NCBI GenBank assembly: GCA_029821195.1
Contig: JALGTU010000001.1
Coordinates: 8,707 to 72,706 of the forward strand
From: Candidatus Zipacnadia bacterium
Lineage (GTDB): Bacteria > Armatimonadota > Zipacnadia > Zipacnadales > Zipacnadaceae
Length of the DNA: 64,000 bases
Reading direction: 5' to 3'
Shown here: positions 1 to 64,000 of the stretch, piece by piece
How positions within the stretch are numbered: position 1 is the stretch's first letter
Layout: each line of letters starts with the position of its first letter
The notes under the pieces: generated by a model
What the model saw: the letters and a program-made list of their open reading frames with translations, nothing else
Told to the model about the DNA's origin: nothing
The model's database searches: none
Translations under genes and position numbers: made by a program

Positions 1-291
1 AAGCCTCACAGGCCTCGGCGAAGTTGGGATCCTCCGACAGGTTACCGTAGCCCGGATGAATCGCATCAGCACCAGTTATTACCGCAGCACTGATGATATT
101 GGCGCTGTTCAGATAGCTATCGGCGTTAGGTGCGGGCCCGATGCACACCGCCTCGTCGGCCATCCGAACGTGCAGGGAGCCAGCGTCGGCCTCGGAATAG
201 ACGGCCACTGTCGCTATCTTCAACTCCCGGCACGCCTGCAATACCCGGCAGGCGATCTCGCCGCGATTTGCCACCAGAACTTTGCCGAACA
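1..291 (-). CDS. accC: Biotin carboxylase AccC, N-terminal part. The gene runs off the window start and is absent from the ORF track because it has no in-window stop.
   Basis: Reverse-complement of 1..291 translates [57 protein letters not shown], the canonical biotin carboxylase N-terminus (ANRGEIA motif). ATG at 291. Confidence 0.85.
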
Positions 292-355
292 TATCCCCTC
301 CCTCACCGGCCGGGCAACTGCCCCGGGCCAGGCCGATACCGCTAACTGCTTGCCA

Positions 356-754
356 TCAGTATTTCTCGTGCCCGGGCGTGGGACAGCTTACCTTGCCTGT
401 GCGCGGATCATATTTGTAGGCGTAACCACTCACCGGACACTTCAGCGGGACGTCCCATTTCTGGCTGAGCTTGGGTGGCAAGCCACCGTCCATTGACTCC
501 ATCTGGATCATCTGGCGCAACTGCTTGAGATTGTTGCGGCACTCCACGCTCTCGCCGGCTTGCATTGCCTTGCCCAAAGTGGTCTGCGCTTCGCCCTCAA
601 ACGCCGGTTCGGGCTTCGGTTCGCTGCCTCTTAGTCCGAAAAACAGGGCCGCCCCTAACATTAGCAGCACCAGCACCACCAGAATCTCTACGAGCACGAA
701 CCCCTGCCCACTACCTACCGTCAGCCGGGCGCCATGCTTCATCTCACTGGTCAT
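356..754 (-). CDS. Type IV pilin-like / pseudopilin protein (prepilin N-terminal cleavage-methylation domain). An alternative start at 742 lies 2 nt after the accB-like stop.
   Basis: N-terminus ...GQG|FVLVEILVVLVLLMLGAALFF has a G|F cleavage site with Glu at +5 and a hydrophobic helix, the class III signal. The C-terminus has a CxxN...C...C...H cluster. Tightly coupled to the flanking genes. Confidence 0.7.
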   Translation of the reverse strand: MTSEMKHGARLTVGSGQGFVLVEILVVLVLLMLGAALFFGLRGSEPKPEPAFEGEAQTTLGKAMQAGESVECRNNLKQLRQMIQMESMDGGLPPKLSQKWDVPLKCPVSGYAYKYDPRTGKVSCPTPGHEKY

Positions 755-1190
755 CCTCCTGCGGCTTGATGCGCATCAAGACATCGCCGTAATGCACCGG
801 TGAATCGTCCGACACGAGCACATCTACCACCTCACCAGCCGCCGGACTGGTCACATCCGTCCACATACCCAGGGCATCAATCAGCCCAATTACCTGGCCT
901 TTATCCACGCGCATGCCGGGTACCGCCAGCGGCTGCGTACTCGTCTGGGTCTGGAGGTGGAAGGTGCCGACCAGGTGGGCCGCCACGGGTACCAACGCAG
1001 TCTCGGCCGCCTCCACCGCTTCTGGGGATGATTCGCTGAGCGGGGACGCATCGTCATCTTCAGTCGCCACCGCCACCATGTCGCCTGCTCGCCTGATGCG
1101 AATGAAGCTGTCGCCCTCGCGGATGGATATCTCCGTTGCTGACGACGCCTTCAGGATCTGGGTCAACTCTTGTACCCTGTCACGGTCCAT
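744..1190 (-). CDS. Biotin carboxyl carrier protein (AccB) homologue lacking the biotinyl-lysine: EAMKM is replaced by DALGM.
   Basis: N-terminus MDRDRVQELTQILKASSATEISIREGDSFIRIRRA matches the AccB N-domain. The C-terminal lipoyl/biotinyl fold aligns to AccB (GQV-IGLIDALGMWTDV..GEVVDVLV), but the codon at the Lys position is GGT (Gly, 867..869). Confidence 0.8.
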   Translation of the reverse strand: MDRDRVQELTQILKASSATEISIREGDSFIRIRRAGDMVAVATEDDDASPLSESSPEAVEAAETALVPVAAHLVGTFHLQTQTSTQPLAVPGMRVDKGQVIGLIDALGMWTDVTSPAAGEVVDVLVSDDSPVHYGDVLMRIKPQEDDQ

Positions 1191-1193
1191 ATC

Positions 1194-1979
1194 TCAGTCA
1201 CAACCAATCAGCGCCACCAGGGTCTTGCCCAGAACGTTCTCGGCTTCAGCCGGTCCATTGCAGATTGAGCGCGCTGCCTCGATGTCGTGGCGGATCCCGT
1301 CGCATTGGCGAAAAGGATAATCAGTGCCGAAGATAACCCGCTCGGAGCCGACCAACGATACCACATGCTGCAGCAACTCCTGAGGGATGTACCACGCCCA
1401 GTCTTTGTCCAGAGTGGAGGTGAGCCCGGCGTAGCAGTTCTTGTTGTTGCGGATTACCGCCAGGGCCTCGCCGAAGAATTCCCAGCCACCCATGTGCTCG
1501 ACAATTATCTTGAGCTGGGGAAACTCGTGGGCGATGCGATCAATAAGTATCGGCCTGTACTCTTCCAGCAGCCAGCCGTGCACGCCAGTGTGGAAGAGGA
1601 CGGGCAAGTTGAGCTGGGCGGCCAACTCGTAGAACGGAAAAGCCGCTTCGTCATCAATTCGGGCACGATATACCGGGGGGTGGGTCTTGATGCCACGCAA
1701 CCCTTTCTCCGCAAACTCCCGCATTATCGGCAAGGACTGGGGAGCTATAGGACTCAGGGCCATAAACCCCTCGAGCCGGTCAGCGTCGCGGACCTGTTCC
1801 CACAGCCACTGATTTGCCTGGTGAGGGTCTCTGACATACCTGGGCAGGGGTGCAAAGGCCACCGCCCGGTCTATGCCTAGCTCATCCATTATTTCCCGTA
1901 ACGCTTCGACTGTGCCTAGCGCCGGGTTCTCCGCATCATAGGCCCCTGGGGGCATCACATGACAATGATTCACAAACAT
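1194..1979 (-). CDS. Amidohydrolase-2 family (TIM-barrel metal-dependent hydrolase).
   Basis: 261-aa ORF with amidohydrolase-like motifs (HTGVHGW, FGTDYPF). AGGAG RBS lies 6-7 nt upstream of the ATG. Its stop is 4 nt from the accB-like start. Confidence 0.7.
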   Translation of the reverse strand: MFVNHCHVMPPGAYDAENPALGTVEALREIMDELGIDRAVAFAPLPRYVRDPHQANQWLWEQVRDADRLEGFMALSPIAPQSLPIMREFAEKGLRGIKTHPPVYRARIDDEAAFPFYELAAQLNLPVLFHTGVHGWLLEEYRPILIDRIAHEFPQLKIIVEHMGGWEFFGEALAVIRNNKNCYAGLTSTLDKDWAWYIPQELLQHVVSLVGSERVIFGTDYPFRQCDGIRHDIEAARSICNGPAEAENVLGKTLVALIGCD

Positions 1980-2040
1980 CTACGACTCTCCTACCTTGCG
2001 CACTGTCTAGGACCGCGTTGGCCCGCCTCGAGGCAACCGT

Positions 2041-2610
2041 CTACTTCGTGCTGACCCTCTCGACGTACGCGCCAGTGCTGGTATCCACACGGATTACATC
2101 GCCCTCACCAATGAACAGGGGGACCGTGACCTTAGCGCCCCCTTCAATTACCGCCGGCTTGTCGCCGCCTGAGGCAGTATCACCCTTCACGCCAGGGTCA
2201 GTCCTGATCACGCGGCGCTCTACCGCCTTGGGCGACTCGATGCCGATAATCTTGCCTTCGTAACTGGTGATGGTGACGGCTTCACCTTCCTTGAGCCAGA
2301 GGCGCTGCTCTCCCAGATCTTCAGCAGATAACTGAATCTGCTCGAAAGAATCCGTGTCCATAAAGTAGTAGCCGTCGCCATCGGTGTACAGGTACTGGTG
2401 TTCGCGCCGGTCAACGTGAGCGGTCTCGACCTTCTGGTCGCTGCGGAAAACCTTTTCGAACACACCGCCGCTTGCCACATCCTTGAGCCTGGTGCGCACC
2501 AGGCCGCGGCCACGGCCCACCGGTTGGAAGTTCTCCGCCGAGACCACCACCAGCACGCGCCCTTCCAGATCAATGGTCCGGCCCGGCTTCAAATCACCAG
2601 CAGATATCAA
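2041..2610 (-). CDS. efp: Elongation factor P.
   Basis: MISAGDLKPGRTIDLEGRVLVVVSAE... is full-length EF-P (KPGKG-like loop, three OB domains). TTG start with GGAGG upstream. Confidence 0.9.
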   Translation of the reverse strand: MISAGDLKPGRTIDLEGRVLVVVSAENFQPVGRGRGLVRTRLKDVASGGVFEKVFRSDQKVETAHVDRREHQYLYTDGDGYYFMDTDSFEQIQLSAEDLGEQRLWLKEGEAVTITSYEGKIIGIESPKAVERRVIRTDPGVKGDTASGGDKPAVIEGGAKVTVPLFIGEGDVIRVDTSTGAYVERVSTK

Positions 2611-2727
2611 CTCCTCTAACCTCCGTCTACCTATCGAATCGCTGCAGAATGGTCAACACCACGGTGGAAAGTTTACACTAGACACGTCCAAAAGTCAAAG
2701 GACCCGCCCGCTGCCCAGCGCTCCGAC

Positions 2728-2756
2728 TTGACGGGCGCCGACTCGGGGGCTATAAT
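2728..2756 (+). promoter_or_regulatory. Sigma70-type promoter for tRNA-Pro: TTGACG-N17-TATAAT.
   Basis: -35 at 2728..2733, 17-nt spacer, -10 TATAAT at 2751..2756. Lies about 14 nt upstream of tRNA position 1. Confidence 0.6.
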
Positions 2757-2769
2757 CGTACCACTTGGT

Positions 2770-2847
2770 CGGGGCGTGGCTCAGTTTGGTCAGAGCGCTC
2801 GGTTCGGGGCCGAGAGGTCGCCGGTTCGAATCCGGCCGCCCCGACCA
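2770..2847 (+). tRNA. tRNA-Pro, anticodon CGG, with encoded CCA.
   Basis: Manual cloverleaf: acceptor CGGGGCG/CGCCCCG, D-arm GCTC..GAGC, anticodon stem CTCGG/CCGAG, loop TTCGGGG with anticodon CGG at 2805..2807, T-arm GCCGG-TTCGAAT-CCGGC, discriminator A, CCA at 2845..2847. Confidence 0.9.
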
Positions 2848-2922
2848 CCCTCGTTAGGCGTGTACATTCCCACGGGAAACCCGTTCTCGGCGCAGATTCA
2901 CCCAGCGCAAGGAGATACTACC

Positions 2923-5391
2923 ATGAGAACCCTCCAGTACGCCGGTCTGCCCCAGGTCAAGCTTGCCGTGATCGGTGTCATCATCGCGGCATCGCTGGTA
3001 GCTGTCCAGGTCGCCGCCAGCCAAACCTCGGAACCCTTCACGCCGCCGGGGCCGAACCTCGCTCTGGGTAAGTCCTACACGCTCGATCCCAAGCCCAACT
3101 ACAGGTACTGCACCGACCCGGGCGACAACGAGCAGCTCACTGACGGAGAGTATACGCAGCCACCCGGCAACTTCTGGCAACAGCGCGGCTGCGTCGGCTG
3201 GTCCAATCGGCCTCTGGTTCTCATCACCATTGACCTGGGGGAAATCGCCCCCATCGCCGGCCTGTCGTTCAGCACCGCAGGAGGCGCAGCGTACGTGACC
3301 TGGCCGCAGGCAGTCCTGATGTTGACCAGTGATGACGGCGAAGCATTCCACTTCGGGGGCGATCTTCTTGCGCTTTCTTCTGGCTACGGGATTCCGGAGC
3401 CCTCGGGCTACCAGCGGCACCGCTTCGTCACCGACCAGTTGCGCACCCACGGGCGCTTCGTATGCCTGGCCGTGGTCGCCGGGGGCATCTATACCTTCTG
3501 CGATGAGATCGAGGTTTATCGCGGATCTGAAGAGCTGTTGGCGGCACCCCTGGCCGGGCCCGGGATCGACGATTTGAAAGAGTTCTTCGCCGGATACCCA
3601 ACCGCGCTGGGCATCCATAGCCGGATCGCCAGAGATATCTCTCAGGCGCAAGCGGAGATATCATCGAGCTTGGTTGAATCTGCCTCAGAGGCGGCCAAGC
3701 AATTGGATGATCAGTTGTGCACCCTAGCAGAAGCTAACAAACATATAGTCGAGGAGCCGGGCGCCGACTACCGGGCAATATATCCGCTCAACGACAATCA
3801 TGCCCGCCTGGGCAAAGTCGTCGCCCCGTTGCGCCGCGAGCAGGGGTTCCCGTCCCTATTCCTGTGGCACAACGATCGCTGGGAACAGCTCGGGCCGTGG
3901 GATGTGCCCGCTCAAGCGCCGCCAAGGCCGCCCACGCTCTCGGTCCGGCTGATGGCAAACGAGGCCCGTGCCGAGACGCTCAACATTGCCAACTTCACTG
4001 ACGAGCCCCAGGCTGCCACAGTATCCTTCTCGGGCCTGCCCGGCGGCGCGGCGCCCGAATACATAACCGTGCGGCCGGCTGTTTACGTCGCGATGCAAGC
4101 AGGCTTCTGGGACGCGGCGGCACTGCCTGATATTCCACGCGACGACAACGGTTGGCGTATCACCCTCCCTCCCGGGGTCTCGCAGCAGCTCTGGCTGAGC
4201 TTTCACCCCGGTGATATGCCCGCACCCGGCCGCTACCGGGGATACGTCATCGTTGACATCGAGGGCCAATACCAACAGCTCCGCAGCCCGCTGCGGCTGG
4301 TGGTCGAGCCGCTGCGCTTTCCCGACAAGCCCACGCTCACGCTGACGATGTGGGACTACGCGCATGGCAGGGGCCTCTACGACCTCAGCCCCGGTAATCT
4401 CCCGGCGGCAATAGCCCACATGCGGTCGCATAATTACGACGCGCCGTGGGCCAGTTCTACGTTATTCCCCAAACCCAAGGCGAGCGACTTCGACACTGCA
4501 GGCAATCTGACCAGACTCCCCGACTTCTCGGCCTTCGACGCCTGGGTCGCGTCATTTCCCGAGGCCAAATACTACATGGTCTTTGCCAACGTGCGTGAGA
4601 GTTACGCGGGAGCAGACATGGGCACCCCAGAATTCAACCAGCGGGTAGGGGCAACGATGCGCGCCTGGGCTGACCACGCCCGCGAGATTGACATTGACCC
4701 CCGACAGATCGCCATCCTGCTCGTGGATGAGCCGTCCAGGACGGGAGCCGAGCGCCGGATTCTGGCCTGGGCCAAGCCCATCAAGGCGGCCGCGCCGGAG
4801 CTGCGTATATTCGAAGACCCCCATCGCGCCGACCCGCAGAATTCCGAAGTGCCGGAAATGTTCGAAATCTGCGACATTCTCTGCCCGGGACGCGGGATCT
4901 TCCACGTGGGGGACGAAGTCCTACAGTTCTATGAAGACCTGCGTCAGGGCGGGCGCGAGCTGTGGTTCTACAGTTCCTTCTGCCCGGGCTCAGCGCCCAC
5001 TGAGACCTACGCTCGCCACCAGTGGCGCCTGTGGCAGGCCGGCGCCACAGGCACGGGCTACTGGTCGTACGGCGACGCCGGTGGCACCGGCAACTCTTGG
5101 AACCCTCTGGGGACCCGGAGAATGATCTACTCGCCGTTGTTTATTGATTCTGACTCGGTCACGGATAGCAAGTATTGGTTGGCCATGATCGAAGGCAGGC
5201 AGGACTACGAATATCTGTGCATGCTCCGCGACCGCGTGGACGAGCTGACCGCCGCCGGAGATAGCGGCGAAGCTCTCGCCGATGCCCGCGAGCTGCTCAG
5301 CACCGTCCCGGGCGAGGTTGTGGGCCAGCGCCTTAGCTGCGACCAGGGCCGACTGCGAGTGCTGGACGCGCTGATGGCGCTGGCGAGGTAA
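2923..5391 (+). CDS. Secreted or membrane-anchored protein with an N-terminal discoidin (F5/8 type C)-like domain and a C-terminal TIM-barrel glycoside-hydrolase-like domain (clan GH-A-like, 'DEP' motif; DUF4091-like?).
   Basis: The ORF-track start (2728) overlaps the tRNA. The true start is MRTLQYAG at 2923, with AAGGAGAT RBS at 2909..2916. N-terminal TM/signal segment, then LALGKSY..DGEY discoidin-like domain, then ...ILLVDEP... barrel. Confidence 0.65.
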   Translation: MRTLQYAGLPQVKLAVIGVIIAASLVAVQVAASQTSEPFTPPGPNLALGKSYTLDPKPNYRYCTDPGDNEQLTDGEYTQPPGNFWQQRGCVGWSNRPLVLITIDLGEIAPIAGLSFSTAGGAAYVTWPQAVLMLTSDDGEAFHFGGDLLALSSGYGIPEPSGYQRHRFVTDQLRTHGRFVCLAVVAGGIYTFCDEIEVYRGSEELLAAPLAGPGIDDLKEFFAGYPTALGIHSRIARDISQAQAEISSSLVESASEAAKQLDDQLCTLAEANKHIVEEPGADYRAIYPLNDNHARLGKVVAPLRREQGFPSLFLWHNDRWEQLGPWDVPAQAPPRPPTLSVRLMANEARAETLNIANFTDEPQAATVSFSGLPGGAAPEYITVRPAVYVAMQAGFWDAAALPDIPRDDNGWRITLPPGVSQQLWLSFHPGDMPAPGRYRGYVIVDIEGQYQQLRSPLRLVVEPLRFPDKPTLTLTMWDYAHGRGLYDLSPGNLPAAIAHMRSHNYDAPWASSTLFPKPKASDFDTAGNLTRLPDFSAFDAWVASFPEAKYYMVFANVRESYAGADMGTPEFNQRVGATMRAWADHAREIDIDPRQIAILLVDEPSRTGAERRILAWAKPIKAAAPELRIFEDPHRADPQNSEVPEMFEICDILCPGRGIFHVGDEVLQFYEDLRQGGRELWFYSSFCPGSAPTETYARHQWRLWQAGATGTGYWSYGDAGGTGNSWNPLGTRRMIYSPLFIDSDSVTDSKYWLAMIEGRQDYEYLCMLRDRVDELTAAGDSGEALADARELLSTVPGEVVGQRLSCDQGRLRVLDALMALAR

Positions 5392-5511
5392 CCGGCGCGT
5401 TCTAGACCACAGCCCGAGCATACGGGTTATCGCCCCTGGGCGACAGCAGCACGCGAGCTTAGGAGCAGTGCCCCGGAGGCGATGCGCCCCCTGAAGTCTT
5501 CCTGCGACGTC

Positions 5512-5540
5512 TTGCACCGATAAGCTGAGTATGGTATACT
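5512..5540 (+). promoter_or_regulatory. Near-consensus sigma70 promoter TTGCAC-N17-TATACT, followed by a ~270-nt leader before rarA.
   Basis: -35 at 5512..5517, spacer 17 nt, -10 at 5535..5540. Sits in the 420-nt intergenic region. Confidence 0.5.
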
Positions 5541-5811
5541 CTATACAACTCGCCCTGCGTTGTGCGTGATGTCGAAATAGCTTCGGGCCAACACCCAATT
5601 GAAGGGAGCCCGGCTCTGCGGGTGGCGTGACGTCCCTTCCGGGAGAACGCAAAGCCTGCAGGAGGGCACCCACTTATTTATTGGGTTCGAAGTCTTGCCG
5701 ACACACGGCATCTGCGGGGCGGTTATCTCTCCAGCATCTCGCTGGCGGCGAGCCAGACCAAGGCGGAAGCAGACTTCCCCAGGGGAAGAACGCTTGCGGG
5801 GTGACTTGCTT

Positions 5812-7176
5812 ATGGACCTGTTCGAGCAGGCCTCAGATCGGGCCGCAGTGCCCCTGGCAGCGCGGATGAGACCCCAGACGCTTGAGCAGATGGTGGGGCA
5901 ACCGCATCTGCTAGGCCCTGATTCTGTGCTCCGCCGTGCTATCGAGGCGGACGCGTTGCCCTCCCTTATCCTGCACGGGCCCGCCGGTACCGGTAAGACC
6001 ACCCTGGCACGCATCATCGCGAGTTGTACTCGGTGCCACTTCGAACCACTCTCCGCTGTCTCAGCCGGGGTCGCCGACTTTCGCCGCGTCGCCGAGGAGG
6101 CCCGGCAGCGCCGCAAGCTCCACGACCAGCGTACCATCGTGTTCATAGACGAAATCCACCGGCTCTCCAAGACCCAGCAGGATGCCCTGCTACCGCCCGT
6201 CGAGGAGGGCGTATTCATCCTGATCGGCAGCACCACCGAAAACCCCTATTTCACCATTACCTCGCCGCTGCTGTCGCGCTGCCAACTGTTCACGCTCGAG
6301 CCGCTGGCGCCCGTGGATATTGCAGCCTTGCTGGACCGGGCCCTGGGCGACACCGAGCGCGGCTTGGGGGAAGTGGCCCTCGATATCCCGCCCCAGGTCC
6401 GCGAACATCTGGCCGAGAACGCCGGTGGCGACGCACGCGTTGCGCTCAACGCGCTGGAGATGGCGGTTGTGACCACTCAGCCCGACGAGGCCGGGGTACG
6501 CCCGATCACCGTCGGCGCCGTGGCGGAGGCCCTGCAGCGCCCGGTGCTGAAATATGACCGAGCGGGCGACGAGCACTACGATACGATATCCGCGTTTATT
6601 AAGAGCATGCGCGGCTCGGATCCCGACGCGGCGATCTACTGGCTGGCCAAGATGCTCGAGGCTGGCGAGGACCCGCGCTTTATCGCCCGCCGCCTGGTCA
6701 TCGCGGCTGCCGAGGACGTCGGTCTGGCTGATCCGACCGCGCTGAGGGTTGCTATCGCCGCCGCAGATGCAGTAGAATATGTAGGACTGCCCGAGGCACA
6801 GATACCGTTGGCGATGGCGACCATTCATCTGGCCGTCGCGCCGAAAAGCAACGCGGCCTACCTGGCGATAGCCGAGGCCCGCCAGGACGTGCGGCGGGAG
6901 GGCGACGCGCAGGTTCCTGCCCATCTGGCTGGCGGGGTCCGACCGGGCGGGGGCGGTCAGGACTATCTCTACCCGCACAGCTACCCACACAGTTGGGTGG
7001 GACAGGCGTATCTGCCACCTGACCTGGGCAACCGGGAATACTATCGGCCCAAAGACAATCCGCGCGAGCAGAGAATCCAGGACTTTCTGCGCCGGTTGCG
7101 GGGTTTGCCAAGTGACAATGAAGCCGCTAGCGCAAAGGATGATCAAAATGGAAATGAGAAGCTGCCTGGAGAATGA
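5812..7176 (+). CDS. rarA: Replication-associated recombination protein A (RarA/MgsA, AAA+ ATPase).
   Basis: MDLFEQ...GPAGTGKTTLARIIA (Walker A), IVFIDEIHRL (Walker B), with C-terminal MgsA helical and lid domains. The ORF-track start at 5599 is an upstream extension. ATG at 5812. Confidence 0.85.
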   Translation: MDLFEQASDRAAVPLAARMRPQTLEQMVGQPHLLGPDSVLRRAIEADALPSLILHGPAGTGKTTLARIIASCTRCHFEPLSAVSAGVADFRRVAEEARQRRKLHDQRTIVFIDEIHRLSKTQQDALLPPVEEGVFILIGSTTENPYFTITSPLLSRCQLFTLEPLAPVDIAALLDRALGDTERGLGEVALDIPPQVREHLAENAGGDARVALNALEMAVVTTQPDEAGVRPITVGAVAEALQRPVLKYDRAGDEHYDTISAFIKSMRGSDPDAAIYWLAKMLEAGEDPRFIARRLVIAAAEDVGLADPTALRVAIAAADAVEYVGLPEAQIPLAMATIHLAVAPKSNAAYLAIAEARQDVRREGDAQVPAHLAGGVRPGGGGQDYLYPHSYPHSWVGQAYLPPDLGNREYYRPKDNPREQRIQDFLRRLRGLPSDNEAASAKDDQNGNEKLPGE

Positions 7177-7528
7177 ATGGTTAAGCGTTTTCCACCTTCA
7201 GGGCGAGATTGATGCGGCGACAGCTCCGCCGCTGCAAGCGGCTCTGGAGGAAGCTCTCGGCGAGGGCCAACGGTGGTTCCTGATAGACTTGCTGGAAACC
7301 GAATTTGTGGACAGTGTCACAGTGGGCCTACTACTGGGTAGTGCGAAGCAGGCCTATGAACAGGGCGGCATGCTCGCGGTCGTCTGCCAGGAGCGGATCG
7401 TGATGAAAGTCTTCGAGATTTCCGGCACCAAAGAACTTCTCAACGTCCACGATAGCGAGGCAGCCGCCCGCAGCGCGCTGGAGGCAGCACGAGAGGCCAG
7501 CTTGCAACGGGAGGACGGAGGTGCGTAA
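7148..7528 (+). CDS. STAS-domain anti-sigma-factor antagonist (RsbV/SpoIIAA-like).
   Basis: MEMRSCLENEWLSVFHLQGEIDAATAPPLQAAL... has STAS-fold spacing. AAGGA RBS lies 8 nt before ATG 7148. It is the first gene of the partner-switching triad. Confidence 0.75.
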   Translation: MEMRSCLENEWLSVFHLQGEIDAATAPPLQAALEEALGEGQRWFLIDLLETEFVDSVTVGLLLGSAKQAYEQGGMLAVVCQERIVMKVFEISGTKELLNVHDSEAAARSALEAAREASLQREDGGA

Positions 7529-7529
7529 G

Positions 7530-7967
7530 ATGGCAGCTACACCACCAGAGAATGTCGAACTGCACATCCCCTGCGATCCCAGGTATATTGCTGTTGCCCG
7601 CTTAGTGGTAGCCGGGGTTGGGGCGCGGGTCGGACTGAATGTGGACGACATCGACGACCTCAAGGTCGCCGTCTCCGAAGCGTGCACCAACGTTATCGAG
7701 CACGCCCGCGGCGAGAGCACTACGGCAGGCGAACCCGCGGTCATCGTGTTGCGCTTCATCCCCCGCGAGAATGAGATGCAGGTGGAGGTAGAGGATTACG
7801 GCGCAGGATTTGATCTGGATCAGATCGAAGAACTCGAGCTCGACCGACCCTCCCTGGATGGCGGGCTGGGCATCTATCTGATCAAGCAGTTGGCTGACGA
7901 GGTGCAGATCCAGAGCGCCCCGGGCAGTGGCACGAAAGTGATTATGACCAAGCGCCTGGCGAGGTAG
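7530..7967 (+). CDS. Anti-sigma factor / serine protein kinase (RsbW/SpoIIAB-like, HATPase_c).
   Basis: N-box EACTNVIEHA and G-boxes DYGAGF / GGLGIYLI. GGAGG lies 8 nt upstream of ATG 7530. Its start overlaps the STAS gene stop. Confidence 0.8.
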   Translation: MAATPPENVELHIPCDPRYIAVARLVVAGVGARVGLNVDDIDDLKVAVSEACTNVIEHARGESTTAGEPAVIVLRFIPRENEMQVEVEDYGAGFDLDQIEELELDRPSLDGGLGIYLIKQLADEVQIQSAPGSGTKVIMTKRLAR

Positions 7968-7972
7968 CTTAT

Positions 7973-8731
7973 ATGGAATCTCGCTGGGATGATCTATCAA
8001 CCAATGAGTTGTTCGCCGAGTTGCGCGCTACGGGCGCCGCGGAACTGCGTGACTATCTAATACAGCGCCACGAGGGCCTGGTGCGCCACGTCGCCAAGGC
8101 CTACCAGGAGAGTGCGGAATCGTATGACGATATCCTGAGCGTGGGGCGCGAAGGCCTGATCAATGCGGTGGACCGCTTCGATCCGGAGCGGGGTACCAAA
8201 TTCGCCACCTTCGCCGTCCCCACCATCCGGGGCGAGATTCAGCGTTACTTCCGCGACCAGACCTGGGGCATCCACGTCCCCCGCCGCATCCAGGAGTTGA
8301 GCACCGCCGCTCGCCAGGTCCGGGAGGAGTTGGCCCAGCAGCAGGGCCGCCCCCCCTCCTACAACGAGATCGCCATGAAGATGGGGGTCTCCGAAGAAGA
8401 GCTGATCGAGGCCGTTGAAGTGGGCCGGCAGTACGACCTGGTCAGCCTGGACGCCAGCGCCGGCGTGGATTCGGATGAGGAGCTCAGCTATCTGGACCAG
8501 GCCGGCGATGAGGACGAAGCAATTGAGCAACTGGCCGACCGTGACGAGTTGGCCTCGGCGATGAGCCAGTTACCCAGCCGCCAGCGGGTTATCCTGGTCT
8601 TGCGCTTTTTCGCCGGGCTCTCGCAGCAGGAGGTCGCCCGGCGCCTGGGTATATCCCAGATGCATGTATCCCGCCTCCAGCATAAGGCCACCGACCGCCT
8701 AATGACTATTCTACAGGACAGTGCGAACTGA
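7973..8731 (+). CDS. SigB/SigF-type group-3 sigma-70 family sigma factor.
   Basis: Regions 2, 3 and 4 are recognisable (FATFAVPTIRGEI, helix-turn-helix LSQQEVARRLGISQMHVSRL). It follows the rsbV-like and rsbW-like genes. Confidence 0.8.
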   Translation: MESRWDDLSTNELFAELRATGAAELRDYLIQRHEGLVRHVAKAYQESAESYDDILSVGREGLINAVDRFDPERGTKFATFAVPTIRGEIQRYFRDQTWGIHVPRRIQELSTAARQVREELAQQQGRPPSYNEIAMKMGVSEEELIEAVEVGRQYDLVSLDASAGVDSDEELSYLDQAGDEDEAIEQLADRDELASAMSQLPSRQRVILVLRFFAGLSQQEVARRLGISQMHVSRLQHKATDRLMTILQDSAN

Positions 8732-8840
8732 TTGCCGGAGCAGGTCTTCCCGCAGCCCGCATATCCCCACAATCATGGTTAAGTAACTTCATGGAAAATC
8801 ACTGGCGGCGACCATCTCACAAGCAGGAAAAGGTCGGGCA

Positions 8841-11513
8841 ATGACGACTCAGCAACTGAGAGAACTGTTCTTAAACTTCTTTGAAGAGCGGGGCCATCTG
8901 GTCCGGCCCAGCGCGCCACTGCTGCTGCACGACGATCCCACCAGCTTCTTTACCAGCGCAGGCATGCAACCGTACATGGGCGCGTTTCGCGGCCAAGAGG
9001 AGCCGCCCGCGCCCCGCGTGGTCAGCATCCAAAAATGCACCCGCACCGGGGACATCGAAGGCGTCGGCTACCTCAACCGCTATCACACCTTCTTTGAAAT
9101 GCTGGGCAACTTCTCGTTCGGCGATTACTTCAAGCAGGGCGGCATCGAGCTTGCCTGGGAGTTCGTCAGCGACGTGCTGGGGCTGCCGCTGGAGCGCCTG
9201 TGGTTCACCGTGTTCACCGAAGACGACGAGGCCGAAGAGATCTGGCACAAGCATATTGGCATCCCAATGGAGCGGCTGCGCCGGATCGGCCGGGAGGATA
9301 ACTGGTGGCCGAAGGTCCGCTGGGAGGGCCCCTGTGGCCCGTGCTCGGAGATATTCTACGACCTGGGTCCAGAGCGGGGATGTCCCGGCGGCTGCGAGGT
9401 GGGCTGCGAGCGGTGCGAGCGGTACCTCGAGCTGTGGAACCTGGTCTTCCAGATGTACACCGAAGCTGAGGACGGCACGCTGACGCCGCTGCCCCAACCC
9501 GGTATTGACACCGGTATGGGGCTGGAGCGCCTGGCCCTGGTGATGCAGAACAAGCGCTTTACCGCTGAGACTGATGAGCTTTTCCATATCCTGACCCGCA
9601 GTCTAGAGCAGATTAACCAGTTTCGCGACCAGCCCTATGAATATGGCCGGGATGAGGCGACTGACGTCGGCCTGCGGGTCATCGCCGACCATCTGCGCGC
9701 CACCGCTTTCCTGATGGCGGACGGCGTGGTGCCGTCCAATGAGGGGCCGGGATACGTCCTGCGCCGGCTGATTCGCCGCGGTTACCGCTTCGGCCAGCAA
9801 GCCGGCGCCCAGGGGCCGTTCCTGCATGAGGCCCTGCCCGCGGTGGCCGAAGCTATGGGCAGCGCCTATCCAGAGATCACGACCAACATAGATTACCAGC
9901 AGAAAGTCGTCCAGGCCGAAGAAGAGCGCTTTGCCTCCACGCTGGCGCAGGGCATTGATCTATTCGAAGAGATCGCCGACCAAATCCGCAAGAGCGGCGA
10001 AACCGTCATTCCGGGTGCGCAGGCGTTCCGGCTGCACGATACCCACGGCGTCACCATTGACATCACCCGCGACTTGGCCGCCGAAAAGGGTATGACCATA
10101 GACGAGGCTGGCTTCGAACGGGCCATGCAGGAGCAGCGCGAGCGCTCGCGCCGGCAGGCCCTTGGCGAGTATGGCAGTGGCTTGTCAAGCAGCTCGAGTT
10201 CAAGCAGCTCGAGTTCCTCTCGCCTATTGAAGAGCACTTTCGTTGGCTACAAGTTAGACATCACTGAAACGAAATTGCTGGGTATCTTGAAGGAAAATGA
10301 GGAGGTTCAGAGCGCTGGCGAAGGCGAGGAAGTCCAGGTAGTGCTCGAGGAGACGCCCTTTTACGCCGAGCGAGGCGGCCAGGTCGGTGACACGGGAGTA
10401 ATCGAGGGCCCCAACGGCCAATTCCAGGTTGACAATACCGTACCCAGAGCGAACGTGATATTGCACTCAGGCACAGTGACCGAGGGCGAAATCAACGAAG
10501 GCGAGAAGGTAGTTGCCCAGGTTGATGAGGAGCGCCGCAAGGCTATCCAGCGTCATCATACGGCTACTCACCTGCTCCAGGCAGCGCTGCGCCAGTTCCT
10601 GGGCGACCACGTACGCCAGTCGGGCTCGCTGGTCGCTCCGGACCGCCTGCGCTTCGACTTCACCCACCACGAGGCGATTGGCGACGAGACCCTCGAACAG
10701 ATCGAAGACCAGGTCAACGCCTGGATACTGGCCGACCTGCCAGTAGTATGCAGCGAAGAATCACTGGACGAAGCCAAGAACAAGGGGATAATCGCCCTGT
10801 TCGGGGAGAAATACGACGACGTAGTGCGGGTAGTGCGAGTCGGCGAGGTTAGCGCGGAGCTATGCGGTGGCACGCACTGCGCGCGTAGCGGCGAGATCGG
10901 CCTGCTCCGTATAACCAGCGAAAGCAGTATCGCCGCCGGTATTCGCCGGATCGAAGCAGTCGCCGGCCACGCTGCCTTTAACCGCAGCCGCGCACTGGAG
11001 AAGATTCTCACCACGGCAGCGCATGAGCTTAACTGTCCTCCCGAGGAGCTGCCCACGCGCCTGGCCGGGCTCCAGCAGCAGATTTCCGAGATAGAAAAGC
11101 AGTTGCAGCAGGCCCGGCGGATGCAGGCTATCACGAATATCCCTGAGATCATTGAGGGGACCGTGCCAATCGGCCCGGCGAACCTGATCACGGCCCGCAT
11201 TGAGCAGGCCGACGACGAAACCCTCGGCAGTCTCGCGGACCAGCTTGCTGCGACGACTCCCGACAGCATTGTGTACCTGGCGGGTATCAAAGGTGACAGC
11301 ACAACGCTGGCAGTAAAGGTTAGCGAGCACTTGATCCCTCAGGGCTACCATGCTGGGGATATTATGGCGGCTACGGCTCCGTTGGCTGACGGTGGTGGTG
11401 GCGGCGGTCCTAGCTTTGCCCGCGGCGGGGGCAAAGCCAGCCAGCTCGACGAGGCCTTTGCAGGTCTGCGCCGTTATCTTGAAGAACAAGCAAGTCAAGA
11501 GGATTCCGAGTAA
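8841..11513 (+). CDS. alaS: Alanine--tRNA ligase.
   Basis: 890 aa carrying the class II AlaRS motifs (FTSAGMQPY, FEMLGNFSFGDY, WNLVFMQY), the editing-domain HxxxH, and a C-terminal DHHA1 domain. Confidence 0.95.
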   Translation: MTTQQLRELFLNFFEERGHLVRPSAPLLLHDDPTSFFTSAGMQPYMGAFRGQEEPPAPRVVSIQKCTRTGDIEGVGYLNRYHTFFEMLGNFSFGDYFKQGGIELAWEFVSDVLGLPLERLWFTVFTEDDEAEEIWHKHIGIPMERLRRIGREDNWWPKVRWEGPCGPCSEIFYDLGPERGCPGGCEVGCERCERYLELWNLVFQMYTEAEDGTLTPLPQPGIDTGMGLERLALVMQNKRFTAETDELFHILTRSLEQINQFRDQPYEYGRDEATDVGLRVIADHLRATAFLMADGVVPSNEGPGYVLRRLIRRGYRFGQQAGAQGPFLHEALPAVAEAMGSAYPEITTNIDYQQKVVQAEEERFASTLAQGIDLFEEIADQIRKSGETVIPGAQAFRLHDTHGVTIDITRDLAAEKGMTIDEAGFERAMQEQRERSRRQALGEYGSGLSSSSSSSSSSSSRLLKSTFVGYKLDITETKLLGILKENEEVQSAGEGEEVQVVLEETPFYAERGGQVGDTGVIEGPNGQFQVDNTVPRANVILHSGTVTEGEINEGEKVVAQVDEERRKAIQRHHTATHLLQAALRQFLGDHVRQSGSLVAPDRLRFDFTHHEAIGDETLEQIEDQVNAWILADLPVVCSEESLDEAKNKGIIALFGEKYDDVVRVVRVGEVSAELCGGTHCARSGEIGLLRITSESSIAAGIRRIEAVAGHAAFNRSRALEKILTTAAHELNCPPEELPTRLAGLQQQISEIEKQLQQARRMQAITNIPEIIEGTVPIGPANLITARIEQADDETLGSLADQLAATTPDSIVYLAGIKGDSTTLAVKVSEHLIPQGYHAGDIMAATAPLADGGGGGGPSFARGGGKASQLDEAFAGLRRYLEEQASQEDSE
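10185..10220 (+). repeat. Tandem 15-nt repeat (TCAAGCAGCTCGAGT x2, plus TCCTCT) encoding a 12-residue poly-Ser tract inside alaS.
   Basis: Direct reading of 10185..10220. The protein context is GSGLSSSSSSSSSSSSRLL, in the linker before the editing domain. Confidence 0.85.
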
Positions 11514-11941
11514 TGAAGACTTTAGGGCTGGATGTCGGGGACAAGCGCATCGGCGTAGCAGTCAGCGATGACGAGGGTCAGATCGCGATGCCGGTGACGA
11601 CGGTGGCAGGTGATGAGGCGCCAGGCGAGGTAATCGCAGACATCCTGGATATTGCCCGCAATTATGAGGCCGAGAAGATCATAGTGGGAATGCCAACCGG
11701 CCTGAGCGGCGAGCCCGGACCGGCGGCCCAGAAGGTGGCCGAGTTCGTCCGCGCTTTGCAGGCGCATACTGACCTCGCAGTCGCCGTCTGGGACGAACGG
11801 CTAACTACGGCACTGGCCGAGAAGACGATGCTGGCCGCGGACGTGAGCCGGCGGCGGCGCCGGCACAATATTGACAAAGTGGCCGCTGCATTGATCCTGC
11901 AAAACTACCTGGATGCACACGCCGATGACGAAGTCCACTGA
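11513..11941 (+). CDS. ruvX: Holliday-junction resolvase-like YqgF/RuvX.
   Basis: MKTLGLDVGDKRIGVAVSD... ATGA overlap with the alaS stop. The alaS-ruvX-mltG order is conserved. Confidence 0.9.
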   Translation: MKTLGLDVGDKRIGVAVSDDEGQIAMPVTTVAGDEAPGEVIADILDIARNYEAEKIIVGMPTGLSGEPGPAAQKVAEFVRALQAHTDLAVAVWDERLTTALAEKTMLAADVSRRRRRHNIDKVAAALILQNYLDAHADDEVH

Positions 11942-12986
11942 CCGCCCCGGCCAGCGCGCCACTGGGGGAAAACCGGCGCTGGGGCTACTTCTGGTCGTTG
12001 TCGTGGCCGTGGTCGTGGCTGGCATATCTTACGTCGGGGCGCTGGGCCCGGTTGACCCAAATAGCGGCTCGGTCAAATCGCTGGTGCACATCAAAAACGG
12101 GGCCGGATTGGCCGAGATCACGGAGTTGCTGGCGGACCACAACTGCCTGCGCTCTCCGCTTGCCTTTAAGCTGCACGCGCTGGTCACCGGGCAAGCGGGC
12201 CAGCTTAAAAGCGGCACGTACGAGGTTTCGCCCGCGATGTCGGTGGCGGACATAATCCGAATGCTGGTGGAGGGCCGGCAGGCGACGGTGACTGTTACCA
12301 TACCCGAAGGCTTCAACCTTGCTCAGATCGCCCGGCGATTGGCCGAGGCCGGTCTGGTTGACGAAAAACAATTTGAGGTGGCCGCAACGGCCCAAGCGGT
12401 GGAAGAAGCACTGAAGGTGAAACTGCCCGACGGGGCGCGCACTGCCGAGGGGTATCTCTTCCCGGAGACCTACACTTTTGCCCTGGGCACCTCGTCTGAG
12501 AACATTGCGGCAAGGATGCTGGCGGAATTTGACGACCGTTTCGTTAAAGAGCTGTGGCAGAATGTACCGCCCGAACGACGCTGGGGTAGCCTCCACGAAG
12601 TCGTCACGCTGGCCTCGCTGGTCGAGGAGGAGGCGCAACTGGAATCGGAGCGTGCGCTCATTGCCGGAGTGCTGCGCAACCGTCTCCAGCGGGGGATGCG
12701 CTTGGAATGCGACGCAACGGTGCTATACGCCCTGGGTGAGCACCGCTCCCAGCTTACCTACAAGGATTTGGCGATAGATTCGGCGTATAATACGTACCGG
12801 CACACGGGCCTACCGCCCGGACCGATATCCAGCCCGGGACTGGCCTGTCTACAAGCTGCGCTTAAGCCGGTGCAGACCGAATACCTTTTCTATGTGGCGC
12901 GCGGCGACGGTGGTCATATCTTCTCTCGCACCTACGAGGAGCACAATGCCGCAATCAGCCAAGTGCGAGACGGAGCAGAGAGGTAA
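11913..12986 (+). CDS. mltG: Endolytic murein transglycosylase MltG (YceG family).
   Basis: N-terminal TM segment followed by a YceG-like domain (GYLFPETY, AGVLRNRL, ECDATV). Overlaps the ruvX end. Confidence 0.85.
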   Translation: MHTPMTKSTDRPGQRATGGKPALGLLLVVVVAVVVAGISYVGALGPVDPNSGSVKSLVHIKNGAGLAEITELLADHNCLRSPLAFKLHALVTGQAGQLKSGTYEVSPAMSVADIIRMLVEGRQATVTVTIPEGFNLAQIARRLAEAGLVDEKQFEVAATAQAVEEALKVKLPDGARTAEGYLFPETYTFALGTSSENIAARMLAEFDDRFVKELWQNVPPERRWGSLHEVVTLASLVEEEAQLESERALIAGVLRNRLQRGMRLECDATVLYALGEHRSQLTYKDLAIDSAYNTYRHTGLPPGPISSPGLACLQAALKPVQTEYLFYVARGDGGHIFSRTYEEHNAAISQVRDGAER

Positions 12987-12989
12987 GAA

Positions 12990-13559
12990 TTGCTAGAGCG
13001 ATTCTGTCCCGACGAAATCGTACGCCGCCTGGAGAACATTGACCAGCAGGCCCTGCTTGACCGAGGGATCAAGGGGCTGCTCATTGACGTGGACAATACT
13101 CTGGTCAACTGGCGGGGTCATCACATACCCAAGCAGCGGGTCGCGTGGCTCAACAGAGCCAAGGACAACTTCGCAATCTGCCTGCTGAGCAACAGCATTA
13201 CCGCGCGCCGATTGCGACACCTGGGCAAAGTCCTGGCGCTGCCCTATGTCGGCCGCTGGGGTTGGGGCCGCAAGCCCTTTGGTGGCGGCTACCGCGAAGC
13301 CATGCGACAGACCGGCGTAGCTCCCGCCGAAACCGCGATGATCGGCGATCAGCTTCTCACCGACATCTTCGGGGGCAATCGCCTGGGTATGCACACCATC
13401 TTGGTGCATACCCTCAGCGATGCGGAGTTCTTTATCACCCGCGTCAACCGGTGGATAGAGGCCATAATCAGAGGACGGTTGGTCCGGCGGGGCACCTGGC
13501 CTCCGCTCACGGGCTGCGAAATGATCCCAGAAGCGGAGCCAGGCCATGCCTCGGAATAG
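12990..13559 (+). CDS. YqeG-family HAD-IIIA phosphatase.
   Basis: DVDNTLV (HAD motif I), LLSNS, IGDQLLTD. TTG start. Sits in the conserved position upstream of aroE. Confidence 0.8.
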   Translation: MLERFCPDEIVRRLENIDQQALLDRGIKGLLIDVDNTLVNWRGHHIPKQRVAWLNRAKDNFAICLLSNSITARRLRHLGKVLALPYVGRWGWGRKPFGGGYREAMRQTGVAPAETAMIGDQLLTDIFGGNRLGMHTILVHTLSDAEFFITRVNRWIEAIIRGRLVRRGTWPPLTGCEMIPEAEPGHASE

Positions 13560-14436
13560 CTCGGTCGAGATTGATGGAGCCACCCAGGTAGTCGGGGTAA
13601 TCGGCTGGCCGGTGAAGCACAGTCTTTCGCCGCCGATGCACAACGCCGCCTTCCGGGCGCTAGGCCTTAATTGGGTCTACGTTGCCTTCGAAGTGCATCC
13701 TGACGGCATTGCTGAGGCAATGGCCGGACTGCGGGGGCTGGCGATCCGTGGCCTTAACGTCACCATCCCCCACAAGGCGGCAGTCGTCCCCCACCTCGAC
13801 GAAATCTCGCCGGTCAGCCAGACGCTCGGCGTGGTCAACACCATTGACAACGTTGACGGGCACCTCAGCGGCGACAGCACCGATGGCCCTGGCTTCATGC
13901 GTGCGCTGGCCGAAGCCGGCGAAGGCGTCACTGAGAACCGGGTTGTGCTCATCGGCGCCGGCGGCTCGGCGCGCGCCGTAGCTCTGGCGGCAGCCGAGGA
14001 AGCACCTGAAGAACTGGTCATCGTCAACCGCACTCTGGAGCGGGCCATCGAGTTAGCCGAGCTGGTCAAGCAGGCTGGCCGGGTGGAGGCCGTGCGCGCA
14101 ATCGCGCTGGACAGCCCCGAAGTTGCCGATGTCGTCAACTCAGCTCACGTCATCATAGATTCGACGCCCGTGGGTATGTATCCGCACGCCGACGTCGCCC
14201 CGGTCATCTCCCCGAAGTGGCTCCGACGGTGCCAATTGGTCTGCGACCTTACGTATAATCCTCGCAATACTGTTTTGCTCCAGGCCGCCCGCGAGGTCGG
14301 GGCCCGGGCGCTCGATGGCACCGGCATGCTGGTTCATCAGGGGGCGATCGCATTCGAGCGCTGGACGAGCCAAGAGGCGCCAGTCGAAGTGATGCGCCTG
14401 GCCTTGCTGGAGGCCCTGGATCGTGCCGCCAGATAA
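13546..14436 (+). CDS. aroE: Shikimate dehydrogenase.
   Basis: VIGWPVKHSLSPPMHNAAF..., NVTIPHK, and the GAGGSARAV Rossmann motif. Confidence 0.9.
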   Translation: MPRNSSVEIDGATQVVGVIGWPVKHSLSPPMHNAAFRALGLNWVYVAFEVHPDGIAEAMAGLRGLAIRGLNVTIPHKAAVVPHLDEISPVSQTLGVVNTIDNVDGHLSGDSTDGPGFMRALAEAGEGVTENRVVLIGAGGSARAVALAAAEEAPEELVIVNRTLERAIELAELVKQAGRVEAVRAIALDSPEVADVVNSAHVIIDSTPVGMYPHADVAPVISPKWLRRCQLVCDLTYNPRNTVLLQAAREVGARALDGTGMLVHQGAIAFERWTSQEAPVEVMRLALLEALDRAAR

Positions 14437-14461
14437 CATCCACGAGGAGTAGCCGCAGGCG

Positions 14462-15553
14462 ATGCGCATCGCGCTCGTGCACGACTATCTAATGCAAGGG
14501 ATGCGAGGGGCGGAGCGGGTGCTGGCCGTCTTCCACGACCTGTACCCCGACGCGCCCATCTATACGCTGCTGTATGACCCCGAGCGGATGGGCGCGGCCA
14601 CAGAGGGCTGGGACATCCGCACCTCGTTCCTGCAAAGACTGCCCGGTGCGAAGCCGCTGCATCGCAAGCTCTTCCTGCTAATGCCGCCGGCGGTGGAGCG
14701 GCTGGACCTGCGTGAATACGACCTGGTCATTAGCGCCAGCAGCGCGTGGGTCAAGAACGTCCGGCCGGCTCCGAGCGCAACGCACATCTGCTACTGCTAT
14801 TCTCCCGCGCGCTTCCTGTGGCACTGGAGCGAGGAGTATATCCGCAGCCTGCGCGCCGGCCCGATTGCCCGCGGCCTCATTCGAGCCACTTTACCCCGCC
14901 TGCGCCGCTGGGATAAGCGCAGCACCCCGCGAGTAACCGATTTCGTGGCGATATCCCGGACCGTCCAGGAGCGGATCCGCCGGTATTTCGAGCGCGATTC
15001 GGTGGTGATCCATCCCCCGGTGGACACCGAGCGCTTCCAGCCGGTGGAGGGGCACGAAGACTACTTCCTGATTGTCAGTAATCTGAATCCATACAAGCGC
15101 GTGGACCTGGCGATCGAGGCATTCAATCGCCTCAAGCTACCCTTGATAGTGGTCGGCCGCGGCCCGGAATACAAACGCCTGCGGCGGCTGGCGGGTCCAA
15201 CCGTAGAACTGTTGGGGTGGCGGGAAGACGAGGAGGTCACCGAGCTGGTGGCCCGCTGCCGGGCCTTTGTGATGCCCCAGGAGGAGGATTTCGGCATCAC
15301 GCCGCTCGAGGCTCAAAGCAGCGGTCGGCCGGTTATTGCCTACGGCGCCGGCGGCGCGCTGGAGACCATCATGGAGGGGGCGACCGGGCTTTTCTTCAGC
15401 GAACAGACGCCGGAATCACTGTGCGCGGCGGTTGAACGCTTTGAAGAAATGCAGTTTGCTCCCCACGCCTGCCGAGGCAACGCTCTGCGCTTCTCGGTGC
15501 CCCGCTTCAAGCAGCAGTTCACTGCCCTTGTCCAGGAAGTGTTGGCCCGATAG
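14462..15553 (+). CDS. GT4-family glycosyltransferase (RfaB-like).
   Basis: GT-B fold with the E-x7-E-like region FGITPLEAQSSGRPVIAYGAGGALETI. Confidence 0.8.
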   Translation: MRIALVHDYLMQGMRGAERVLAVFHDLYPDAPIYTLLYDPERMGAATEGWDIRTSFLQRLPGAKPLHRKLFLLMPPAVERLDLREYDLVISASSAWVKNVRPAPSATHICYCYSPARFLWHWSEEYIRSLRAGPIARGLIRATLPRLRRWDKRSTPRVTDFVAISRTVQERIRRYFERDSVVIHPPVDTERFQPVEGHEDYFLIVSNLNPYKRVDLAIEAFNRLKLPLIVVGRGPEYKRLRRLAGPTVELLGWREDEEVTELVARCRAFVMPQEEDFGITPLEAQSSGRPVIAYGAGGALETIMEGATGLFFSEQTPESLCAAVERFEEMQFAPHACRGNALRFSVPRFKQQFTALVQEVLAR

Positions 15554-15562
15554 GCTCGGATG

Positions 15563-16576
15563 CTAGTTGGCAGCCGCCTGTTCCTGCTCGTGCAGAGCAA
15601 GCAACCCTGTCCCAATCAGCGTGGCCTCGGGGCCCAAAGCCGCCCGGACAATCAGCAACTTGCCAAACTCGGCCCGATAGTCGGCGTATTCAGGCAGCTT
15701 GCGGCGCAGCGGATCGAGCAAGGTATCGCCGGCCTGTGCCATCCCGCCCCCGACTACAATGACCTCGGGCAATACCAGACTCCACATGCTGCCCAGCGCC
15801 GCGGCCAAAGCGTCGGTGAGGCCATCAGCTATCTTCAGAGCAGTTGCATCGCCATCGTCAGCAGCCGCAAAAAGGGCCCGGGCGGTGGGATTGTGCGGAT
15901 CATCGGCGCGCTGCGCGATCAGACTTTCCGGATCCTGGCGCACCGCCTCGGCAAGCTGCCGCTCAATGTCCGCAGTGCTGAACACCGTCTCCAGGTGCCC
16001 TATCGCCCCGCACCGGCAGCGCTTGCCCCGGTAATCAATCACGATGTGGCCGATCTCCATCCCCGAGCCAAATGCGCCGCGGTAAACATCCCCACCGATG
16101 ATCAAGCCGCCCCCGACTCCGGCTCCCAAGGTAACGCAGAAGACCGGGTCGTACCCTCGTCCGGCGCCGGCCACGGCTTCGGCGTACGCGGCACAGTTGA
16201 CATCATTGTCAGCGTATATGGGCAGCCCGAACTCTTCGGTGCAGAGCTGCTCGAAATCGGTGCCCTGCAGCCCGGGTATGTTCGAGGGATCACTCAGCAC
16301 CGTGCTGGAAGCGAAATCCACAGTGCCCGCGCAGCCGATGCCGGCGGCAACGACCTGCTCGATCGGTACGGCCCCCTCCCCGAGGAGTACGTGGCCTACC
16401 TCCAGAAGCAACTCTTGGGCCCGCTCGCCTCCTTCGGATAAGCCGTCATATTCCCGCTTGACGACCAGCGACTCGCCACCCGCGCCAGCCAGCTTGCCTT
16501 GCCCATTGACGATGCCGCCGGCGATCTTCGTCCCGCCAATGTCCAGGCCCAGGGCCCACGTGCGTTCGTCAGTCAT
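15563..16576 (-). CDS. ROK-family sugar kinase (glucokinase / N-acetylhexosamine kinase-like).
   Basis: LGLDIGGTKIAGG, CRCGAIGHLE (ROK zinc motif), and a GxGxGG ATP loop. Confidence 0.85.
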   Translation of the reverse strand: MTDERTWALGLDIGGTKIAGGIVNGQGKLAGAGGESLVVKREYDGLSEGGERAQELLLEVGHVLLGEGAVPIEQVVAAGIGCAGTVDFASSTVLSDPSNIPGLQGTDFEQLCTEEFGLPIYADNDVNCAAYAEAVAGAGRGYDPVFCVTLGAGVGGGLIIGGDVYRGAFGSGMEIGHIVIDYRGKRCRCGAIGHLETVFSTADIERQLAEAVRQDPESLIAQRADDPHNPTARALFAAADDGDATALKIADGLTDALAAALGSMWSLVLPEVIVVGGGMAQAGDTLLDPLRRKLPEYADYRAEFGKLLIVRAALGPEATLIGTGLLALHEQEQAAAN

Positions 16577-16631
16577 AGCGGTCCTCTGAGTGTGTGAATT
16601 ATGCAGCGGCTCGAATATGCCGGCTGCCAGG

Positions 16632-18434
16632 TTATTGCCGGCCTGGAGGCGGCTCCGAGGGTAGATCCGGGGGCCGAAGCAACTCGCGAATACTCAGCCA
16701 GATAATCTCGGGCAGGGCCACCAGCCGGGGCAGGCGATGGGGCTCTTTGATCGTGCGGTAAAGCCACTCCAGTCCCGCCCGCTGCATCCAGACCGGCGCA
16801 CGCATCTTGCGGCCGGAGATGACGTCCAGACTGCCACCGATCCCGATACAGATTGGCACATTCAACTCTTCCAGATGCGCCTTGATCCACTTCTCCTGCC
16901 GGGGTATACCCAGCGCCACCAGCAGTACGCCGGGACGCTTCCGGCGGATATCCTCAACTATCTCCGCCTCTTCTTCAGCAGTAAAGTAGCCGTGCTGGCA
17001 GCCGGCGATCTCCAGGCCAGCAATACGCTCCTGGAGCTTAGCCGCGGCCTCCTCGGCAATGCCCGGTTCGCCACCGAGCAAGTAGACCGTCCGGTTGCGG
17101 TTCGCCGCGGCCTGGCAGAGCTGCTCGACCATATCACACCCGGCACAGCGCACATCCACGGGCAGATTGAGCATCCGCGCGGCCAGGACAACGCCCGCGC
17201 CGTCGGGGGGCACCAGGTCAGCATCCTCGATGATCTCGCGGAGTTCCTCGTCCTGCAGTGCCTTCACCACCGCCGAGGCGTCGGGGGTCACTATCATGTG
17301 GGGGCGATCTTCTTCCAGGAAACGCTCGGCCTCGTCCAGCGCGGTGTCCAGAGTGATTGGATTCAGGGGCATACCCAGTAGACGCACCTGGCCCGGCTCG
17401 TGGGCCGCTCGCTCACCCGCTGAGCGCGGCAGCAGCCTGAGCAGGATATAGAAAAACAGCAGGCCAAAGACTATCGCCCCCGCGACAACTATGATCTTTA
17501 CCACGAAAGTTATCTCGATGATCCCGACCAGCAGCAAGGCCAGCAGACACAGGTAGACCGTGCCGCCCAGCAAGATCCCGATGACCTGGCGCTGGCTGTA
17601 GCCCTGGCGCAGCAGCAGGTCGTGCAGGTGCCCGCGCCGCTCGGTGAAGACGACGGCTCGCCAACCCCGGCGCAACTCAGCCGCGTAAGTGAATGTCGCC
17701 GCAAACAGGGGCACGCCGACCACGATCAGGGGCAGCAAAGCGACCAGGAAGGCGGTATTCTTCAGGGCACCCATTATGGACAGCGCGCCAATGAGGTAAC
17801 CGACCGTGTAGGCGCCGGCGCTGGCCCGCGCGTGGCTGAGCATCCGGGCGAAGGGCACCTGGACGAGAGCAGCGCCGCACATCGTCACCGCCACAAAGGC
17901 CGCCTGCGGGTGAGTTATCGTGGGCTGGAGCTGGCAGATCAGGAAAAGCGTCCCCGCCGCCAGCCCCGCTACTCCCAGCGGCACCGCCAGGATACTCGCC
18001 GCCTGCGCGAAGAGCACCGAACAGATCACTACCCACAGCACGGTCACCACATGGCCAAACCAGCCGAGGAAGATGTAATTCTGGCTGAAGGGGAGATTGA
18101 CCACCTGGACAGTTATGCCCTGGTAACTGAGCAGCGCCGCGATGAGAGCTACACCGACTATTGCCAGCCACCAGGCGCGCCGCCAGGTATCGGCCAGAGC
18201 AGCCACCAGGAAAACAATGGCCCCGCCAAACAGGATGGCGGGCAGTTGGGTCGCGACATCCAAGTATGGCCACCAGGCGACAGCCAGCGCCACCAGCACG
18301 ATCAAGCCGGAAAAGTCGGCGCGGGCATACGGGCCACCGGGCCGCGACAGCCGCCCGCGTTCCCACAGGTAGACAATTGCTGCCGCGGGCAGAGCTACCG
18401 CAACGCTTGTCAGGAAACCGATCAGATTGCTCAT
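16632..18434 (-). CDS. Fusion of an N-terminal polytopic membrane domain (~330 aa, ~10 TM helices, family not assigned) to a C-terminal WecB/TagA/CpsF (GT26) glycosyltransferase domain.
   Basis: C-terminus: LGMPLNPITLDTALDE..TVYLLGG..GYF..VLLVALGIPRQEKWI..GIGGSLDVISG is GT26. The N-terminal half is hydrophobic and lacks the WecA/MraY DDxxD and DGxDGL motifs. Confidence 0.75.
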   Translation of the reverse strand: MSNLIGFLTSVAVALPAAAIVYLWERGRLSRPGGPYARADFSGLIVLVALAVAWWPYLDVATQLPAILFGGAIVFLVAALADTWRRAWWLAIVGVALIAALLSYQGITVQVVNLPFSQNYIFLGWFGHVVTVLWVVICSVLFAQAASILAVPLGVAGLAAGTLFLICQLQPTITHPQAAFVAVTMCGAALVQVPFARMLSHARASAGAYTVGYLIGALSIMGALKNTAFLVALLPLIVVGVPLFAATFTYAAELRRGWRAVVFTERRGHLHDLLLRQGYSQRQVIGILLGGTVYLCLLALLLVGIIEITFVVKIIVVAGAIVFGLLFFYILLRLLPRSAGERAAHEPGQVRLLGMPLNPITLDTALDEAERFLEEDRPHMIVTPDASAVVKALQDEELREIIEDADLVPPDGAGVVLAARMLNLPVDVRCAGCDMVEQLCQAAANRNRTVYLLGGEPGIAEEAAAKLQERIAGLEIAGCQHGYFTAEEEAEIVEDIRRKRPGVLLVALGIPRQEKWIKAHLEELNVPICIGIGGSLDVISGRKMRAPVWMQRAGLEWLYRTIKEPHRLPRLVALPEIIWLSIRELLRPPDLPSEPPPGRQ

Positions 18435-18467
18435 CGCGTCCCTACACGCCTGCCTGACCTCTACGCA

Positions 18468-19520
18468 CTATTCGATCAGGCTGGCGACCAGGTCCCCAGC
18501 CTCCGTGGTCCTGACGCCGCTGCGCGTGGACAGGTCGCCCAGCTTGCCGCTGGCCAGGGCGCTGATCACGGCCTTCTCGATCGCGGCGCCCGCTTCCGGC
18601 GAGCCCAGATGTTCCATCATCATCCCGGCGGCACAGATCGCCGCAATCGGCGAGACCACATCCTTGCCGCGATACTTAGGTGCCGAACCATGAATTGGCT
18701 CGAACATCGAGACGCCCTCCGGATTGATGTTGCCGGACGCCGCCACGCCCATACCGCCCTGGATCATCGCGCCCAGATCAGTGATGATGTCCCCGAACAT
18801 ATTAGTGGTGACCACGACATCAAACCACTCCGGATTCTTCACGAACCACATGCAGACCGCGTCAACGAAAGCGTTTTCCTGCTTGATGTCGGGATACTCC
18901 TGCCCGACCTCCACGAAGGTGCGCCGCCATAGGTCGTGACCGTGGGTCAACACGTTCGCCTTGTCCACGCAGGTAAGCTGCTTGGCTTTGCTGCGCTTGC
19001 GCGCTATCTCGAAGGCGTAGCGAATTATCCGTTCGGTGCCCTTGCGGGTATAGATGCCCGTCTGCACGGCCACTTCGTCCGGCGTGCCTCTTTTCAGTTG
19101 GCCGCCCATGCCGGCGTAGAAACCTTCGGTGTTCTCGCGGACGACCACGAAGTCAATATCCTCGGGGCCCTTGTCCTTGAGCGGCGTCTCAACGCCGGGA
19201 TAGAGCTTGATCGGGCGCAGGTTGACGTACTGGTCAAACCCGAAGCGCAGCTTGAGCAAAATGCCCTGCTCCAGAACGCCCGGAGGCACGTCCGGGTGAC
19301 CGACCGCGCCCAGGTAGATGGCATCGCACTGGCTTAGCTCCGCCATCACCGAGTCGGGCAGGACTTCGCCGGTGCGCAGGTAGCGCTCCCCGCCGATGTC
19401 GTATTCTACCGTTTCGTACTCCACACCATACTTTTCCGCGGCCACCGCCATCACTTTCAGCCCCTCGGCAACTACCTCCGGGCCAACTCCATCGCAGGGC
19501 AAAACTGCTATCTGATACAT
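18468..19520 (-). CDS. leuB: 3-isopropylmalate dehydrogenase (isocitrate/IPM dehydrogenase family).
   Basis: [16 protein letters not shown]..., NLRP, and the ENTEGFY-type motif. The true start is ATG 19520 (GGAGG upstream). The ORF-track start at 19592 is an extension. Confidence 0.8.
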
Positions 19521-19653
19521 CACTGAACCTCCGCGATCCGTGCAGTACTGGGCATTACCGAGGATTATAGCTGATGGAATAACAGCAAGCAAATGCCCAC
19601 TGGCTCTCCCGCGCTGCGGGCCATGCTCACTGTCTAACCCACCCGCACTACCC

Positions 19654-20682
19654 TCAACGGTAGAACCATTCGATCGGCACCCGCGCCACCCGCAGAGCCT
19701 CCAGCGGCTTACCCAAACTGCCCACGTAATAACTGAGAATTGCTACATCCTCCAGAAAGCTAAGACTGGCGTAGCAGTACGTATGTGACAAGTCAGCTTC
19801 CAGGTCCTTGGCATTCTCCCAGGTGAGCCCCTCATCCTTCGAGATAGTGCAGCGCAGAGGTGTCCGATGGCCTTGATGGCCCAGCGCCATGTCCACATTC
19901 GGATTACGGATGAGCAGCAGGTCGCCGGTGACGGGAATACGCTGCAAGACAAAGGGCGCCTGGGTAGCGACGATTTGCGAGGGCTTCGCCTCACGCCAGG
20001 TGACGCCGCCATCCTCCGAGAAAGACTGATCCAGCACACCGCGGTCAGTACGGAGCAGCATCCACAGTCGGCCATCGTTGAGCTCTACCACTTTCGGCTC
20101 CATCGCCCCGCGCTGCGGCGAGTAGATTTCGTTGCTTAGCCGCCAGTTCTGCCCGCTGTCATCGCTGTACGCACATCCGGCCAGAAAACGCTCACGCCCC
20201 ACGAAGGTTCCAGCAACATCACCGGTCACACTATAAGGCACAATAATGCGGCCCCCGGTAAGCTGCACAGCGCAGTCGTTGCAGATAACGTAGTAGCGGT
20301 CCTGTGGCGCGCAGAAAGATGGTGGGCCAAAGCTCCGCGCATCGTCGGCGGACTCGCGCAGGCAGATGAAGCATTCTCGGTCGGAGTCCTTTCTGACATA
20401 GAAAAGTAATAGCCGTTGGGCCGAGAGCCGCAAGAAGCTAACCGACATCACATTCTGGCGGCCGTCGTTGGCAACAACCACCTTGGGCTGGGTCCAGGTC
20501 CGCCCCCCATCGCTGGAGTGGCAGGCTACGATATTAGCCGGGGCATGGTCCGCAGCAGACCGAAAGGCCCCATAAGCGAAGAGCAGTCGCCCATCAGTCA
20601 GTTCGACTATGTCGCCCTCGCCACTGCGTGGATGGTCGGCATCGGCTACCACTATATCAGCGAATTCCGGCATACACGACAT
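19654..20682 (-). CDS. BNR/Asp-box sialidase-like (GH33-like) protein with no signal peptide.
   Basis: Four Asp-boxes: SSDGGRTW, SDDSGQNW, SEDGGVTW, SKDEGLTW. No N-terminal hydrophobic segment. Confidence 0.75.
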   Translation of the reverse strand: MSCMPEFADIVVADADHPRSGEGDIVELTDGRLLFAYGAFRSAADHAPANIVACHSSDGGRTWTQPKVVVANDGRQNVMSVSFLRLSAQRLLLFYVRKDSDRECFICLRESADDARSFGPPSFCAPQDRYYVICNDCAVQLTGGRIIVPYSVTGDVAGTFVGRERFLAGCAYSDDSGQNWRLSNEIYSPQRGAMEPKVVELNDGRLWMLLRTDRGVLDQSFSEDGGVTWREAKPSQIVATQAPFVLQRIPVTGDLLLIRNPNVDMALGHQGHRTPLRCTISKDEGLTWENAKDLEADLSHTYCYASLSFLEDVAILSYYVGSLGKPLEALRVARVPIEWFYR

Positions 20683-20829
20683 GCTTAGGGTTCTCCTTCG
20701 GATCGACAGGTGCTTCGCCTATGGTGAGCTTGTCGAATCACTTGCTGAATCCTCACCTCTACGTCCAGGGACGATTTCATTACGATTATAACAGGCTACA
20801 CCAGCGCGAGCAAATGTGGACCCCGATGC

Positions 20830-21579
20830 TCAGATCACCACGCGCTCGCCCGGATGGGCCCAGTATGTCTGGGGAAAGATATCCCGGGCGGCGGTGATTA
20901 TCTCCGTCTTGTCGGCGGGCACGGTGTGCACCAGGTACAGCCGGCCGGCCTGGGCATCGCGGGCAATACTCGCCGACTGCCCGACGCCGGAGTGGCTGGT
21001 GGTAGGCTCGTCGGGCGGGTCCACCAGCCCCCTCGCCGCCTCGTAGACGAGCAGGTCAACACCGCGGAAGTGCTCGGCCAGCGCCGGCAGGTACGCGGTA
21101 TCGCCGGAGATGCCGAGCTGCTTGCCCGTCCGCGTGTCCACGAACCGATATGCCAGCCCCGGGACTTTGTGCCGAGTGCGGGCCGTCGTCACCGTGAACT
21201 CCTCGACCTGAAGCTCCTGATCGGGCTCCAGGGCAATGACCTTTGTCTCCGGCTTATCCCAGCCGATGTACGCCTTAGCCCGCTCGACAACCCCCTCGAC
21301 AGCCTCCGCCGGTCCCGCGACCGTCAGCGTCTGCTCGGGCTGGCGCAGGCCAATGTAGTATATCACCCCGGCCAGGCCCAGGTAGTGATCCTGGTGCCAA
21401 TGCGTGATGAGCACCCAGTCCAAGTCCAGCGGCGTATGTCCGAACCGGGTCATATTGATCGCCGCATTCCAGCCGCAATCCACCAGGATATGGTCGTTGA
21501 GGATGAAGCTGGCGGTATCGTCACCCGGTTGCGGCACGCAGGTATCGGTGCCAATGAAGGTCAGCGTGGTCTGAGGCAT
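20830..21579 (-). CDS. MBL-fold metallo-hydrolase.
   Basis: THWHQDH (HxHxDH) motif and downstream His/Asp ligands. Confidence 0.8.
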   Translation of the reverse strand: MPQTTLTFIGTDTCVPQPGDDTASFILNDHILVDCGWNAAINMTRFGHTPLDLDWVLITHWHQDHYLGLAGVIYYIGLRQPEQTLTVAGPAEAVEGVVERAKAYIGWDKPETKVIALEPDQELQVEEFTVTTARTRHKVPGLAYRFVDTRTGKQLGISGDTAYLPALAEHFRGVDLLVYEAARGLVDPPDEPTTSHSGVGQSASIARDAQAGRLYLVHTVPADKTEIITAARDIFPQTYWAHPGERVVI

Positions 21580-21594
21580 ACAGATCTCCGGTCG

Positions 21595-22479
21595 CTACAT
21601 TATCATCTTATTAAGCGGATACTCGATGATGCCCTGGGCACCGGCAGCCTTGAGCCTGGGGATAAGCTCGCGCACCAGAGCCGAGTCTACAATCGTCTCT
21701 ACCGCCACCCACTCGCCGTTGGCCAGCGGCGAGACCGTCGGACGCTTGAGCGCGGGCAGTTCGCTTACTACCGCGTCCAGGTCCTCCTGCGGCACATTCA
21801 TCTTCAGGCCCACCTTCAGCTCCGCATCGAGCGCGCCCTGCAGCAGCATCGCGATAACCTCAATCTTCCCGCGCTTCCAGGAATCCGCCCAGGCATCTTC
21901 GCTGGCGATGAACTTCGTGCACGACTCAAACAGGACATCCACTATTCTGAGATTGTTTGCCGCCAGTGTGTTGCCGGTTTCGGTGCCCTCGACGATGGCG
22001 TCCACCAGGCTGGGGCATTTGGCCTCGGTCGCACCCCAGGAAAACTCAACGTGGGCCTCTACACCATGCTCGGCCAAGTACTTCTTCGTGACCTCGACCA
22101 GCTCAGTGGCAATGCGCTTGCCTGCCAGGTCCTCGGGCCGCTGAATATCGGAACTCTCGTGTACCGCCAGCACCCACTTGTACGGGCGCATGCCGTGCTT
22201 GGCGTAGACCAGATCAGCAACTTCAGCCACTTTGTCCTCGACACCGCGCTCGCGAATCCAGTCTAAACCGGTCAGGCCGCAGTCGAGAATGCCGTCGGCG
22301 ACATAATTAGGCATCTCCTGGGCGCGCAGCAGCACCCCCCATAGCTCGTCATCGCCAAAATCGGGCTTATACTGCCGCTCGTCCACGGTAATCGGGAAGC
22401 CGGCCTTGCGGAACATAGCAATGGTCGCCTCTTGCAGGCTTCCCTTGGGCAACCCGATTCGCAATATCTTTTCCGACAT
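21595..22479 (-). CDS. hisG: ATP phosphoribosyltransferase, long form.
   Basis: [15 protein letters not shown]... with a C-terminal regulatory domain. GGAGAGAGG RBS lies 8 nt before ATG 22479. Confidence 0.85.
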
Positions 22480-22516
22480 TATTGTCACCTCTCTCCTGCG
22501 ACGCCAGGCAGTCCGT

Positions 22517-23068
22517 TTACTCCAGATTGGTATGCCGCGCCCGCATCTGTTCGTTGGTGGTGCCCATCCGCTTCATCAATCCCAGCACCAGAGCATCACC
22601 CACCACCAACAATGATTGCTCGAACAGCGAGCCCAGTGGTTGACAGGAGCTGGAGCCAGCCTCGCCGGTGACCGGCAATGGCACAACGACCACCAGGTCA
22701 CAGGCCTCAGCTATCTCCAAGTCGCCGTGAGCAGTCATCACGGCAGTGCGGGCACCGCGAGCCGCGGCCTCCTGTACCGTAGCCAACGTCCCCCGTGTCT
22801 GCCCCGAACCCGACCCGGCGATAAGTAGGTCGCCTTCAGCTATAGCCGGGGTGATGGTCTCCCCCACCACATAAGCCTCAACGCCGATGTGCATCAGGCG
22901 CATAGCGAAGGCTCGCATCATCAGCAAGCTGCGACCGGCTCCACAGACGAATACCCGCTTCGCCGCCAGGATTGCCTCGACCAGCACCGACAACTGTTGC
23001 TGATCGAGGTTGCCCACAACGTCGCTGATCTCTTCGCTAATTGCATCCGCGTACTCTTTCTCGTTCAT
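22517..23068 (-). CDS. SIS-domain sugar-phosphate isomerase (6-phospho-3-hexuloisomerase-like).
   Basis: ~183 aa with VFVCGAGRS and [12 protein letters not shown] motifs. Confidence 0.7.
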
Positions 23069-23092
23069 CGTTTCAGTGGGGAGAATACTCCT

Positions 23093-25714
23093 TTATTGGT
23101 TGGTTTGGGGGCGAGTGACGACTACCGCGCAGGCCTCCAGGTCCAGCAGCTTCCGCGCATAGTCGCGCACCTGCTCGGCAGTGACCGCCTCGATCCGCTG
23201 CTGGTAGCGCCGGTAGTTATCATACCCCAGCCCGTACAATTCGTCCAGCGCCTGGCTCTGCGCGCGCACGGCGGGCTGGGCCAGACCGATCTGCTCGTGG
23301 CTCAGGCAGACAATCTTAGCCTTGGCCAGCTCTTCGGCGCCCACCAGCTCCGTTTGCAGCCGCGTGACGTTCTCCTCGATAATCTGCTGCACCTGTGCCA
23401 TCTCGGCGGCTGCTGTCGCAGCATAGATTGCATAGTAGCCCGGATCAAGCCCGGGAATAGCATACGCGTAAGTGGCATAGACCAGGCCTTCGCCGCGCAG
23501 GATGGTGTGCAGGCGTCCGCCCGGGTGCCCGATTCCCGCCAGCACCGCCGTCATCACATCGCGCACGTAACGCTCGTCCTCGTCCACCCGCGGACCCAGG
23601 AAGCCGTAGTAGACCAGCGCCTGGTTCTGACCGCGCTCCACCGTTTCCGTGCGGCGCTCCGCAAGTACCGGTTCAACCGGGATTTCTGGCGCGACTGTCT
23701 CGCCGGCCGCCCACGAGTCGAACTCCTGGCTCAGCAGCTTCCCGACCTGCTCCGGCTCAACTGCGCCCTGGATCACCAGGATCGTCCCCGCCGGCCGGCA
23801 GACCTGGCCATGGAACTCGCGAAGCTGCTCGGCGCTGAGCTGGCCCACGCTTTCCGCCGAGCCGATTTCCGCGAAGCGGTACGGATGACGCTGGAACAGC
23901 GTGGCGCGCAGTAGCTTCTCTGCTACCTCGTCCACATCCTCCTGTTGCGCTGCGATCTGCGCCAGCGTAAGCTGCTGCACGCGCTGGAATTCTTCCGCCG
24001 GAAAGGCCGGGTTTTGCAGACAGTCGGCCACAATGGGCAGTATCGCGGCGAAGTCTTCCGGCAGACAGCGTGCCGTCAACCCGAAGCTGTTGCGGCCTGA
24101 GTAACTGTCAATCTCCGCACCCAGATCGTCTATTACAGCAGCAATCTGCTCGCGGCTGCGCTGGGCGGTGCCCCGCGTGAGCATACGGGCCATCAGCCGG
24201 GTGATCCCGTTGTTCTGCTCGTTTTCATAGCGGAGCCCGGCGCGGGTAGCAGTCACTATGTGAACCGAAGGCGCACCCGGTTCGGCCCGGATCAGCACCG
24301 TTAAGCCGTTATCCAGCGTATACTTCTCAGTCTGCGGAAGAGGCACCGTCTCTGGCTGATCCGCGGCCGTCTCCTGCTTCGCCTGAGCCGGGAGCAAGCT
24401 GGTGATCACATAGCGGTCGGGCACCAGGTACTTGCGGGCTACTTCCTGGACTTGCGCTGCGGTTACCCCCCGGATGCCAGCCACATACTCATCACTGAAT
24501 CCCAAATCACCGGCCAGCAGCAGGTCAGTACCGAGCACCTCGGCGCGGCCCTGGGGCGTCTCCTGAGCGTAAACGAGCACAGCTTCCTTCTGGCGCTTGG
24601 CCCGCTGCAGCTCTTCGTCGGTCACCAGCTCCCGGCAAACTTTCGCCACCTCCGTCAGCGCCTGCTGCTCGACCTGCGGGATATTGACCGGATCAAGACT
24701 CGCCGAGATCGCGAACGTTCCGGCACCGTACGCCGGGGTGTGCGACCAGGTAGCGACGTTGTCAACCAACCCCATCTCATCGCGCAGCAGGCGGGGTAGG
24801 CGGGCGCTGTCGCCGTGACCGAGCACGTATGCCAGAACGTCCAGCGCATAGAGATCGGGATGAAACAGGTCAATCGTCCGCCAGCCTATCACCAGGCGAG
24901 CGCGGCGCAGTCCCGGCCACTGTCGCTCGGCCCGCCGAACTGTCGTCGGTCCGGCCTCCTGGGGCAAGAGCGCCGGCGGCTGACCCCGCAGGGGATAGCT
25001 GCCGAGTACCTGCTCAAGCTTGTCCGCGATCTCGTCGGCATCAAAATCCCCGACTGCTACGACCACCAGGTTGTCCGGTGTGTAGTGCTCGCGATGAAAC
25101 TTGACCAGATCCTCCCGGGTGAGCTTGTTGAATTCGGCCAGATAGCCAATGACCCGGTAGCGCTCGGGAGAACGACGGAACATCGTCTGGTTAAACAGCT
25201 CGCCGATCGCCCGGCCCGGGCTGTCATCCACCCGGGCAATCTCGCGGGTGACGACATCAATCTGCTGGGCCACCTCCTCTTCGGGAAAGATGGCGCCCAG
25301 CACGTAATCGCCCAGCAAGTCAACAGCCTGGCCGGCCCACGCGCCGAGCGTGGTAATATAGTAGCAGGTGTGATCGCGGGTGGTATAGGCGTTGGCGTGG
25401 CCGCCGATGGCCGCCTCAAGCTCGTCAATTTGGGCGGCGGTATGCGTAGGCGTCCCTTTGCCGCAGCAATGCTCGACAAGATGGGATATCCCCGCTCCCA
25501 TGTACTCGCCTTCGAAAAGGCTGCCCACACCTACATAGAAGCGGATCGCGGCGACCGGAGAAGTATGATTCTCCTCGACGACTATTTGTGCCCCATTGGG
25601 CAAGACCCGATGTATCGGCCGCGCATAGCCGGCTGCACTCGCAACGAACACGAGCACAGCAAGCAACAGCGCTGCAGATGTGGGGAACTGCCTGCATCTG
25701 GTCATCAGGACCAC
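23093..25714 (-). CDS. Secreted M16-family zinc peptidase (two M16 units).
   Basis: Signal peptide, HLVEH (inverted HxxEH zincin motif), and duplicated M16/M16_C domains. Confidence 0.85.
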   Translation of the reverse strand: MVLMTRCRQFPTSAALLLAVLVFVASAAGYARPIHRVLPNGAQIVVEENHTSPVAAIRFYVGVGSLFEGEYMGAGISHLVEHCCGKGTPTHTAAQIDELEAAIGGHANAYTTRDHTCYYITTLGAWAGQAVDLLGDYVLGAIFPEEEVAQQIDVVTREIARVDDSPGRAIGELFNQTMFRRSPERYRVIGYLAEFNKLTREDLVKFHREHYTPDNLVVVAVGDFDADEIADKLEQVLGSYPLRGQPPALLPQEAGPTTVRRAERQWPGLRRARLVIGWRTIDLFHPDLYALDVLAYVLGHGDSARLPRLLRDEMGLVDNVATWSHTPAYGAGTFAISASLDPVNIPQVEQQALTEVAKVCRELVTDEELQRAKRQKEAVLVYAQETPQGRAEVLGTDLLLAGDLGFSDEYVAGIRGVTAAQVQEVARKYLVPDRYVITSLLPAQAKQETAADQPETVPLPQTEKYTLDNGLTVLIRAEPGAPSVHIVTATRAGLRYENEQNNGITRLMARMLTRGTAQRSREQIAAVIDDLGAEIDSYSGRNSFGLTARCLPEDFAAILPIVADCLQNPAFPAEEFQRVQQLTLAQIAAQQEDVDEVAEKLLRATLFQRHPYRFAEIGSAESVGQLSAEQLREFHGQVCRPAGTILVIQGAVEPEQVGKLLSQEFDSWAAGETVAPEIPVEPVLAERRTETVERGQNQALVYYGFLGPRVDEDERYVRDVMTAVLAGIGHPGGRLHTILRGEGLVYATYAYAIPGLDPGYYAIYAATAAAEMAQVQQIIEENVTRLQTELVGAEELAKAKIVCLSHEQIGLAQPAVRAQSQALDELYGLGYDNYRRYQQRIEAVTAEQVRDYARKLLDLEACAVVVTRPQTNQ

Positions 25715-25744
25715 CTGCTCAATATCTGACGGAGCACAGTGCGA

Positions 25745-26980
25745 TTATGGCGAGGCCAGGAAGATGTCCTGGGCGTGCTGGAGCGCCTCGGCCCGGGCCA
25801 TCCGCCCGCTCAGCGACAGATAGAGCGCCAGGCGCAGCGCCTCGAGCACCTTATCGCGGCTGTGCACCGGTATGCTCCGAATATGGTCAAGCGCGGCCGT
25901 CAGCGGCTCCCGCAGGGGGTCGCGGCACAAGCCCCGCAGCTCCGGACTGGGCGGCAGCCCACCTAACGCCAGCAGATGTGCCTGGGACTGGATGTCGCAC
26001 ACCATTCGGACAAACTCCACGCATTGCTGCTCGTGGGCACTGTCTTGCAGTATCGCCAGGCCCTCGCCGATCAGATGAGCAATCGGCTGGCTCTGACTGG
26101 GCAGGCTGACGACTTGCACATCCAGGTCAAACTCCTGAGCCTGGGCCACCTGCTGCGCCCACCAACTGTCAGTCACCAACATCGCCAACTTGCCCTGCAA
26201 AAAAAGCCCTTCCAGTTCCTTGCGCGTCCAGCTTAGCACCTGCGGCTGGGCAACGCTCGTGAGCTGGCCGAACAGGTCGAGCGCCTGGGTGCTGGCCTCC
26301 GTGCTCAACGTCCAATCCCCTTCGTCGTCATACAAACGCCCCCCGTACGCCCAGGTCATCTCCACCAGCAGCTCGCCACCCCCCGTAGAGCCCGGCAGGC
26401 CCATGCCGTAGACCTCGGGCGGCTTATGCAAGGCCTTAGCTACCTCCAGCACCTCGTCCCAGGTCTGAGGCGCCGCCAGGCCGGCTTCGGTGAGCAGGTC
26501 AGTCCGGACCAGCAGGCATCGTCCCCCCATCATCCAGGGCACCGCGCGCAGCCGGCCGTCCGTGGTGAACATATCGAGCACCGCCGGATAGAACACCGCC
26601 CGCTGCTGGGTGCTCAGCGCCGTCTGGAGCGAGCGCAGCAGGTGCCCGAACTTGGGCAGCCAGATGCTGGGAATGATGACCATATCGGGCGCGTTCCGGC
26701 GGTCCGAGCCGCTCCAGCCTTCCAGCTTTCGATACGCCTCGCTGGTCGGACGACTGTTTAATGTGATGCGACTCTCGGGGTGGCTGCGGCGATACAGCTC
26801 CAGGATAGTATGAATCGGGCGAAGCTCACTGGCCAAGCCATCATGCCATACGAACAACTCGATGAACTCGACCGGCTGGTGGTCGCCCTCGGCCACTGCT
26901 ATCATATTAGCAGCGAATGGGCAGACAATAATGAGGGCAATGGTGCGCAATAGTCGCAGGCGAACGCGCAGCGTACTCAC
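25745..26980 (-). CDS. Extracellular solute-binding protein (ABC-type, family 1), apparently orphan.
   Basis: Signal peptide and SBP_bac_1-like fold. No permease or ATPase genes are adjacent. Confidence 0.7.
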   Translation of the reverse strand: MSTLRVRLRLLRTIALIIVCPFAANMIAVAEGDHQPVEFIELFVWHDGLASELRPIHTILELYRRSHPESRITLNSRPTSEAYRKLEGWSGSDRRNAPDMVIIPSIWLPKFGHLLRSLQTALSTQQRAVFYPAVLDMFTTDGRLRAVPWMMGGRCLLVRTDLLTEAGLAAPQTWDEVLEVAKALHKPPEVYGMGLPGSTGGGELLVEMTWAYGGRLYDDEGDWTLSTEASTQALDLFGQLTSVAQPQVLSWTRKELEGLFLQGKLAMLVTDSWWAQQVAQAQEFDLDVQVVSLPSQSQPIAHLIGEGLAILQDSAHEQQCVEFVRMVCDIQSQAHLLALGGLPPSPELRGLCRDPLREPLTAALDHIRSIPVHSRDKVLEALRLALYLSLSGRMARAEALQHAQDIFLASP

Positions 26981-27087
26981 CTCGTAGCGCAGAGGGCCGC
27001 GACCAGCTTGGTCGCCGCCCTCAAATCAAAATGCTCGAGAAAGCCAGGCTATCTCCGGCCAGCAGGCCCACAACACAACCCACTCGG

Positions 27088-29160
27088 CTACTGCGGCTGA
27101 TATCCCAGGCCGAGCAGGTAATTCCGCGTGGTTTTGACGATCTCTTCGTGCTCCTCGGGTACGTAACTGCCGCTGACCGCCCGGAACTTGCGGGTCTTCA
27201 GGTCAACCACAAAGACTGTGCCGTCTTCGCTCGGGGCGCCAGTGCCGCCCAGGGCCCGCTTTTGGGCATAGGTCTCGGCGGGTAGCGTCCACCCCGTGGC
27301 GCCCGCAGTTTCCGCCTCATCGCTGACAACCGCATGCTTGGAAATGCCGGCCGTCTTCTCGTAGACGAACCACTCCGTAGTAATCTCCAGCGTCGCCTTG
27401 GTCGGCGGCTTCATCGGCGTCATACCCATCATGCCCTCTTCACCCATCATCCCCCCGTAGCCGTAGCCAGGTGGCATCCCCATGCCGTATCCGCCCATCT
27501 GGGGCATCCCGCCGGGCATCCCCGGCTGCATCATGCCCTCCTCGCCCATCATCCCCATCGTGCCCATTCCGCCGCCTCCCCCCACCATCGCCGCAATAAG
27601 CGGCTGCACCTGGGTCACGTACAGGTCATCGGTCTTCTCGAAGGACTCTTTCTCGCCCGAGAGGCGCTCGACTTCGCCCTTGGCGGTGACTACTCTATTG
27701 ATCTTCTGGTCAATGGTATCTTCGAAGGCGACGAACCGGCCTGCCTCCAGCGCGAAGTAGGAGATGCGCTCAATGGAGACGTTACCTCTATACTCCATCA
27801 CCTGCGCGCCCATGCCCATCCCCATCTCGCCTTCCATACCCTCCATCCCGGGGGCCATCATGCCTTCCATGCCCATTCCCATACCCATTCCTGGAGGGCC
27901 CATACCGGGTTCGACCATGCCCCCGCCCTCAGCACCCATCATGCCGGCACCGCCCACCTGCTCCTTGCGCTGGGGCAGCTCGATCTCAATCTCTACACCC
28001 CGCGCACTGTACTTGCTGATGATGCGGGCACAGCGGAAGTTGCCCTTATACTCAAAGCTGTCGAGCCGGTGAATTGCGGAGTATGTCTCCGGCTCAGTGT
28101 TGGTCGGTCCCATAGTGACGGTCATGTCGCCCTGCCAACTGGAACCGACCCGCACCGGTCGCTCGGGAAGTTCGATGAAGGTCTGCCCCAGGGGGAAATC
28201 CGGCTGCTCATCGTGCATCTTCACGACTTCCGCCGAAGGCCGAACCTTGAAGCGATACTCATCTCCCGCCGCCGGCAGCACTTCCGCATAGGAATCAGGG
28301 ACGTTCTCCTCTTCCTTCTCCTCATCGCCGACGGTCCATATCTCCTTGGGCCACAGCCAGGAAACGATGTAGTAACCACGTAGGAACTCTCTATCCACAA
28401 CCGCGCGCCCGGTAGCCGTGGGGCTGAGAACTTCTTCCCCCCAGCCCCCGGAGGTTTCGACCACCACGTTTGAGGGCAGCCCTTCGATCTGGGAGCCGCC
28501 CGTGCCAACCATGCCCATACCCATCTCGGGCCCCATCATCCCGCCGTAACCATAGCCTGGCGGCATACCCATCATGCCCTCTCCGGGCATCATCCCGCCG
28601 TAACCATAACCTGGGGGCATACCCATCTCCATGTCCATGCCCATCTCCATCTTGGGCGGCTCGCGTAGCTCCTTGCCCGCCTCGCCGGGCACGTTAACCG
28701 TCATCTTGCCTTCGATTTCGTAGCGGAGAAGCTGCCCCTTCTGGTACCTGGTCTTAAGCTCGACCGCTCCGCCAATCTCGGAGGGGTCAATACTGTTGAC
28801 CACGGTAATCTGTACGCTGTCCTCGCCCTGGCGGCGGCCCGAACCGTCGAAGCCCATTGCCTTGATGGTGTATTGACCATCGGGATAGACCCGCTTGCCA
28901 TCGTGGTAGACCTGTGTGTTCCACTTGATGGAGAACGGCGCCATCGCCGCGGCCAGGTAGGCATCGCGGCTGGGCTGGACGCTGAAGGTGACCCAGCCGT
29001 CTTGCGACTGGGGTTTGGCCGCCTTGATTGCAACCACCCCATGTACTACCGCCCCGCTCGTCGGGGAGAGGATCTGCACCTGAGCTTCACCGGTAGCGGC
29101 GGTGCCCAACAGTCCGATTGCGAGAGCACAAACAATGACTATAGCTGACCGCAGGCTCAT
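27088..29160 (-). CDS. Secreted protein with an Ig-like N-domain and three Met/Gly-rich low-complexity modules.
   Basis: Signal peptide MSLRSAIVIVCALAIGLLGTAATGEA. Modules such as MGMDMEMGMPPGYGYGGMMPGEGMMGMPPGYGYGGMM occur at roughly residues 160-215, 395-455 and 520-580. Confidence 0.8.
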   Translation of the reverse strand: MSLRSAIVIVCALAIGLLGTAATGEAQVQILSPTSGAVVHGVVAIKAAKPQSQDGWVTFSVQPSRDAYLAAAMAPFSIKWNTQVYHDGKRVYPDGQYTIKAMGFDGSGRRQGEDSVQITVVNSIDPSEIGGAVELKTRYQKGQLLRYEIEGKMTVNVPGEAGKELREPPKMEMGMDMEMGMPPGYGYGGMMPGEGMMGMPPGYGYGGMMGPEMGMGMVGTGGSQIEGLPSNVVVETSGGWGEEVLSPTATGRAVVDREFLRGYYIVSWLWPKEIWTVGDEEKEEENVPDSYAEVLPAAGDEYRFKVRPSAEVVKMHDEQPDFPLGQTFIELPERPVRVGSSWQGDMTVTMGPTNTEPETYSAIHRLDSFEYKGNFRCARIISKYSARGVEIEIELPQRKEQVGGAGMMGAEGGGMVEPGMGPPGMGMGMGMEGMMAPGMEGMEGEMGMGMGAQVMEYRGNVSIERISYFALEAGRFVAFEDTIDQKINRVVTAKGEVERLSGEKESFEKTDDLYVTQVQPLIAAMVGGGGGMGTMGMMGEEGMMQPGMPGGMPQMGGYGMGMPPGYGYGGMMGEEGMMGMTPMKPPTKATLEITTEWFVYEKTAGISKHAVVSDEAETAGATGWTLPAETYAQKRALGGTGAPSEDGTVFVVDLKTRKFRAVSGSYVPEEHEEIVKTTRNYLLGLGYQPQ
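27420..27600 (-). repeat. Intragenic Met/Gly-repeat module 3 (CAT/CCC/GCC-rich on + strand).
   Basis: Encodes GMGTMGMMGEEGMMQPGMPGGMPQMGGYGMGMPPGYGYGGMMGEEGMMGM. Similar at DNA level to 28515..28665. Confidence 0.75.
27795..27960 (-). repeat. Intragenic Met/Gly-repeat module 2.
   Basis: Encodes GGAGMMGAEGGGMVEPGMGPPGMGMGMGMEGMMAPGMEGMEGEMGMGMG. Confidence 0.75.
28515..28665 (-). repeat. Intragenic Met/Gly-repeat module 1.
   Basis: Encodes EMGMDMEMGMPPGYGYGGMMPGEGMMGMPPGYGYGGMMGPEMGMGMVG. Confidence 0.75.
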
Positions 29161-29200
29161 AAGCTGACGCCCCTTTTTGCCACATCTAGCTGCACTGATG

Positions 29201-29698
29201 CTACTGGAAACGCTCCATGGCTTCTTGTATCAATGGCCGCAACTGTTCAGCGGACTTTTCGAGCAATTGCGGGACAACCCGCATATTGGCTACTGCCGTC
29301 ATATAGTTGGTATCACCGGACCACCGCGGCACGATATGCAGATGGATGTGGTCGTCAATACCGGCACCCGCGGCCCGTCCGATATTCATACCCAGGTTCG
29401 CGCCCTCAGTATGCAGCCCTTCCGCCAAGCCCGCCACGCAGCCCTGGGCAATTTTCATCAGTTCACTGACCTCCTCGACGCTCAGGTCAGTCAGGTTGCT
29501 GACGTGCCGATATGGCACGACCATCACGTGGCCGCTGTTGTACGGAAAGGTATTGAGCAACACAAAGTTGTGCCGGCCACGATACAGCACGTAGTTGGCT
29601 TGGTCGTCGTCAGAGTCCCGCTTTTCACACAGCACACATTTATCCGGCTTCTCAGATACCACGTAGTCTATTCGCCAGGGAGCCCATATATGATCCAT
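29201..29698 (-). CDS. HIT-family (histidine triad) nucleotide hydrolase.
   Basis: HIHLHIVPR histidine-triad motif and a CxxC zinc-ribbon-like N-terminus. Confidence 0.85.
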   Translation of the reverse strand: MDHIWAPWRIDYVVSEKPDKCVLCEKRDSDDDQANYVLYRGRHNFVLLNTFPYNSGHVMVVPYRHVSNLTDLSVEEVSELMKIAQGCVAGLAEGLHTEGANLGMNIGRAAGAGIDDHIHLHIVPRWSGDTNYMTAVANMRVVPQLLEKSAEQLRPLIQEAMERFQ

Positions 29699-29729
29699 GT
29701 GCGGTTGTCACCAATTGCCGGCGGCAGCT

Positions 29730-29960
29730 TCAGTGCCGATACCACAAGATCGCAACCGCCAGACACGACACCACCCAGATAACCGCCGCGACCTTGGCGA
29801 GCTTGTCCAACCGCTCTTCTTTGCTGCCGGGGGTAAAACGGGCTGAATCTGAGCCACCCATGGCCGCGGAGAATCCGTCGGATTTCGTTTTCTGCAACAT
29901 CACCGCCACGATAATAGCGACCCCGCTGAGCAATGCCAATGCTACTGCGACGTTAAACAT
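29730..29960 (-). CDS. secG: Preprotein translocase subunit SecG.
   Basis: 76 aa, two TM helices and a Gly-rich loop, in the SecG family size class. Confidence 0.75.
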   Translation of the reverse strand: MFNVAVALALLSGVAIIVAVMLQKTKSDGFSAAMGGSDSARFTPGSKEERLDKLAKVAAVIWVVSCLAVAILWYRH

Positions 29961-30076
29961 ACCAGTTTCCCTCTTCGAGAGTGCGCCAAGACCAAGTACG
30001 CGGCCCCATAATCACACCTGTTTCCAATAAGCCCATTGTACACTATGCCACCACTCACGTCAAGCCTGCGCCCGCC

Positions 30077-30106
30077 TTGACAGCGTTGTCCGGAGCTGGA
30101 TATACT
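30077..30106 (+). promoter_or_regulatory. Sigma70-type promoter TTGACA-N18-TATACT upstream of lpxC.
   Basis: -35 at 30077..30082 and -10 at 30101..30106, in the divergent secG/lpxC intergenic region. Confidence 0.55.
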
Positions 30107-30163
30107 CAGCACAATCACGCATTTCACAAACGCCCAGAGGTGTCATCCCAGCGTTCCGTTGCT

Positions 30164-31000
30164 ATGTCTGAGCGCAAGACCGTAGCAGAATCCGTCTATC
30201 ACACTGCCACCGGCGTCCAATCGGGCCTGGAGATTGACCTGGCCCTGCATCCCGTCACCCCCGAAAGCGGCCTGCAACTACGCCGTACCGACGTCGGTAA
30301 GCAGTGGCCGATCACCCCGCAAACTGCCTCAGCCGGCCCCGTGGGCACTCTCATCGGCGACGACGAACACCAAGTGACATTCATCGAGCACCTGATGGCC
30401 GCACTCGCCGCCGCCGGTATCACCGATCTGCTCATCGAGGTCTCCGGCCCGGAAATCCCGCTGTTCGAGGGCGGTGCGGTCGCTCTGTGGGAAATGATTC
30501 AACAGGCCGGAACCCAGCAGCTCGACGGCGAAGTCAAACCCCTGTTGCTGCGCGAAGCGGTTATATTGAGCACTACCGACTACTTCATCGCCGCCATCCC
30601 CAGCGATACCACCGCCTATTACTACCTCTTCGCCAGCGACCACCCGCTGATCGGATACCAGTGGGCAGAATTCGTGCCCGGCCGCGGCGACTTCGCCTGC
30701 GACATTGCCCCGGCCCGCACCTTTGTCACCTACCGGGAGGCCGAGGCCGCCCGCAATGCGGGGATGCTCCTCGGCGGCAGTGAAGAAAATGCAATAATAA
30801 TATACCCGGATCGGCTCTCGGCGACACCGGTGCTGCCCCAGGCATTTGCGCGGCACAAGCTGCTCGACCTAATCGGTGACCTCTACTTGCTGGGCCGCCC
30901 GATCCAGGCGCGCCTCATCGGCTCGCGCACCGGCCACCGGCAGAACCTGGCGTTGGTGCGCACACTGGCCAAGGTACACCGCAGCGGTACGGAAGCCTGA
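30164..31000 (+). CDS. lpxC: UDP-3-O-acyl-N-acetylglucosamine deacetylase.
   Basis: FIEHLMAAL (E78/H79 equivalents), HKLLDLIGDLY (H238/D242), and RTGHRQN (H265). The canonical IMDGSA loop reads LFEGGA here. Start at 30164; the ORF-track start at 29981 is an extension. Confidence 0.85.
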   Translation: MSERKTVAESVYHTATGVQSGLEIDLALHPVTPESGLQLRRTDVGKQWPITPQTASAGPVGTLIGDDEHQVTFIEHLMAALAAAGITDLLIEVSGPEIPLFEGGAVALWEMIQQAGTQQLDGEVKPLLLREAVILSTTDYFIAAIPSDTTAYYYLFASDHPLIGYQWAEFVPGRGDFACDIAPARTFVTYREAEAARNAGMLLGGSEENAIIIYPDRLSATPVLPQAFARHKLLDLIGDLYLLGRPIQARLIGSRTGHRQNLALVRTLAKVHRSGTEA

Positions 31001-31030
31001 GCATCAGGAGCCACTCAGCAAAACGAGCCA

Positions 31031-31062
31031 GCCGCGCGCGGCCGGCCCGTTATTGTCTGTGA
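31031..31062. terminator. GC-palindrome (GCCGCGCGCGGCCGGC) plus a T-rich tail between the convergent lpxC and DUF1559 genes. Possible bidirectional terminator.
   Basis: Palindromic GCCGCGCGCGGC at 31031..31042 followed by CCGTTATTGTCTGTG. Weak, G/C-only stem. Confidence 0.25.
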
Positions 31063-31077
31063 AATGATATCCCAGAG

Positions 31078-31677
31078 CTAGTCCTGGGTCGGGTCCCAGG
31101 TAGTAGTGAAGTCATCAACCGCCGGGCTGTTTTCGGGCAGGCGCTTGGCATGACCGTCACAGAAGGCGAAGTTAGCACCTTCGTTGTGCCGGAAATCCAC
31201 GGTCGAACCGACGGTGTTCGGATCATTGTCCGGGTCGGGGTCATCCAGGCCCTCGATATCCGGGTACATATACCATGCCGCCGGGACCGTGGCATCCCCG
31301 AACATAATCACCTGCGACACGTAATCCACCTGCTGGAGATTATAGCCGGCAGCATCGGCAACACCTTGCGCCGACAGCCAGTAGTTCAGAGCATACCCCG
31401 GGCAGTACGAGTTCTCCAGGGGACAGATCAGGATATCGTAGTTCTTCACATACGGCTGAATTGTATCCTTCCAGGGCCCATCGCCGGGGAACATCGCCTC
31501 ATCGTAGTCGGAGGCATACATTATCGCCGCAGTACAGATCTGCTTGACATTCGATAGGCAAGCGGTGCCTACCGCCTTGCCCTTAGCCCGGGAGAAAACG
31601 GGGAAAAGTATCGAGGCCAGAATCGAGATAATCGCCATTACTACCAGAAGTTCGATCAGTGTGAAACCCTTGCGCAT
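31078..31677 (-). CDS. Prepilin-type N-terminal cleavage/methylation domain protein with an H-X9-DG (DUF1559) motif.
   Basis: [28 protein letters not shown] at the N-terminus, and RHNEGANFAFCDGH (H-x9-DG) near the C-terminus. Confidence 0.9.
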   Translation of the reverse strand: MRKGFTLIELLVVMAIISILASILFPVFSRAKGKAVGTACLSNVKQICTAAIMYASDYDEAMFPGDGPWKDTIQPYVKNYDILICPLENSYCPGYALNYWLSAQGVADAAGYNLQQVDYVSQVIMFGDATVPAAWYMYPDIEGLDDPDPDNDPNTVGSTVDFRHNEGANFAFCDGHAKRLPENSPAVDDFTTTWDPTQD

Positions 31678-31779
31678 CGGTCCGGCTCCTTTCGAGCGGC
31701 TGCGATTCCGATAACCCTCGCTAACTTACGCCAGCTTATGTGACACTCAAACGGGGCAGAATGTTCTGTGCCTGCAGCC

Positions 31780-33498
31780 TCATTGATACCATTGTGGGTC
31801 CAAGTCGGAAAAAATCCGGTCGCGCTCAGCCAATGCGCCAAGATATGCCCAGTCCTCATCACTTAACCACTCGCCGCGTGCGTACCGGCGGGCCAACTCC
31901 GTCACCCGCTTGGAATCAGTATGGTGGCACTGAACACGGGCCTGAGCGTAGTCGCGTGCTCCCCACGTTGTGATGAGAAACTCCCAGTCAGAGGCCTCCA
32001 GTATTAATAGTTCCCGTAATGCCTGCTGAATAAACCGCCGCATCGTATCATCGTGGCCGCTGCCGTGATTCTGCACCAGATCGCGCAGGTCCAACTCGGC
32101 GTCGTAGATGCGCTCCCAGCACCAGCGGGTGTCGTCGTTAAGCCAGACCCAGTGCCCACCACCCGCGCCCCAGGAACCCTCCGGGAGCGTCACGGCCGCC
32201 TGGGGCGGATTGTGCGCGAGATACTGGCTGCCGGTGACGACCTCAATCTCTGGGTCCTGGTGCATCCAGCGCAGAGCACTGACCAGGAAACGCGGACCCT
32301 CAAACCACCAGTGGCCGAACAACTCAGCATCAAACGGCGCGCACAGCACCGGCTGTTGCCCCGAAGCGAACTGATTACTCCGCAGTGTTTCCTTGACCGT
32401 CCACAAGAAGTTGCCGGCGTGGGCGCGCACCGCCTCGTCCGCCCACTCGGGCACATAATGTTCCTTGCCGCCCAGGTCCCGGTCGGCTCCGCTTACCCGC
32501 CAGTACCGCAAGTCGCCAGGCTCGTGCTTCTTGTGGAACTCCAGGTACGCCGCGTCACCCGGGTAGCCGTGCTCGGAACTCCACACCTTCACGCCAGTCT
32601 GCGGATCACGGATGAAGACGGCCACCGGCGGATGGTCTTCATAATAGTGGCCGACAAAGTAAGTGCAATAGGGCGATTTCTCGCCGGAATAAGGCTGCGG
32701 CTCGTGGATCTTGCGAATGCGCCCCCATTGCTTGCCCAAAGTCTGCTCAAAATCAATGTGCACCGGCTCGGGCGCGCCGCCGCCCAGCAGGTGAGTATCA
32801 ACCACGAAGTAATCAAAGCCGTTGCTGGCCAGGAACTCCTCGAGGCCCGGGCGAAAATAGGGCGGCTCCGCGCCGCTGACGAACGGCGGTGGGGCCCAAT
32901 CACAGCGGGGCCGGTAGGCGCCCTCGGGCAGCCAGAAGGCCCGGGGCCGGCGCTGGAAGTGCCGCTCGTATGTGGCCACGGCCTGTTGGATTTGCAGGGC
33001 GATGCTGGCATCCTCGCGCAATAGCGGCAGGTAGCCATGAGTGGCTGCGCAGGTCATCACCTCGATATGTCCCCGGTCCTGCCAGAGGCGGTACTGGCCG
33101 ACTATATCGCGCCCATAGCGGTCAACAAAGCTCTCACGCAGCGCTTCATAGCGCTCTCGCCAGCGATGGGCCAGGTAGGCCAGGTGGCCGTTGCCCCAAC
33201 TGTTGAACTCCCCCTCGTTTTCCCCCGCCCAGTAGATCTTGTCGTTGAGGTAGTTGGCGAACCATTCCTTGAAGCGCTCGTCGGCGAGCTGTTCGATGGT
33301 GACGGGGCTGAGACTGATGGTGATGTTAGCGGGGATGCCCTCCCAGGCCAGTTCCTCGATGACCCACAGCAGCGGGATGTAGGTATCAGCAGCCGCCTCG
33401 TAGAGCATCTGCGAGCCGTGCGGCCAGGTCCCATGCCCCAGGACGTAGGGAATGTGCCCGTGCAAAACCAGGACAAAACTACCCACAGGTTCGCTCAT
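31780..33498 (-). CDS. GH57-family 1,4-alpha-glucan branching enzyme-like protein (GH57 N-domain plus DUF1957).
   Basis: MSEPVGSFVLVLHGHIPYVLGHGTWPHG... is the GH57 catalytic N-terminus. True start ATG 33498, with GGGAGG 4 nt upstream. The ORF-track start at 33750 is an Arg/Pro-rich extension. Confidence 0.85.
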   Translation of the reverse strand: MSEPVGSFVLVLHGHIPYVLGHGTWPHGSQMLYEAAADTYIPLLWVIEELAWEGIPANITISLSPVTIEQLADERFKEWFANYLNDKIYWAGENEGEFNSWGNGHLAYLAHRWRERYEALRESFVDRYGRDIVGQYRLWQDRGHIEVMTCAATHGYLPLLREDASIALQIQQAVATYERHFQRRPRAFWLPEGAYRPRCDWAPPPFVSGAEPPYFRPGLEEFLASNGFDYFVVDTHLLGGGAPEPVHIDFEQTLGKQWGRIRKIHEPQPYSGEKSPYCTYFVGHYYEDHPPVAVFIRDPQTGVKVWSSEHGYPGDAAYLEFHKKHEPGDLRYWRVSGADRDLGGKEHYVPEWADEAVRAHAGNFLWTVKETLRSNQFASGQQPVLCAPFDAELFGHWWFEGPRFLVSALRWMHQDPEIEVVTGSQYLAHNPPQAAVTLPEGSWGAGGGHWVWLNDDTRWCWERIYDAELDLRDLVQNHGSGHDDTMRRFIQQALRELLILEASDWEFLITTWGARDYAQARVQCHHTDSKRVTELARRYARGEWLSDEDWAYLGALAERDRIFSDLDPQWYQ

Positions 33499-33515
33499 CC
33501 GACCTCCCACCGGTC

Positions 33516-33737
33516 TCAGCCGGCTAGCGTCTGGCGAATTCGCTCCACAATCTTCTCGACCGAAGGCAGATTCTCTTCTTCCAGCGGTGCAGCCATTGGC
33601 GGCGGGACATTGTGCGCCGCCACGATCTTTATCGGGGCGACCAGGTCTGCAAAGACCTGCTGCTGGACCTGGTAGGCAATGTGCTCGCCGAAACAGCCGC
33701 GCTCGGTCAGGACGCTGGTGTCGGGACAGCCTGGAAA
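33516..33737 (-). pseudogene. 3'-terminal fragment (~73 codons) of a paralogue of the E1 alpha/beta dehydrogenase gene at 35995..38271. No usable start codon.
   Basis: Minus-strand translation gives *FPGCPDTSVLTERGCFGEHIAYQVQQQVFADLVAPIKIVAAHNVPPPMAAPLEEENLPSVEKIVERIRQTLAG*. This is near-identical to the C-terminus of the intact E1 gene (...ERGCFGEHIAYQVQQQVFADLAAPIKIVAAHNVPPPMAAPLEEENLPSVEKIMGNIRQTVGR*). Confidence 0.8.
33571..33706. repeat. Direct repeat copy A (~136 bp, ~93% identical to 36050..36186).
   Basis: Direct comparison of the two segments. Both are in the same orientation and bracket the secretin gene. Confidence 0.85.
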
Positions 33738-35656
33738 TCAAGCAAGGCACCCAGGTCCTGCCCGGTGGGCAGAATCGTCGAATAGACCAGCAGGACGCTC
33801 TCGTGATGAACTATCAGTGGGCTGCGCCCGAAGCGAAACATCTCGCCCAGCACCGGCAACTGCCCCAGCACTGGCACGGAGGACTTAGCCCGCGGCTGGG
33901 TGGTGCGCAACATCATACTAGATAGGGAGAAAAGGTCCAGGGCGTTCACGTAGACGCTGGTACTAGCCGTGTGCTCGGCCACGCGGCTTAGCGGTGCCGT
34001 CGTAGGCTCCTCGACCCCTTCCACTGTCACTTCGGCATCCTTATGCGCGACCGTGACCGCAACCTGCAATTCTGCGGCCGCCCCCCCTGGCAAGATATGC
34101 GGGGTGAAAGTAAGCTCAGTTCCCTCCGTCATAGAACCCCAGACCCGGGGCTCGTCTGCAGTGCGCAGCGACTCGGCCAGCGTGACCAACGGCATGACGG
34201 GCAGCTCGCCCTGGGCCACCGCGACCGGCTGCTCCTCCTCGGGCGGGGCGTTCAGTTCGAAGTAGCTGCGGGCGCTGCCCGTGACCGTGGCCTGGGTGCC
34301 GCCCAGCACCACGATGCTGGTGGAGCTGGTGGAAGCCAACCCGGATTGCCCGCTGCTCCCGGCGATGGCGCGCAACCGGTCGAGTAGTGGGCGCAGGAAG
34401 ATGGCCTCCACGTCTGCGGCCAGCGCGCGTTCTGCGGCCTGCAAGACGACATCCACGTCGGCGGCACGCCGGCTCAGCCGGTCCGGGGCCAGCGCACGCC
34501 AGTCACGAGCTTGTGTCCGGGAATCCAGGAGGAAGTTGCCGATGGTTTGCTGGGTGAGCTTGAGGTACGCGGCATCATCGAATATGTGCAGCAAGGTCCC
34601 GGGCAGTAGGGGTGTGACGCTGGCCTCCTGGCTATCGGGGGGGCCCTCTTGTGATGCCATAATAGTATTGCTTAACAGCGTAGAAAGCTCAGTGGCTGGC
34701 ACGGTTGACTTGGTGTCTACCAGGCTGCGCCATACAGCCAACGCGGCCGGGTCCTGGCGCGACAGCCCGTCCAGCCAGCGGCCCAGCGACTGGCTCAGGT
34801 GCTGCTCGAGAGTCTGGCGCCAGCTCAGGCCTCCCGCCGGCGGCATCATGAGCAGCGTAGCCAGTGTCTCCGTGAGCGAAAGGGGGTGCGGACCCCGGGC
34901 GGAGGGCGTGATGAGAATGGTGCTCTGCCCCGGCAGCAGGTCGCCCAGGTCCACGACATTCATTTTGATTGAAAAGCACGGCTCAGTATCGCTGGCCTCG
35001 TCGTCCCGTGAGGTGCTCGCCTGCTGTTGGGCTTTCTCTGCTCTCTCCTGATTGTGCTGTTGGGAGGCCCGGGCGCAGGCTTCCAGTTGGCGCAGATAGC
35101 CGCGCATGAGATCGCCCACTGTCCGAACTGTCTCCCGCGCCTCCTGCGCTCGCCCGGCGACAACTTGCGCATCGCCACCGCTGATCTGAAAGGTCCACAG
35201 GTCGAGGCGGACCTGCGGCTGAGGGACGTCAATGGTGGCGATGACCCGCTTGAGGTCGTCCACCTGCGAACGCGGACCGGCTAGCACCACCAGCGGAGTC
35301 AGGCTTAAGCCCTCGCTGGCCGCTACGTTGACGTCCGGTGCCAGGGCTGCCTTTACCGGTTCCAGCAGCCTCTGCAGTGCCCGCGGTTCGCGCACATAGT
35401 GCAAGCGGACTGTCTCGCAGACCGGGGAATCATCAACCTCGGAGGAGACAGGTACCAGTATATCCGGGGTCTCACCGATAATGGTCACTGGCCTTGGCGG
35501 CATTGGCATTGCTTCCCCGCCAACTATGGCCCCAACACCTGGCTGCTCCGCAGCGGCCTCCTCCTGGGCAAGAGCTGGCATTACCACGGCCACCAGCAGG
35601 CCAATGCTCATACACAGCAATACAACACGGAAGTGAGTTAGTCTACTGCGCTTCAT
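33707..35656 (-). CDS. Secretin (GspD/PilQ family outer-membrane channel).
   Basis: Signal peptide. The C-terminal secretin signature is VPVLGQLPVLGEMFRFGRSPLIVHHESVLLVYSTIL, and the N-domain resembles Secretin_N. GAGGAGG RBS lies 7 nt upstream. Confidence 0.8.
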   Translation of the reverse strand: MKRSRLTHFRVVLLCMSIGLLVAVVMPALAQEEAAAEQPGVGAIVGGEAMPMPPRPVTIIGETPDILVPVSSEVDDSPVCETVRLHYVREPRALQRLLEPVKAALAPDVNVAASEGLSLTPLVVLAGPRSQVDDLKRVIATIDVPQPQVRLDLWTFQISGGDAQVVAGRAQEARETVRTVGDLMRGYLRQLEACARASQQHNQERAEKAQQQASTSRDDEASDTEPCFSIKMNVVDLGDLLPGQSTILITPSARGPHPLSLTETLATLLMMPPAGGLSWRQTLEQHLSQSLGRWLDGLSRQDPAALAVWRSLVDTKSTVPATELSTLLSNTIMASQEGPPDSQEASVTPLLPGTLLHIFDDAAYLKLTQQTIGNFLLDSRTQARDWRALAPDRLSRRAADVDVVLQAAERALAADVEAIFLRPLLDRLRAIAGSSGQSGLASTSSTSIVVLGGTQATVTGSARSYFELNAPPEEEQPVAVAQGELPVMPLVTLAESLRTADEPRVWGSMTEGTELTFTPHILPGGAAAELQVAVTVAHKDAEVTVEGVEEPTTAPLSRVAEHTASTSVYVNALDLFSLSSMMLRTTQPRAKSSVPVLGQLPVLGEMFRFGRSPLIVHHESVLLVYSTILPTGQDLGALLDFQAVPTPAS

Positions 35657-35682
35657 TCTCTCTCCTCCTCAAATGATATTGC

Positions 35683-35702
35683 TTGCGCTGCGCGAAGCGC
35701 AA
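35683..35702. promoter_or_regulatory. Perfect inverted repeat TTGCGCT-GCGCGA-AGCGCAA in the secretin 5' region. Candidate operator or 5'-UTR hairpin.
   Basis: Read directly. Lies 27 nt upstream of the secretin ATG. Confidence 0.35.
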
Positions 35703-35994
35703 CCTTGCCGTCTGCCTGGCGACCTTTGGTTGCAGCCTGACGAAGCCTTTGTCAGTTTAGCCGCCATTTCGCTTCGCCAACGCAATGCCCCTTCTCCCTA
35801 TTCTATGCTGTGCAACCCTTTTCTCTTGCCCTTGGAGCGCAACGTAAGGCTCCTGGAGCCCGTCGGTGAGCTCCTTGACTCACGGACCTACATCCGTCGC
35901 CACTTACCATAGTTAGGAGTTGCCACTGCGCTGCTCCACGATAAGCTGGTTGGAATCGTCATAGGTCCGCTGCCATGCAGCTTATGCGATATCC

Positions 35995-38271
35995 CTAACG
36001 GCCCACGGTCTGGCGGATATTGCCCATAATCTTTTCAACCGAGGGTAGGTTCTCTTCTTCCAGCGGCGCGGCCATTGGCGGCGGGACATTGTGCGCCGCC
36101 ACGATCTTTATCGGCGCGGCAAGGTCGGCAAAGACCTGCTGCTGGACCTGGTAGGCAATATGCTCGCCGAAACAGCCGCGCTCGGGAGCCTGCTGGACGA
36201 CAACCAAGTGCCCGGTCTTGCGCACCGATGCGGCGATGGTGTCCACGTCCAGGGGCACCAGCGTGCGCGGGTCAACCACCTCGACCGAGATGTCATCCTC
36301 AGCTAGCTTCTCAGCAGCCTCCATGGCCCGGTAGTAGAGCCAACTGTAAGCCACTACCGTGCAGTCGGTGCCTTCTCGGGCCACGCGAGCTACCCCTATC
36401 GGCACAGTATACTCCTCGTTGGGCACCTCCCCGCGCTCGGTCAGCGCGTGCTGGTGCTCGATATAAATCACCGGGTTATCGTCGCGGATGGCCGATTTGA
36501 TGAGGCCTTTGGCATCGTACGCTGTCGCCGGCGCTACGACCTTCAGGCCCGGGAACATCGTCACGACCGCCTCCAGGCTCTGCGAGTGCTGGCCGGCATA
36601 GCCGCGGCCGCCGCCAACCGAGGTGCGAATGACCAAGGGGATCTTGGCCTTACCGCCGAACATATAACGATTCTTGGCGGCCTGGTTGCCGACCTGGTCC
36701 ATCGCCATTAGAATGAAATCAATGTACATCAACTCGACGACGGGCCGCAGCCCGACCATCGCCGCCCCGACCCCCGTACCAACAATGGCCGCTTCAGAGA
36801 TAGCAGCATTGAAGATGCGCTCACGGCCGAATATGTCAATAATGCCCCGGGTAACCCCAAAAGCACCACCGTAATCAGCGACATCCTCGCCGTACAGGAT
36901 AACGCGCCGGTCGCGCAGCATCTCTTCGACCAGCCCCTCATTAACCGCATGCCGGTACAGAATCGTCCTCGCGCCCTTCCCACCGCGCTTCCGGACCTTC
37001 TTCAACAGCTTCTCTTCCGGCGTCGCCCATTGCGGATCCAACTTGTCGCTGGTCGTATCGGCGAACAGGCCATCGTAGATATCCCTGGGATCAGGATCGG
37101 TGGCATTGCCTGCGAAAATAGCTGCGTCGTGGATGCGCTGGGCCGCTGCGCTCTCCTGCGCCTTCAGTTCTTCCTGCGTGGCCACACCGTGCGCCAGAAG
37201 CTGTGCCCGGAACTGCCCGAGCGGGTCGCAATCATGCCACATCTGCTCCTCTTCTTTGCTGCGATAGCTCTCGCGGGTATCGGACAGCGAGTGGCCCATA
37301 TAACGATAAGTGTGGCATTCGAGCATCACCGGGCCCCGGCCACTGCGACATAGCTCAGCAGCTCGGCGCACCGCATCGTGCACCGCCAGCACATCCATGC
37401 CAGTTACGCCCTCAGCGTGCATGTTGACGTCATTGTAGCCCGCACCGCGCTGCGCCAGATACTTGACCCCGGTCACCTCACCCTGCTGCTGACCGGTCAT
37501 ACCATACTGATTGTTCTCGATAAGATAGATCACCGGCGTGCCCTTCTTAAACTGCGCCATCGCCGCGAAATTGTACGATTCGTGGGCAATACCGTTGTTG
37601 GCCGCGCCGTCGCCGACCATACACAGCACCAGCCGGTCGGTGCCCTGCTTCTGGCAGCCCATCGCCGCACCGGTTGCTATTGCGTAAGAGCCGCCGACAA
37701 TGGCGTTGGCGCCGAGGTGTCCGGCGTGGAAGTCAGCAATGTGCATTCCCCCACCACGACCTCGGCAGTAGCCTTCTTCCTTGCCGAAGAGCTCGGCCAT
37801 CGTACGGTTGAGATGCTCCTGGAGTGCCAAACTCCACAGCTCCTCGGCGCTGGCCCCGGCGACCTCTCGGCCAATGAACTCCGCCAGTTGCTCGGGCGGC
37901 TGCCCGCGTAGCCAGTAGATGCCCTTGGCGATCGAGTGACCGTGGCCGCGGTGCGTACTGGTGATGTAGTCGTCGGGCCGGATCGCTGACATCGCCCCGA
38001 CAGCAACCGCCTCCTGTCCCAGCGATAGATGTGTAGCTCCGATGAACTTGAAACCGGGCAGCGGCGCGAACTTGCCACCCTTTAGCTGCACGATCATCTG
38101 CTCAAACTCGCGGATGAGCAGCATACATTCATACAGACCCAACGCCTCTGCGGCGGTCATCCCCCGGGCTAGCTCGTCCCCCAGATCACCCTGGTAGGTA
38201 AACAGCGGCACCGGCGGGAACGTGATCTCCTGGGGTGTGAAGATAGGACGAACGTCAATGTCTTTAGGCAT
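35995..38271 (-). CDS. Fused alpha/beta E1 component of a 2-oxoacid (pyruvate/acetoin-type) dehydrogenase, TPP-dependent.
   Basis: The N-terminal half carries the E1-alpha TPP motif (GDGAANNG..N). The C-terminal half is E1-beta / transketolase-C-like. GGAGG RBS. Confidence 0.85.
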   Translation of the reverse strand: MPKDIDVRPIFTPQEITFPPVPLFTYQGDLGDELARGMTAAEALGLYECMLLIREFEQMIVQLKGGKFAPLPGFKFIGATHLSLGQEAVAVGAMSAIRPDDYITSTHRGHGHSIAKGIYWLRGQPPEQLAEFIGREVAGASAEELWSLALQEHLNRTMAELFGKEEGYCRGRGGGMHIADFHAGHLGANAIVGGSYAIATGAAMGCQKQGTDRLVLCMVGDGAANNGIAHESYNFAAMAQFKKGTPVIYLIENNQYGMTGQQQGEVTGVKYLAQRGAGYNDVNMHAEGVTGMDVLAVHDAVRRAAELCRSGRGPVMLECHTYRYMGHSLSDTRESYRSKEEEQMWHDCDPLGQFRAQLLAHGVATQEELKAQESAAAQRIHDAAIFAGNATDPDPRDIYDGLFADTTSDKLDPQWATPEEKLLKKVRKRGGKGARTILYRHAVNEGLVEEMLRDRRVILYGEDVADYGGAFGVTRGIIDIFGRERIFNAAISEAAIVGTGVGAAMVGLRPVVELMYIDFILMAMDQVGNQAAKNRYMFGGKAKIPLVIRTSVGGGRGYAGQHSQSLEAVVTMFPGLKVVAPATAYDAKGLIKSAIRDDNPVIYIEHQHALTERGEVPNEEYTVPIGVARVAREGTDCTVVAYSWLYYRAMEAAEKLAEDDISVEVVDPRTLVPLDVDTIAASVRKTGHLVVVQQAPERGCFGEHIAYQVQQQVFADLAAPIKIVAAHNVPPPMAAPLEEENLPSVEKIMGNIRQTVGR
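36050..36186. repeat. Direct repeat copy B (3' end of the intact E1 gene).
   Basis: See copy A. Confidence 0.85.
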
Positions 38272-38463
38272 AGCGCTTTCCTCCAGTTACGTACTACTAC
38301 GACAACTCGGCACGATGTTCCGATGCGGCCGATTGCTATACTGAATTGCACAATAGACTTCGCGGCGCGGCACTAATTACCTGCCTACCTGGTAGTAACT
38401 ACTCAGTCGGACACCCTCCGGCCTACGCCACCGGCAAACGACTAGGGAATCGCCAGAAGTGGG

Positions 38464-39813
38464 TCAATCGCCGTCGGTGGCGGGCGCAGCGCGATCCAGC
38501 CTCCGCCGCAGATTGACGGCGCCGCACCGGGTAGTCTCATCTGCGCTGCGCTCGATAGACTCGGCAATCGAGGTCAGACGAGGGAGAATATCCCGGCATA
38601 CCGGCTCGGTCGCTGCCCAAGCCGGCAGCTTATTCCAGAAGTCACAGGCCTGCGCCGCCAGGCTTAGCGCCTCCGCAGGCTTCTCTTCGATTTGTAGCAG
38701 CCAGGCCATAGCGGTGTGCGCGTATACACAAGCCAGTTCATCGCCCGCCCGCTGGACCCGAAATACCAGGCGAGCCCGGTCCGTCTTATCCTGCTCGAGC
38801 AGGTGCAGCGCCACTACGCCGCCCGCCAGTGCGTTGCGACTGCCGCCGGCGAGCGCCTGGGTCATATAGCGAAACGCGCTCTCGTGCTCCCCGGCCAGGA
38901 CCATTATCCGACCCGCCGTCTCCAGGACATTGAGACTAGTAGGATCGTGATCAACCGCCTGGTGGGCACCGGCGACGGCCGCGGACCAATCGTCCGCCCG
39001 TGCTGCAACCTCGCAGCCCAGCAGCAGCCCGCCAGCCGAGCCAGGGTCGAGGGAGTCCAGCTTATCTATCGCCCATTGCGCACAGGCCGTATTGTCTTCG
39101 TCTAGACTGTGCTGGGCAACAATCCGCCAGCCGCGCGGCAGCATACTCTCCGGGAGCACTGCCAGCAGCCGTTCCGCCTCCCCGCGCTTGCCGATTTTAG
39201 CCAGATAGTAGCCAAATTCCAGCAGCATCCCCGTATTGCGGGGGCGCTTGGCCAGACTACCGCGAACAGTCGCCTTGTCCACCCAGCCCTGTTGGCCAAG
39301 CAGGGCCAGCGACATTATCAACCGCAGGTCCGGCGTGGCGAGCCCGTACTCGGCCGCCCGTTTCATGGCGTTCTCCGCCAGCGGGAAGCGTCCGGTTCGC
39401 AGGTACGACCAGCCCAGCGCCGACCAGTACTGCTGCTCGTGTCTGGGACGTTCGATGTCCTGGCCGAGTTGCTCCAAGGCACCGATAGCCTGATCGTAAC
39501 GACCGGCCATAGTCAGCGCTACCGCCCAGTCCAGGTGCACGGTTTCGTCGTCGGGGGCAACGCGGTGGGCACGATGCAGCAGTTTCAGCGCTTCGTCCGT
39601 AGCGCCAGCAGAGAACATCCGCAGGCCCCGGAGGTAGTCACGATACGCCCGCATCCGCAAGTTGTTGGGCTGCATGCGGACTGCACCGCCCAGCAGCGGG
39701 CGCGCCACGCCCCGGCCGATCGGGCCCAAGGCCAGCGCCGCTTGCGCCAACCCATACAACAGCCAGCCAATAGCCCACTTCAGTACAACCAGCAGAAGCG
39801 CCAGCCTCATCAC
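38464..39813 (-). CDS. TPR-repeat protein with an N-terminal membrane anchor.
   Basis: N-terminal TM segment followed by repeated TPR-like helical pairs. Confidence 0.6.
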   Translation of the reverse strand: MMRLALLLVVLKWAIGWLLYGLAQAALALGPIGRGVARPLLGGAVRMQPNNLRMRAYRDYLRGLRMFSAGATDEALKLLHRAHRVAPDDETVHLDWAVALTMAGRYDQAIGALEQLGQDIERPRHEQQYWSALGWSYLRTGRFPLAENAMKRAAEYGLATPDLRLIMSLALLGQQGWVDKATVRGSLAKRPRNTGMLLEFGYYLAKIGKRGEAERLLAVLPESMLPRGWRIVAQHSLDEDNTACAQWAIDKLDSLDPGSAGGLLLGCEVAARADDWSAAVAGAHQAVDHDPTSLNVLETAGRIMVLAGEHESAFRYMTQALAGGSRNALAGGVVALHLLEQDKTDRARLVFRVQRAGDELACVYAHTAMAWLLQIEEKPAEALSLAAQACDFWNKLPAWAATEPVCRDILPRLTSIAESIERSADETTRCGAVNLRRRLDRAAPATDGD

Positions 39814-39816
39814 GGC

Positions 39817-40368
39817 TCAGCCCAAATCTGCGTCTCGCGGGAATATGCTGCCTCCGTGTAGATCGTAAGCCACCAACACGGGCAGCCCCACTACCACCAA
39901 CCTGCGAATCGCCTCCGGACCGAGTTCCGGATAGGCGACCATCTCAGCTTCAGTCACAAACGAGGAAAGCAGGGCACCGGCTCCGCCCGTAGCCACCAGG
40001 TATAGGCAGCCGTACTCCCGGCAGGCCTCGCGCACCTCCCGGGAGCGCTGGCCCTTGCCGATAGTGGCTCGCACCCCCGCCGCATACAGCCGGGGCGCGA
40101 AGGCGTCCATCCGCGAACTCGTAGTCGGCCCGGCTGCTCCCAGCGGTCGCCCCGGAGGCGCGGGAGTAGGACCGCAGTAGTATATGACCGCCCCGTCTAG
40201 CTCGATTGCCAGCCCCTCTGCCCCATCGAGCGCTGTGACCAGCCGCTGGTGCGCAGCATCGCGCGCGGTGTAGACGACGCCAGTCAGTTCTACGGCATCC
40301 CCGGCGTGCAGGTCACCGATAACCTCGGCGGTCAGCGGCAACTGGATTTGCTTGGCGTCCAAGGACAA
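39817..40368 (-). CDS. Class I fumarate hydratase / L(+)-tartrate dehydratase beta subunit.
   Basis: ...LPLTAEVIGDLHAGDAVELTGVVYTARDAAHQRL... is the beta-subunit signature. The ORF-track N-terminal 128 aa is a GC-artefact extension. Proposed TTG start at 40368, after GGGAGG. Confidence 0.7.
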   Translation of the reverse strand: MSLDAKQIQLPLTAEVIGDLHAGDAVELTGVVYTARDAAHQRLVTALDGAEGLAIELDGAVIYYCGPTPAPPGRPLGAAGPTTSSRMDAFAPRLYAAGVRATIGKGQRSREVREACREYGCLYLVATGGAGALLSSFVTEAEMVAYPELGPEAIRRLVVVGLPVLVAYDLHGGSIFPRDADLG

Positions 40369-40388
40369 GAGCTGTAGTACCTCCCAAG

Positions 40389-41234
40389 CTAAAGCGCCGC
40401 CGTGCCGTGTCGGGCGGCGTGGCACTGCACGTTCAGCGCGACCGGCAGACTGGCGATATGGCACGGATGGCTGAGCACGTGCACCGCCAGCGCCGTATCG
40501 GCGCCGCCCAGCCCCATCGGCCCCACACCCGTCGCATTGACCGCGGCCAGAATCTCCTGCTCCAGGTCGGCCAGCTCGGGGACCTCGCTGGGCTGACCCA
40601 GGGGCCGGAAAAGCGCTTCTTTGGCGAGCAGGGCCGCCTTTTCGAGATCGCCGCCGATCCCCACCCCCAGAATCAACGGCGGGCAAGGTTTGCCCCCCGC
40701 CTCTTGAATGCGCTCGGCAATCGCCTCGACGACGCGCTTCTTCCCAGCGGTCGGCGTGAGCATCCACAGCGCGCTCATATTCTCGCTACCGCCGCCTTTG
40801 GCCGCCAGGTGCAGCCGCAACTGATCGCCCGGCACCACACGCAGATGCACGATCGCCGGTGTGTTGTCGCCGGTATTAGTATCGCGCTTCAGCGGATTGG
40901 CCACCACCGATGGTCGCAGGTAGCCTTCGCGATATCCCTGACGAACCCCAGCGTCAATGGCCGCATATACATCGTCCCCGACCAGGTGAACCTCCTGGCC
41001 CATTTCGACGAAGACTACTACCAACCCGGTGTCCTGGCAATAGGGGATGCGCTCCTCGCGCGCCAGGCGAGCATTGTCCAGGAGCTGATCCAGAACCAAC
41101 CGGGCGACGTCGCTCGTCGCACTCTCACGGATGCGGCGCAGCGCCGCTACCACCTCTGCGGGCAACTCGAAGTTGATCCGCTGGCATAGCTCAGCGACCG
41201 CTTCAGTTATCTGTGACGACTCAATTTCGCGCAT
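40389..41234 (-). CDS. Class I fumarate hydratase / tartrate dehydratase alpha subunit (Fe-S hydro-lyase).
   Basis: CQDTG motif and Cys ligands of the [4Fe-4S] hydro-lyase alpha domain. Confidence 0.85.
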   Translation of the reverse strand: MREIESSQITEAVAELCQRINFELPAEVVAALRRIRESATSDVARLVLDQLLDNARLAREERIPYCQDTGLVVVFVEMGQEVHLVGDDVYAAIDAGVRQGYREGYLRPSVVANPLKRDTNTGDNTPAIVHLRVVPGDQLRLHLAAKGGGSENMSALWMLTPTAGKKRVVEAIAERIQEAGGKPCPPLILGVGIGGDLEKAALLAKEALFRPLGQPSEVPELADLEQEILAAVNATGVGPMGLGGADTALAVHVLSHPCHIASLPVALNVQCHAARHGTAAL

Positions 41235-41253
41235 GATTCCCGCTCGACTGGTC

Positions 41254-42954
41254 TTAGTCGGGCTGGTGCTCCATTAGATCATCCGGGGACTTGCCCGCAG
41301 GAATCATCGGAAAGACGTTCTCCTCCTTAACCACCGCGAAGTCAATGAACACCGGGCGGTCGTCCACCTCCATAGCCTTCTCGATGGCAGCGCGGACCTC
41401 CTCAGGAGCCCCCACCTTTATCCCCACCGCACCGTACGCCTCGGCCACACGGACGAAGTCGGGGTTGCCGGTCAGGTCAGTGCCGCTGTAGCGGCGGTCG
41501 TAGAATAGCTCCTGCCACTGGCGCACCATCCCCAGGTATGAGTTGTTCAGAATCGCCACCTTCACCGGCAGCTTATTGATCACCGCAGTGGCCAGCTCCT
41601 GGATGTTCATCTGGATCGAGCCGTCGCCAGCGATGTCCCAGACCACCGCGTCGGGACAACCCATCTGGGCGCCGATGGCCGCCGGGAAGCCGTAGCCCAT
41701 CGTGCCCAGACCGCCCGAGCTGAGGAAGTGCCGCGGCCTGTCCACCTTGTAGTACTGCGCCGCCCACATCTGGTTCTGCCCTACTTCGGTGGTAATGATA
41801 GCCTCGCCGCCGGTGACCTCGTAGATCTGCTCCACCACGTACTGCGGCGCGATGCCCTCCGGGGGTTGAGTGTAGCGCAAGGGATGGTCTTTCTGCCACT
41901 GCGCCATCTGCTCTTCCCACTCGCCCCGTGGGCGTGGCTGGACCTGCGGCACGAGCTGCGCGAGCACCTCGCGCGCGTCACCCGCGATGGCCACGTCCGG
42001 CTGCACCACCTTATTGTGCTCGGCTGGATCAATGTCAATGTGGATGATCTCCGCGCCCTGGGCGAACTTGCTCAGATCGCCGGTCACCCGGTCGTCAAAG
42101 CGGACACCGATAGCGATGATGAGTCCAGCGTCACGCAGCCCATAGCAGGCCGGCACCACACCGTGCATCCCCGGCATCCCCGCCGACAGCAAATGAGTCT
42201 CTGGGAAGGCGCCCTTGCCCATCAACGTATGCACCACGTAAATGTTGGCCTTTTCGGCGAGTTCCTTAATCAGATCAGCAGCGCCCGAGGCGATGACTCC
42301 GCCGCCAATGTACAGAATTGGCTTCTCGGCCCGGCTAATCATCGCCGCCGCCTGGGTAATGGCCTCCGGATCACCCTTCTCAGGCGGACGGTAGCCACGC
42401 AGGTTGCTGACATCCCGTTCGGTCCACACCCCCGGCCCCGCACTGACGTCCGCAGGCAGATCAATGAGCACCGGGCCGGGCCGACCCGTCCGAGCGATGA
42501 AGAAAGCCTCCCGCACTACGTGAGCCAGTTCAGCCGGGTCTTTGACCAGGTAATTGTGCTTGGTTATTGGCACTGTGACACCGGTGGTGTCGGCCTCCTG
42601 GAAGGCATCTGTACCGATGGCCGCAGTCTTTACCTGGCCGGTGATCGCTACCACGGGGATCGAGTCCATGTGCGCGGTGCACAGCCCCGTGACCAGGTTC
42701 AGCGCCCCCGGACCGCTGGTTGCCGTGCATACCCCGACCCGGCCGGTGGCCCGCGCATAACCGTCGGCGGCATGGGCGGCGCCCTGTTCGTGGCGCGTCA
42801 GGATGAAGCGAAGCTCGCCGGCCTCGGTCTTGTGGTAGAGCTTGTCGAAGACCGGAATCGTCGCACCGCCGGGTATGCCAAATACTACTTCGACGCCTTC
42901 TTCCTCGAAGACGCGCAATAGCACATCCGCGCCGGTCATTTGCTCAGTTGCCAT
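41254..42954 (-). CDS. ilvB: Acetolactate synthase large subunit.
   Basis: TPP and FAD-binding motifs (GIPGGA, GSGxxG, GDGS..N). Confidence 0.9.
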
Positions 42955-42993
42955 TAGTCATTCGCCTCCTTGTGCCTTGTCTGTATATAGCCG

Positions 42994-44646
42994 CTACTCC
43001 ATCACTGCGCCGGATGCGGCGCTGGTGACATTCTTAGCGTAGCGCGCCAGCCAGCCGGTCTTGATCTTCGGCTCCGGCGGCTGCCAGTCAGCGCGGCGCC
43101 GCTCCAATTCCCCTTCCTCTACCAGCAGCTCCAGCCGCCGCTCGTCCAGGTTTACCTCGATCTCGTCGCCGTCCTGGACCAGGGCCAGCAGGCCACCCGC
43201 TGCGGCTTCCGGCGAGATATGCCCGATGCATAGGCCCCTGGTTCCACCAGAGAAGCGGCCATCGGTCAGCAGCCCGACCGTCTCGGCCTTGCCCATTCCC
43301 GCTAGCGCCGCGGTCGGATTCAGACCCTCGCGCATCCCCGGTCCACCCTGGGGGCCCTCGTAGCGGATGATTATCCATGAGCCGTCGGCGATCTCGTCGG
43401 CCAGAATCGAGGCCATAGCGGCCTCCTCGCGGTCGAAACAGGCCGCCTGGCCCCGGAACGTGCGCATCTTCTCCGAGACCGCCGACTGCTTTATCACCGC
43501 CCCATCGGAGCAGAGATTGCCCCGCAGCACCGCAATCCCGCCTTCCGGCGCGTAAGCTTTGTCCACAGAACGGATAACATCGTTGTCAACGACGCGGCCC
43601 TCGGCGGCGATTTCCTTGATTGACTTGCCGCTGACGGTGGGGTTATCGTCGAGCATATCACTGAGCACCGACAGGACCGCCGGAATGCCGCCAGCCCAGT
43701 CGAGGTCCTCCATCATATACTCACCGCCCGGTCGCAGCGAGCAGATCTGCGGCGTGGCCTGGCTGATCTGGTCAAAGACCTCCAGCTCGATATCCACGCC
43801 CGCCTCGTGGGCGATGGCCGGGATGTGCAGGCAGGTATTGGTCGAGCCGCCCATCGCCATATCAATGCGGATGGCGTTGCGGACAGACGACTCGGTGATA
43901 ATCTGGCGCGTGGTGATGTCGTGATTCACCAGCTCCATAATACGCTCGCCGCTATCGTAGGCGAAGCGCTCGCGCTTGGCTGAGCCGGCCAGCGCTGTCG
44001 CCGAACCGGCCAGGCTCATGCCCATCGCCTCGGTCACGCAGGCCATCGTATTGGCCGTGTATAGCCCCTGACAGGAGCCCTGGCCCGGGCAGGCCTCTAT
44101 CTCCAGTGCTGCGACATCGTCTTCAGTAATCTCGCCCGCCTGGGCGCGACCAATTGCCTCGAACGTATCGCGCACCAGTGAGAGCCTCCGGCCCTCGTAC
44201 CGGCCGGACATCATTGGCCCAGCCGTGACCACAATTGCCGGAATGTCCAGCCGCCCGGCCGCCATCAACATGCCCGGAGTGATCTTGTCGCAGTCGGTCA
44301 GCAATACCAGCCCGTCCAGCGCATGGGCCAGCGCCATTGACTCGACAATATCAGCAATCAGCTCGCGCGAGGGCAGGGAGTAGAACATACCCAGGTGCCC
44401 CATCGCTACACCATCGCAGATCGCCGGCACGCCGAAGTTGAGCGGCACTCCGCCTCCGGCGGCAATACCTAGCTCAACCGCGCGCTGGAGCCGGCGCATC
44501 CCGATATGCCCCGGTACCAGGTCCGAAAAGCTGTTGGCGATGCCAATAAACGGCTTGTCCAGTTGCTCGCGGGTTATCCCGCAAGCATGAATCAACGCCC
44601 GCGCCCCCGCTCGCTCCAGTCCTTTTTTCGCTCGATCACTGCGCAT
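42994..44646 (-). CDS. ilvD: Dihydroxy-acid dehydratase.
   Basis: [30 protein letters not shown]. Confidence 0.9.
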
Positions 44647-44946
44647 AACGACACCTCTTTCCAGTTGCCATTGAATGCAAAAAGCCTCTCATCCCCATTG
44701 GGACGAGAGGCCGATATAAAGCAACTCCCGCGGTACCACCCAAGTTCCCCGCCGTAGCCTTGGCGAAGGCGGGACTCTCTGACGCTGTAACGGGCGCATC
44801 CCGGTTCCGCTTACTGAATTCGGCGGAACAGCTCAAGGGCGACGTTCTGCGGACCGAGGCGCCGGCACTTTCACCTTACCACCGGCTCGCTGTAGCCTCC
44901 GCTCCCCGCATACTCCTCCCCATCACAGCCAATATCACACAACTTT
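44647..44946 (-). promoter_or_regulatory. T-box riboswitch leader of ilvD-ilvB, candidate Val (GUC) specifier.
   Basis: On the minus-strand RNA: a K-turn-like GUGAUGG; a Stem I distal hairpin GCCGG-UGGUAAGGUGAAAGU-GCCGGC; a specifier-loop AGAAC-GUC-G; F-box CCGUUA (+44788..44793); the T-box UGGGUGGUACCGCGGG (+44727..44742); and a terminator GCCUCUC-N14-GAGAGGC followed by UUUUU (+44679..44711) immediately before the ilvD ATG. Confidence 0.8.
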
Positions 44947-44952
44947 GAGTTG

Positions 44953-44981
44953 AGTATACCCCAACCCGCCTGATCTGTCAA
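44953..44981 (-). promoter_or_regulatory. Consensus sigma70 promoter TTGACA-N17-TATACT driving the T-box leader.
   Basis: -35 at +44976..44981 (rc) and -10 at +44953..44958 (rc). Confidence 0.65.
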
Positions 44982-45028
44982 CCCCGTAGGGCCGGCTTCG
45001 GTAGGACAGGCGACTCGCCGGTCCACGG

Positions 45029-46144
45029 TCAGTCCGTCGTCAATATCGCCACCAGCCACTCAAAGCACTGCACCATGCTGGGGATGTGCAGGAGCTCGTC
45101 GGTAGTGTGGGGACGATGTGCACCAGTGGCAACAATCACACTGGGGATGCCATGCTCGTTGAAGATATTGGCGTCGCTGCCACCCCCGCCCTTGTTGAGC
45201 CGGGGCTCCAGGCCCACCTGCTGTGCAGCGGCCATCCCGCGCTGCACCACCAGGTCGTCCGGACCCAGGGCAAAGCCGTTGTAGCTACGCTCCCGCTCGC
45301 TCTCTACCGTTGCCCCACGTTCAGCCGCTGCCTCTTCGACCATCTGGGACATGTGCCGACTTTGCGCAACCAGTTTTTCTTCCTGGTGACTACGCGCTTC
45401 GCCCTGGAACTGGGTCAGCTCCGGGACGATATTGGTGGCCGTGCCGCCCTCAATTTTCCCGATGTTGGCGGTGCACTCATCATCCAGCCGGCCCAGCTTC
45501 ATCTGGGCTATCGCCTCGGCCGCGATCTGGATGGAGTTAATCCCTTTCTCCGGCTCAACGCCGGCGTGAGCCGCTTTTCCGCGCACTTCAAACTCGATCT
45601 TATCGGCATAAGGCGCCTGCGTAGTCATCTCTCCGGGAGTGATGCCGCCGTCGAGCACATAGGCGATCTCGGGCCGCGGCTGAAGCATCTGGAAATCAAG
45701 GGCCCGCGCTCCGACTAGGCCGACCTCCTCGGCAACAGTAAAGACCACAACCAACTCGCCGTGGGGCAGGTTGTCCGCGTCGAGCTTGCGCAGGGCGGCC
45801 AGCATTATGGTGAGGCCGGCCTTCGCGTCGGCGCCAAGGATGGTATCGCCCGCGCTGCGAACTTCGTCACCCTCGACGACCGGCTGGATACCAGTGTCAT
45901 CCCCGACCGTATCCAGGTGCGAGTTGATCATTATGACGGGGTAACCGTCAGCGCTGGCCGGGACCCGAAAGATCAGATTGTCGCAGTCGCCGTCAATCCG
46001 CGCTGCCGCGCCGTCGCGGCGCGCCTCGAGTCCCAACTCGGCCATCTTCCCCACAATAACCTCCGCAAAGGCGGCCTCGTGCCGGGACAGGCTGTCAATC
46101 TGCACCAGTTCGCAGAATTCGCTCACGAGGGCATCTCGGTCCAT
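45029..46144 (-). CDS. M20-family metallopeptidase (peptidase T / tripeptidase-like).
   Basis: HLDTV, GADAKAG, EE and a His ligand. An alternative start at 46192 (ATGA overlap with the glnA stop) would add 16 aa. Confidence 0.8.
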   Translation of the reverse strand: MDRDALVSEFCELVQIDSLSRHEAAFAEVIVGKMAELGLEARRDGAAARIDGDCDNLIFRVPASADGYPVIMINSHLDTVGDDTGIQPVVEGDEVRSAGDTILGADAKAGLTIMLAALRKLDADNLPHGELVVVFTVAEEVGLVGARALDFQMLQPRPEIAYVLDGGITPGEMTTQAPYADKIEFEVRGKAAHAGVEPEKGINSIQIAAEAIAQMKLGRLDDECTANIGKIEGGTATNIVPELTQFQGEARSHQEEKLVAQSRHMSQMVEEAAAERGATVESERERSYNGFALGPDDLVVQRGMAAAQQVGLEPRLNKGGGGSDANIFNEHGIPSVIVATGAHRPHTTDELLHIPSMVQCFEWLVAILTTD

Positions 46145-46188
46145 CTTTCGCCTGCCTTTCTGGGGCTGATGCGGCACTACATGGTAAT

Positions 46189-47526
46189 TCATAGTACAGG
46201 CAGGTACTTCTCGAGCTCCCAACTGGTAACCTGCACGCGATACTCATCCCACTCGATCCTCTTATTCTCAATGAGCTTGCCGTGCATTTCCTCGCCCAGA
46301 GCCCGCTTGAGCAAATCACTGCTTTCGGCCAGGCCAACCGCGCTGTGCAGGTCGGGAGGCAGCGTGCCGATGCCGAGAGCCTCCCGCTCCTCCTCAGACA
46401 TTTCATACACGTTGCGCGTCACCGGCGAGGGGCATTCGTAGTCGTTTTCAATGCCATCCAAACCGGCCGCGAGCATTACCGCAAAGGCCAGGTAGGGGTT
46501 GCAGGCCGGATCGGGCGCACGGTACTCTATGCGCATTGCTCGCTCGCGCCCGGGCTTATAGGTGGGCACTCGGATCAGATCCGAGCGATTGGTCAGGGCC
46601 CAGGACAAGTAGACCGGTGCCTCGTAGCCGGGCACCAGGCGCTTGTAGGAGTTGACCCACTGGTTGGTAACCAGCGTTATTTCCTGGGCATGCTTGAGCA
46701 GCCCGGCTATGTACTTGCGGGCAATGGCCGACAGGTATAGCGAGTCGTCAGGGTCGAAGAAGGCGTTCCTGTCTTCAACGAACAATGACTGGTGCACATG
46801 CATGCCACTGCCGTTTTCGGAGAACAGGGGCTTGGGCATAAAGGTGGCGTAGACGCCGTGGCGCAAAGCGACCTCCTTGACGACCAGCCGATAGCTCATC
46901 GCGGCATCGGCCATCGTCAGCGCATCGGTGTAGCGCAGGTCCACCTCGTGCTGGGAGGGTGCTACCTCGTGATGACTGTATTCGACCCCGATGCCCATTT
47001 GCTCCAGCATAATCACGGTTTCCCGCCGCAGATCCATGGCCTCGTCACGGGGCGTCATATCAAAATACCCCGCGTGGTCGAGAACCTGGGGATTGGGGTC
47101 ATTACCCTTGAAGTAAAAATACTCCAACTCCGGGCCGACGTAAAAGGTATAGCCCAGCTTCGCCGCCCGCGCCAGATTGCGCTTGAGCACATAGCGGGGG
47201 TCACACTCGTAGGGGGTGCCATCGGGCCGCAGAATGTCACAGAACATCCGCGCCACCGCACCGCCCTCGGTGGGCCGCCACGGCAGAACGGTAAAGGTGG
47301 CCGGGTCCGGCATCGCCACCATATCACTCTCGTCAATACGGGCGAAGCCCTGGATAGACGAGCCGTCAAAGCCCTGGCCTTCAGCCAGCGATAGCTCCAA
47401 TTCGTCCACAGTGATCGCAAAGCTCTTCAAATATCCGAGAATGTCGGTGAACCAGAGCTTTACGAACTTGACGTTATTCGCTTTGACCTGTTCGAGCACA
47501 TACTGCTTATCCTTGGGATCGGACAT
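46189..47526 (-). CDS. glnA: Glutamine synthetase type I.
   Basis: MSDPKDKQYVLEQVKANNVKFVKLWFTDILG... and GS catalytic motifs. AGGAGG lies 6 nt before ATG 47526. The ORF-track start at 47613 is an extension. Confidence 0.9.
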   Translation of the reverse strand: MSDPKDKQYVLEQVKANNVKFVKLWFTDILGYLKSFAITVDELELSLAEGQGFDGSSIQGFARIDESDMVAMPDPATFTVLPWRPTEGGAVARMFCDILRPDGTPYECDPRYVLKRNLARAAKLGYTFYVGPELEYFYFKGNDPNPQVLDHAGYFDMTPRDEAMDLRRETVIMLEQMGIGVEYSHHEVAPSQHEVDLRYTDALTMADAAMSYRLVVKEVALRHGVYATFMPKPLFSENGSGMHVHQSLFVEDRNAFFDPDDSLYLSAIARKYIAGLLKHAQEITLVTNQWVNSYKRLVPGYEAPVYLSWALTNRSDLIRVPTYKPGRERAMRIEYRAPDPACNPYLAFAVMLAAGLDGIENDYECPSPVTRNVYEMSEEEREALGIGTLPPDLHSAVGLAESSDLLKRALGEEMHGKLIENKRIEWDEYRVQVTSWELEKYLPVL

Positions 47527-47652
47527 CACGGTCCTCCTATGTGCCAACCTGGCATTGCGAGTTTGGCGCAGTCTATCATGCCACAGCGATACCCCTGAGT
47601 CCCGGCGAAGCATTCGGTAGGTCTAGCTTGGCACCCTAGAGGTATGTATCTA

Positions 47653-47681
47653 ATAATAGACGAATAAGATAGTTAGTGCAA
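47653..47681 (-). promoter_or_regulatory. Sigma70-type promoter TTGCAC-N17-TATTAT for glnA, inside a local AT-rich island.
   Basis: rc of +47676..47681 is TTGCAC. rc of +47653..47658 is TATTAT. Confidence 0.5.
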
Positions 47682-47856
47682 GTCCCTGCTCAGCAGGCCG
47701 AGCGAGACCATCAGATGACAGATAGCCGCCAGGTGACAGCGCTTGCGCCCGAGAGACAGGCGGAAGCAAGGGCGGCGATTGACGTCGCCGGTGGCCAGGC
47801 CCACATAACCAGCCTGCGAGGCGGGGTGACTGTCCAGATCGAAGGCTGAGTGCATT

Positions 47857-49236
47857 GTGGCCAAAGCTATGGTTGTGCAAGCTCTGAAACTATCCGTTGC
47901 TGGATTACGAGGTGTCGTGGGCCATACGCTCACGCCCGAGCTGCTGGTGGACTTCGGCCAGGCGTTCGCCACCTATGTCGGCAGGGGAACGGTCCTGGTC
48001 AGTCGGGACACCCGTAATTCCGGCAAGATGGTCGGCCCGTGCGTCGTGTCGGGCCTGATGGGCGGCGGCTGTCAAGTAGTAGACCTGGGGATCTGCCCCA
48101 CCGCAGCACTCCAGTTAGCCGTCAAACAGGGGCCCGCCGTCGGCGGCATCGCTATCACTGCTGGTCATAACGACGCCAGTTGGAATGCGCTGAAATTCGT
48201 GCGGGACGACGGGATATTCCTCAACCCGCGCCAGAACGAAGAACTGCTCGATATCTACCATCAGGGCGAGTACGTCAAGGCGCAGTGGGACGAACTCCAT
48301 CCCATCGCGGCCGATCCCGACGCAGCCGAGCGCCACCTGGCGGCGATAGTTGCGCAGGTAGACGTCGAGAAGGTTCGTGAGGCGCATCTCAAGGTCGCAG
48401 TGGACTGCATCAACGGGGCCTGCTCGCAGGACTCGCCGCGCTTGCTGGAGAGACTGGGCTGTGAAGTAGTGGCGATAAACATTGAGCCGCGCCAGCCCTT
48501 CCCGCATCCTCCCGAACCCAGTCAAGCCAATCTGAGTCAACTGCGCGCCATAGTCCAGGCCGTGGACGCCGATATCGGCTTCGCCCATGACGCGGACGGT
48601 GACCGACTCGGCTTTGTCGCGTCGGGTGGCGAGATCTTCTCGGAGCAAATGACGATATGCCTGTGCGAGGAGATGATCCTACGCCGGGGTGACGCCGGGC
48701 CAGTGGTCACCAACCTGTCCACCACCCAGGCAGTAGACGACATCGCCGCGCGCTACGGGCGCGAGACTCATCGTACCGGCATTGGCCAGGCCTATATCAC
48801 CGAAAGCGCCCTTAACTATCAGGCGGCTATCGCCGGCGAGGGCAGCGGGGGGATTGTTTTTCCGCGTCTGAACTACGCTCACGACAGTATGGCGGCGATG
48901 GCGCACATCCTCGACCTGTTGGCCGGCCTGGACGAGCCGCTTGTGGACTTCATTGCCCACAACATCCCCCACTACGTCATGCGGCAGGGCCAGGAGCATT
49001 GCCCCACTGAGCGTGCTTACAGTGTGCTCGAGGCGATCCGCACCCAGCAGCTCCCGGCCTGGGCGGACAGCCGTGACCTGCAGGACGGTATCAAGATAAT
49101 TGGCGAGGGCCGGTGGGTACAGGTGCGGGTATCCCAGACCGAGCCGCTGATTCGAGTTATGGCCGAAGCGCGCGACGTAGCCACTGCACGGGAATTGGTG
49201 CGCGAATATCTCAGCCGCGCCCGGCAGTTGATGTAA
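47857..49236 (+). CDS. Alpha-D-phosphohexomutase-family paralogue (GlmM/PMM-like) with a degenerate active-site loop, TAGHND instead of TASHNP.
   Basis: Full four-domain architecture with metal loop DADGDR and sugar loop GEGSGG, but the catalytic Ser codon is GGT (48163..48165). GTG start with GAAGG upstream. Confidence 0.8.
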   Translation: MAKAMVVQALKLSVAGLRGVVGHTLTPELLVDFGQAFATYVGRGTVLVSRDTRNSGKMVGPCVVSGLMGGGCQVVDLGICPTAALQLAVKQGPAVGGIAITAGHNDASWNALKFVRDDGIFLNPRQNEELLDIYHQGEYVKAQWDELHPIAADPDAAERHLAAIVAQVDVEKVREAHLKVAVDCINGACSQDSPRLLERLGCEVVAINIEPRQPFPHPPEPSQANLSQLRAIVQAVDADIGFAHDADGDRLGFVASGGEIFSEQMTICLCEEMILRRGDAGPVVTNLSTTQAVDDIAARYGRETHRTGIGQAYITESALNYQAAIAGEGSGGIVFPRLNYAHDSMAAMAHILDLLAGLDEPLVDFIAHNIPHYVMRQGQEHCPTERAYSVLEAIRTQQLPAWADSRDLQDGIKIIGEGRWVQVRVSQTEPLIRVMAEARDVATARELVREYLSRARQLM

Positions 49237-49394
49237 GCATCACAAGCTGATAGGAGCGACGTTCTTGTCGCAACTACGTCGGTGGCACGGGCTTCCAGCC
49301 CATGATGCACAGGCAGGATGCCTGTGCCACTGGACTGTGGTCCGGGCAAGGGCGCTCCTCAGCCAATCAAGCGACCAAAAACACGGGTGACTAA

Positions 49395-50801
49395 ATGTCC
49401 GGAGTAAGAACGCTCAAAACCGGCGTATCCGGAGTACGCGGCGTAGTTGGCGACTCGCTGACGCCGCACCTGCTGGTCTCATTCGCCCAGGCCTTTGGCA
49501 CCTATCTGGGCGGCGGGCTGGTCGCCATCGGCCGCGACACCCGTCCCTCCGGACAGATGGTGCGCAGCGCGCTGGTCGGCGGGCTACTGGCTACCGGGTG
49601 CAACGTCATTGACCTGGACATCGTGCCGGTGCCGACGCTGCAGATTGCCTGTGCCCGCAATCCTGAGACCATCGGCGGCATTGCCATCACCGCCAGCCAC
49701 AACCCCCAGCAGTGGAATGCCCTGAAGTTCATTCGCTCCGACGGCATCTTTCTCTACCCGTACCAGGTCCAGGAGCTGCTCAATGTCTACCACCAGGGCG
49801 AGTTCGCTTTGGTGGGTAACGAGCAGATCGGCGAGGTGGTCAGCGATGACCAAGCCATTGAGCGACATGTCGCCGAGCTGCTGGCCCGGACCGACCGCAA
49901 GGCGATTGCCGACGGCAACTTCAAGGTTGTGGTGGACTGCTGCAATGGCGCCGGGGCAGTGGTCAGCGAGCGGCTGCTCAGAGAACTGGGCTGCGAGGTC
50001 ATTGCCATCAACGACACGCCCGACGGCATCTTCCCGCATCTGCCCGAACCGGTACCGGAAAACATGGGACAACTGGAGCAGGCGGTTCGCGAGCACGGCG
50101 CCGACCTGGGGATGGTGCAGGACGCCGACGCCGATCGTCTCGCGCTGGTTAATGAACAGGGAATGGCAGTCGGGGAAGAGTACACCCTGGCACTGGCCGC
50201 GGATACCGTCGCCGCTGCAGGCCCCTTGCCGTTGGTCACCAACCTGGTGACCAGTCGAATGATCGAGGAAGTCGCCGAGCGCTACAACTGCCCGATGCAC
50301 CGCACGGCGGTGGGCGAAGTGTACGTGGTCGAAGCCATGCAGCGCGCGGCTCGTGATTACCGAGCTGCCGGGCATACCGACCAGGACGACCGCGTATTCG
50401 GCGGCGAGGGCAACGGCGGCGTCATTGACCCACGCATCCACTACTGCCGCGACAGCCTGCGCGCGATGTGTCTGATTCTCGAGGGCCTGGCCCATCGGGG
50501 CGGGACGCTCAGTTCCTGGACAGAGGAGGCCTTCCGTCCCTCGGCTATTGTCAAGGAACGCATTGACTGCCCGGCGGCGCGGGTGCAACCGGCCATCCTA
50601 GCGCTGCGCGAAGAGTATGCCGGCCAGGAGATTGAGGAAACCGACGGTATCCTGGTGCGCTGGCCGGATCGTTCCTGGGTGCAGGCCCGTCCCAGCAACA
50701 CCGAGCCGATTATGCGCGTGGTCGCCGAAGCCGACAGTCACCAGCAAGCTCAGGACCTGGCCGATCAGGCCATGGCGGTCATTCGTCAGGCAATCGGCTG
50801 A
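49395..50801 (+). CDS. Phosphoglucosamine / phosphomanno-mutase-family enzyme, canonical.
   Basis: Active-site TASHNP, DADADR metal loop, GEGNGG loop. Confidence 0.85.
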   Translation: MSGVRTLKTGVSGVRGVVGDSLTPHLLVSFAQAFGTYLGGGLVAIGRDTRPSGQMVRSALVGGLLATGCNVIDLDIVPVPTLQIACARNPETIGGIAITASHNPQQWNALKFIRSDGIFLYPYQVQELLNVYHQGEFALVGNEQIGEVVSDDQAIERHVAELLARTDRKAIADGNFKVVVDCCNGAGAVVSERLLRELGCEVIAINDTPDGIFPHLPEPVPENMGQLEQAVREHGADLGMVQDADADRLALVNEQGMAVGEEYTLALAADTVAAAGPLPLVTNLVTSRMIEEVAERYNCPMHRTAVGEVYVVEAMQRAARDYRAAGHTDQDDRVFGGEGNGGVIDPRIHYCRDSLRAMCLILEGLAHRGGTLSSWTEEAFRPSAIVKERIDCPAARVQPAILALREEYAGQEIEETDGILVRWPDRSWVQARPSNTEPIMRVVAEADSHQQAQDLADQAMAVIRQAIG

Positions 50802-50858
50802 CCCCCCAAACCGAGCAGCAGCCCCAACAACTCCTCCTCTCAAGGGTCGGTACTGCTA

Positions 50859-52223
50859 TTATCCCGAAGGGTGAGCCGTGCGGGTGTTGTTCGTGCGCAT
50901 CCACTTCTCTTCCCAATGCTTCTCCAGGTCCGCACGCCAGGCTTCGGCGTCTGCCTGCAGTTCTGCGGCAATCTCCGGGAATTCGTCCTTGAGGTTATGG
51001 CGTTCGCCCATATCATTGGCAAGGTCCGCCAGGTGCACATCATCCTCCGGCGGCGCACCTTCCACGAGCCGGCCGTTGAGCACCAGCTTCCAGTTGCCCT
51101 GCCGGACCGCAGTCTGGTCGCCCATCTCCCAGAAGATTGCCTGGTGAGGGCTGGCGGCGCCCTCGGCGACCATCGGAATAACATCGAGGCCGTCGAGCTG
51201 GTAATCATTCACGTCCCCGCCCGCTGCGCTCAGGAAGGTTGGAAAAACGTCCATCGTAGCACCCACACCGTTCAGGACCTGCCCCGCCGGGATGCGCGCC
51301 GGCCAGTTCATTATCGCCGGCATGCGGATACCGCCCTCGTACAGGCTGAACTTATGGCCCTTGAGCTTGCCGGTAGTGCCGCCGTAGTAAGGGTCTTCGG
51401 TCCCGTCCAGCCAGTTACGGGTCTCGCGCGAGGGGCCGTTGTCGCTGGAGAAGAAGACACAGGTATTATCCCGCATCCCGTGGCGCTCCAGCGTCGCCAT
51501 AACCTCCCCCACACTGTCGTCCATCGCGCTCAGCATCGCGGCCATCACCTGGCGATCCCACGGCAACTCAGCGAAACGATCCATATACTCTTTCGGCGCG
51601 TGCATCGGGTAATGCGGCGCGTTGTACATAACCGCCAGTAAGAACGGTGCGTCGTCCTCCTGGGCCACACGGTCCAGATAATCCACCGCACGCTCGGTAA
51701 TCAACTCGGTGAAGTAGCGGCCGTTGTCCCATATCTCGCGGTTGTTATCCCACAGATCGTGGACCGGATCCTGCCCGCCGGCTATGCCCCAGTAGAAGAT
51801 GTGCGAGTAGTAGTCAATGCAGCCGGCCATAAAGCCAAACCACTCATCGAAGCCGTGGTTGTGGGGCCGGCACTGCTCGGCGAGACCCAGGTGCCACTTG
51901 CCGAACAAGCCCGTGCGGTAGCCCTCGCGCTGGAGAGCGGTGGCAATCGTGGGCGTCTCCTGGGGCAAGCCGGTGGCCTGGCGGTGGCCGGATAGGATCG
52001 AGCGCACGCCCGCACGTCCCGGATACCGTCCGCTGAACAGCGAGGCCCGTGACGGCGAGCAGACCGGCGAGTTGGAGTACCAGTCGGTAAAGCGCGCGCC
52101 CGACGCCGCCAGCGCGTCCAGGTGCGGTGTTTTCAGATCAGGCGCGCCCATGCAGGACAGATCACCATACCCCTGGTCGTCGGTGTAAAAAATGACGAAG
52201 TTGGGACGATTTGAATTGCTCAT
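50859..52223 (-). CDS. Sulfatase (arylsulfatase family) with no signal peptide.
   Basis: Formylglycine signature CSPSRASLFSGR and metal-binding Asp/His residues. Starts MSNSNRPNFVIFYTDDQG with no signal peptide. Confidence 0.85.
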   Translation of the reverse strand: MSNSNRPNFVIFYTDDQGYGDLSCMGAPDLKTPHLDALAASGARFTDWYSNSPVCSPSRASLFSGRYPGRAGVRSILSGHRQATGLPQETPTIATALQREGYRTGLFGKWHLGLAEQCRPHNHGFDEWFGFMAGCIDYYSHIFYWGIAGGQDPVHDLWDNNREIWDNGRYFTELITERAVDYLDRVAQEDDAPFLLAVMYNAPHYPMHAPKEYMDRFAELPWDRQVMAAMLSAMDDSVGEVMATLERHGMRDNTCVFFSSDNGPSRETRNWLDGTEDPYYGGTTGKLKGHKFSLYEGGIRMPAIMNWPARIPAGQVLNGVGATMDVFPTFLSAAGGDVNDYQLDGLDVIPMVAEGAASPHQAIFWEMGDQTAVRQGNWKLVLNGRLVEGAPPEDDVHLADLANDMGERHNLKDEFPEIAAELQADAEAWRADLEKHWEEKWMRTNNTRTAHPSG

Positions 52224-52486
52224 ACCAGCAATGCTCCTCTGAACTTAGCTCGTGGGGGACCGGCAAGGTTTGGGCCTATAATGAACCTGGCCTGGGCCGG
52301 CAACGTCAAACAGTAAGCACGCAAACTTGCTGCCTTGTGTTTCTTCATCTGACGAGCCAGCACCTTCGCCCGGCAAAGATTCGTCCCTCCGGGGGGAGGG
52401 TAATCGGTGCTGGGCATAGAACTACGACATCTAACAGCTCATCCGAGTCAGGAATCCCAGGAAAACATCGGAGGTGCAACAGTCGC

Positions 52487-53764
52487 TTGCGCCATTATTC
52501 GTGTCTGACATCATGTTGTCTATGCTTGCTGACCGCGCTGCTGCTGGTGAGCGCTGCCCCAGCAGAGCAGCTCGCGGAGACTCTGACGCTGGAGGACTGT
52601 TTTCGCCTGGCGCTGAAGCGCAATCCCAACCTCAAGGCGGCGGCCTTGGAAGTAGACAGCAGCCGCGCTAGCCTGACCGCTCAGCGGGCCCGGTGGTGGC
52701 CAACCTTGAGCGCCGAGTGGGCTGTCCGTGAGCAGCAGTCCCTGACCCGCTCCACCAGCCGCGATCTCTCCCTGGTGCTGAATCAGACCTTCTACCAGAG
52801 CGGCCTGCGCGAGTCCATCCAAGCCGCCGATGCCCGCCTGGTCGGTAGTCGCTATTCCCGGGACGACCAGGAGCGGCGCTTGCTGGTGCAGGTAGCCACG
52901 GCCTTCTACGGCGTTCTGGGAAGCCTGGAGATGGCGGAGGTGGCGCGAGCCGGCGTCGAGGCGGCCCGCCAGAATCTGGAGCTGGTCAACGCCCGGGTGG
53001 AAACCGGCACCGCGGCGGAAGTGGACCGGCTGCCCGTCGAGCTTACGCTCGCCGAAGCTGAACTTGAAGCGATGCGCGCGATGAACGCCACGTGGCAGGC
53101 CATGGCTGAGCTGCGCGCGCTACTGGCCCTGGACCAGGGGCCGCCGCCGACTCTCAGCGGAAGTCTAGGCCCGGTACCCGAGACCGGCCCGCTCAGTTCG
53201 TGGGTGGCAGAAGCCCGGGAGCAGCGGCCGGACCTCGCTGCACAACGCGTCAGCATCCGCACCGCCGACCTGGCACTCAAGGAAGCTCGGATCGCAGCGG
53301 GTCTCAGCGTGCAGGCCTCCGGTCAAGCCGACTACGGCAGACACACCGGAACTACCGACGAGACCTGGTCGCTGATGGTCGGCGCCAGCTACCCGCTGGG
53401 CGACAAATCGGTCAAAGCAGAAGTGGCCGCCGCCGAAGCCCGGCGGGAGATCGCGCACCAGCGGCTGGCCGACCTAGAGCTAAGCATCACCCGGGACGTC
53501 GAGCAGAACTGGTACGGACTCCAGGATGCTACCGGGCGTATCGGCGCAGCCCGGATCGCAGTCGAGGCGGCGCAGAGTAACCTCGAAGCGGCCCGCCAGC
53601 GTTATGCGGAGGGCGTGGCCATCGTCGTCGAGGTCACCGACGCAGAACTGTCCCTGCGCCGCGTCCGCGCCAACCTGATTCAGGCGCGGTACGATCAGAA
53701 CGTCGCCTACTACCAGTTGCTCGCCGCCGCTGGCCAGCCGTTGCTGACCGAGCCTGGAAGCTGA
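52487..53764 (+). CDS. TolC-family outer-membrane efflux protein.
   Basis: Signal peptide followed by duplicated OEP repeats. Proposed TTG start at 52487 (GGAGG 12 nt upstream); the ORF-track start at 52211 is an extension. Confidence 0.7.
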   Translation: MRHYSCLTSCCLCLLTALLLVSAAPAEQLAETLTLEDCFRLALKRNPNLKAAALEVDSSRASLTAQRARWWPTLSAEWAVREQQSLTRSTSRDLSLVLNQTFYQSGLRESIQAADARLVGSRYSRDDQERRLLVQVATAFYGVLGSLEMAEVARAGVEAARQNLELVNARVETGTAAEVDRLPVELTLAEAELEAMRAMNATWQAMAELRALLALDQGPPPTLSGSLGPVPETGPLSSWVAEAREQRPDLAAQRVSIRTADLALKEARIAAGLSVQASGQADYGRHTGTTDETWSLMVGASYPLGDKSVKAEVAAAEARREIAHQRLADLELSITRDVEQNWYGLQDATGRIGAARIAVEAAQSNLEAARQRYAEGVAIVVEVTDAELSLRRVRANLIQARYDQNVAYYQLLAAAGQPLLTEPGS

Positions 53765-53843
53765 AGTAGTACGGGGCACCCGCGTTCGCCTCTGGATCAT
53801 TCGCCCGACGCAATTCAATGCACAGAATGAATAACCGGGACTA

Positions 53844-55727
53844 TTGCTAATGAAACGAAAACTCATCGTCGCGGGCACTATTGTGGTCGTCATCGGCCTG
53901 GGTATCTGGTGGCTGACCCACCGGGGTGGAAGCCCGGAGGAGTCGCTGGAACCGATCACGGTGGAGGTCAAGCGGGGGCCCCTACGCGTGACCGTCTCGG
54001 CCACGGGAGTGCTTGAGCCGCTGACCACCGTGGAAGTCAAGTCGCGCAGCGGCGGCGAGATCAGCAAGATGTACGTCGAGCCGGGCGATTACGTGCAGGC
54101 AGGCCAGATTATCGCGCAGCTCGACCCGACTGAACTCCAAGGCAAGGTGGACCAGGCACGAGCGCAGACCGACTCTTCCCAGGCCCGACTGGTCCAGGCT
54201 CATCTCAACGCCGAGGCCCAGACTGAGCAGACTGCGACATCTATCACCGAAGCGCAGGCCAGCCTTGACGCGGCGCGAGCGCGGCTGCGTCAGGCCCAAC
54301 TCCAACTCGACCAGATTCGGGTAACCAACGCTGAGGATATTGCCCAGGCCCAGGCCGGCCTGGCCTCCGCCCAGGCGCGACTCAAGCAGGCGCAGGCTCA
54401 GGAGCAGGCCCAGCCCACGTTGACTCAAGCCGAGATCGCTCAGGCTGAAGCCTCCCTGACCAGAGCCGAGCAAGACCTCGCCATTCTGCTGGCCGGCGCG
54501 CGCCCGCAGGAACTGGCTCAGGCCAGGTCACGGGTCACCGAGGCACAGGTCGCGGCCGACAACGCTCAGGCTGCCCTGATGCGCCAGGAAGCGCTGCTGG
54601 CCAAAGGCTTCGTCTCCCCGCAATCGGTGGAAGATTCACGCCGCAGCTATGCTAGTGCTGCCTCCCAACTCGAGGTGGCCCAGCAGGCCCTGTCGCTGCT
54701 CGAGGTGGGTGCCCGGCCTGAGGAAATCAAGCGGGCCCGGGCCTCCTTGGAGCAGGCCCAGGCGGCTCTCGAAACAGCCCAGGCCCACGCCATCCAGGTC
54801 CAGCTCAAGCGGCAGGATCGGGAGGCCGCCGAGGCCGCCCTGCGGCAGGCCGAGGCGTCCTTGTCCGTCGCAGAAGCCAATCGGGCGCAGATCAGGCTGC
54901 GGGAGGAGGACCTCGAGCTGGCCTGGCTGGCCGCCGACCAAGCTGAGGCCGCCCTGCGGCGAGCTGAGGCGGGTCGGCTAGGTGACGCAGCCCGTGCCGA
55001 GGATGTCCGCGCTGCGGCCGCGGACTTGCGGCGCACACAGTCCCAGCTCGACGACGTTGAGTACAGCTTCAAGCATACCACCATCGTCGCGCCCCGCGAC
55101 GGTGTGGTCCTGGAGAAGCTCGTCGAAGAAGGTACCGTAGTACCCGCCGGCACCGCGGCCCTGGCCCAGGGCACGACCATTATAACTCTCGCCGACATCA
55201 CCGAAATGTATGTCCTGGCCGAGGTGGACGAGGCCGACATCGCCCAGATCCGAGTCACACAGCCCGCCGAGGTCACCGTGGACGCCCTGCCCGGACAGAG
55301 CTTCGCTGGGGAGGTAGTCAAGATATTCCCCAAGGCAAAAGAGGAGCAGAATGTCGTCTATTTTCCCGTGCGCATCAAGGTGCTCGACACCGTGCGCGAA
55401 CTGCGGCCGGGGATGACCGCCGACGTCACTCTGGTCGTCGCCGAGCAGGAGGACACACTCCTGGTCCCGGATAGCGCCATTGATCGCTCCGGCAAGCAAC
55501 CGACCGTCCAGGTGCTGGAAGCACCCAACGCCGAGCCGGTCGAGCGCACAGTGAAGGTCGGCATCAGCGACTGGGAGCGGACCGAGATCCTGGAGGGTCT
55601 CAAGGAAGGCGACCAGGTGGTGCTGCCCGCGGGCGCCCAACCTCCGCCAGGAATGGGCAGGCCCAGTGATCCGGGCCGAACCGGACGACGGGCACTGGGT
55701 ATGCTCGGCAGGGCGGGCAGAAGATAG
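53844..55727 (+). CDS. Periplasmic adaptor (HlyD/MacA-type membrane fusion protein) with an unusually long coiled-coil hairpin.
   Basis: N-terminal TM segment, biotinyl-like half-barrels flanking ~350 aa of Ala/Gln-rich heptads, and C-terminal beta-barrel/MP domains. Confidence 0.8.
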
Positions 55728-55810
55728 GCCCTCTACGACAGCACAGCGACGCAGAAAAGATAAAGCGAGGCGACTCAAATACTAAGGAGAACGGTGGTCA
55801 AACGGGCGCG

Positions 55811-56509
55811 ATGTCCTTGATAGAAGTACGCGACGTTGAGAAGACCTACACGATGGGCTCAATGGCCGTTCACGCCCTGCGCGGTGTCTCCTTCACTATT
55901 GCGCCCGGCGAATACCTGGCGATAATGGGGCCGTCAGGCTCAGGGAAATCCACGCTGATGAACCTGCTCGGCTGCCTGGATAAGCCCAGCGCCGGCACCT
56001 ACTTGCTGGATGGCGAGGATGTCAGCCAGCTCAGCGATGACCGGCTGGCCGCGCTACGCAACCGCCACATTGGCTTTGTCTTTCAGCAGTTCAATCTGCT
56101 ACCACGCGCCAACGCCCTCCAGAACGTGGAACTACCGCTGCAATACGCCGGCATTCACGACCGGCGGGAGAAGGCCGTGACGGCGCTGGCGAAGGTCGGC
56201 CTGGCCGACCGTGCCCATCACCGCCCCCGCGAGCTCTCCGGTGGCGAGCAGCAGCGGGTTGCCATCGCCCGGGCCATTGTCAACGAGCCGGCCATTATCC
56301 TGGCCGACGAGCCGACCGGCAACCTCGATAGTCGCACCGGCCGGGACATCCTGCAGGTCTTTGACGATCTCAACCAGACCGGGATCACGCTGATAACGGT
56401 GACCCACGACCCTGACATCGCGGCTGGCTGCCACCGCGTCCTGCATATGGTTGACGGCAAGCTAGCCAACGATGTCAACAACAAACGCCCGGGCGGTGAA
56501 GCACCGTGA
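55811..56509 (+). CDS. ABC transporter ATP-binding protein, MacB/LolD type.
   Basis: Walker [10 protein letters not shown], signature LSGGEQQRV, Walker B ILADEPTG. Confidence 0.9.
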
Positions 56510-57708
56510 CGCTGTTTGAAGGCGTGCGCTCGGCCCTGACCAGCCTGCTTGCTAACAAGCTGCGCTCATTTCTGACTATGTTGGGCGTGATCATCGGCGT
56601 GGCTGCGGTCATCGTGGTCGTGGCCATCGGCGAGGGGCTCAAGGCAGACGTGATGCAGCGCATTCAAGGATTGGGCACCAACCTGCTCATGATCTCGCCA
56701 TCCAGCCGCAGTGGGCGACACGGCCCGGTAGTCCGCCGGGGCCGACTGACCGACGATGACTGGGAAGCGATAGAATCAAAGGTTACCAATGTCTCGGCAA
56801 TTGCGCCCATCGTCCAGGGCAGTGTCACGGTCAAGTATCGCAACCGCACCCACGCCAGCCGCGTGCTGGGCAGCACACCCGATATTATGACGACCCAGAA
56901 TCTGACACTCGCCGCCGGCCGGTTCTTCACCACGAGCGAAGAGCGCTCACGCGCGCGCGTGGTGGTGCTGGGCAGCACGGTGGTGGAGGAGATCTTCTAC
57001 GGCCGCGTCTTGCTCGAGGAAACCGTCCGCATCAAGGGGGTGCCGTTCCGGGTGATCGGCGTTTTCGAGGAAAAAGGTGGCTCCTGGGGAAGTCCCGATG
57101 ATCAGGTTTACGTCCCCCTCAGCACCGCCCGCCAACGGCTCCTGGGCCGCAGCACCCTGTCCACAATTTACGTCTCCGCCGCCAGCACCAAGGTTGTTGC
57201 AGAAGTCGAAGAGTCGCTTACCCAGGTCCTGCGCCGCCAGCACCGCGTTCGCAACGAAGAGGACGACTTCCGGATCAGGTCCCAGGAGGAAATCCTGACC
57301 ACCATGTCTGAGACCAGCGCTATGCTCACGCGCTTCCTCGCCGGCATTGCCCTGGTTTCGCTGCTGGTGGGCGGTGTGGGCATTATGAATATCATGCTCG
57401 TCTCGGTGGCCGAGCGCACCCGCGAGATCGGCATCCGCAAGGCTGTCGGTGCCCGCCGCCGTGACATCCAGACCCAGTTCCTGATCGAGTCCACCGCACT
57501 CAGCGTCATCGGCGGCATCATCGGTGGTATCATCGGTATTGGCATATCAAAGTTGGTAGGCAGCGCCCTGGGCTGGACAACTGTCGTACCGCTCTGGGCG
57601 ATTCTGGTTGCCTTCCTGTTCGCCGCAGCAGTGGGCGTCTTCTTCGGCTACTACCCCTCGCGCAAAGCCGCCCTGCTCGACCCCATCGAATGCCTGCGCT
57701 ACGAGTAG
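56506..57708 (+). CDS. ABC transporter permease, MacB/FtsX type.
   Basis: Four TM helices with a large periplasmic loop and an FtsX C-terminal domain. Overlaps the ATPase gene by 4 nt. Confidence 0.85.
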
Positions 57709-57745
57709 CAAGCAATGGCGGCAAGCCACAGTCCACACAACGGGC

Positions 57746-60703
57746 TTATTCCGCGTAGACCTCCACTTCGTAGATGATAGCTGTGGCCCAATTCACATCT
57801 AGCCTGGTCGTGAGGATGCGCAAAGAGTTGGCCTTCACCGTGTCAAACGTGGCAGTGATCGGCGCTAGAGGTTTGGTGCTCGGCTCAGCCTCGGCCACCG
57901 TTACCCATTCGTCTTCGCCGCCACCGGGAACCTGGATCTGGCAGCCGAAAATGTTGTGGGTATAGATGACCACGCGGCTAAATTCAATCTGCTCCGGCCA
58001 GATGAGCTGCAGCCATTCGCCCGGCCCAGACTTGCTTGCCTCCCAGCGCATCCGCGAGGTGATGCCGTCCACCACGGCATGGGGCTCAGGCTCGGGACGG
58101 TGCCCTCTGTCCTCCATGCACTCCCCCGAGGAGACGACCACCTGCACGCCGCTGTCGGCAGAAGCCAGATTGCCGGGCTTCTTCTGGGGAAGATTGGCCT
58201 GGGCAATTCTGGCCTGCGTCGCTGCCAGGCTTTCGCGCTCGGCCAGTCCGGCATCGGTGGTGTAGATGTGCGTGGCGTAGATATCGAATATGTCAGTAAA
58301 CTGGCCGCCCTTCAGGCTGACCTCACGGCCTTCAGACACCACATACAGCGTGTCCGGCACCTCTTTGACTTTGAAGGTAACCTCCTGCGGCTCGGTGGCA
58401 GTGCTTGTTACAATGAGGTAGACATGGCCGCCGGCGCGGCGCAATGCCGCATGAATGTGCCCGGGCTGGGCGGCCTCGAAGCTGACTGCCTCCAGCTCGT
58501 CCGGTGCTAGGATTGCCCCCTTGAGGTCCCGGGCTTCGCGTGACAAGAACGGCATGCCGATATTCAGTTCGGGGTAGGTGTAGAACTGCTCGTGGGCGTA
58601 GGTGTACCAAAGGAAGCCTCTGGCCCCGTGTGTGACGGCCTGGTACATCATGTTGCGCAGCTCCACGAGGTTGGCAATGCGGCCGCTGACGCCAGGGTCA
58701 CGCAAGCAGAAGGCCATCGGCGTGACCCAGGCCGGCTTGCGGCCACCCGTGGCACCCTTGACTGCGTCCATCATCCGGGCCACTCTCTCAATTGGGTACC
58801 GGGCCAGACCACCAGGTACGAACGAGGGATAGGTGTCGGGCATCTTGATGTCGCAGCCCGCGGCGTACTTGTAGATGCCGCTGATGTGGTTGTCCAGCAC
58901 AATGCACGGATGATACGGGTCAACATCACGTATCACCTCGTAGATCTGCTCAACCCGCTGGGGGAGCGTGTCTTTGTTCGCCGGCTCATCATACAAATAC
59001 CAGGCCAGCACCGCCGGATGGTCCATCAGTTCCTCCACCCGTTTCCGCAGCAGCTCGCGCTCCTCATCGTTCAGTAGCCGCTGGTTTACCTCCTTGCCCC
59101 GGTTCTTGAACTCCGGACAGAACGGACTAAAGGCTCCGTACAGCCCCTTTTCCGCCCATGAATCCAGCCGGGGGCGCACATTACGGGTTGGACGCAACTC
59201 CATAGTGTAGCTCTGCAGCGCGGTGTAAGCATTAGCCGGATCGTAGTCGCGCACCGCGAAGCTAAACCAGCCGAATGGCAGGAACGGCTCACCGTTGTGC
59301 AGCAATACGTTGTTCTCATCTACGCGCCATTCATGCCCATTGGGTGCCGGCGGGAGCTTGCGCAGCCGCTTCTGGGTGCTGTACAGCCGTGCCCCGGCTC
59401 GATCGTGAAGCACGACCTGGAGCTCGTAGTCGCCCACCGGGAGGTCCTTGGCGGGGAGTGTCATCTTGACCTCGCAAGCAGCTCGGACCGTCATTGATGG
59501 CGGAGCCAACAGGCCCGGAGGGGTGTCCCGATTATCTCCCCAGAGCGTAGCCCTCAACTGCATCCCCGCCAGCTCGGCCTCGCTCAAGCTCGGCGTGGTC
59601 ACCGTGAACTGAATTTGCTCAAGCTGTTCAGTGGCGTAGATGCTGTCGCGGTAGTACGGCCGCGTAATATCAATCGCCAGCGGGGTGTACTCCAGTAGTA
59701 TAGGCATCTCCGCGACGTAGCGGACCTTCTCGCGGTTCGCCTGGTCTACCAGGCGCAGACGCAAGGTCTGCGCGCCCGGCTCCCGCACCCGCACCTCGAA
59801 GCCGACCTCCTGACCCTCTCCCGGCCCCAGGCTGATATTGACCCGCTTGCCCGCAGTGCTCTGCAGCCCCGCGATCAACTCTGGGCGCAACTGCACCTGC
59901 CCGGGCCGGCCGGTGCGATTCCTGATGTAAATCCGGGCGCCGTAGATCAGCCCGTCCTTTCCCCTGCGTAGCATCACGTCAGAGGGTTTGCGGACTTCCC
60001 ACATATCGGGGTCCAGGCCAGCGCCGGGGAGTTTGAGAGTGGCGAACTGGGCGAGGCGGTGAAGTCCACCCTTACCCTCGGTCAAGATAAAGCTCGACAG
60101 CTCCTCCTTGCCGGTCCTGCGCACACGTGCTACGTTCAGCGCCCACTCGCCACGTGAGCCTGCTGTCCATCCCAGTTCGACCAGAGGAATGGCCAGTTCG
60201 ACCGTCCACGCCTCTTCGTTGCGCGCGGTTGCCGTCTGCACGTTGCAGTCCCAGGCAGTACCCTCGCCGCCCGGGCCAGACCGCGCGTCATACACTGTGC
60301 CACGGGCGTTGACTATGAAGTGGTAATACCCGGTGCGCTCGCCAGTAGGATCAACCGCTATTTCGACGCAGTCGTCCCACCACAGCTTGTCGTCGCGCTT
60401 GGTGAAAAAAGCGACCAGTCTACTCATATTCGGCTCGAGACACGACACGGCGAAGTAGACGTTCGTCCCGTCCAAGGCGACCTGGAACCGCGTCTGGGCT
60501 TCGGGCCGCTTCAGGCCCTCTCCGAGTAGCGTGAAGTCGGTATACCATTCCCCCTTCTTCCAGACTGCATCATCCAGCTTGCCGTCCAGGATCGGCGCCA
60601 CTGCCGTTTCCGTGGCAACAACCATCAGGGGCTGGGCTAAAGCGGGCACGGCTATCGTGATAAGCACAACAGCCAATACCAGAGCTGAGAGATGCTCGAG
60701 CAT
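57746..60703 (-). CDS. Large secreted multidomain protein: CBM9-like N-domain, central TIM-barrel glycoside-hydrolase-like domain (DEP motif), C-terminal F5/8-type-C (discoidin) domain.
   Basis: Signal peptide. APILDGKLDDAVWKKGEWYTDF... is CBM9/DOMON-like. ...VLAWYLYDEP... is the barrel motif. The C-terminus is discoidin-like. Confidence 0.7.
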   Translation of the reverse strand: MLEHLSALVLAVVLITIAVPALAQPLMVVATETAVAPILDGKLDDAVWKKGEWYTDFTLLGEGLKRPEAQTRFQVALDGTNVYFAVSCLEPNMSRLVAFFTKRDDKLWWDDCVEIAVDPTGERTGYYHFIVNARGTVYDARSGPGGEGTAWDCNVQTATARNEEAWTVELAIPLVELGWTAGSRGEWALNVARVRRTGKEELSSFILTEGKGGLHRLAQFATLKLPGAGLDPDMWEVRKPSDVMLRRGKDGLIYGARIYIRNRTGRPGQVQLRPELIAGLQSTAGKRVNISLGPGEGQEVGFEVRVREPGAQTLRLRLVDQANREKVRYVAEMPILLEYTPLAIDITRPYYRDSIYATEQLEQIQFTVTTPSLSEAELAGMQLRATLWGDNRDTPPGLLAPPSMTVRAACEVKMTLPAKDLPVGDYELQVVLHDRAGARLYSTQKRLRKLPPAPNGHEWRVDENNVLLHNGEPFLPFGWFSFAVRDYDPANAYTALQSYTMELRPTRNVRPRLDSWAEKGLYGAFSPFCPEFKNRGKEVNQRLLNDEERELLRKRVEELMDHPAVLAWYLYDEPANKDTLPQRVEQIYEVIRDVDPYHPCIVLDNHISGIYKYAAGCDIKMPDTYPSFVPGGLARYPIERVARMMDAVKGATGGRKPAWVTPMAFCLRDPGVSGRIANLVELRNMMYQAVTHGARGFLWYTYAHEQFYTYPELNIGMPFLSREARDLKGAILAPDELEAVSFEAAQPGHIHAALRRAGGHVYLIVTSTATEPQEVTFKVKEVPDTLYVVSEGREVSLKGGQFTDIFDIYATHIYTTDAGLAERESLAATQARIAQANLPQKKPGNLASADSGVQVVVSSGECMEDRGHRPEPEPHAVVDGITSRMRWEASKSGPGEWLQLIWPEQIEFSRVVIYTHNIFGCQIQVPGGGEDEWVTVAEAEPSTKPLAPITATFDTVKANSLRILTTRLDVNWATAIIYEVEVYAE

Positions 60704-60835
60704 AACAAGTACCTCCTACGTTGATGGGGTTAGCTGCGTCGCTGTTGCGTTCATCAAAGTCGCCTGGCGCACCTACCCACGGGCTGGCCCGCTATGTGCA
60801 GGCCGAAGCTATTTCAGGATCAGCTCCGGCCCGAT

Positions 60836-61132
60836 CTACTCCCTGCCGCCGTGCTCGCGCAGCACCCTCGCCATTTCGTCCTGGCCCCTTTGGACCGCCC
60901 AATACAGTGGCCTGATACCTGCATTGCTCCTGGCGTTCGGGTCGGCTCCGCGCTCCAGCAGAAGCCTGGCCATTTCAGTATCCCCACGCCCGACGGCAAT
61001 GGCCCAGCGGCACGTGCTTTTGCGGGAGGCGCAGGTTTCCCCAGCCTCCCGATCGACTCTGTCGAGGTCAGCTATTCGGCCTCGATCGCCCCGGGCAACC
61101 TGTGCTTGTTTTCTTCCCACCAGGCCTGCCAC
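60836..61132 (-). CDS. Short ankyrin-repeat ORF (about two ANK repeats). Possibly a remnant; its ATG overlaps the upstream gene by 61 nt.
   Basis: ...AIAVGRGDTEMARLLLERGADPNARSNAGIRPLYWAVQRGQDEMARVLREHGG fits the ANK consensus. There is no alternative in-frame start downstream of the upstream stop. Confidence 0.3.
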   Translation of the reverse strand: MAGLVGRKQAQVARGDRGRIADLDRVDREAGETCASRKSTCRWAIAVGRGDTEMARLLLERGADPNARSNAGIRPLYWAVQRGQDEMARVLREHGGRE

Positions 61133-62880
61133 TGCTCCGGGGAGTTATGGAAGTCCTCCCCGGTGAGTTTTCTCAGTGCCCTCGTGGCTTGCACGAGCAC
61201 ACTGGACAGATCGGTATCGCTCGCCAGGCGTACCAGTGGCCCTACGGCCCGCGGATCACCTATGTAGCCCAGGCCAGTGGCGGCCAGCTCGCGGGCAACA
61301 TGCGGAGACTGGAGATTCTCGGGGATCTCATCCGATAGAGTCGCTATCAGTGCCGGCACAGCAGGTGTGCCTATCTGTATCAACTCCCACATGGCCTGAT
61401 CCCGATCAATCCAGACGACGTGAGCCTTCATCTTGGCAATGAGTTCGCCGATTCTCTCGCGGTCACCGAGGCCGCTGACTGACAGCACCGGCGCCGGCGG
61501 CTCGCGCCACTTGTCATCCTTCGCCCTGTCCAATCCGTGCGCCGTGCCCTCCCATTCCCTGGTCACGAAGCGACCATCACCATCCAGTGCATAGAGTAGC
61601 TTAGCCCGGCGCGACGGATTATTGTACTGGTTCCAGCCTCCACTCCAGGCCCGACGACGCCAGAGCAGGCGTATTGGTTTGATCTGGTAAATCCGACGCC
61701 ATTTGTATCGGTATTCAAACTCCGGCGAGGCATTCTCAGCGGCCCCCTGGAGTATGACCATCGGGCCGTTGCCGGGATAGTCCCTGACTACGGCCGCGTA
61801 GGGACCTAGCTGGTCGCCGTCGAGCGCGGCTGGAGGGAGGACCACCCGCCCATCGTCCCAGCTCTGGCCGCCATCGCTGCTGTGCCATTGCAGTAATTCA
61901 CCAGCAAGGGTCGTGAAGCCCACCACGTTCACACCGTCAGGGGTGTACAGCCCCTGGTTGCCCGGCCTGGGACCCTCCTCGCCTGGCGATCGGTCAATGG
62001 TCAGCACGCGCGCTCCCACCTGCAACAGGTACTGGCTCCTCTGGCAATCGTTAGCGTCGAGCGCCAGCCGGTTCGTAGTGGTGCCCAGATCCACCCCGTT
62101 CATGGCGATTAGATGACGTGTCGTCGGATTGTATTTGACCGTGTAGGGCGTCAGCGTCCGGCCCTCGGCATACGTGCCTCCCTTCATGTGGCTTCCCGAG
62201 TTGGTGAGCGCGCAGTAAACGAGATCCTCGGTGGCATCGTATATAAATGCCCGCTGGTATGCTGCCGTGAGGTATTCTTCATCAGGGTAAGCGCGAAAAC
62301 TGACCAGTTGCGTTCCCTCGTCCCAGGTGCTGCCGTTGTCGGTGCTGCGGTAGACAAAGGTGACGCCGTGTCCGCCGCCCAGGCTGCGGCGGGCGAACAC
62401 CAGGATATCGCCGTTGCCCACCTCGACGGGGTGGGGATATGTCGATCTCGCGCCGATTTCCTTGCCCAGCCGCCAGCGCGTGATGTCCTCCGGGTAGAGG
62501 CTGCGAGCGTACTTTATCGGGTCAACGTGACAGCCGTAGAAGAGGTGCAGGTAGCCATCCCGGGTCACCAGGATTTCCGGGTTATTGTGCCCATCGTCGT
62601 AGCGACAGTCGTCCACCGCCACCGGTTCGGCCCACTGGCGGGTATCATGGTCGTAGTATGTGACCTTCGCGGAGTAGCCATCAGTACTCCGGTACGTCAC
62701 GTAGGTCCGGTTGTACCTGCCTGAATGGAACTGCGCCTGCGAGGGCGGATTGTTCGGCGACAGCGTGCCGCGCAGGGAATCATCGGCGAAATAGATCTCT
62801 TCGCCGGCATAGGCCGCCGTTAGCATAGTCAGCACCCCAAGTAGGACCGCTGCGTACTTGACTACTGCGTCGCTGTTCAT
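61072..62880 (-). CDS. Secreted BNR-repeat beta-propeller-like protein (BNR_4-like) with C-terminal HEAT / PBS-lyase-like repeats.
   Basis: Signal peptide, Asp-boxes STDNGSTW and SSDGGQSW, and C-terminal HEAT-like repeats. Confidence 0.7.
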   Translation of the reverse strand: MNSDAVVKYAAVLLGVLTMLTAAYAGEEIYFADDSLRGTLSPNNPPSQAQFHSGRYNRTYVTYRSTDGYSAKVTYYDHDTRQWAEPVAVDDCRYDDGHNNPEILVTRDGYLHLFYGCHVDPIKYARSLYPEDITRWRLGKEIGARSTYPHPVEVGNGDILVFARRSLGGGHGVTFVYRSTDNGSTWDEGTQLVSFRAYPDEEYLTAAYQRAFIYDATEDLVYCALTNSGSHMKGGTYAEGRTLTPYTVKYNPTTRHLIAMNGVDLGTTTNRLALDANDCQRSQYLLQVGARVLTIDRSPGEEGPRPGNQGLYTPDGVNVVGFTTLAGELLQWHSSDGGQSWDDGRVVLPPAALDGDQLGPYAAVVRDYPGNGPMVILQGAAENASPEFEYRYKWRRIYQIKPIRLLWRRRAWSGGWNQYNNPSRRAKLLYALDGDGRFVTREWEGTAHGLDRAKDDKWREPPAPVLSVSGLGDRERIGELIAKMKAHVVWIDRDQAMWELIQIGTPAVPALIATLSDEIPENLQSPHVARELAATGLGYIGDPRAVGPLVRLASDTDLSSVLVQATRALRKLTGEDFHNSPEQWQAWWEENKHRLPGAIEAE

Positions 62881-63079
62881 TGCGGGCTATTCCTCCCTCG
62901 TTCGACTTGGCTTGGGATATTCGTTACCAACTGGCACTCGGCGCCGAGTGCATCGAGCCGCTTGGCCTCGCCCGCCGCGCCTGGGGCGATCGGCCAGAGA
63001 CATAAACTGCCCTCGCACCTTAATCGGGGCTACCACCGTGGATGAGCAGAAACCGGCAGAGCCGCTATCGGTGGCGAGC

Positions 63080-63104
63080 GGCCAGGGGCCGTCGGCCCCT
63101 GGCC
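63080..63104. other. Perfect GC-rich hairpin: 11-bp stem GGCCAGGGGCC, loop GTC (13 bp if flanking GC/GC at 63078..63106 is included).
   Basis: Read directly. Lies ~90 nt downstream of the minus-strand DUF1559 gene stop. No U-tract on either strand. Confidence 0.4.
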
Positions 63105-63194
63105 GCTTCGATCACTGTTCCAAGATGACAGCCCACACCGGCAAGACTCAGCCGCGCAAAGGCAACCCTCGATACCGTCGCGTCGCCCCGTCCT

Positions 63195-64000
63195 CTACGG
63201 GCAGTATCCCCCGCCCGGCGGCGCGCCCAGCGCAATCTCTCGCAACTCTTTCGTGTTGGGCCCGAGGTCCCACCAGGTAGTATCTGGGTCGCAGTTCTGA
63301 AGACCTGAGCCTCGTTTGACCCAGTCGGCGTGCCCATCACACCAGGCTATGTTCATCCCATCGCTATGACGGAAAGAAAAAAAGCCATTTCCATTGCCGC
63401 GCGCGTCGTCTAGTCCGGTACAATTCATCTTATTGTCCCAGCTTCGGTGCTGACTAGTCACGCCCTTGTAGTATTGAGTTTCGCACAGTAGCACTGTTTG
63501 GGCAGGGGCTTCTACCCAGGTCTCGTTGGCTACCCAGTACTTGTAGGCCGAGCCCCCCTCAGGCCACTTGCAGCGCGCGGCGAAGGTCAGACCGCCATAG
63601 GGCTCCACCTTCGTAGGGTTCTCAGGGTGCGTAGGCCACGCCAGAAGCCTATCCAGGTAGTTCGAAAAGTAGTTCATATTGAACGGGGCGTAGCGGTAAC
63701 ACCATTTGTCAGTGGGATCGTAACAGTGGCTCTCTGAGCACTGAAACGCCGCCAAGTCGCTGATGTACTCGGGCCATAGCTTGTCGGTGTATCGGTGATA
63801 GGGATAGTATCCCTTGTAGTCGCTGAGGTAGATCATCATGGCCGTGGCGGTGTTCTTAATGTTACTGAGGCACTGGGTCTGGTAGGCCTTGGCCCGCGCC
63901 CGGGCGAACACCGGAAACAGAATCGCCGCCAGGATGGCGATGATCGCTATCACCACCAGCAACTCAATGAGAGTAAAACCACGCCTCTTAACATTCGTCA
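63195..64000 (-). CDS. Second prepilin-type H-X9-DG (DUF1559) protein. Its 5' end runs past the window end.
   Basis: rc of the window end reads ...[27 protein letters not shown]. The C-terminus has [14 protein letters not shown] (H-x9-DG). Confidence 0.85.

Follow-up and report, generated by a model that had tools for sequence, protein, structure and literature searches.

Downstream of a secretin gene, and directly upstream of a GH57 glycoside hydrolase gene, the 64,000-nucleotide stretch of DNA analysed here (the window) carries a second copy of the 3' end of an E1 dehydrogenase gene. We interpret this second copy (copy A) as a functionless remnant of an E1 3' end, left as a scar of recombination in a hypervariable slot. 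It would have arisen through one illegitimate join followed by homologous swapping of alleles; we give this interpretation a probability of about 0.6. The history of the locus is reticulate. An earlier note on this DNA, made without database searches, had proposed that the fragment is an E1 3' end displaced by the rearrangement that placed the secretin between E1 and GH57, and our analysis supports this proposal. The relatives used for comparison were sister Armatimonadota (Ca. Zipacnadia) genomes, with 101 loci in the set.

The repeated E1 tail

The E1, secretin and GH57 genes are all encoded on the minus strand (Table 1). The E1 assignment was further supported by an NCBIfam PDH E1 beta/alpha-like match and by orthologues with 83-85% amino acid identity in L002-L005. 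GH57 orthologues downstream of E1 showed 82-88% amino acid identity in L002-L004, L082, L083, L093 and L094, and 80% in L101. NCBIfam matches of the secretin to GspD, SctC and PilQ were far below the cut-offs. Exact-protein look-ups of the window secretin and of P0001 returned no record, and that of GH57 returned the L001 contig alone.

Table 1. Features of the E1-secretin-GH57 locus, in window positions
Feature	Position	Strand	Basis
GH57 glycoside hydrolase / branching-enzyme-like, 572 aa, right flank of the slot	31780..33498	-	Pfam Glyco_hydro_57 + BE_C; NCBIfam
Spacer of 17 nt with RBS GGGAGG (33503-33508), from stump stop to GH57 ATG (33498)	33499..33515	-	Sequence
Copy A, E1 3' stump without start codon; begins inside codon 696, own stop TGA at 33516-33518	33516..33706	-	Repeat search, alignment, codon table, Transketolase_C match
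Secretin-domain gene, 649 aa, native TGA	33707..35656	-	Pfam PF00263, E=8.6e-9
Secretin leader/promoter region, ~155-165 nt	35657..35809	-	Conserved upstream of secretin in window, L082, L005, L092-L096
Window-specific ~160-nt insert in the E1-secretin spacer	35810..35965	-	Multiple alignment of secretin upstream regions
Conserved E1 3' flank, ~25-30 nt, common to other alleles of the locus	35966..35994	-	blastn
Copy B, functional E1 3' tail, from inside codon 696 to stop TAG (35995-35997)	35995..36185	-	Repeat search, alignment, codon table
Intact fused E1 alpha/beta 2-oxoacid dehydrogenase, 758 aa	35995..38271	-	ORF; Pfam E1_dh + Transket_pyr + Transketolase_C

A repeat search detected a direct repeat of 178 nt (33529-33706 and 36008-36185), gapless, in the same orientation and with a spacing of 2479, whose copies are 89% identical and differ at 20 of the 178 positions. 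No other long dispersed repeat was present in the 64-kb window. The earlier description of a 136-nt repeat at 93% identity holds for the best-conserved part, but the homology is longer: in the alignment it begins at codon 696/697, takes in the entire E1 tail and ends with the stop. Blocks of 44, 32 and 25 nt are identical in the two copies. Over its ~190 nt, copy A keeps the E1 frame for 63 codons plus a stop, and its TGA is homologous in position to the E1 stop. In Pfam terms it is the end of Transketolase_C (model positions 72-124 of 124), and a protein search with the 62-aa stump alone gave one uninformative match. The ORF listing also bore out the start-less open frame of 73 codons noted before. 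The oddest residue of the window stump, Arg55, is also present in one functional E1 (P0029).

The first base of copy A (33706) directly abuts the secretin stop (33707-33709), and homology to the E1 gene is lost abruptly at 33706/33707, where the sequence beyond the edge of copy A is secretin coding sequence. Between the copies lie 340 bp and one Secretin-domain ORF, and nothing else. Within the 340 bp, the stretch next to E1 recurs in other alleles: window 36597-35966 is colinear with L005 2126-2757 (blastn), and flanks similar to the window's E1 3' flank occur in L096, L002, L083 and the L082 stump. The ~160-nt insert that follows is missing from L005, L093 and L096, and a sensitive blastn search against all loci found it only in the window itself and L001. 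The leader next to the secretin accompanies that gene in every genomic context despite differing flanking genes; it had no Rfam match, no significant fold (z=-1.17) and no covariation. On the other side of the slot, homology to the GH57 upstream regions of relatives starts at the RBS (window 33507).

Judged from the short-read metagenome contigs in which it is known, the repeat is genuine and does not stem from assembly. A second contig (L001, JGI 3300033148) is 99.88% identical to the window, with 21 SNPs over 17.3 kb and no gaps, and both repeat copies are unchanged in it. A repeat-induced misjoin or a strain chimera might be suspected, as every contig is a short-read metagenome assembly, co-occurring strains have conserved E1-tail k-mers in common, and the end of L101 carries an inverted 138-nt piece typical of assemblers. 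Against this, the full layout is present in two contigs 21 SNPs apart, the secretin-stop/E1 junction recurs in a third, divergent contig from another study (L082, SDBT01018117.1), and that junction has no common sequence able to mislead a de Bruijn graph. Moreover, the copies would not collapse or expand, because they differ at so many positions. We consider an artefact, the possibility that the earlier note had named as fatal to its reading, highly improbable.

A variable slot between E1 and GH57

In every close relative the slot lies between E1 and GH57, and the content of the gap differs. The gap is non-coding in some loci, with 102 bp in L101, 287 bp in L004 and 885 bp in L083/L091. In others it holds a single gene, namely a TPR-protein gene (geneX) in L003 and a gene of unknown function and no family (geneY) in L002. 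It holds the secretin without a stump in L093/L094, and the secretin with the stump in the window and L001. The synteny asked about in the earlier note holds: in relatives without a secretin at this position, E1 is followed by GH57 after 102, 287 or 885 bp or after one unrelated gene. The most complex allele was found in L082, whose order is E1, geneX, a 5' stump of GH57, secretin, a 3' stump of E1, geneY and GH57. Here, geneX and the GH57 stump are colinear with geneX and the GH57 start of L003, and the E1 stump with its downstream DNA is colinear with the E1 tail and geneY of L002 (80% over 824 nt). L082 is one short-read metagenome contig, and an assembly path that mixed strains via conserved E1-tail k-mers could give the same colinearity between stump and geneY. 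In L093/L094, a spacer of 207 nt separates the secretin from GH57. Its length is close to that of the window stump plus its spacer, and we considered it as a decayed stump; no similarity was found beyond the GH57 RBS, and this candidate was rejected. The stumpless secretins in the same slot, as well as the other secretin loci of close relatives, were invisible to the earlier reader.

The secretin also occurs outside the slot. It was found in L092 (same MAG as L003), beside a C14 peptidase gene (L095), after LepB (L097) and in a further context (L098/99). Across contexts, its stop position is identical in all homologues, three different sequences directly follow the TGA, and three left boundaries were found (-165, -190 and -49).

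The window and L082 have the same junction, with CCTGA on the secretin side and CC(G/A)AGCGCGGCTG on the E1 side. L082 is ~13-18% diverged in DNA from the window, and its secretin is 82% identical at the amino acid level. The junction is thus identical despite a 13% difference in secretin DNA, which points to one origin. When parental-type sequences were compared (the secretin 3' flank of L096/L092 and the E1 consensus), the junction showed 0 nt of microhomology. The second junction of L082, between the GH57 stump and the secretin (at -190), shows a 3-nt microhomology (TGC) typical of illegitimate joins.

The stumps are close to functional E1 tails of different classes. Identity between the window stump and the resident E1 tail is 87.8%, compared with 85.0% for the window stump and the L003 tail and 88.9% for the resident and L003 tails. 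The L082 stump is 90.0% identical to its own E1 tail and 92.2% to the L002/L004 tails, and it has one unique change. The two stumps are 77.8% identical; the window stump clusters with the window/L003 E1 alleles and the L082 stump with L002/L004. Beginning with the first informative site, which lies 12 nt from the junction, they are allele-class-specific, and they have no derived states in common. Over core codons 3-54, 11 of the 12 changes between copies A and B are synonymous and one is non-synonymous, and P(≤1 non-synonymous) was 5e-6 in a neutral simulation. As the changes are almost purely synonymous and the stumps match different functional E1 classes, the high identity of the core reflects coding constraint before displacement. 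The earlier note had attributed it to gene conversion or a recent event. However, the core is the most constrained part of E1, and the stump-resident identity falls in the between-species range: the distance between the window stump and the resident tail is that seen between orthologues, and therefore neither explanation is supported. Concerted evolution between stump and resident tail was rejected likewise, since the within-genome copies are not clearly closer than between-genome orthologues. A sliding-window identity analysis of the window E1 against eight relatives, all 70-88% identical, gave no signal of a recombination breakpoint near codon 697. No relative is close enough to reveal a breakpoint inside the window's E1.

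A function for the stump seems hardly credible. It might be translated, either through a -1 frameshift fusion to the secretin or as a 26-aa ORF called by JGI, or it might act as a cis element for GH57 expression. The stump frame is intact in both lineages (window and L082). It is shifted by -1 with respect to that of the secretin and stays open over the 10 codons ahead of the junction. The upstream DNA that belongs to GH57 itself is only 17 nt long, so that the gene would depend on upstream transcription. However, no start codon gives an ORF of at least 50 aa, no promoter or terminator was detected in the stump, and it had no Rfam match at E≤1 and no stable fold (z=-0.78). No slippery heptamer (X_XXY_YYZ) was seen by eye in the last 30 nt of the secretin, and most homologues have no stump; together with the fold result, this led us to reject a programmed frameshift fusion. 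The secretin ends at the same TGA everywhere and, to judge from the sequences, appears to work without a stump in L093-L097. The intact frame would be due to recent origin from functional alleles.

Possible histories of the locus

We infer the following history from the comparison of alleles. The secretin would be a self-contained one-gene module, consisting of the ~155-165-nt leader and the coding sequence, that has probably been joined to different neighbours in the clade by several independent illegitimate joins. In one of these, the base after the secretin stop would have been fused to the inside of E1 codon 696, leaving an E1 tail downstream of the secretin that continued into whatever normally follows E1. 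The most likely occasion would be the import of DNA from a related strain, with one end anchored by homology (in E1 or GH57) and the other joined illegitimately, that is, homology-facilitated illegitimate recombination (HFIR). Such a join would be tolerated because the intact E1 and secretin are both preserved. Later, the stump, E1, secretin and GH57 may have provided the homology for ordinary replacement by alleles of secretin-less strains, and each lineage's stump would therefore resemble a recently functional E1 allele. As the stumps are class-specific as close as 12 nt from the junction, conversion of the stump by such a re-import must have extended to the very edge of the homology, which is possible. 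The shortest E1-GH57 spacer among the sampled loci is 102 nt, and the source allele needed for the window stump (17 nt) is not among them.

Insertion of a transposon or IS element with target-site duplication does not fit the locus. The earlier note had raised target duplication, but we found no terminal inverted repeats, transposase, integrase or excisionase between the copies. The repeat is 178-190 nt long and 11% diverged, not short and identical, and encloses only the secretin gene. Another possibility is that the segment of tail, spacer and secretin loops out as a circle through RecA-mediated recombination between the repeats and re-integrates by a single Campbell-type crossover in another E1 tail; each integration would recreate the same junction and displace the recipient tail as a stump. 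The identical junction in two diverged lineages would be explained, as would the likeness of each stump to a different E1 allele class and its continuation into lineage-specific downstream DNA. The identical blocks in the repeat could support RecA recombination, and in L082 homologous deletion between the E1 tails would yield an L002-type allele, and between the GH57 5' copies an L003-type allele. However, after a crossover in the tail, the part of the stump nearest the junction should resemble the donor and hence be alike in the window and L082, but the stumps differ from the first informative site. In addition, the window and L082 show no particular likeness (82%) in the E1 tails that precede the secretin, the upstream E1 tail of L082 is contiguous with geneX as in secretin-less L003, and secretin alleles without any stump occupy the same slot (L093/L094). 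None of the 101 loci carried the deletion allele that the model predicts, in which 17 nt separate the E1 stop from GH57, and a circular-junction allele was not found either. We regard this cassette model as unlikely.

The stump might instead be what remains of a tandem E1...GH57 duplication or of a second E1 paralogue, later deleted save for its last 190 nt, with the secretin at the join. The L082 layout fits a tandem join, with a GH57 5' fragment followed by an E1 3' fragment and full copies outside. A tandem segmental duplication was nevertheless rejected, as the spacer and secretin are single in the window and the two L082 slot contents (a TPR protein and a protein without a family) are unrelated. 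Deletion of a second E1 paralogue, which the earlier note had offered, also found no support: no relative has two E1 genes or bodies here, and no E1 fragment other than the tail was found, including upstream of either stump. Furthermore, the stump-resident distance equals a between-species distance, unlike that of a recent in-genome duplicate, and a further event would be required to insert the secretin precisely at the join. This origin is quite unlikely in our view. A decayed site-specific integrative element, with an att core at E1 codon 696/697 and a replacement E1 tail, would make copy A attR and copy B attL. It would account for the same junction nucleotide in two lineages, for a stump that is wholly recipient-like and contiguous with native downstream DNA, and for the intact gene restored by the upstream copy. 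However, only the 340 bp and the secretin lie between the copies, the L082 insert adds only the TPR gene, and the L082 version of the element would have to include geneX and the GH57 fragment. The secretin has at least three left and at least three right boundaries in other contexts, and a viral-contig scan with it found no relatives. Such an element is very unlikely. The secretin module could also be an integrase-less 'homing' cassette that re-enters the same E1 3' position, by a RecA-driven Campbell-type route or an unlinked site-specific recombinase, bringing a replacement tail and displacing that of the host. If true, this would produce the same-nucleotide junction in two lineages and fresh lineage-specific stumps contiguous with lineage-specific genes. 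In the comparison of insertion points, the window and L082 have the same junction, which common descent explains equally well, and the other secretin alleles have different boundaries. We consider homing rather improbable.

Comparable systems and implications

HFIR is described for transformable bacteria (De Vries & Wackernagel 2002, Prudhomme et al. 2002 and Meier & Wackernagel 2003, all as cited in PMC5361080; see also PMC3240628). Like HFIR products, the proposed one-join history combines one homologous anchor with one illegitimate join; the junction is abrupt, the genes on either side survive, and the recipient gene leaves short duplications or remnants. The locus has a start-less fragment with a discrete junction, homology suitable for an anchor, and insertion-free alleles. 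HFIR joins usually show 3-10 nt of microhomology, which is absent from the key junction. The events at this locus also differ in that they are deduced from comparative genomics and concern uncultured Armatimonadota.

Displaced 3' gene ends, or orphan modules, are found downstream of Rhs, CDI and T6SS effector genes, for which a model has been presented (Kirchberger et al. 2017, PMC5361080). There, too, an intact gene has downstream of it a piece of its own 3' end that lacks a start and keeps a conserved stretch, and the proposed mechanism is the same, with an incoming module anchored in the conserved part that pushes the old 3' end downstream. However, E1 is a housekeeping TPP-dependent dehydrogenase whose tail is conserved across alleles, there is no immunity-like ORF at the locus, and the cargo is an unrelated secretin, not a new tail; an orphan array of this kind was therefore rejected.

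Phages, ICEs and genomic islands that insert in gene 3' ends carry a replacement 3' end, which creates attL/attR direct repeats. The geometry is alike, with an intact gene bearing a substitute tail, cargo, and the displaced original tail as a direct repeat; the locus differs in that it lacks an integrase and any further element genes, the ends of the repeat contain no identical att core, and the boundaries of the cargo vary elsewhere. Variable loci between conserved flanks, such as the pneumococcal cps locus (dexB/aliA) and O-antigen clusters (galF/gnd), are shuffled by homologous recombination. As in those loci, conserved flanks would act as recombination arms, close relatives differ in content, and mosaic alleles and gene remnants occur inside. 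In contrast, the E1-GH57 slot is tiny (0-3 genes) and its contents (TPR protein, unknown protein, secretin) are functionally unrelated.

The stump is probably an ordinary trace of genome evolution that reveals no new mechanism. The locus offers a clean multi-allele example of how a short gap between conserved genes can turn into a site of gene shuffling, here in Ca. Zipacnadia, a class of the uncultured phylum Armatimonadota, where rare illegitimate joins may leave gene stumps that then provide additional homology for exchanging alleles. In annotations, the 73-codon frame and the JGI-called ORF are better labelled as an E1 pseudogene fragment than as a gene. Given the identical block of 44 nt, the secretin is predicted to be lost precisely on occasion, and the presence or absence of the secretin at the locus may be a useful strain marker.

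The repeated E1 3' end and its reality

In the window, a fused E1 alpha/beta dehydrogenase gene, a secretin-domain gene and a GH57 gene lie one after another on the minus strand (table below). The last 63 E1 codons recur in frame as copy A, the E1 stump, whose first base (33706) lies directly 3' of the secretin stop TGA and whose own stop (33516-33518) is homologous in position to that of E1. ORF calling found no start codon in copy A, and Pfam matched it to the extreme end of Transketolase_C. Its stop is separated from the GH57 ATG by 17 nt that include GGGAGG. A repeat search returned this pair as a single direct repeat of 178 nt (89% identity), the sole long dispersed repeat of the 64-kb window. 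Repeat search, alignment, translation and Pfam thus agree that a repeat of the E1 3' end beside the secretin, pointed out in an earlier note, is real, and the homology extends beyond the 136-nt core given there. A 68-nt repeat in three copies (68-82% identical) has the appearance of Gly/Met/Pro-rich repetitive coding and is unrelated to the stump.

Coordinates of features in the window and contents of the E1-GH57 gap in relatives
Feature	Locus	Position or content	Strand
E1 gene	window	35995-38271	-
E1-secretin spacer	window	338 bp	
Secretin-domain gene	window	33707-35656	-
GH57 gene	window	31780-33498	-
Direct repeat	window	33529-33706; 36008-36185	
Secretin leader	window	35657-35815	-
Secretin leader	L082	2238-2396	
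Secretin leader	L092	~7842-8000	
Secretin leader	L095	~1591-1749	
Secretin leader	L096	~200-360	
~65-nt post-stop segment	L092	9969-10029	
~65-nt post-stop segment	L095	3649-3709	
~65-nt post-stop segment	L096	2269-2333	
~160-nt insert	window	35810-35965	
GH57 5' stump	L082	~2098-2209	
68-nt repeat	window	27416-27483; 28505-28626	
Prepilin-type genes	window	31078-31677; 63267-63986	
E1-GH57 gap	L101	102 nt	
E1-GH57 gap	L004	287 nt	
E1-GH57 gap	L083/L091	885 nt	
E1-GH57 gap	L003	X, 288-aa TPR protein	
E1-GH57 gap	L002	Y, ~400-aa protein without family	
E1-GH57 gap	L093/L094 (probably L005, L096)	secretin, 207-nt unrelated spacer; stump-less	
E1-GH57 gap	window/L001	secretin, E1 stump	
E1-GH57 gap	L082	E1 - X - GH57 5' stump - secretin - E1 3' stump - Y - GH57	

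An assembly collapse or expansion, raised earlier as a possible refutation, is an unlikely source of this layout. The 30.7-kb contig L001 (JGI 3300033148) aligns to the window without gaps for 17,264 nt, differs there by 21 SNPs and retains both copies unchanged. The secretin-stop/E1 junction recurs, nucleotide-identical, in L082, a metagenome contig of a separate project whose secretin shares 82% aa identity with that of the window: ...CCTGA|CC(G/A)AGCGCGGCTG. Moreover, 20 of 178 positions distinguish the two copies, and the junction lacks shared sequence able to mislead an assembler. In L101, positions 1-138 repeat, in inverted orientation, a stretch from within E1 (residues 258-303, opposite strand), likely an assembler hairpin artefact, and some comparison contigs are therefore imperfect.

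A hypervariable gap and a secretin module found in several contexts

The organism belongs to the Armatimonadota, class Ca. Zipacnadia (described in PMC10290634). A TPR gene, E1 and GH57 adjoin each other in all close relatives; the expectation that GH57 follows E1 where the secretin is absent was borne out by this synteny. The E1-GH57 gap itself is hypervariable. In L082, the stretch from the E1 stump onwards is colinear with the E1 tail and Y of L002, and X and the GH57 fragment with X and the GH57 start of L003. That fragment, made up of ~75 nt from 5' of GH57 and the initial ~38 nt of its coding sequence, sits between X and the secretin leader, which it joins at a 3-nt microhomology (TGC), and mirrors the E1 3' stump. 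Single deletions across L082's two interleaved repeat pairs could give L002-type or L003-type alleles.

The secretin also occurs elsewhere. In the MAG GCA_030603495.1, its orthologue (80% aa) lies on JAUVXR010000006.1 (L092) between FTHFS and an S9-type peptidase, and the gap on JAUVXR010000012.1 (L003) reads E1-X-GH57 with the TPR gene inside. A C14 peptidase faces the secretin in L095, the gene lies 72 nt after signal peptidase I in L097, and L098/L099 show yet another context. A leader of ~155-165 nt is conserved 5' of the gene in every context, strongly so across at least four unrelated ones, and thus belongs to the secretin module, as promoter or 5' UTR; it had no Rfam match, a single-sequence fold z of -1.17 and no convincing covariation. 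The native TGA keeps its position in all homologues, three different sequences start directly 3' of it, and the left boundary falls at -165, -190 or -49, so that at least five separate illegitimate joins surround this one gene. A ~65-nt segment directly 3' of the stop is conserved in three contexts, and other sequences begin right there in the window, L082 and L093/L094, marking the stop codon as a recurrent recombination boundary.

Of the 21 SNPs that separate L001 from the window, 8 lie in the secretin gene (L001 12616-14565), a rate of 0.41% vs ~0.085% in the remaining 15.3 kb; these 8 comprise six synonymous and two non-synonymous changes (R293C, P339T). This excess may reflect a recent import by recombination or a higher diversity of the gene.

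Origin of the stump

Across core codons 3-54, copies A and B differ by 11 synonymous and one non-synonymous change (neutral simulations, n=200,000: P(<=1 non-synonymous)=5e-6), so they diverged while both were coding. Gene conversion, suggested earlier for the high core identity, was ruled out by the identity matrix: 87.8% between stump and resident tail, 88.9% between resident and L003 tails, and 85.0% between stump and L003 tail. The window and L082 stumps share 77.8%, the clade minimum. Against the L002 and L004 tails the L082 stump reaches 92.2% identity, and it has a single unique substitution, adjoining the junction; in the window stump the last ten codons are diverged, and Arg55, its most unusual residue, occurs in a functional E1, P0029 (...KIAARIRQTVGR). 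From these likenesses, both stumps resemble E1 alleles, of different classes, that were functional until recently and are attached to one old junction.

The E1 stump is best read as a leftover gene end that marks illegitimate recombination within this small, hypervariable slot. Most economical is a two-step account. One illegitimate join would have linked the secretin stop to the inside of E1 codon 696, probably as related DNA was imported with one side anchored by homology, i.e. homology-facilitated illegitimate recombination (HFIR; concept and analogous cases in PMC5361080, PMC3240628). Ordinary homologous allelic replacement, with E1, secretin, stump and GH57 as arms, would have followed; imports of 'E1 tail-downstream-GH57' from secretin-less strains may have overwritten the stump and following DNA, leaving Y in L082 and a spacer of just 17 nt in the window. 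Mosaicism is directly evidenced by the two junctions of the window, the left one (E1 stop +25 | secretin -165) being found also in L005/L093/L096 and the right one in L082. Weak points are that the secretin stop|E1 junction lacks microhomology, that no sampled locus carries a source allele E1-17 nt-GH57, and that L082 could be a strain chimera.

A Campbell-type 'homology-armed cassette' carrying the secretin would explain why the junction is shared and why the stumps are lineage-specific, but it is improbable, as neither the expected donor-like junction-proximal stump sequence nor co-segregating copy-B tails were seen. Loss of a second E1 paralogue, proposed earlier, or tandem duplication is quite improbable, no allele supporting either. 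A decayed site-specific element is highly improbable: repeat and Pfam searches found no integrase, transposase or inverted repeat, boundaries vary elsewhere, and viral contigs held no secretin relative. The kind of feature is ordinary and already known; this case is a fresh, real and well-documented example.

An insert of ~160 nt, present in the window and L001 only, splits the E1-stop+25 | secretin-leader junction otherwise conserved in L005/L093/L096. It is bounded by similar octamers (GCAGCGGA / GCAAGAGA) and had no homologue in the window or any locus.

Possible consequences

The stump is unlikely to be functional: no start, promoter, terminator, Rfam match or unusual fold was found in it, and stump-less secretin alleles are common. 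GH57 begins only 17 nt beyond the stump and presumably shares a transcript with the secretin. The two repeat copies agree without a mismatch in blocks of 44, 32 and 25 nt, which makes occasional RecA-mediated loss of spacer and secretin plausible.

Two window genes encode prepilin-type N-terminal methylation (DUF1559-like) proteins. One of them lies directly 3' of GH57; this pilin gene had no counterpart near GH57 in L002-L004 or L082, so that in this strain only, the secretin and a pseudopilin-like gene flank a glycogen-branching-type enzyme.

Follow-up and report, generated by a model that had tools for sequence, protein, structure and literature searches.

A branched-chain amino acid gene cluster and its leader region lie on the minus strand of the window, by which we mean the whole 64-kb stretch of DNA (64,000 nucleotides) that was analysed. 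The cluster starts with ilvD, followed by ilvB, two genes encoding the alpha and beta subunits of a class I (Fe-S) fumarate hydratase and one encoding a TPR-repeat protein, and is preceded by a promoter, a T-box leader and an intrinsic terminator (Table 1). All the T-box elements named in a first-pass annotation of this DNA were found on the minus strand within positions 44981-44647.

Table 1. Genes and leader elements of the ilvD cluster, with positions counted from the first nucleotide of the window
Feature	Position	Strand	Details and basis
Sigma-70-type promoter	44953..44981	-	-35 TTGACA 44981-44976, 17-nt spacer, -10 TATACT 44958-44953; 11/12 consensus matches
T-box leader RNA	44696..44935	-	RF00230 full-length match
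Stem I	44831..44929	-	Covariance-model alignment and covariation in 12 leaders
Stem I basal GA/K-turn region	within 44831..44929	-	GCUGUGAU...UGAGC
Stem I lower helix		-	GGGG/CCCU; CCCU directly after the specifier loop 3' strand, then UGAGC
Specifier loop 5' strand	44917-44911	-	AGGAGUA
Specifier loop 3' strand	44847-44840	-	GAACGUCG
Specifier codon	44841..44843	-	GUC (Val), then unpaired purine G at 44840, then lower helix
AG bulge	44893-44886	-	ACAGCGAG
Stem I distal loop	44880-44867	-	GGUAAGGUGAAAGU
Stem II with S-turn motif	44804..44829	-	GAA ... AGUA; covariance-model alignment, one non-standard pair
Stem IIA/B region with F-box	44788..44803	-	F-box CCGUUA 44793-44788; covariance-model alignment
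Stem III	44747..44775	-	Covariance-model alignment; 5' flank purine-rich AGAGAG, 3' flank AA
T-box sequence and antiterminator helix	44698..44746	-	T-box sequence AACUUGGGUGGUACCGCGGGAG at 44746-44725
Intrinsic terminator	44679..44712	-	GGCCUCUCGUCCC-AAUG-GGGAUGAGAGGCU then UUUU; 13-bp stem, 4-nt loop
Ribosome-binding site	44652..44659	-	AAGAGGUG, 5 nt before ilvD ATG, read from sequence
ilvD, dihydroxy-acid dehydratase, 550 aa (first regulated gene)	42994..44646	-	NF002068 756 bits (cutoff 644); TIGR00110 712 bits (cutoff 618)
ilvB, acetolactate synthase large subunit, 566 aa	41254..42954	-	TIGR00118 783 bits (cutoff 538); 39 nt after ilvD
Class I (Fe-S) fumarate hydratase alpha subunit	40389-41234	-	NF004885 375 bits (cutoff 276); JGI gene call; 19-nt gap after ilvB
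Class I (Fe-S) fumarate hydratase beta subunit	39817-40368	-	TIGR00723 153 bits (cutoff 145); JGI gene call; 20-nt gap after alpha
TPR-repeat protein	38464..39813	-	Weak TPR family matches; 3 nt after fumarase beta

Since the gaps between the genes are short and no terminator-like site was predicted on the same strand from ilvD to the end of the TPR gene, co-transcription of the five genes (ilvD, ilvB, fumarase alpha, fumarase beta and TPR) is likely. The fumarase and TPR genes probably share the ilvD-ilvB transcript, and the TPR gene is possibly the last one of the transcription unit, given the 192-nt gap beyond it. Searches by tblastn revealed no homologs of ilvN, ilvC, ilvE or leuC in the 64-kb window. 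The pairing of ilvD and ilvB without ilvN or ilvC had been called slightly unusual, which holds within the window, but the same pairing recurs in the relatives L162, L164, L166 and L167, in which the two genes are directly adjacent and ilvN is absent. In all six of the lineage relatives (L162-L167) ilvD and ilvB are found in one cluster, with two unrelated genes separating them in L163 and an unannotated 138-aa gene between them in L165, where ilvN and ilvC then follow. Among the relatives, the fumarase and TPR tail was found only in the closest one, L162 (86% IlvD identity), with the same gene order.

Additional open reading frames were observed around these clusters. A 758-aa ORF fusing pyruvate/2-oxoacid dehydrogenase E1 alpha and E1 beta domains is located at 35995-38271 on the minus strand of the window, and an E1 alpha/E1 beta fusion gene also lies after the TPR gene in L162. 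L163 (5520-5879), L164 (5505-5864) and L167 (5455-5913) each have a small extra ORF that separates ilvD from the terminator of the Val T-box and would, in these relatives, be the first of the genes controlled by the T-box; it encodes a 119-aa PF05635 protein (23S rRNA intervening-sequence / bAvd four-helix-bundle family) in L163 and L164 and an unannotated protein of 152 aa in L167.

The covariance model RF00230 of Rfam, proposed as a check in the first-pass annotation, was searched against the window and matched 44935-44696 on the minus strand over model positions 1-219 of 219, with 122.2 bits against a gathering score of 93 and an E value of 1.4e-26. A single non-standard pair, within Stem II, was flagged in the alignment. 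The alignment takes in the basal GA/K-turn, the AGUA/GAA S-turn specifier loop, the AG bulge and the distal loop of Stem I, as well as the S-turn of Stem II, Stem IIA/B with the F-box, and Stem III. The flanks of Stem III fit the RRRNG-Stem III-AA motif described previously (PMC7778990), and within the region of Stem IIA/B the loop GCGC could pair with GCGU downstream, which would give the pseudoknot. The AG bulge has AGCGA in place of the consensus AGAGA in the window and in the three closest T-box relatives (L162, L163 and L164), while AGAGA is retained in more distant relatives. A rerun of RF00230 at E <= 0.001 gave no second T-box in the 64-kb window. A 6S RNA (RF00013) was recorded at 5549-5724 on the plus strand, with 86.8 bits against a gathering score of 46.4.

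Leaders for comparison were collected in two ways. L082, L093 and L130, together with the Leu and Ile T-boxes L040, L035 and L056, came from IlvD pattern scans of genome and metagenome collections, and L162-L167 came from an IlvD protein search followed by contig look-ups. The pattern scans returned mostly relatives at 45-67% identity from unrelated phyla, without a T-box upstream of ilvD, and missed the true close relatives, which the word-indexed protein search recovered. A regular expression for the T-box sequence motif was used as a pre-filter only, and its several false positives in coding regions were ignored.

Twelve aligned Stem I sequences were then scored against the structure taken from the Rfam alignment. 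Standard pairs made up 92.9% of the cells, compared with 38-54% when the 3' partners were slid by 1-3 columns, a percentage that is inflated relative to the slid controls because the structure was derived from one of the aligned sequences, whereas the compensatory counts are unaffected by this. Compensatory changes, i.e. changes on both sides, were found in 12 of the 21 pairs in these leaders, and the covariation score was 0.396 against 0.184 +/- 0.022 in shuffles, none of 500 shuffles scoring as high. The lower helix, below the specifier loop, was 100% paired with two compensatory pairs, and five of the six pairs in the upper helix, above the loop, were compensatory; one of the compensatory pairs of the lower helix, at alignment columns 18/99, is C-G instead of G-C in L130, and this change fixes the boundary between helix and specifier loop. 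Minimum-free-energy folding of the whole leader gave no significant gain in stability over shuffles (z = -1.24) and a non-native pairing of the specifier loop, so thermodynamics alone gives the structure no support. Weak whole-leader free-energy signals are usual among T-boxes. As whole-leader folding was of no use for determining the register, the comparison of leaders was used instead.

The TTGACA-N17-TATACT promoter named in the first-pass annotation was confirmed, at 11 of 12 consensus positions, by a simple consensus scan that gave one promoter-like site in the region and a mean of 0.3 such sites in its shuffles. A sigma-70 promoter with 10-12 of 12 matches was found at an equal offset in nine leaders, the -35 element starting 46-50 nt before the first model position and the flanks being otherwise unconserved. 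Transcription in the window would start near 44946.

When folded alone, the antiterminator segment formed the canonical bulged helix, with the 7-nt bulge UGGUACC (44738-44732) unpaired, at -14.6 kcal/mol. UGGU (44738-44735) would pair with the 3' end ACCA of the tRNA by analogy with known T-boxes, and its presence in the bulge implies discriminator A73. Bacterial tRNA-Val carries A73. The terminator scan predicted a hairpin of 13 pairs at 44712-44683 followed by a T-run; it folded at -25.5 kcal/mol, against -14.6 for the antiterminator, and its 5' arm CUCUCGUCCC doubles as the 3' arm of the antiterminator, so that the two helices are mutually exclusive. Because the terminator is the more stable of the two, the default state would be OFF and the antiterminator must be stabilised by something. 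The terminator and U-run reported earlier ahead of ilvD are present, but the distance to the ATG at 44646 is 32 nt and not 30 nt. All eight Val-specifier relatives whose downstream sequence was checked have a hairpin that overlaps the antiterminator in its 3' half and then a U-rich tract, which is interrupted in some of them.

The arrangement of these helices bears on whether the switch acts on transcription or translation. T-boxes outside Firmicutes are sometimes translational, according to work cited in PMC7778990, and the leader might therefore be read as an element that sequesters the ribosome-binding site without termination, as in the actinobacterial ileS T-boxes. Here, the ribosome-binding site (44659-44652) lies 20 nt beyond the terminator hairpin and outside its pairing, and is thus not sequestered, which argues for transcriptional and not translational control. 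Furthermore, the alternative helix is a 13-bp GC-rich hairpin with a U-run, a feature shared with all eight relatives mentioned above, and Stem I is of full length with distal loop and AG bulge, accompanied by Stems II and IIA/B, whereas translational T-boxes have been described with a shorter Stem I (PMC7778990). We consider the translational reading very improbable.

It might also be supposed that the leader is a decaying relic and that ilvD-ilvB is constitutive or otherwise controlled. The leader is known here from its sequence, its AG bulge is off consensus, and three of the 11 Val leaders (L093, L130 and L165) gave no covariance-model match immediately before ilvD that exceeded the gathering score, L093 scoring 90.8 bits and L165 77.6 bits, and the T-box of L130 being located before ilvE. 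Against this, all modules are intact, the helices are maintained by compensatory changes, and the specifier, T-box bulge and terminator were conserved while IlvD diverged to about 70% identity or lower, so that decay has very little chance of being the right explanation and we retain that of a functional transcriptional T-box.

The GUC (Val) register of the specifier loop, which had been given as tentative, was fixed by the comparison of leaders together with the specifier rule of TBDB. All eleven ilvD-operon leaders end the loop on its 3' side with GUC and a purine (G or A), over a range of IlvD identity from 86% down to about 51%, whereas between GAA and GUC they have C, G, U, A or AU. On its 3' strand the loop reads GAA-C-GUC-G in the window, L162, L167, L093 and L130, GAA-C-GUC-A in L164, GAA-G-GUC-G in L082, CAA-U-GUC-G in L163, GAA-A-GUC-G in L166 and GAA-AU-GUC-G in L165. 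With its spacer of two nucleotides, L165 shows that the position of the codon is set from the loop's 3' end. TBDB takes as the specifier nucleotides 2-4 of the Stem I bulge, counted back from its 3' end (PMC7778990), which gives GUC here, and GUC accounts for 29% of the Val specifiers in that database, in line with a preference for C at the third position (PMC7778990). The GUC-G at 44843-44840 obeys this rule with its unpaired purine, and it matches the valine-making ilvD and ilvB genes. The same register was found in the T-boxes of other ilv operons, with CUC in L040 (GAA-G-CUC-G) and L035 (GAA-CUC-G) and AUC in Bacillus cereus L056 (GAA-U-AUC-A).

The alternative CGU register, in which the triplet immediately following the loop's GAA would be an Arg codon and the switch would sense tRNA-Arg, can appeal to T-boxes with 7-nt loops that have the codon right after GAA (such as L035) and to the UGGU bulge (discriminator A), which also suits many tRNA-Arg species, but we reject it as having a practically negligible probability, since the triplet after GAA is incoherent across the orthologous leaders (CGU, GGU, UGU, AGU and AUG, i.e. 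Arg, Gly, Cys, Ser and Met, for one operon), the invariant GUC before the last purine, the L165 spacer and the TBDB rule all oppose it, and an Arg signal would be physiologically senseless for ilvD-ilvB.

Two of the T-boxes with other specifiers were located on ilvD-first operons, namely the CUC (Leu) T-box at 5726-5942 of L040, on an Atrimonadaceae chromosome, and the AUC (Ile) T-box at 5652-5897 of L056, from Bacillus cereus. In L040, ilvD is followed by a 564-aa ORF and further ORFs, unannotated here, the sizes of which fit ilvB, ilvN and ilvC. No tRNA-Val was found in the 64-kb window, where a tRNA-Pro(CGG) at 2770-2847 on the plus strand is the only tRNA, nor in any retrieved relative locus; a near-identical tRNA-Pro(CGG) is present at 13304-13381 on the minus strand of L164.

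On the basis of the sequence and structure elements, the covariation in Stem I, the register of the specifier, the competition between helices and the identities of the genes, all of which were computed here, we hold with high confidence that the element is a canonical class I (transcriptional) T-box riboswitch for tRNA-Val(GAC), which would control read-through into ilvD-ilvB. Within this explanation, the binding of the tRNA, the sensing of its charge, the read-through and how far the operon extends are taken from the established T-box mechanism. The earlier claim of a complete T-box with a Val (GUC) specifier over ilvD-ilvB was thus borne out by the covariance model, the register comparison and the assignments of ilvD and ilvB.

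The strong sigma-70 promoter would drive a leader of about 300 nt, in which the specifier loop of Stem I would offer GUC to the anticodon of tRNA-Val while the distal loop and the AG bulge would dock the elbow of the tRNA. If the tRNA-Val is uncharged, its free 3' ACCA would pair with the UGGU of the 7-nt T-box bulge, the weaker antiterminator would be stabilised by this pairing, and RNA polymerase would read through into ilvD-ilvB and probably further into the fumarase alpha, fumarase beta and TPR genes. With charged tRNA-Val, the more stable terminator would form and transcription would halt 32 nt before ilvD.

The mechanism, the Val specificity and the ilvDB target are all previously known for T-boxes, and our understanding of T-boxes is unchanged by this element. 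For annotation, a firm regulatory assignment is provided for an operon of an uncultured lineage, in which limitation for valine, signalled through tRNA-Val(GAC), would switch on ilvD and ilvB, and eleven orthologous leaders are supplied, by the comparison of which the specifier register was fixed. Points of minor interest are this comparative proof of the register, the conservation within the lineage and the fumarase and TPR genes packed behind ilvB. Aminoacyl-tRNA synthetase genes were also inspected for T-boxes: alaS of the window (8841-11513, plus strand) has none at E <= 0.001, and serS of L164 (405-1685, minus strand) has none at the gathering score. In the loci examined, T-box control in this lineage concerns the biosynthetic operon and not the synthetase genes alaS and serS.

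As for the host, the named relatives of AlaS, at 50-57% identity, belonged nearly all to Armatimonadota and in two cases to candidate division WS1, and those of IlvD, at 68-74% identity, were Armatimonadota, Armatimonadia and WS1, the closest IlvD relatives reaching up to 96% identity. Both Armatimonadota and WS1 are placed in kingdom Bacillati (Terrabacteria) in the NCBI taxonomy. These sequence comparisons point to an Armatimonadota / candidate division WS1-like, diderm lineage within Bacillati, which should not be taken as a firm phylum call. The first-pass annotation had regarded a T-box in a genome with lpxC, a secretin and pseudopilins as phylogenetically informative; the direction of this remark, towards Terrabacteria, is right, but the surprise was overstated because T-boxes are already known outside Firmicutes, including in Geobacter (PMC2494555). 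In the present study, T-boxes were also seen in an Atrimonadaceae genome and a 'Deltaproteobacteria' MAG. The secretin fits the diderm placement, but the match is weak: the 649-aa protein at 33707-35656 (minus strand) gave only C-terminal matches to GspD/SctC/PilQ, with E about 1e-8 and far below the cutoffs, and is a putative divergent secretin-like outer-membrane protein. The placement also fits the pseudopilins noted earlier. The gene upstream of the L082 T-box encodes a DUF1559 protein with an N-terminal methylation motif.

Several known systems resemble this one. In the RegPrecise-based survey of Sun et al. (2013), the Val column lists 'valS; ilvDB' for Clostridium phytofermentans ISDg, and further Val T-boxes are given for ilvBH1 in C. 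beijerinckii and ilvB1H2E1 in C. scindens (PMC3766115, Additional file 2). The ilvDB T-box of C. phytofermentans shares with that of the window the RNA family, the Val specificity, the pair of ilvD followed by ilvB and the lack of ilvN and ilvC in the unit, a likeness drawn from the published listing. It differs in that its host is a monoderm Firmicute (Lachnospiraceae), whereas that of the window is an Armatimonadota/WS1-like diderm, and in that the cluster of the window runs on into the fumarase and TPR genes. IlvD of the window shares no more than about 45-50% identity with that of Firmicutes, which makes a recent transfer of the operon from Firmicutes unlikely.

The ilv-leu operon (ilvBHC-leuABCD) of Bacillus subtilis is likewise controlled by a transcriptional T-box with competing antiterminator and terminator, and likewise concerns acetolactate synthase and branched-chain synthesis, but it is a 7-gene operon with ilvH, ilvC and leu genes and its specifier is CUC (Leu) (Marta et al. 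1996, as cited in PMC2494555), whereas the unit of the window has GUC (Val) and starts at ilvD. With glyQS and tyrS of B. subtilis, the mechanistic and structural archetypes, the element has in common the architecture of Stem I, the UGGN bulge and the overlap of terminator and antiterminator; like tyrS it has Stems II and IIA/B, whereas glyQS lacks Stem II. The glyQS and tyrS T-boxes control aminoacyl-tRNA synthetase genes, unlike the situation in the window, where alaS is without one. The Leu T-boxes on leuA of Geobacter and Pelobacter (PMC2494555) are also found in diderm, LPS-bearing hosts and on a branched-chain amino acid gene, but they belong to another phylum, with a Leu specifier and another target, and were interpreted as isolated, in contrast to the lineage-wide conservation observed here.

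T-boxes were recorded by Wels et al. in Firmicutes, Actinobacteria, Chloroflexi, Deinococcus-Thermus and two delta-proteobacteria (PMC2494555), and the phyla listed by Sun et al. are the same (PMC3766115). A full-text literature search for T-boxes together with Armatimonadetes returned nothing, although Rfam or TBDB may already contain such matches. The present leaders add Armatimonadota/WS1-like bacteria to the hosts of T-boxes on branched-chain amino acid genes, beyond these older surveys (PMC2494555, PMC3766115), and within the Armatimonadota/WS1-like set the T-box is kept across leaders whose IlvD differ by up to about 30%. As a tentative and rather doubtful proposal, the Val T-box of ilvD-ilvB might be old and vertically inherited in the diderm, LPS-bearing Armatimonadota/WS1, and in the sub-lineage of the window the switch might also have extended the valine-starvation regulon to a class I fumarase and a TPR protein. 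If true, such vertical inheritance would be a data point for T-boxes predating Firmicutes, and against their spread from Firmicutes by transfer.

Follow-up and report, generated by a model that had tools for sequence, protein, structure and literature searches.

A serine-less phosphohexomutase paralogue kept beside a canonical copy in Armatimonadota and Acidobacteriota, a candidate non-catalytic partner protein

Phosphohexomutases are textbook ping-pong enzymes: the superfamily works through a phospho-enzyme, and without the acceptor serine the classical cycle cannot run. Outside the superfamily, STYX pseudophosphatases carry glycine in place of the catalytic cysteine nucleophile, and Firmicute GlgC/GlgD is a further case of the dead-paralogue kind. 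A STYX-type pseudophosphatase keeps its phospho-ligand pocket (PMC8907265), and the trypanosomatid AdoMetDC and DHS prozymes are catalytically dead copies that assemble into heteromers with their active paralogue and raise its activity (PMC3663545, PMC6221367). These proteins have folds and pathways unrelated to those of the protein described here (ORF A), for which a binding or activating function is putative.

Within the phosphohexomutase superfamily, all known members have been stated to catalyse phosphoryl transfer (PMC9426568). Glucose-1,6-bisphosphate synthases (Slr1334/cd05800; PGM2L1; PMC9426568) are specialised in the supply or handling of the bisphosphate activator and not in carrying bulk mutase flux; unlike ORF A, they retain phosphoryl transfer and belong to a different subfamily. 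ORF A is not of this cd05800/Slr1334 (PGM_like2) type, since it has no acceptor serine and its best family match is Arch_GlmM. A parallel in function may be vertebrate PGM5 (aciculin), a superfamily member reported without enzyme activity (PMC5570346), which, like ORF A, keeps the phosphohexomutase fold for a presumably non-enzymatic role; its structure 6Y8Y, among the PDB matches of ORF A, binds glucose-1-phosphate. PGM5 differs in being a vertebrate PGM1 paralogue with cytoskeletal roles and no operon pairing with a catalytic paralogue. Nor is ORF A of the PGM5 type: identity to PGM5 structures is 17-18%, the best matches are archaeal-type, and the length is about 455 aa versus about 560 aa. 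We know of no report that PGM5 lost its serine by substitution with glycine. The engineered Ser108 mutants of Pseudomonas aeruginosa PMM/PGM (1K2Y, S108A; 2FKM, S108D; 3RSM, S108C) likewise have the nucleophile removed and the active site otherwise intact, and the title of entry 2FKM describes a crystal of the serine-substituted enzyme with glucose 1,6-bisphosphate bound. They are, however, laboratory-made and from another subfamily (25% identity), whereas ORF A represents a natural lineage kept by selection.

The closest described proteins are the archaeal-type phosphohexomutases (TIGR03990), namely TK1108 of Thermococcus kodakarensis (9DU5), PMM/PGM of Pyrococcus horikoshii (1WQA) and ST0242 of Sulfolobus tokodaii (2F7L). 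They share with ORF A the four-domain fold (TM 0.88-0.90, 29-33% identity) and the same metal, sugar and phosphate loops. ORF A departs from them in carrying glycine for the phospho-serine, the substitution E311Q and GEGSGG for GEGNGG, and in its place as the upstream member of a fixed pair of genes. Its partner, ORF B, is an ordinary member of the archaeal-type family. A literature search, which was not exhaustive, found no description of a serine-less bacterial phosphohexomutase or pseudo-mutase.

The pair lies in a window of 64,000 nucleotides from a Candidatus Zipacnadia bacterium (Table 1). As the first-pass annotation had reported, two full-length phosphohexomutase genes stand in tandem on the same strand. 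ORF A and ORF B are 42% identical over their full length (E = 6e-109), and in both all four Pfam domains, PGM_PMM_I to IV, follow one another above the gathering cut-offs. Both also exceed the curated cut-off of 439 bits of the TIGR03990 Arch_GlmM model, an equivalog-type model for phosphoglucosamine mutase (ORF A, 442.2; ORF B, 480.1). The start of ORF A is ambiguous between GTG at 47857 (459 aa) and ATG at 47869 (455 aa), the latter giving the MxxLKLS N-terminus of the orthologues. An AlphaFold2 model of ORF A (pLDDT 92, pTM 0.91) superposed on T. kodakarensis PGM/PMM 9DU5 with a TM score of 0.90 and retrieved 91 PDB matches at E <= 1e-3. The spacer between the genes is often 2-30 bp in relatives versus 158 bp here, and at this length translational coupling of A and B is not evident in the window. 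The hairpin in the spacer is neither a terminator nor a repeated element, being present in a single copy and having no T-tract.

Table 1. Coordinates of the phosphohexomutase gene pair and associated features in the window
Feature	Position	Strand	Remark
Sigma-70-like promoter match TTGGCA-18-AATAAT, upstream of the pair	47628..47657	+	Weak consensus match only
GHMP (GalK/MVK-like) kinase remnant	47733..47849	+	Last ~36 codons and stop; tblastn
ORF A, serine-less (Gly103) alpha-D-phosphohexomutase paralogue	47857..49236	+	459 aa; four PGM_PMM domains
Phosphoryl-transfer loop T-A-G-H-N-D of A	48157..48174	+	Gly103 in place of the catalytic serine
Metal-binding loop DADGDR of A	48589..48606	+	D245, D247, D249, R250; intact
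Sugar-binding loop GEGSGG of A	48835..48852	+	Canonical form GEGNGG
Distal phosphate-binding loop R-V-S-Q-T-E-P of A	49126..49146	+	
A-B spacer	49237..49394	+	158 bp; without terminator-like site
Perfect 8-bp hairpin	49308..49326		Single, within the A-B spacer
ORF B, canonical partner phosphohexomutase	49395..50801	+	468 aa

The two proteins part at the phosphoryl-transfer region, which reads IAITAGHNDASWNALKF in ORF A and IAITASHNPQQWNALKF in ORF B. ORF B has TASHNP with Ser101 (AGC at 49695..49697), DADADR, GEGNGG and RPSNTEP, and thus the phospho-acceptor serine of a competent phosphohexomutase (EC 5.4.2.x), which ORF A lacks. The rest of the site is present in ORF A: the Mg2+-binding DxDxDR loop (as DADGDR), the GE(G)xGG sugar loop and the R-x-S-x-T-E-P phosphate loop. 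The loops had been read in this way from the letters alone (TAGHND upstream with metal and sugar loops kept, TASHNP/DADADR/GEGNGG downstream), and that reading holds, as does the conclusion drawn from it: with the phospho-acceptor serine absent, the classical ping-pong mechanism is ruled out for ORF A on established knowledge of the superfamily. The proposed route to glycine, a single AGT-to-GGT change, stands in part. Codon 103 is GGT (48163..48165) and one step separates it from serine, but the serine codon of the paralogue is AGC, not AGT; AGC is also used by 54 of 67 partner genes and is one step from GGY.

Glycine occupies the serine position in all 120 database relatives (52-100% identity) and at all 82 genomic loci, and neither alanine nor serine occurs there in either set. 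All four glycine codons are used at position 103 across the relatives, and the corresponding serine is kept in 62/62 partners and 40/40 canonical enzymes. The alternatives of a conserved or a strain-specific glycine, left to an orthologue alignment in the first-pass annotation, are settled in favour of conservation. Around this position, R18, D51, R53, H104, N110, K113, D245, R250, E328, R424, S426 and T428 are invariant in the Gly clade, as is E429 of the distal phosphate loop. In the metal loop, D245 and R250 are conserved at 100% and D247 at 91%, while D249 is replaced by glutamate in 57% of the clade overall, sampled members reading DADGER. E311, conserved in canonical enzymes, is glutamine in 88% of the clade. 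Four columns, and no others, set the Gly clade apart: S103G, G189C, E/K235A and A252G.

There is next to no chance that this pattern reflects a mutation that inactivated the gene recently, a pseudogene in decay or a sequencing error. The single-nucleotide distance from AGY (Ser) to GGY (Gly) speaks for such an origin, and nothing else does. Against it, none of the relatives examined in the two phyla lacks the glycine; the reading frame is unbroken; and a contig with 92% nucleotide identity (L008) has the same Gly codon context and the same truncation of the preceding kinase gene. A dN/dS estimate for the upstream copy, as had been suggested, indicates purifying selection (0.18 for A and 0.12 for B, both against L008). 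ORF A has also diverged at the rate of ORF B: the mean p-distance is 0.436 for each across 62 genomes, and the two distances are correlated (r = 0.96). The suggestion that the copy is freshly inactivated is refuted by the invariant glycine, the dN/dS value, this equal divergence and the adjacency to a canonical copy described below. The doubt that resequencing might reveal AGT at codon 103 falls away too, the same glycine being carried by L008 and more than 200 other sequences.

Armatimonadota and Acidobacteriota separate in the same way in the Gly clade and in the partner clade, and the Gly-type proteins derived from the loci remained unmixed with canonical enzymes in 100/100 neighbour-joining bootstraps. 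Strict monophyly of all Gly-type sequences was rejected, as it was recovered in only 4/100 bootstraps with long-branch representatives of 50% clusters included. Deep nodes are weakly supported, and the robust statement from the tree is that canonical enzymes do not fall within the locus-derived Gly proteins.

A canonical serine paralogue follows downstream on the same strand at 34/35 Armatimonadota and 27/34 Acidobacteriota loci. The loss of serine in ORF A is old, is kept under selection in hundreds of genomes from the two phyla and goes with near-obligatory adjacency to a canonical copy. ORF A shows features of a prozyme- or GlgD-like protein: a catalytic residue lost in all orthologues, purifying selection on the gene and conserved adjacency to an active paralogue. 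Pairing extends to more degenerate relatives, with the motifs SAGHT/DTAGER, TGSHN/NVDGDR, TGGHN/NSDGSR and SAGHG, in which the catalytic residues decay and GEGSGG and R.S.TEP persist. Each is immediately followed by a phosphohexomutase gene, fully canonical for three of them and reading SGSHG/DGDADR/GEGDGG after P0128. P0124, a canonical singleton, has no partner. No Gly-Ser fusion protein occurs among the 270 proteins listed.

This arrangement bears on whether ORF A could act alone, as a sensor of phosphosugars or a regulator outside any assembly with ORF B, which would bind and control another protein, for example the associated kinase, GlmS or a transcription factor. Its intact ligand pocket would suit such a role, and the GlmM-CdaA complexes (PDB 7OLH, 7OJS, 9G69) show the fold acting as a protein-binding regulator. 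Yet of all the neighbours the canonical phosphohexomutase alone is retained in both phyla and beside the degenerate relatives, with no other gene as a constant partner, and the divergences of A and B are correlated; we therefore consider a stand-alone sensor quite improbable.

The wider neighbourhood points to salvage of hexosamine or N-acetylhexosamine as the context of the pair. A GHMP kinase gene precedes it in most Armatimonadota. In the window only the end of this gene survives, 51-56% identical to residues 323-361 of the L001 and L006 kinases (tblastn). The acidobacterial GHMP kinase has human GalNAc kinase as its best PDB match and is fused to a GlmU-like nucleotidyltransferase. Also nearby are MFS, ROK and DeoR proteins, a SIS (AgaS-like) protein, a GH2 exo-glucosaminidase and GH3. 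The kinase is ruled out as an obligatory third component, being deleted in the window and in L008 and absent from many Acidobacteriota loci; a kinase-dependent role of ORF A is accordingly not obligatory.

A different possibility is that ORF A is still an enzyme, with a chemistry that dispenses with phospho-serine. A metal-activated water might replace Ser-O-gamma, making the protein a hexose(amine)-1,6-bisphosphate phosphatase; together with an anomeric kinase this would give an ATP-driven route from 6-phosphate through 1,6-bisphosphate to 1-phosphate, analogous to HddA/GmhB. Alternatively, phosphoryl transfer might be direct, within a ternary complex, or a residue such as His104 or Cys189 might stand in as the nucleophile. 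The invariance of the glycine, never alanine in more than 200 sequences, suggests that the empty space itself is required, and the Mg2+ ligands, H104, K113 and R250 are conserved. Anomeric kinases recur in association with the pair (GHMP kinases in two phyla, an APH-like fragment at L090), and the GHMP kinase has some similarity, weak and partial, to HddA models. It scores better, however, against GalK and GalNAc kinase, which are free-sugar 1-kinases; it is, moreover, dispensable in the lineage of the window while ORF A stays under selection. Cys189, in the motif NGAC, is conserved at 98% in the Gly clade alone and is the only candidate for a migrated nucleophile, but it co-varies with A252G in what looks like a packing compensation, which counts against that role. 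Some members inside or next to the Gly clade have lost metal ligands (DLDGRR, DTAGER, DSSGER, NSDGSR) and kept the pairing, which is hard to square with metal-dependent catalysis, and the prevalent E311-to-glutamine change removes a carboxylate. On balance, an enzymatic ORF A seems rather unlikely.

The reading we tentatively favour makes ORF A a paralogue without catalysis of its own: it would bind Mg2+ and a sugar (bis)phosphate and act with ORF B in hexosamine/HexNAc salvage, the two probably forming a hetero-oligomer. It would be a long-conserved "dead nucleophile" member of the archaeal-type family. Its pocket would still be complete, for Mg2+ as for the sugar ring and the two phosphate positions, but it would not be phosphorylatable, because its acceptor serine is glycine. 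ORF B would perform the 1-P/6-P phosphoryl shuttle. ORF A, most likely joined to it in a paralogous hetero-oligomer, would be a regulatory or cofactor-retaining subunit with a sugar phosphate as its ligand, the best candidate being the 1,6-bisphosphate as intermediate or as activator. Such a module would serve hexosamine or N-acetylhexosamine salvage alongside the anomeric GHMP sugar kinase. From comparative data of this kind we infer ligand binding, inactivity, physical association with ORF B and a regulatory or reservoir role. An earlier proposal, that the copy is a pseudo-enzyme which may act as a regulator or in a heteromer, agrees with the invariant glycine, the purifying selection, the B-like rate of divergence and the near-obligatory adjacency.

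As to assembly, 9DU5, the closest homologue of known structure, forms a stable D2 homotetramer, and therefore duplication can readily yield hetero-oligomers. When its interface contacts were mapped through an HMMER alignment, the Gly clade was found to keep the acid/base pair E28/K141, whereas the partner clade lacks the acid; tabulation of the tetramer contacts per clade gave no clear complementary interface pattern between A and B.

The glycine is strict, never alanine, and the metal and phosphoryl-transfer residues are conserved almost throughout. This exceeds what structure or scaffolding alone would call for and would fit retained catalysis as well, which leaves room for an altered catalytic role. 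The Gly paralogue might then not be dead at all but a new functional type built on the phosphohexomutase fold, a proposal that takes two forms and that we regard as unlikely. In one, it might be a metal-dependent hexose(amine)-1,6-bisphosphate hydrolase or a direct phosphotransferase that needs the Ser-to-Gly cavity, which, with an anomeric kinase, would provide an ATP-driven, irreversible alternative to the reversible mutase. In the other, the bisphosphate activator might stay bound to it, as an obligate "cofactor-holding" subunit beside the catalytic paralogue, making a self-priming heteromeric mutase. Either, if true, would overturn the claim that all superfamily members use a phospho-serine shuttle.

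The evidence points to ORF A as an undescribed partner protein, non-catalytic or mechanistically altered. In public databases, A-type proteins bear the names "phosphoglucosamine mutase" and "phosphomannomutase". As the TIGR03990 equivalog model is passed, hundreds of them are so named, and for ORF A, whose score passes while the nucleophile is missing, an equivalog name is probably a misnomer. Metabolic reconstructions in which Armatimonadota and Blastocatellia are credited with two mutases are probably in error as well. A serine-less lineage, long kept and gene-paired in at least two bacterial phyla, implies an undescribed role for the fold, for which a regulatory subunit, a bisphosphate reservoir or new chemistry are the candidates. 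Its pathway context would be a module for HexN/HexNAc salvage that includes an anomeric kinase, in soil and sediment bacteria that have been little studied.

The first-pass annotation had described two alpha-D-phosphohexomutase (PHM) genes in tandem, with the catalytic Ser of the upstream copy replaced by Gly and its metal and sugar loops intact; the observation is confirmed, and the coordinates proved exact. Both genes, ORF A and ORF B, encode four Pfam phosphoglucomutase/phosphomannomutase domains. Their products are 42% identical end to end and score above the cut-off (439) of the NCBIfam model TIGR03990 for archaeal-type phosphoglucosamine mutase (A, 442; B, 480). All loops of B are canonical (TASHNP, DADADR, GEGNGG and RPSNTEP); the phosphoryl-transfer loop of A reads TAGHND, and DADGDR, GEGSGG and RVSQTEP are retained. 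The AlphaFold2 model of A (pLDDT 92, pTM 0.91) superimposes on the T. kodakarensis PGM/PMM (9DU5) and the P. horikoshii (1WQA) and S. tokodaii (2F7L) structures with TM 0.88-0.90, predicting a well-formed four-domain phosphohexomutase fold.

Features of the phosphohexomutase locus (window positions)
Feature	Position	Strand	Details
glnA	46189..47613	-	now upstream of the kinase remnant
GHMP kinase C-terminal remnant	47733..47849	+	last ~36 codons plus stop
ORF A	47857..49236	same as B	459 aa
A Gly103	48163..48165		codon GGT
Spacer hairpin	49308..49326		8-bp stem
ORF B	49395..50801	same as A	468 aa
B Ser101	49695..49697		codon AGC
B insertion segment	50331..50390		residues ~313-332

The public gene call for exactly the A protein (P0001, 439 aa) seems to begin at Val21 (window 47857..47917), which would remove the conserved GxRG loop; orthologues favour a start at ATG 47869 (or GTG 47857). 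Directly before its sugar-binding loop, B carries a ~13-residue insertion relative to A, RAARDYRAAGHTDQDD. A similar segment occurs in the partners (Ser proteins encoded beside Gly genes) on the closest-relative contigs L010 and L006, and is absent from more distant ones, e.g. L012 and L020. The A-B spacer, at 158 bp, is unusually long and contains a perfect hairpin, CACAGGCA-GGA-TGCCTGTG, with no T-tract and no second copy within the window.

The Ser-to-Gly replacement is an ancient one that has been kept. Among the 120 matches listed from a search of 5.8 billion proteins (52-100% identity, mostly Armatimonadota MAGs), every relative carries Gly in place of the Ser. When one genome per species was scanned, at least 374 loci encoding relatives were recovered; the best 80 belong to Armatimonadota (Armatimonadia, "Zipacnadia", WS1) and, with identities of 48-50%, to Acidobacteriota (Blastocatellia, Pyrinomonadaceae, Chloracidobacterium). 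Gly is present in all 82 non-redundant locus proteins, and Ser in 62/62 partners and in 40 canonical family members. All four Gly codons are used (GGG 29, GGC 22, GGT 20, GGA 12), so the codon has turned over synonymously with the residue unchanged; Ala, one step from Gly, was never seen at this position in the sequences examined. Relative to L008, a collinear contig with 92% nucleotide identity, dN/dS is 0.18 for A, denoting purifying selection, and 0.12 for B. Across 62 genomes (1891 pairwise comparisons), A-type and B-type proteins share the same mean divergence (0.436; r = 0.96). The two types also agree in mean column conservation (0.672). Universal Gly, codon turnover, dN/dS and divergence equal to that of B together refute the fresh inactivation considered in the first-pass annotation, leaving it a negligible probability. 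A pseudogene or a sequencing error is likewise excluded, L008 included in the evidence.

A second search, against the 1.84 billion representatives of clusters formed at 50% identity, added few Gly-type clusters. It also brought up more divergent relatives in which the metal loop is degenerate too (DADGER, DLDGRR, DTAGER, DSSGER, NVDGDR, NSDGSR, NSDASR) and GEGSGG and R.S.TEP persist. In neighbour-joining trees, canonical enzymes were nested among the locus-derived Gly proteins in none of 100 bootstraps, and the degenerate relatives grouped with these proteins in 55-74% of replicates; strict monophyly of Gly-type sequences including long branches was weak (4/100). The same Armatimonadota/Acidobacteriota split in the Gly and partner clades indicates an old duplication inherited as a pair.

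Where the flank is long enough, a canonical Ser-type paralogue usually lies downstream of the Gly gene in the same orientation, often after 2-30 bp: this holds for 34 of 35 loci in Armatimonadota and for 27 of 34 in Acidobacteriota; two further loci have the canonical copy a few kb upstream. Degenerate relatives with enough flank (P0125, P0128, P0199 and the gene upstream of P0129) are also followed by a PHM gene, the two genes overlapping by up to 4 bp or lying up to 5 bp apart. This downstream gene is fully canonical in three cases and reads SGSHG/DGDADR/GEGDGG in that of P0128. P0196, whose 1.9-kb contig cuts off the downstream gene, was left out of the tally, and P0124, a canonical singleton, has no partner. 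In the near-identical contigs L004 (10629-12018) and L005 (10629-12020), members of a lineage in which a beta-helix (Pel9A-like) gene separates the Gly and Ser paralogues, one of the two has its partner PHM and GHMP kinase broken into fragments by frameshifts, which probably reflect errors of assembly or sequencing in the metagenome concerned.

A GHMP kinase gene directly precedes the pair in 27 of 32 Armatimonadota loci; its product is GalK/MVK-like but unclassified, scoring under all NCBIfam cut-offs. In 19 of 45 Acidobacteriota loci the order is GHMP kinase, MFS transporter, pair. On contig L047, a GalNAc-kinase-like GHMP kinase (best PDB match, human GalNAc kinase 2A2C) is fused to a GlmU-like nucleotidyltransferase (2034-4637, 867 aa), with an MFS transporter and then the PHM pair downstream; the fusion looks like a one-polypeptide HexNAc 1-kinase/uridylyltransferase salvage enzyme. 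The observation extends to loci L040, L046, L074, L079, L081 and L083. An APH/NahK-type kinase fragment (HGDxxxxN motif; L090:2-733) directly upstream of a degenerate/canonical pair suggests that different anomeric kinase families were recruited to one module. Recurrent neighbours are a ROK kinase, a DeoR regulator, a two-SIS (AgaS-like) protein, a GH2 exo-beta-D-glucosaminidase and GH3; judged by gene content, the theme of the module is hexosamine/N-acetylhexosamine salvage via an anomeric kinase. Only the kinase remnant persists in the window, and the same truncation in L008 identifies a lineage deletion, not an assembly artefact. As the kinase is lost yet both PHM genes are under purifying selection, the constant core of the module is the Gly/Ser pair.

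Residues peculiar to the Gly clade are confined to four alignment columns: S103G, G189C (NGAG to NGAC), E/K235A and A252G. Frequent, though not universal, changes are E311Q (88%), GEGNGG to GEGSGG (76%), R342H (66%), third metal Asp to Glu (57% overall; DADGER in sampled members) and TEP to TES (54%). All other residues that hardly vary among canonical enzymes are invariant in the clade as well, namely the GxRG loop, D51/R53, H104, N110, K113, D245, R250, E328, R424, S426, T428 and R433, with D247 slightly lower (91%). Partner genes of L005, L012-L015, L017, L019 and L021, a sub-lineage of Armatimonadota in which some contigs are labelled "Zipacnadia", have TASHHP for TASHNP, with Asn to His directly after the catalytic Ser-His.

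According to a 2022 paper, all known superfamily members catalyse phosphoryl transfer (PMC9426568); our full-text literature search, of non-exhaustive coverage, returned no description of a Ser-less bacterial phosphohexomutase lineage. Public names of A-type proteins are "phosphoglucosamine mutase" or "phosphomannomutase", and the "equivalog" model TIGR03990, passed by a Ser-less protein (442 vs 439), probably causes systematic misnaming as the former. Although its score passes, A lacks the phospho-serine, the defining catalytic feature, and so should not be classed as a phosphoglucosamine mutase.

In this family the reaction uses an enzyme phosphorylated on Ser and passes through a sugar 1,6-bisphosphate; without the Ser, A cannot run it. 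A keeps all residues for holding Mg2+, sugar and two phosphates, and presumably binds them; glucose 1,6-bisphosphate is bound in the crystal structure of a P. aeruginosa PMM/PGM engineered at Ser108 (2FKM). The strictly kept Gly and the intact Mg2+/Lys/Arg/His constellation favour altered catalysis, whether as a bisphosphate phosphatase acting through water, by direct transfer or with another nucleophile, but the degeneration of the metal loop in relatives that are still paired, the E311Q change and a neighbouring kinase that is GalK-like rather than HddA-like make this unlikely. That A is a stand-alone sensor or a regulator of another protein is quite improbable, B being its sole constant neighbour. 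Transfer of the 9DU5 tetramer contacts to the Gly and partner clades gave no clear complementary pattern. Decay of metal ligands in relatives with persistence of the sugar/phosphate loops, the lock to a catalytic paralogue and a closest solved homologue (9DU5) that is a stable D2 homotetramer (PMC11940775) lead us to propose, tentatively, that A is a non-catalytic sugar-(bis)phosphate-binding subunit acting with B, most probably in a paralogous hetero-oligomer. Analogues would be STYX, in which Gly replaces the nucleophile and the phospho-ligand pocket is kept, the trypanosomatid prozymes and GlgC/GlgD. The role of A would be either allosteric or regulatory, or that of holding the bisphosphate activator so that B stays primed.
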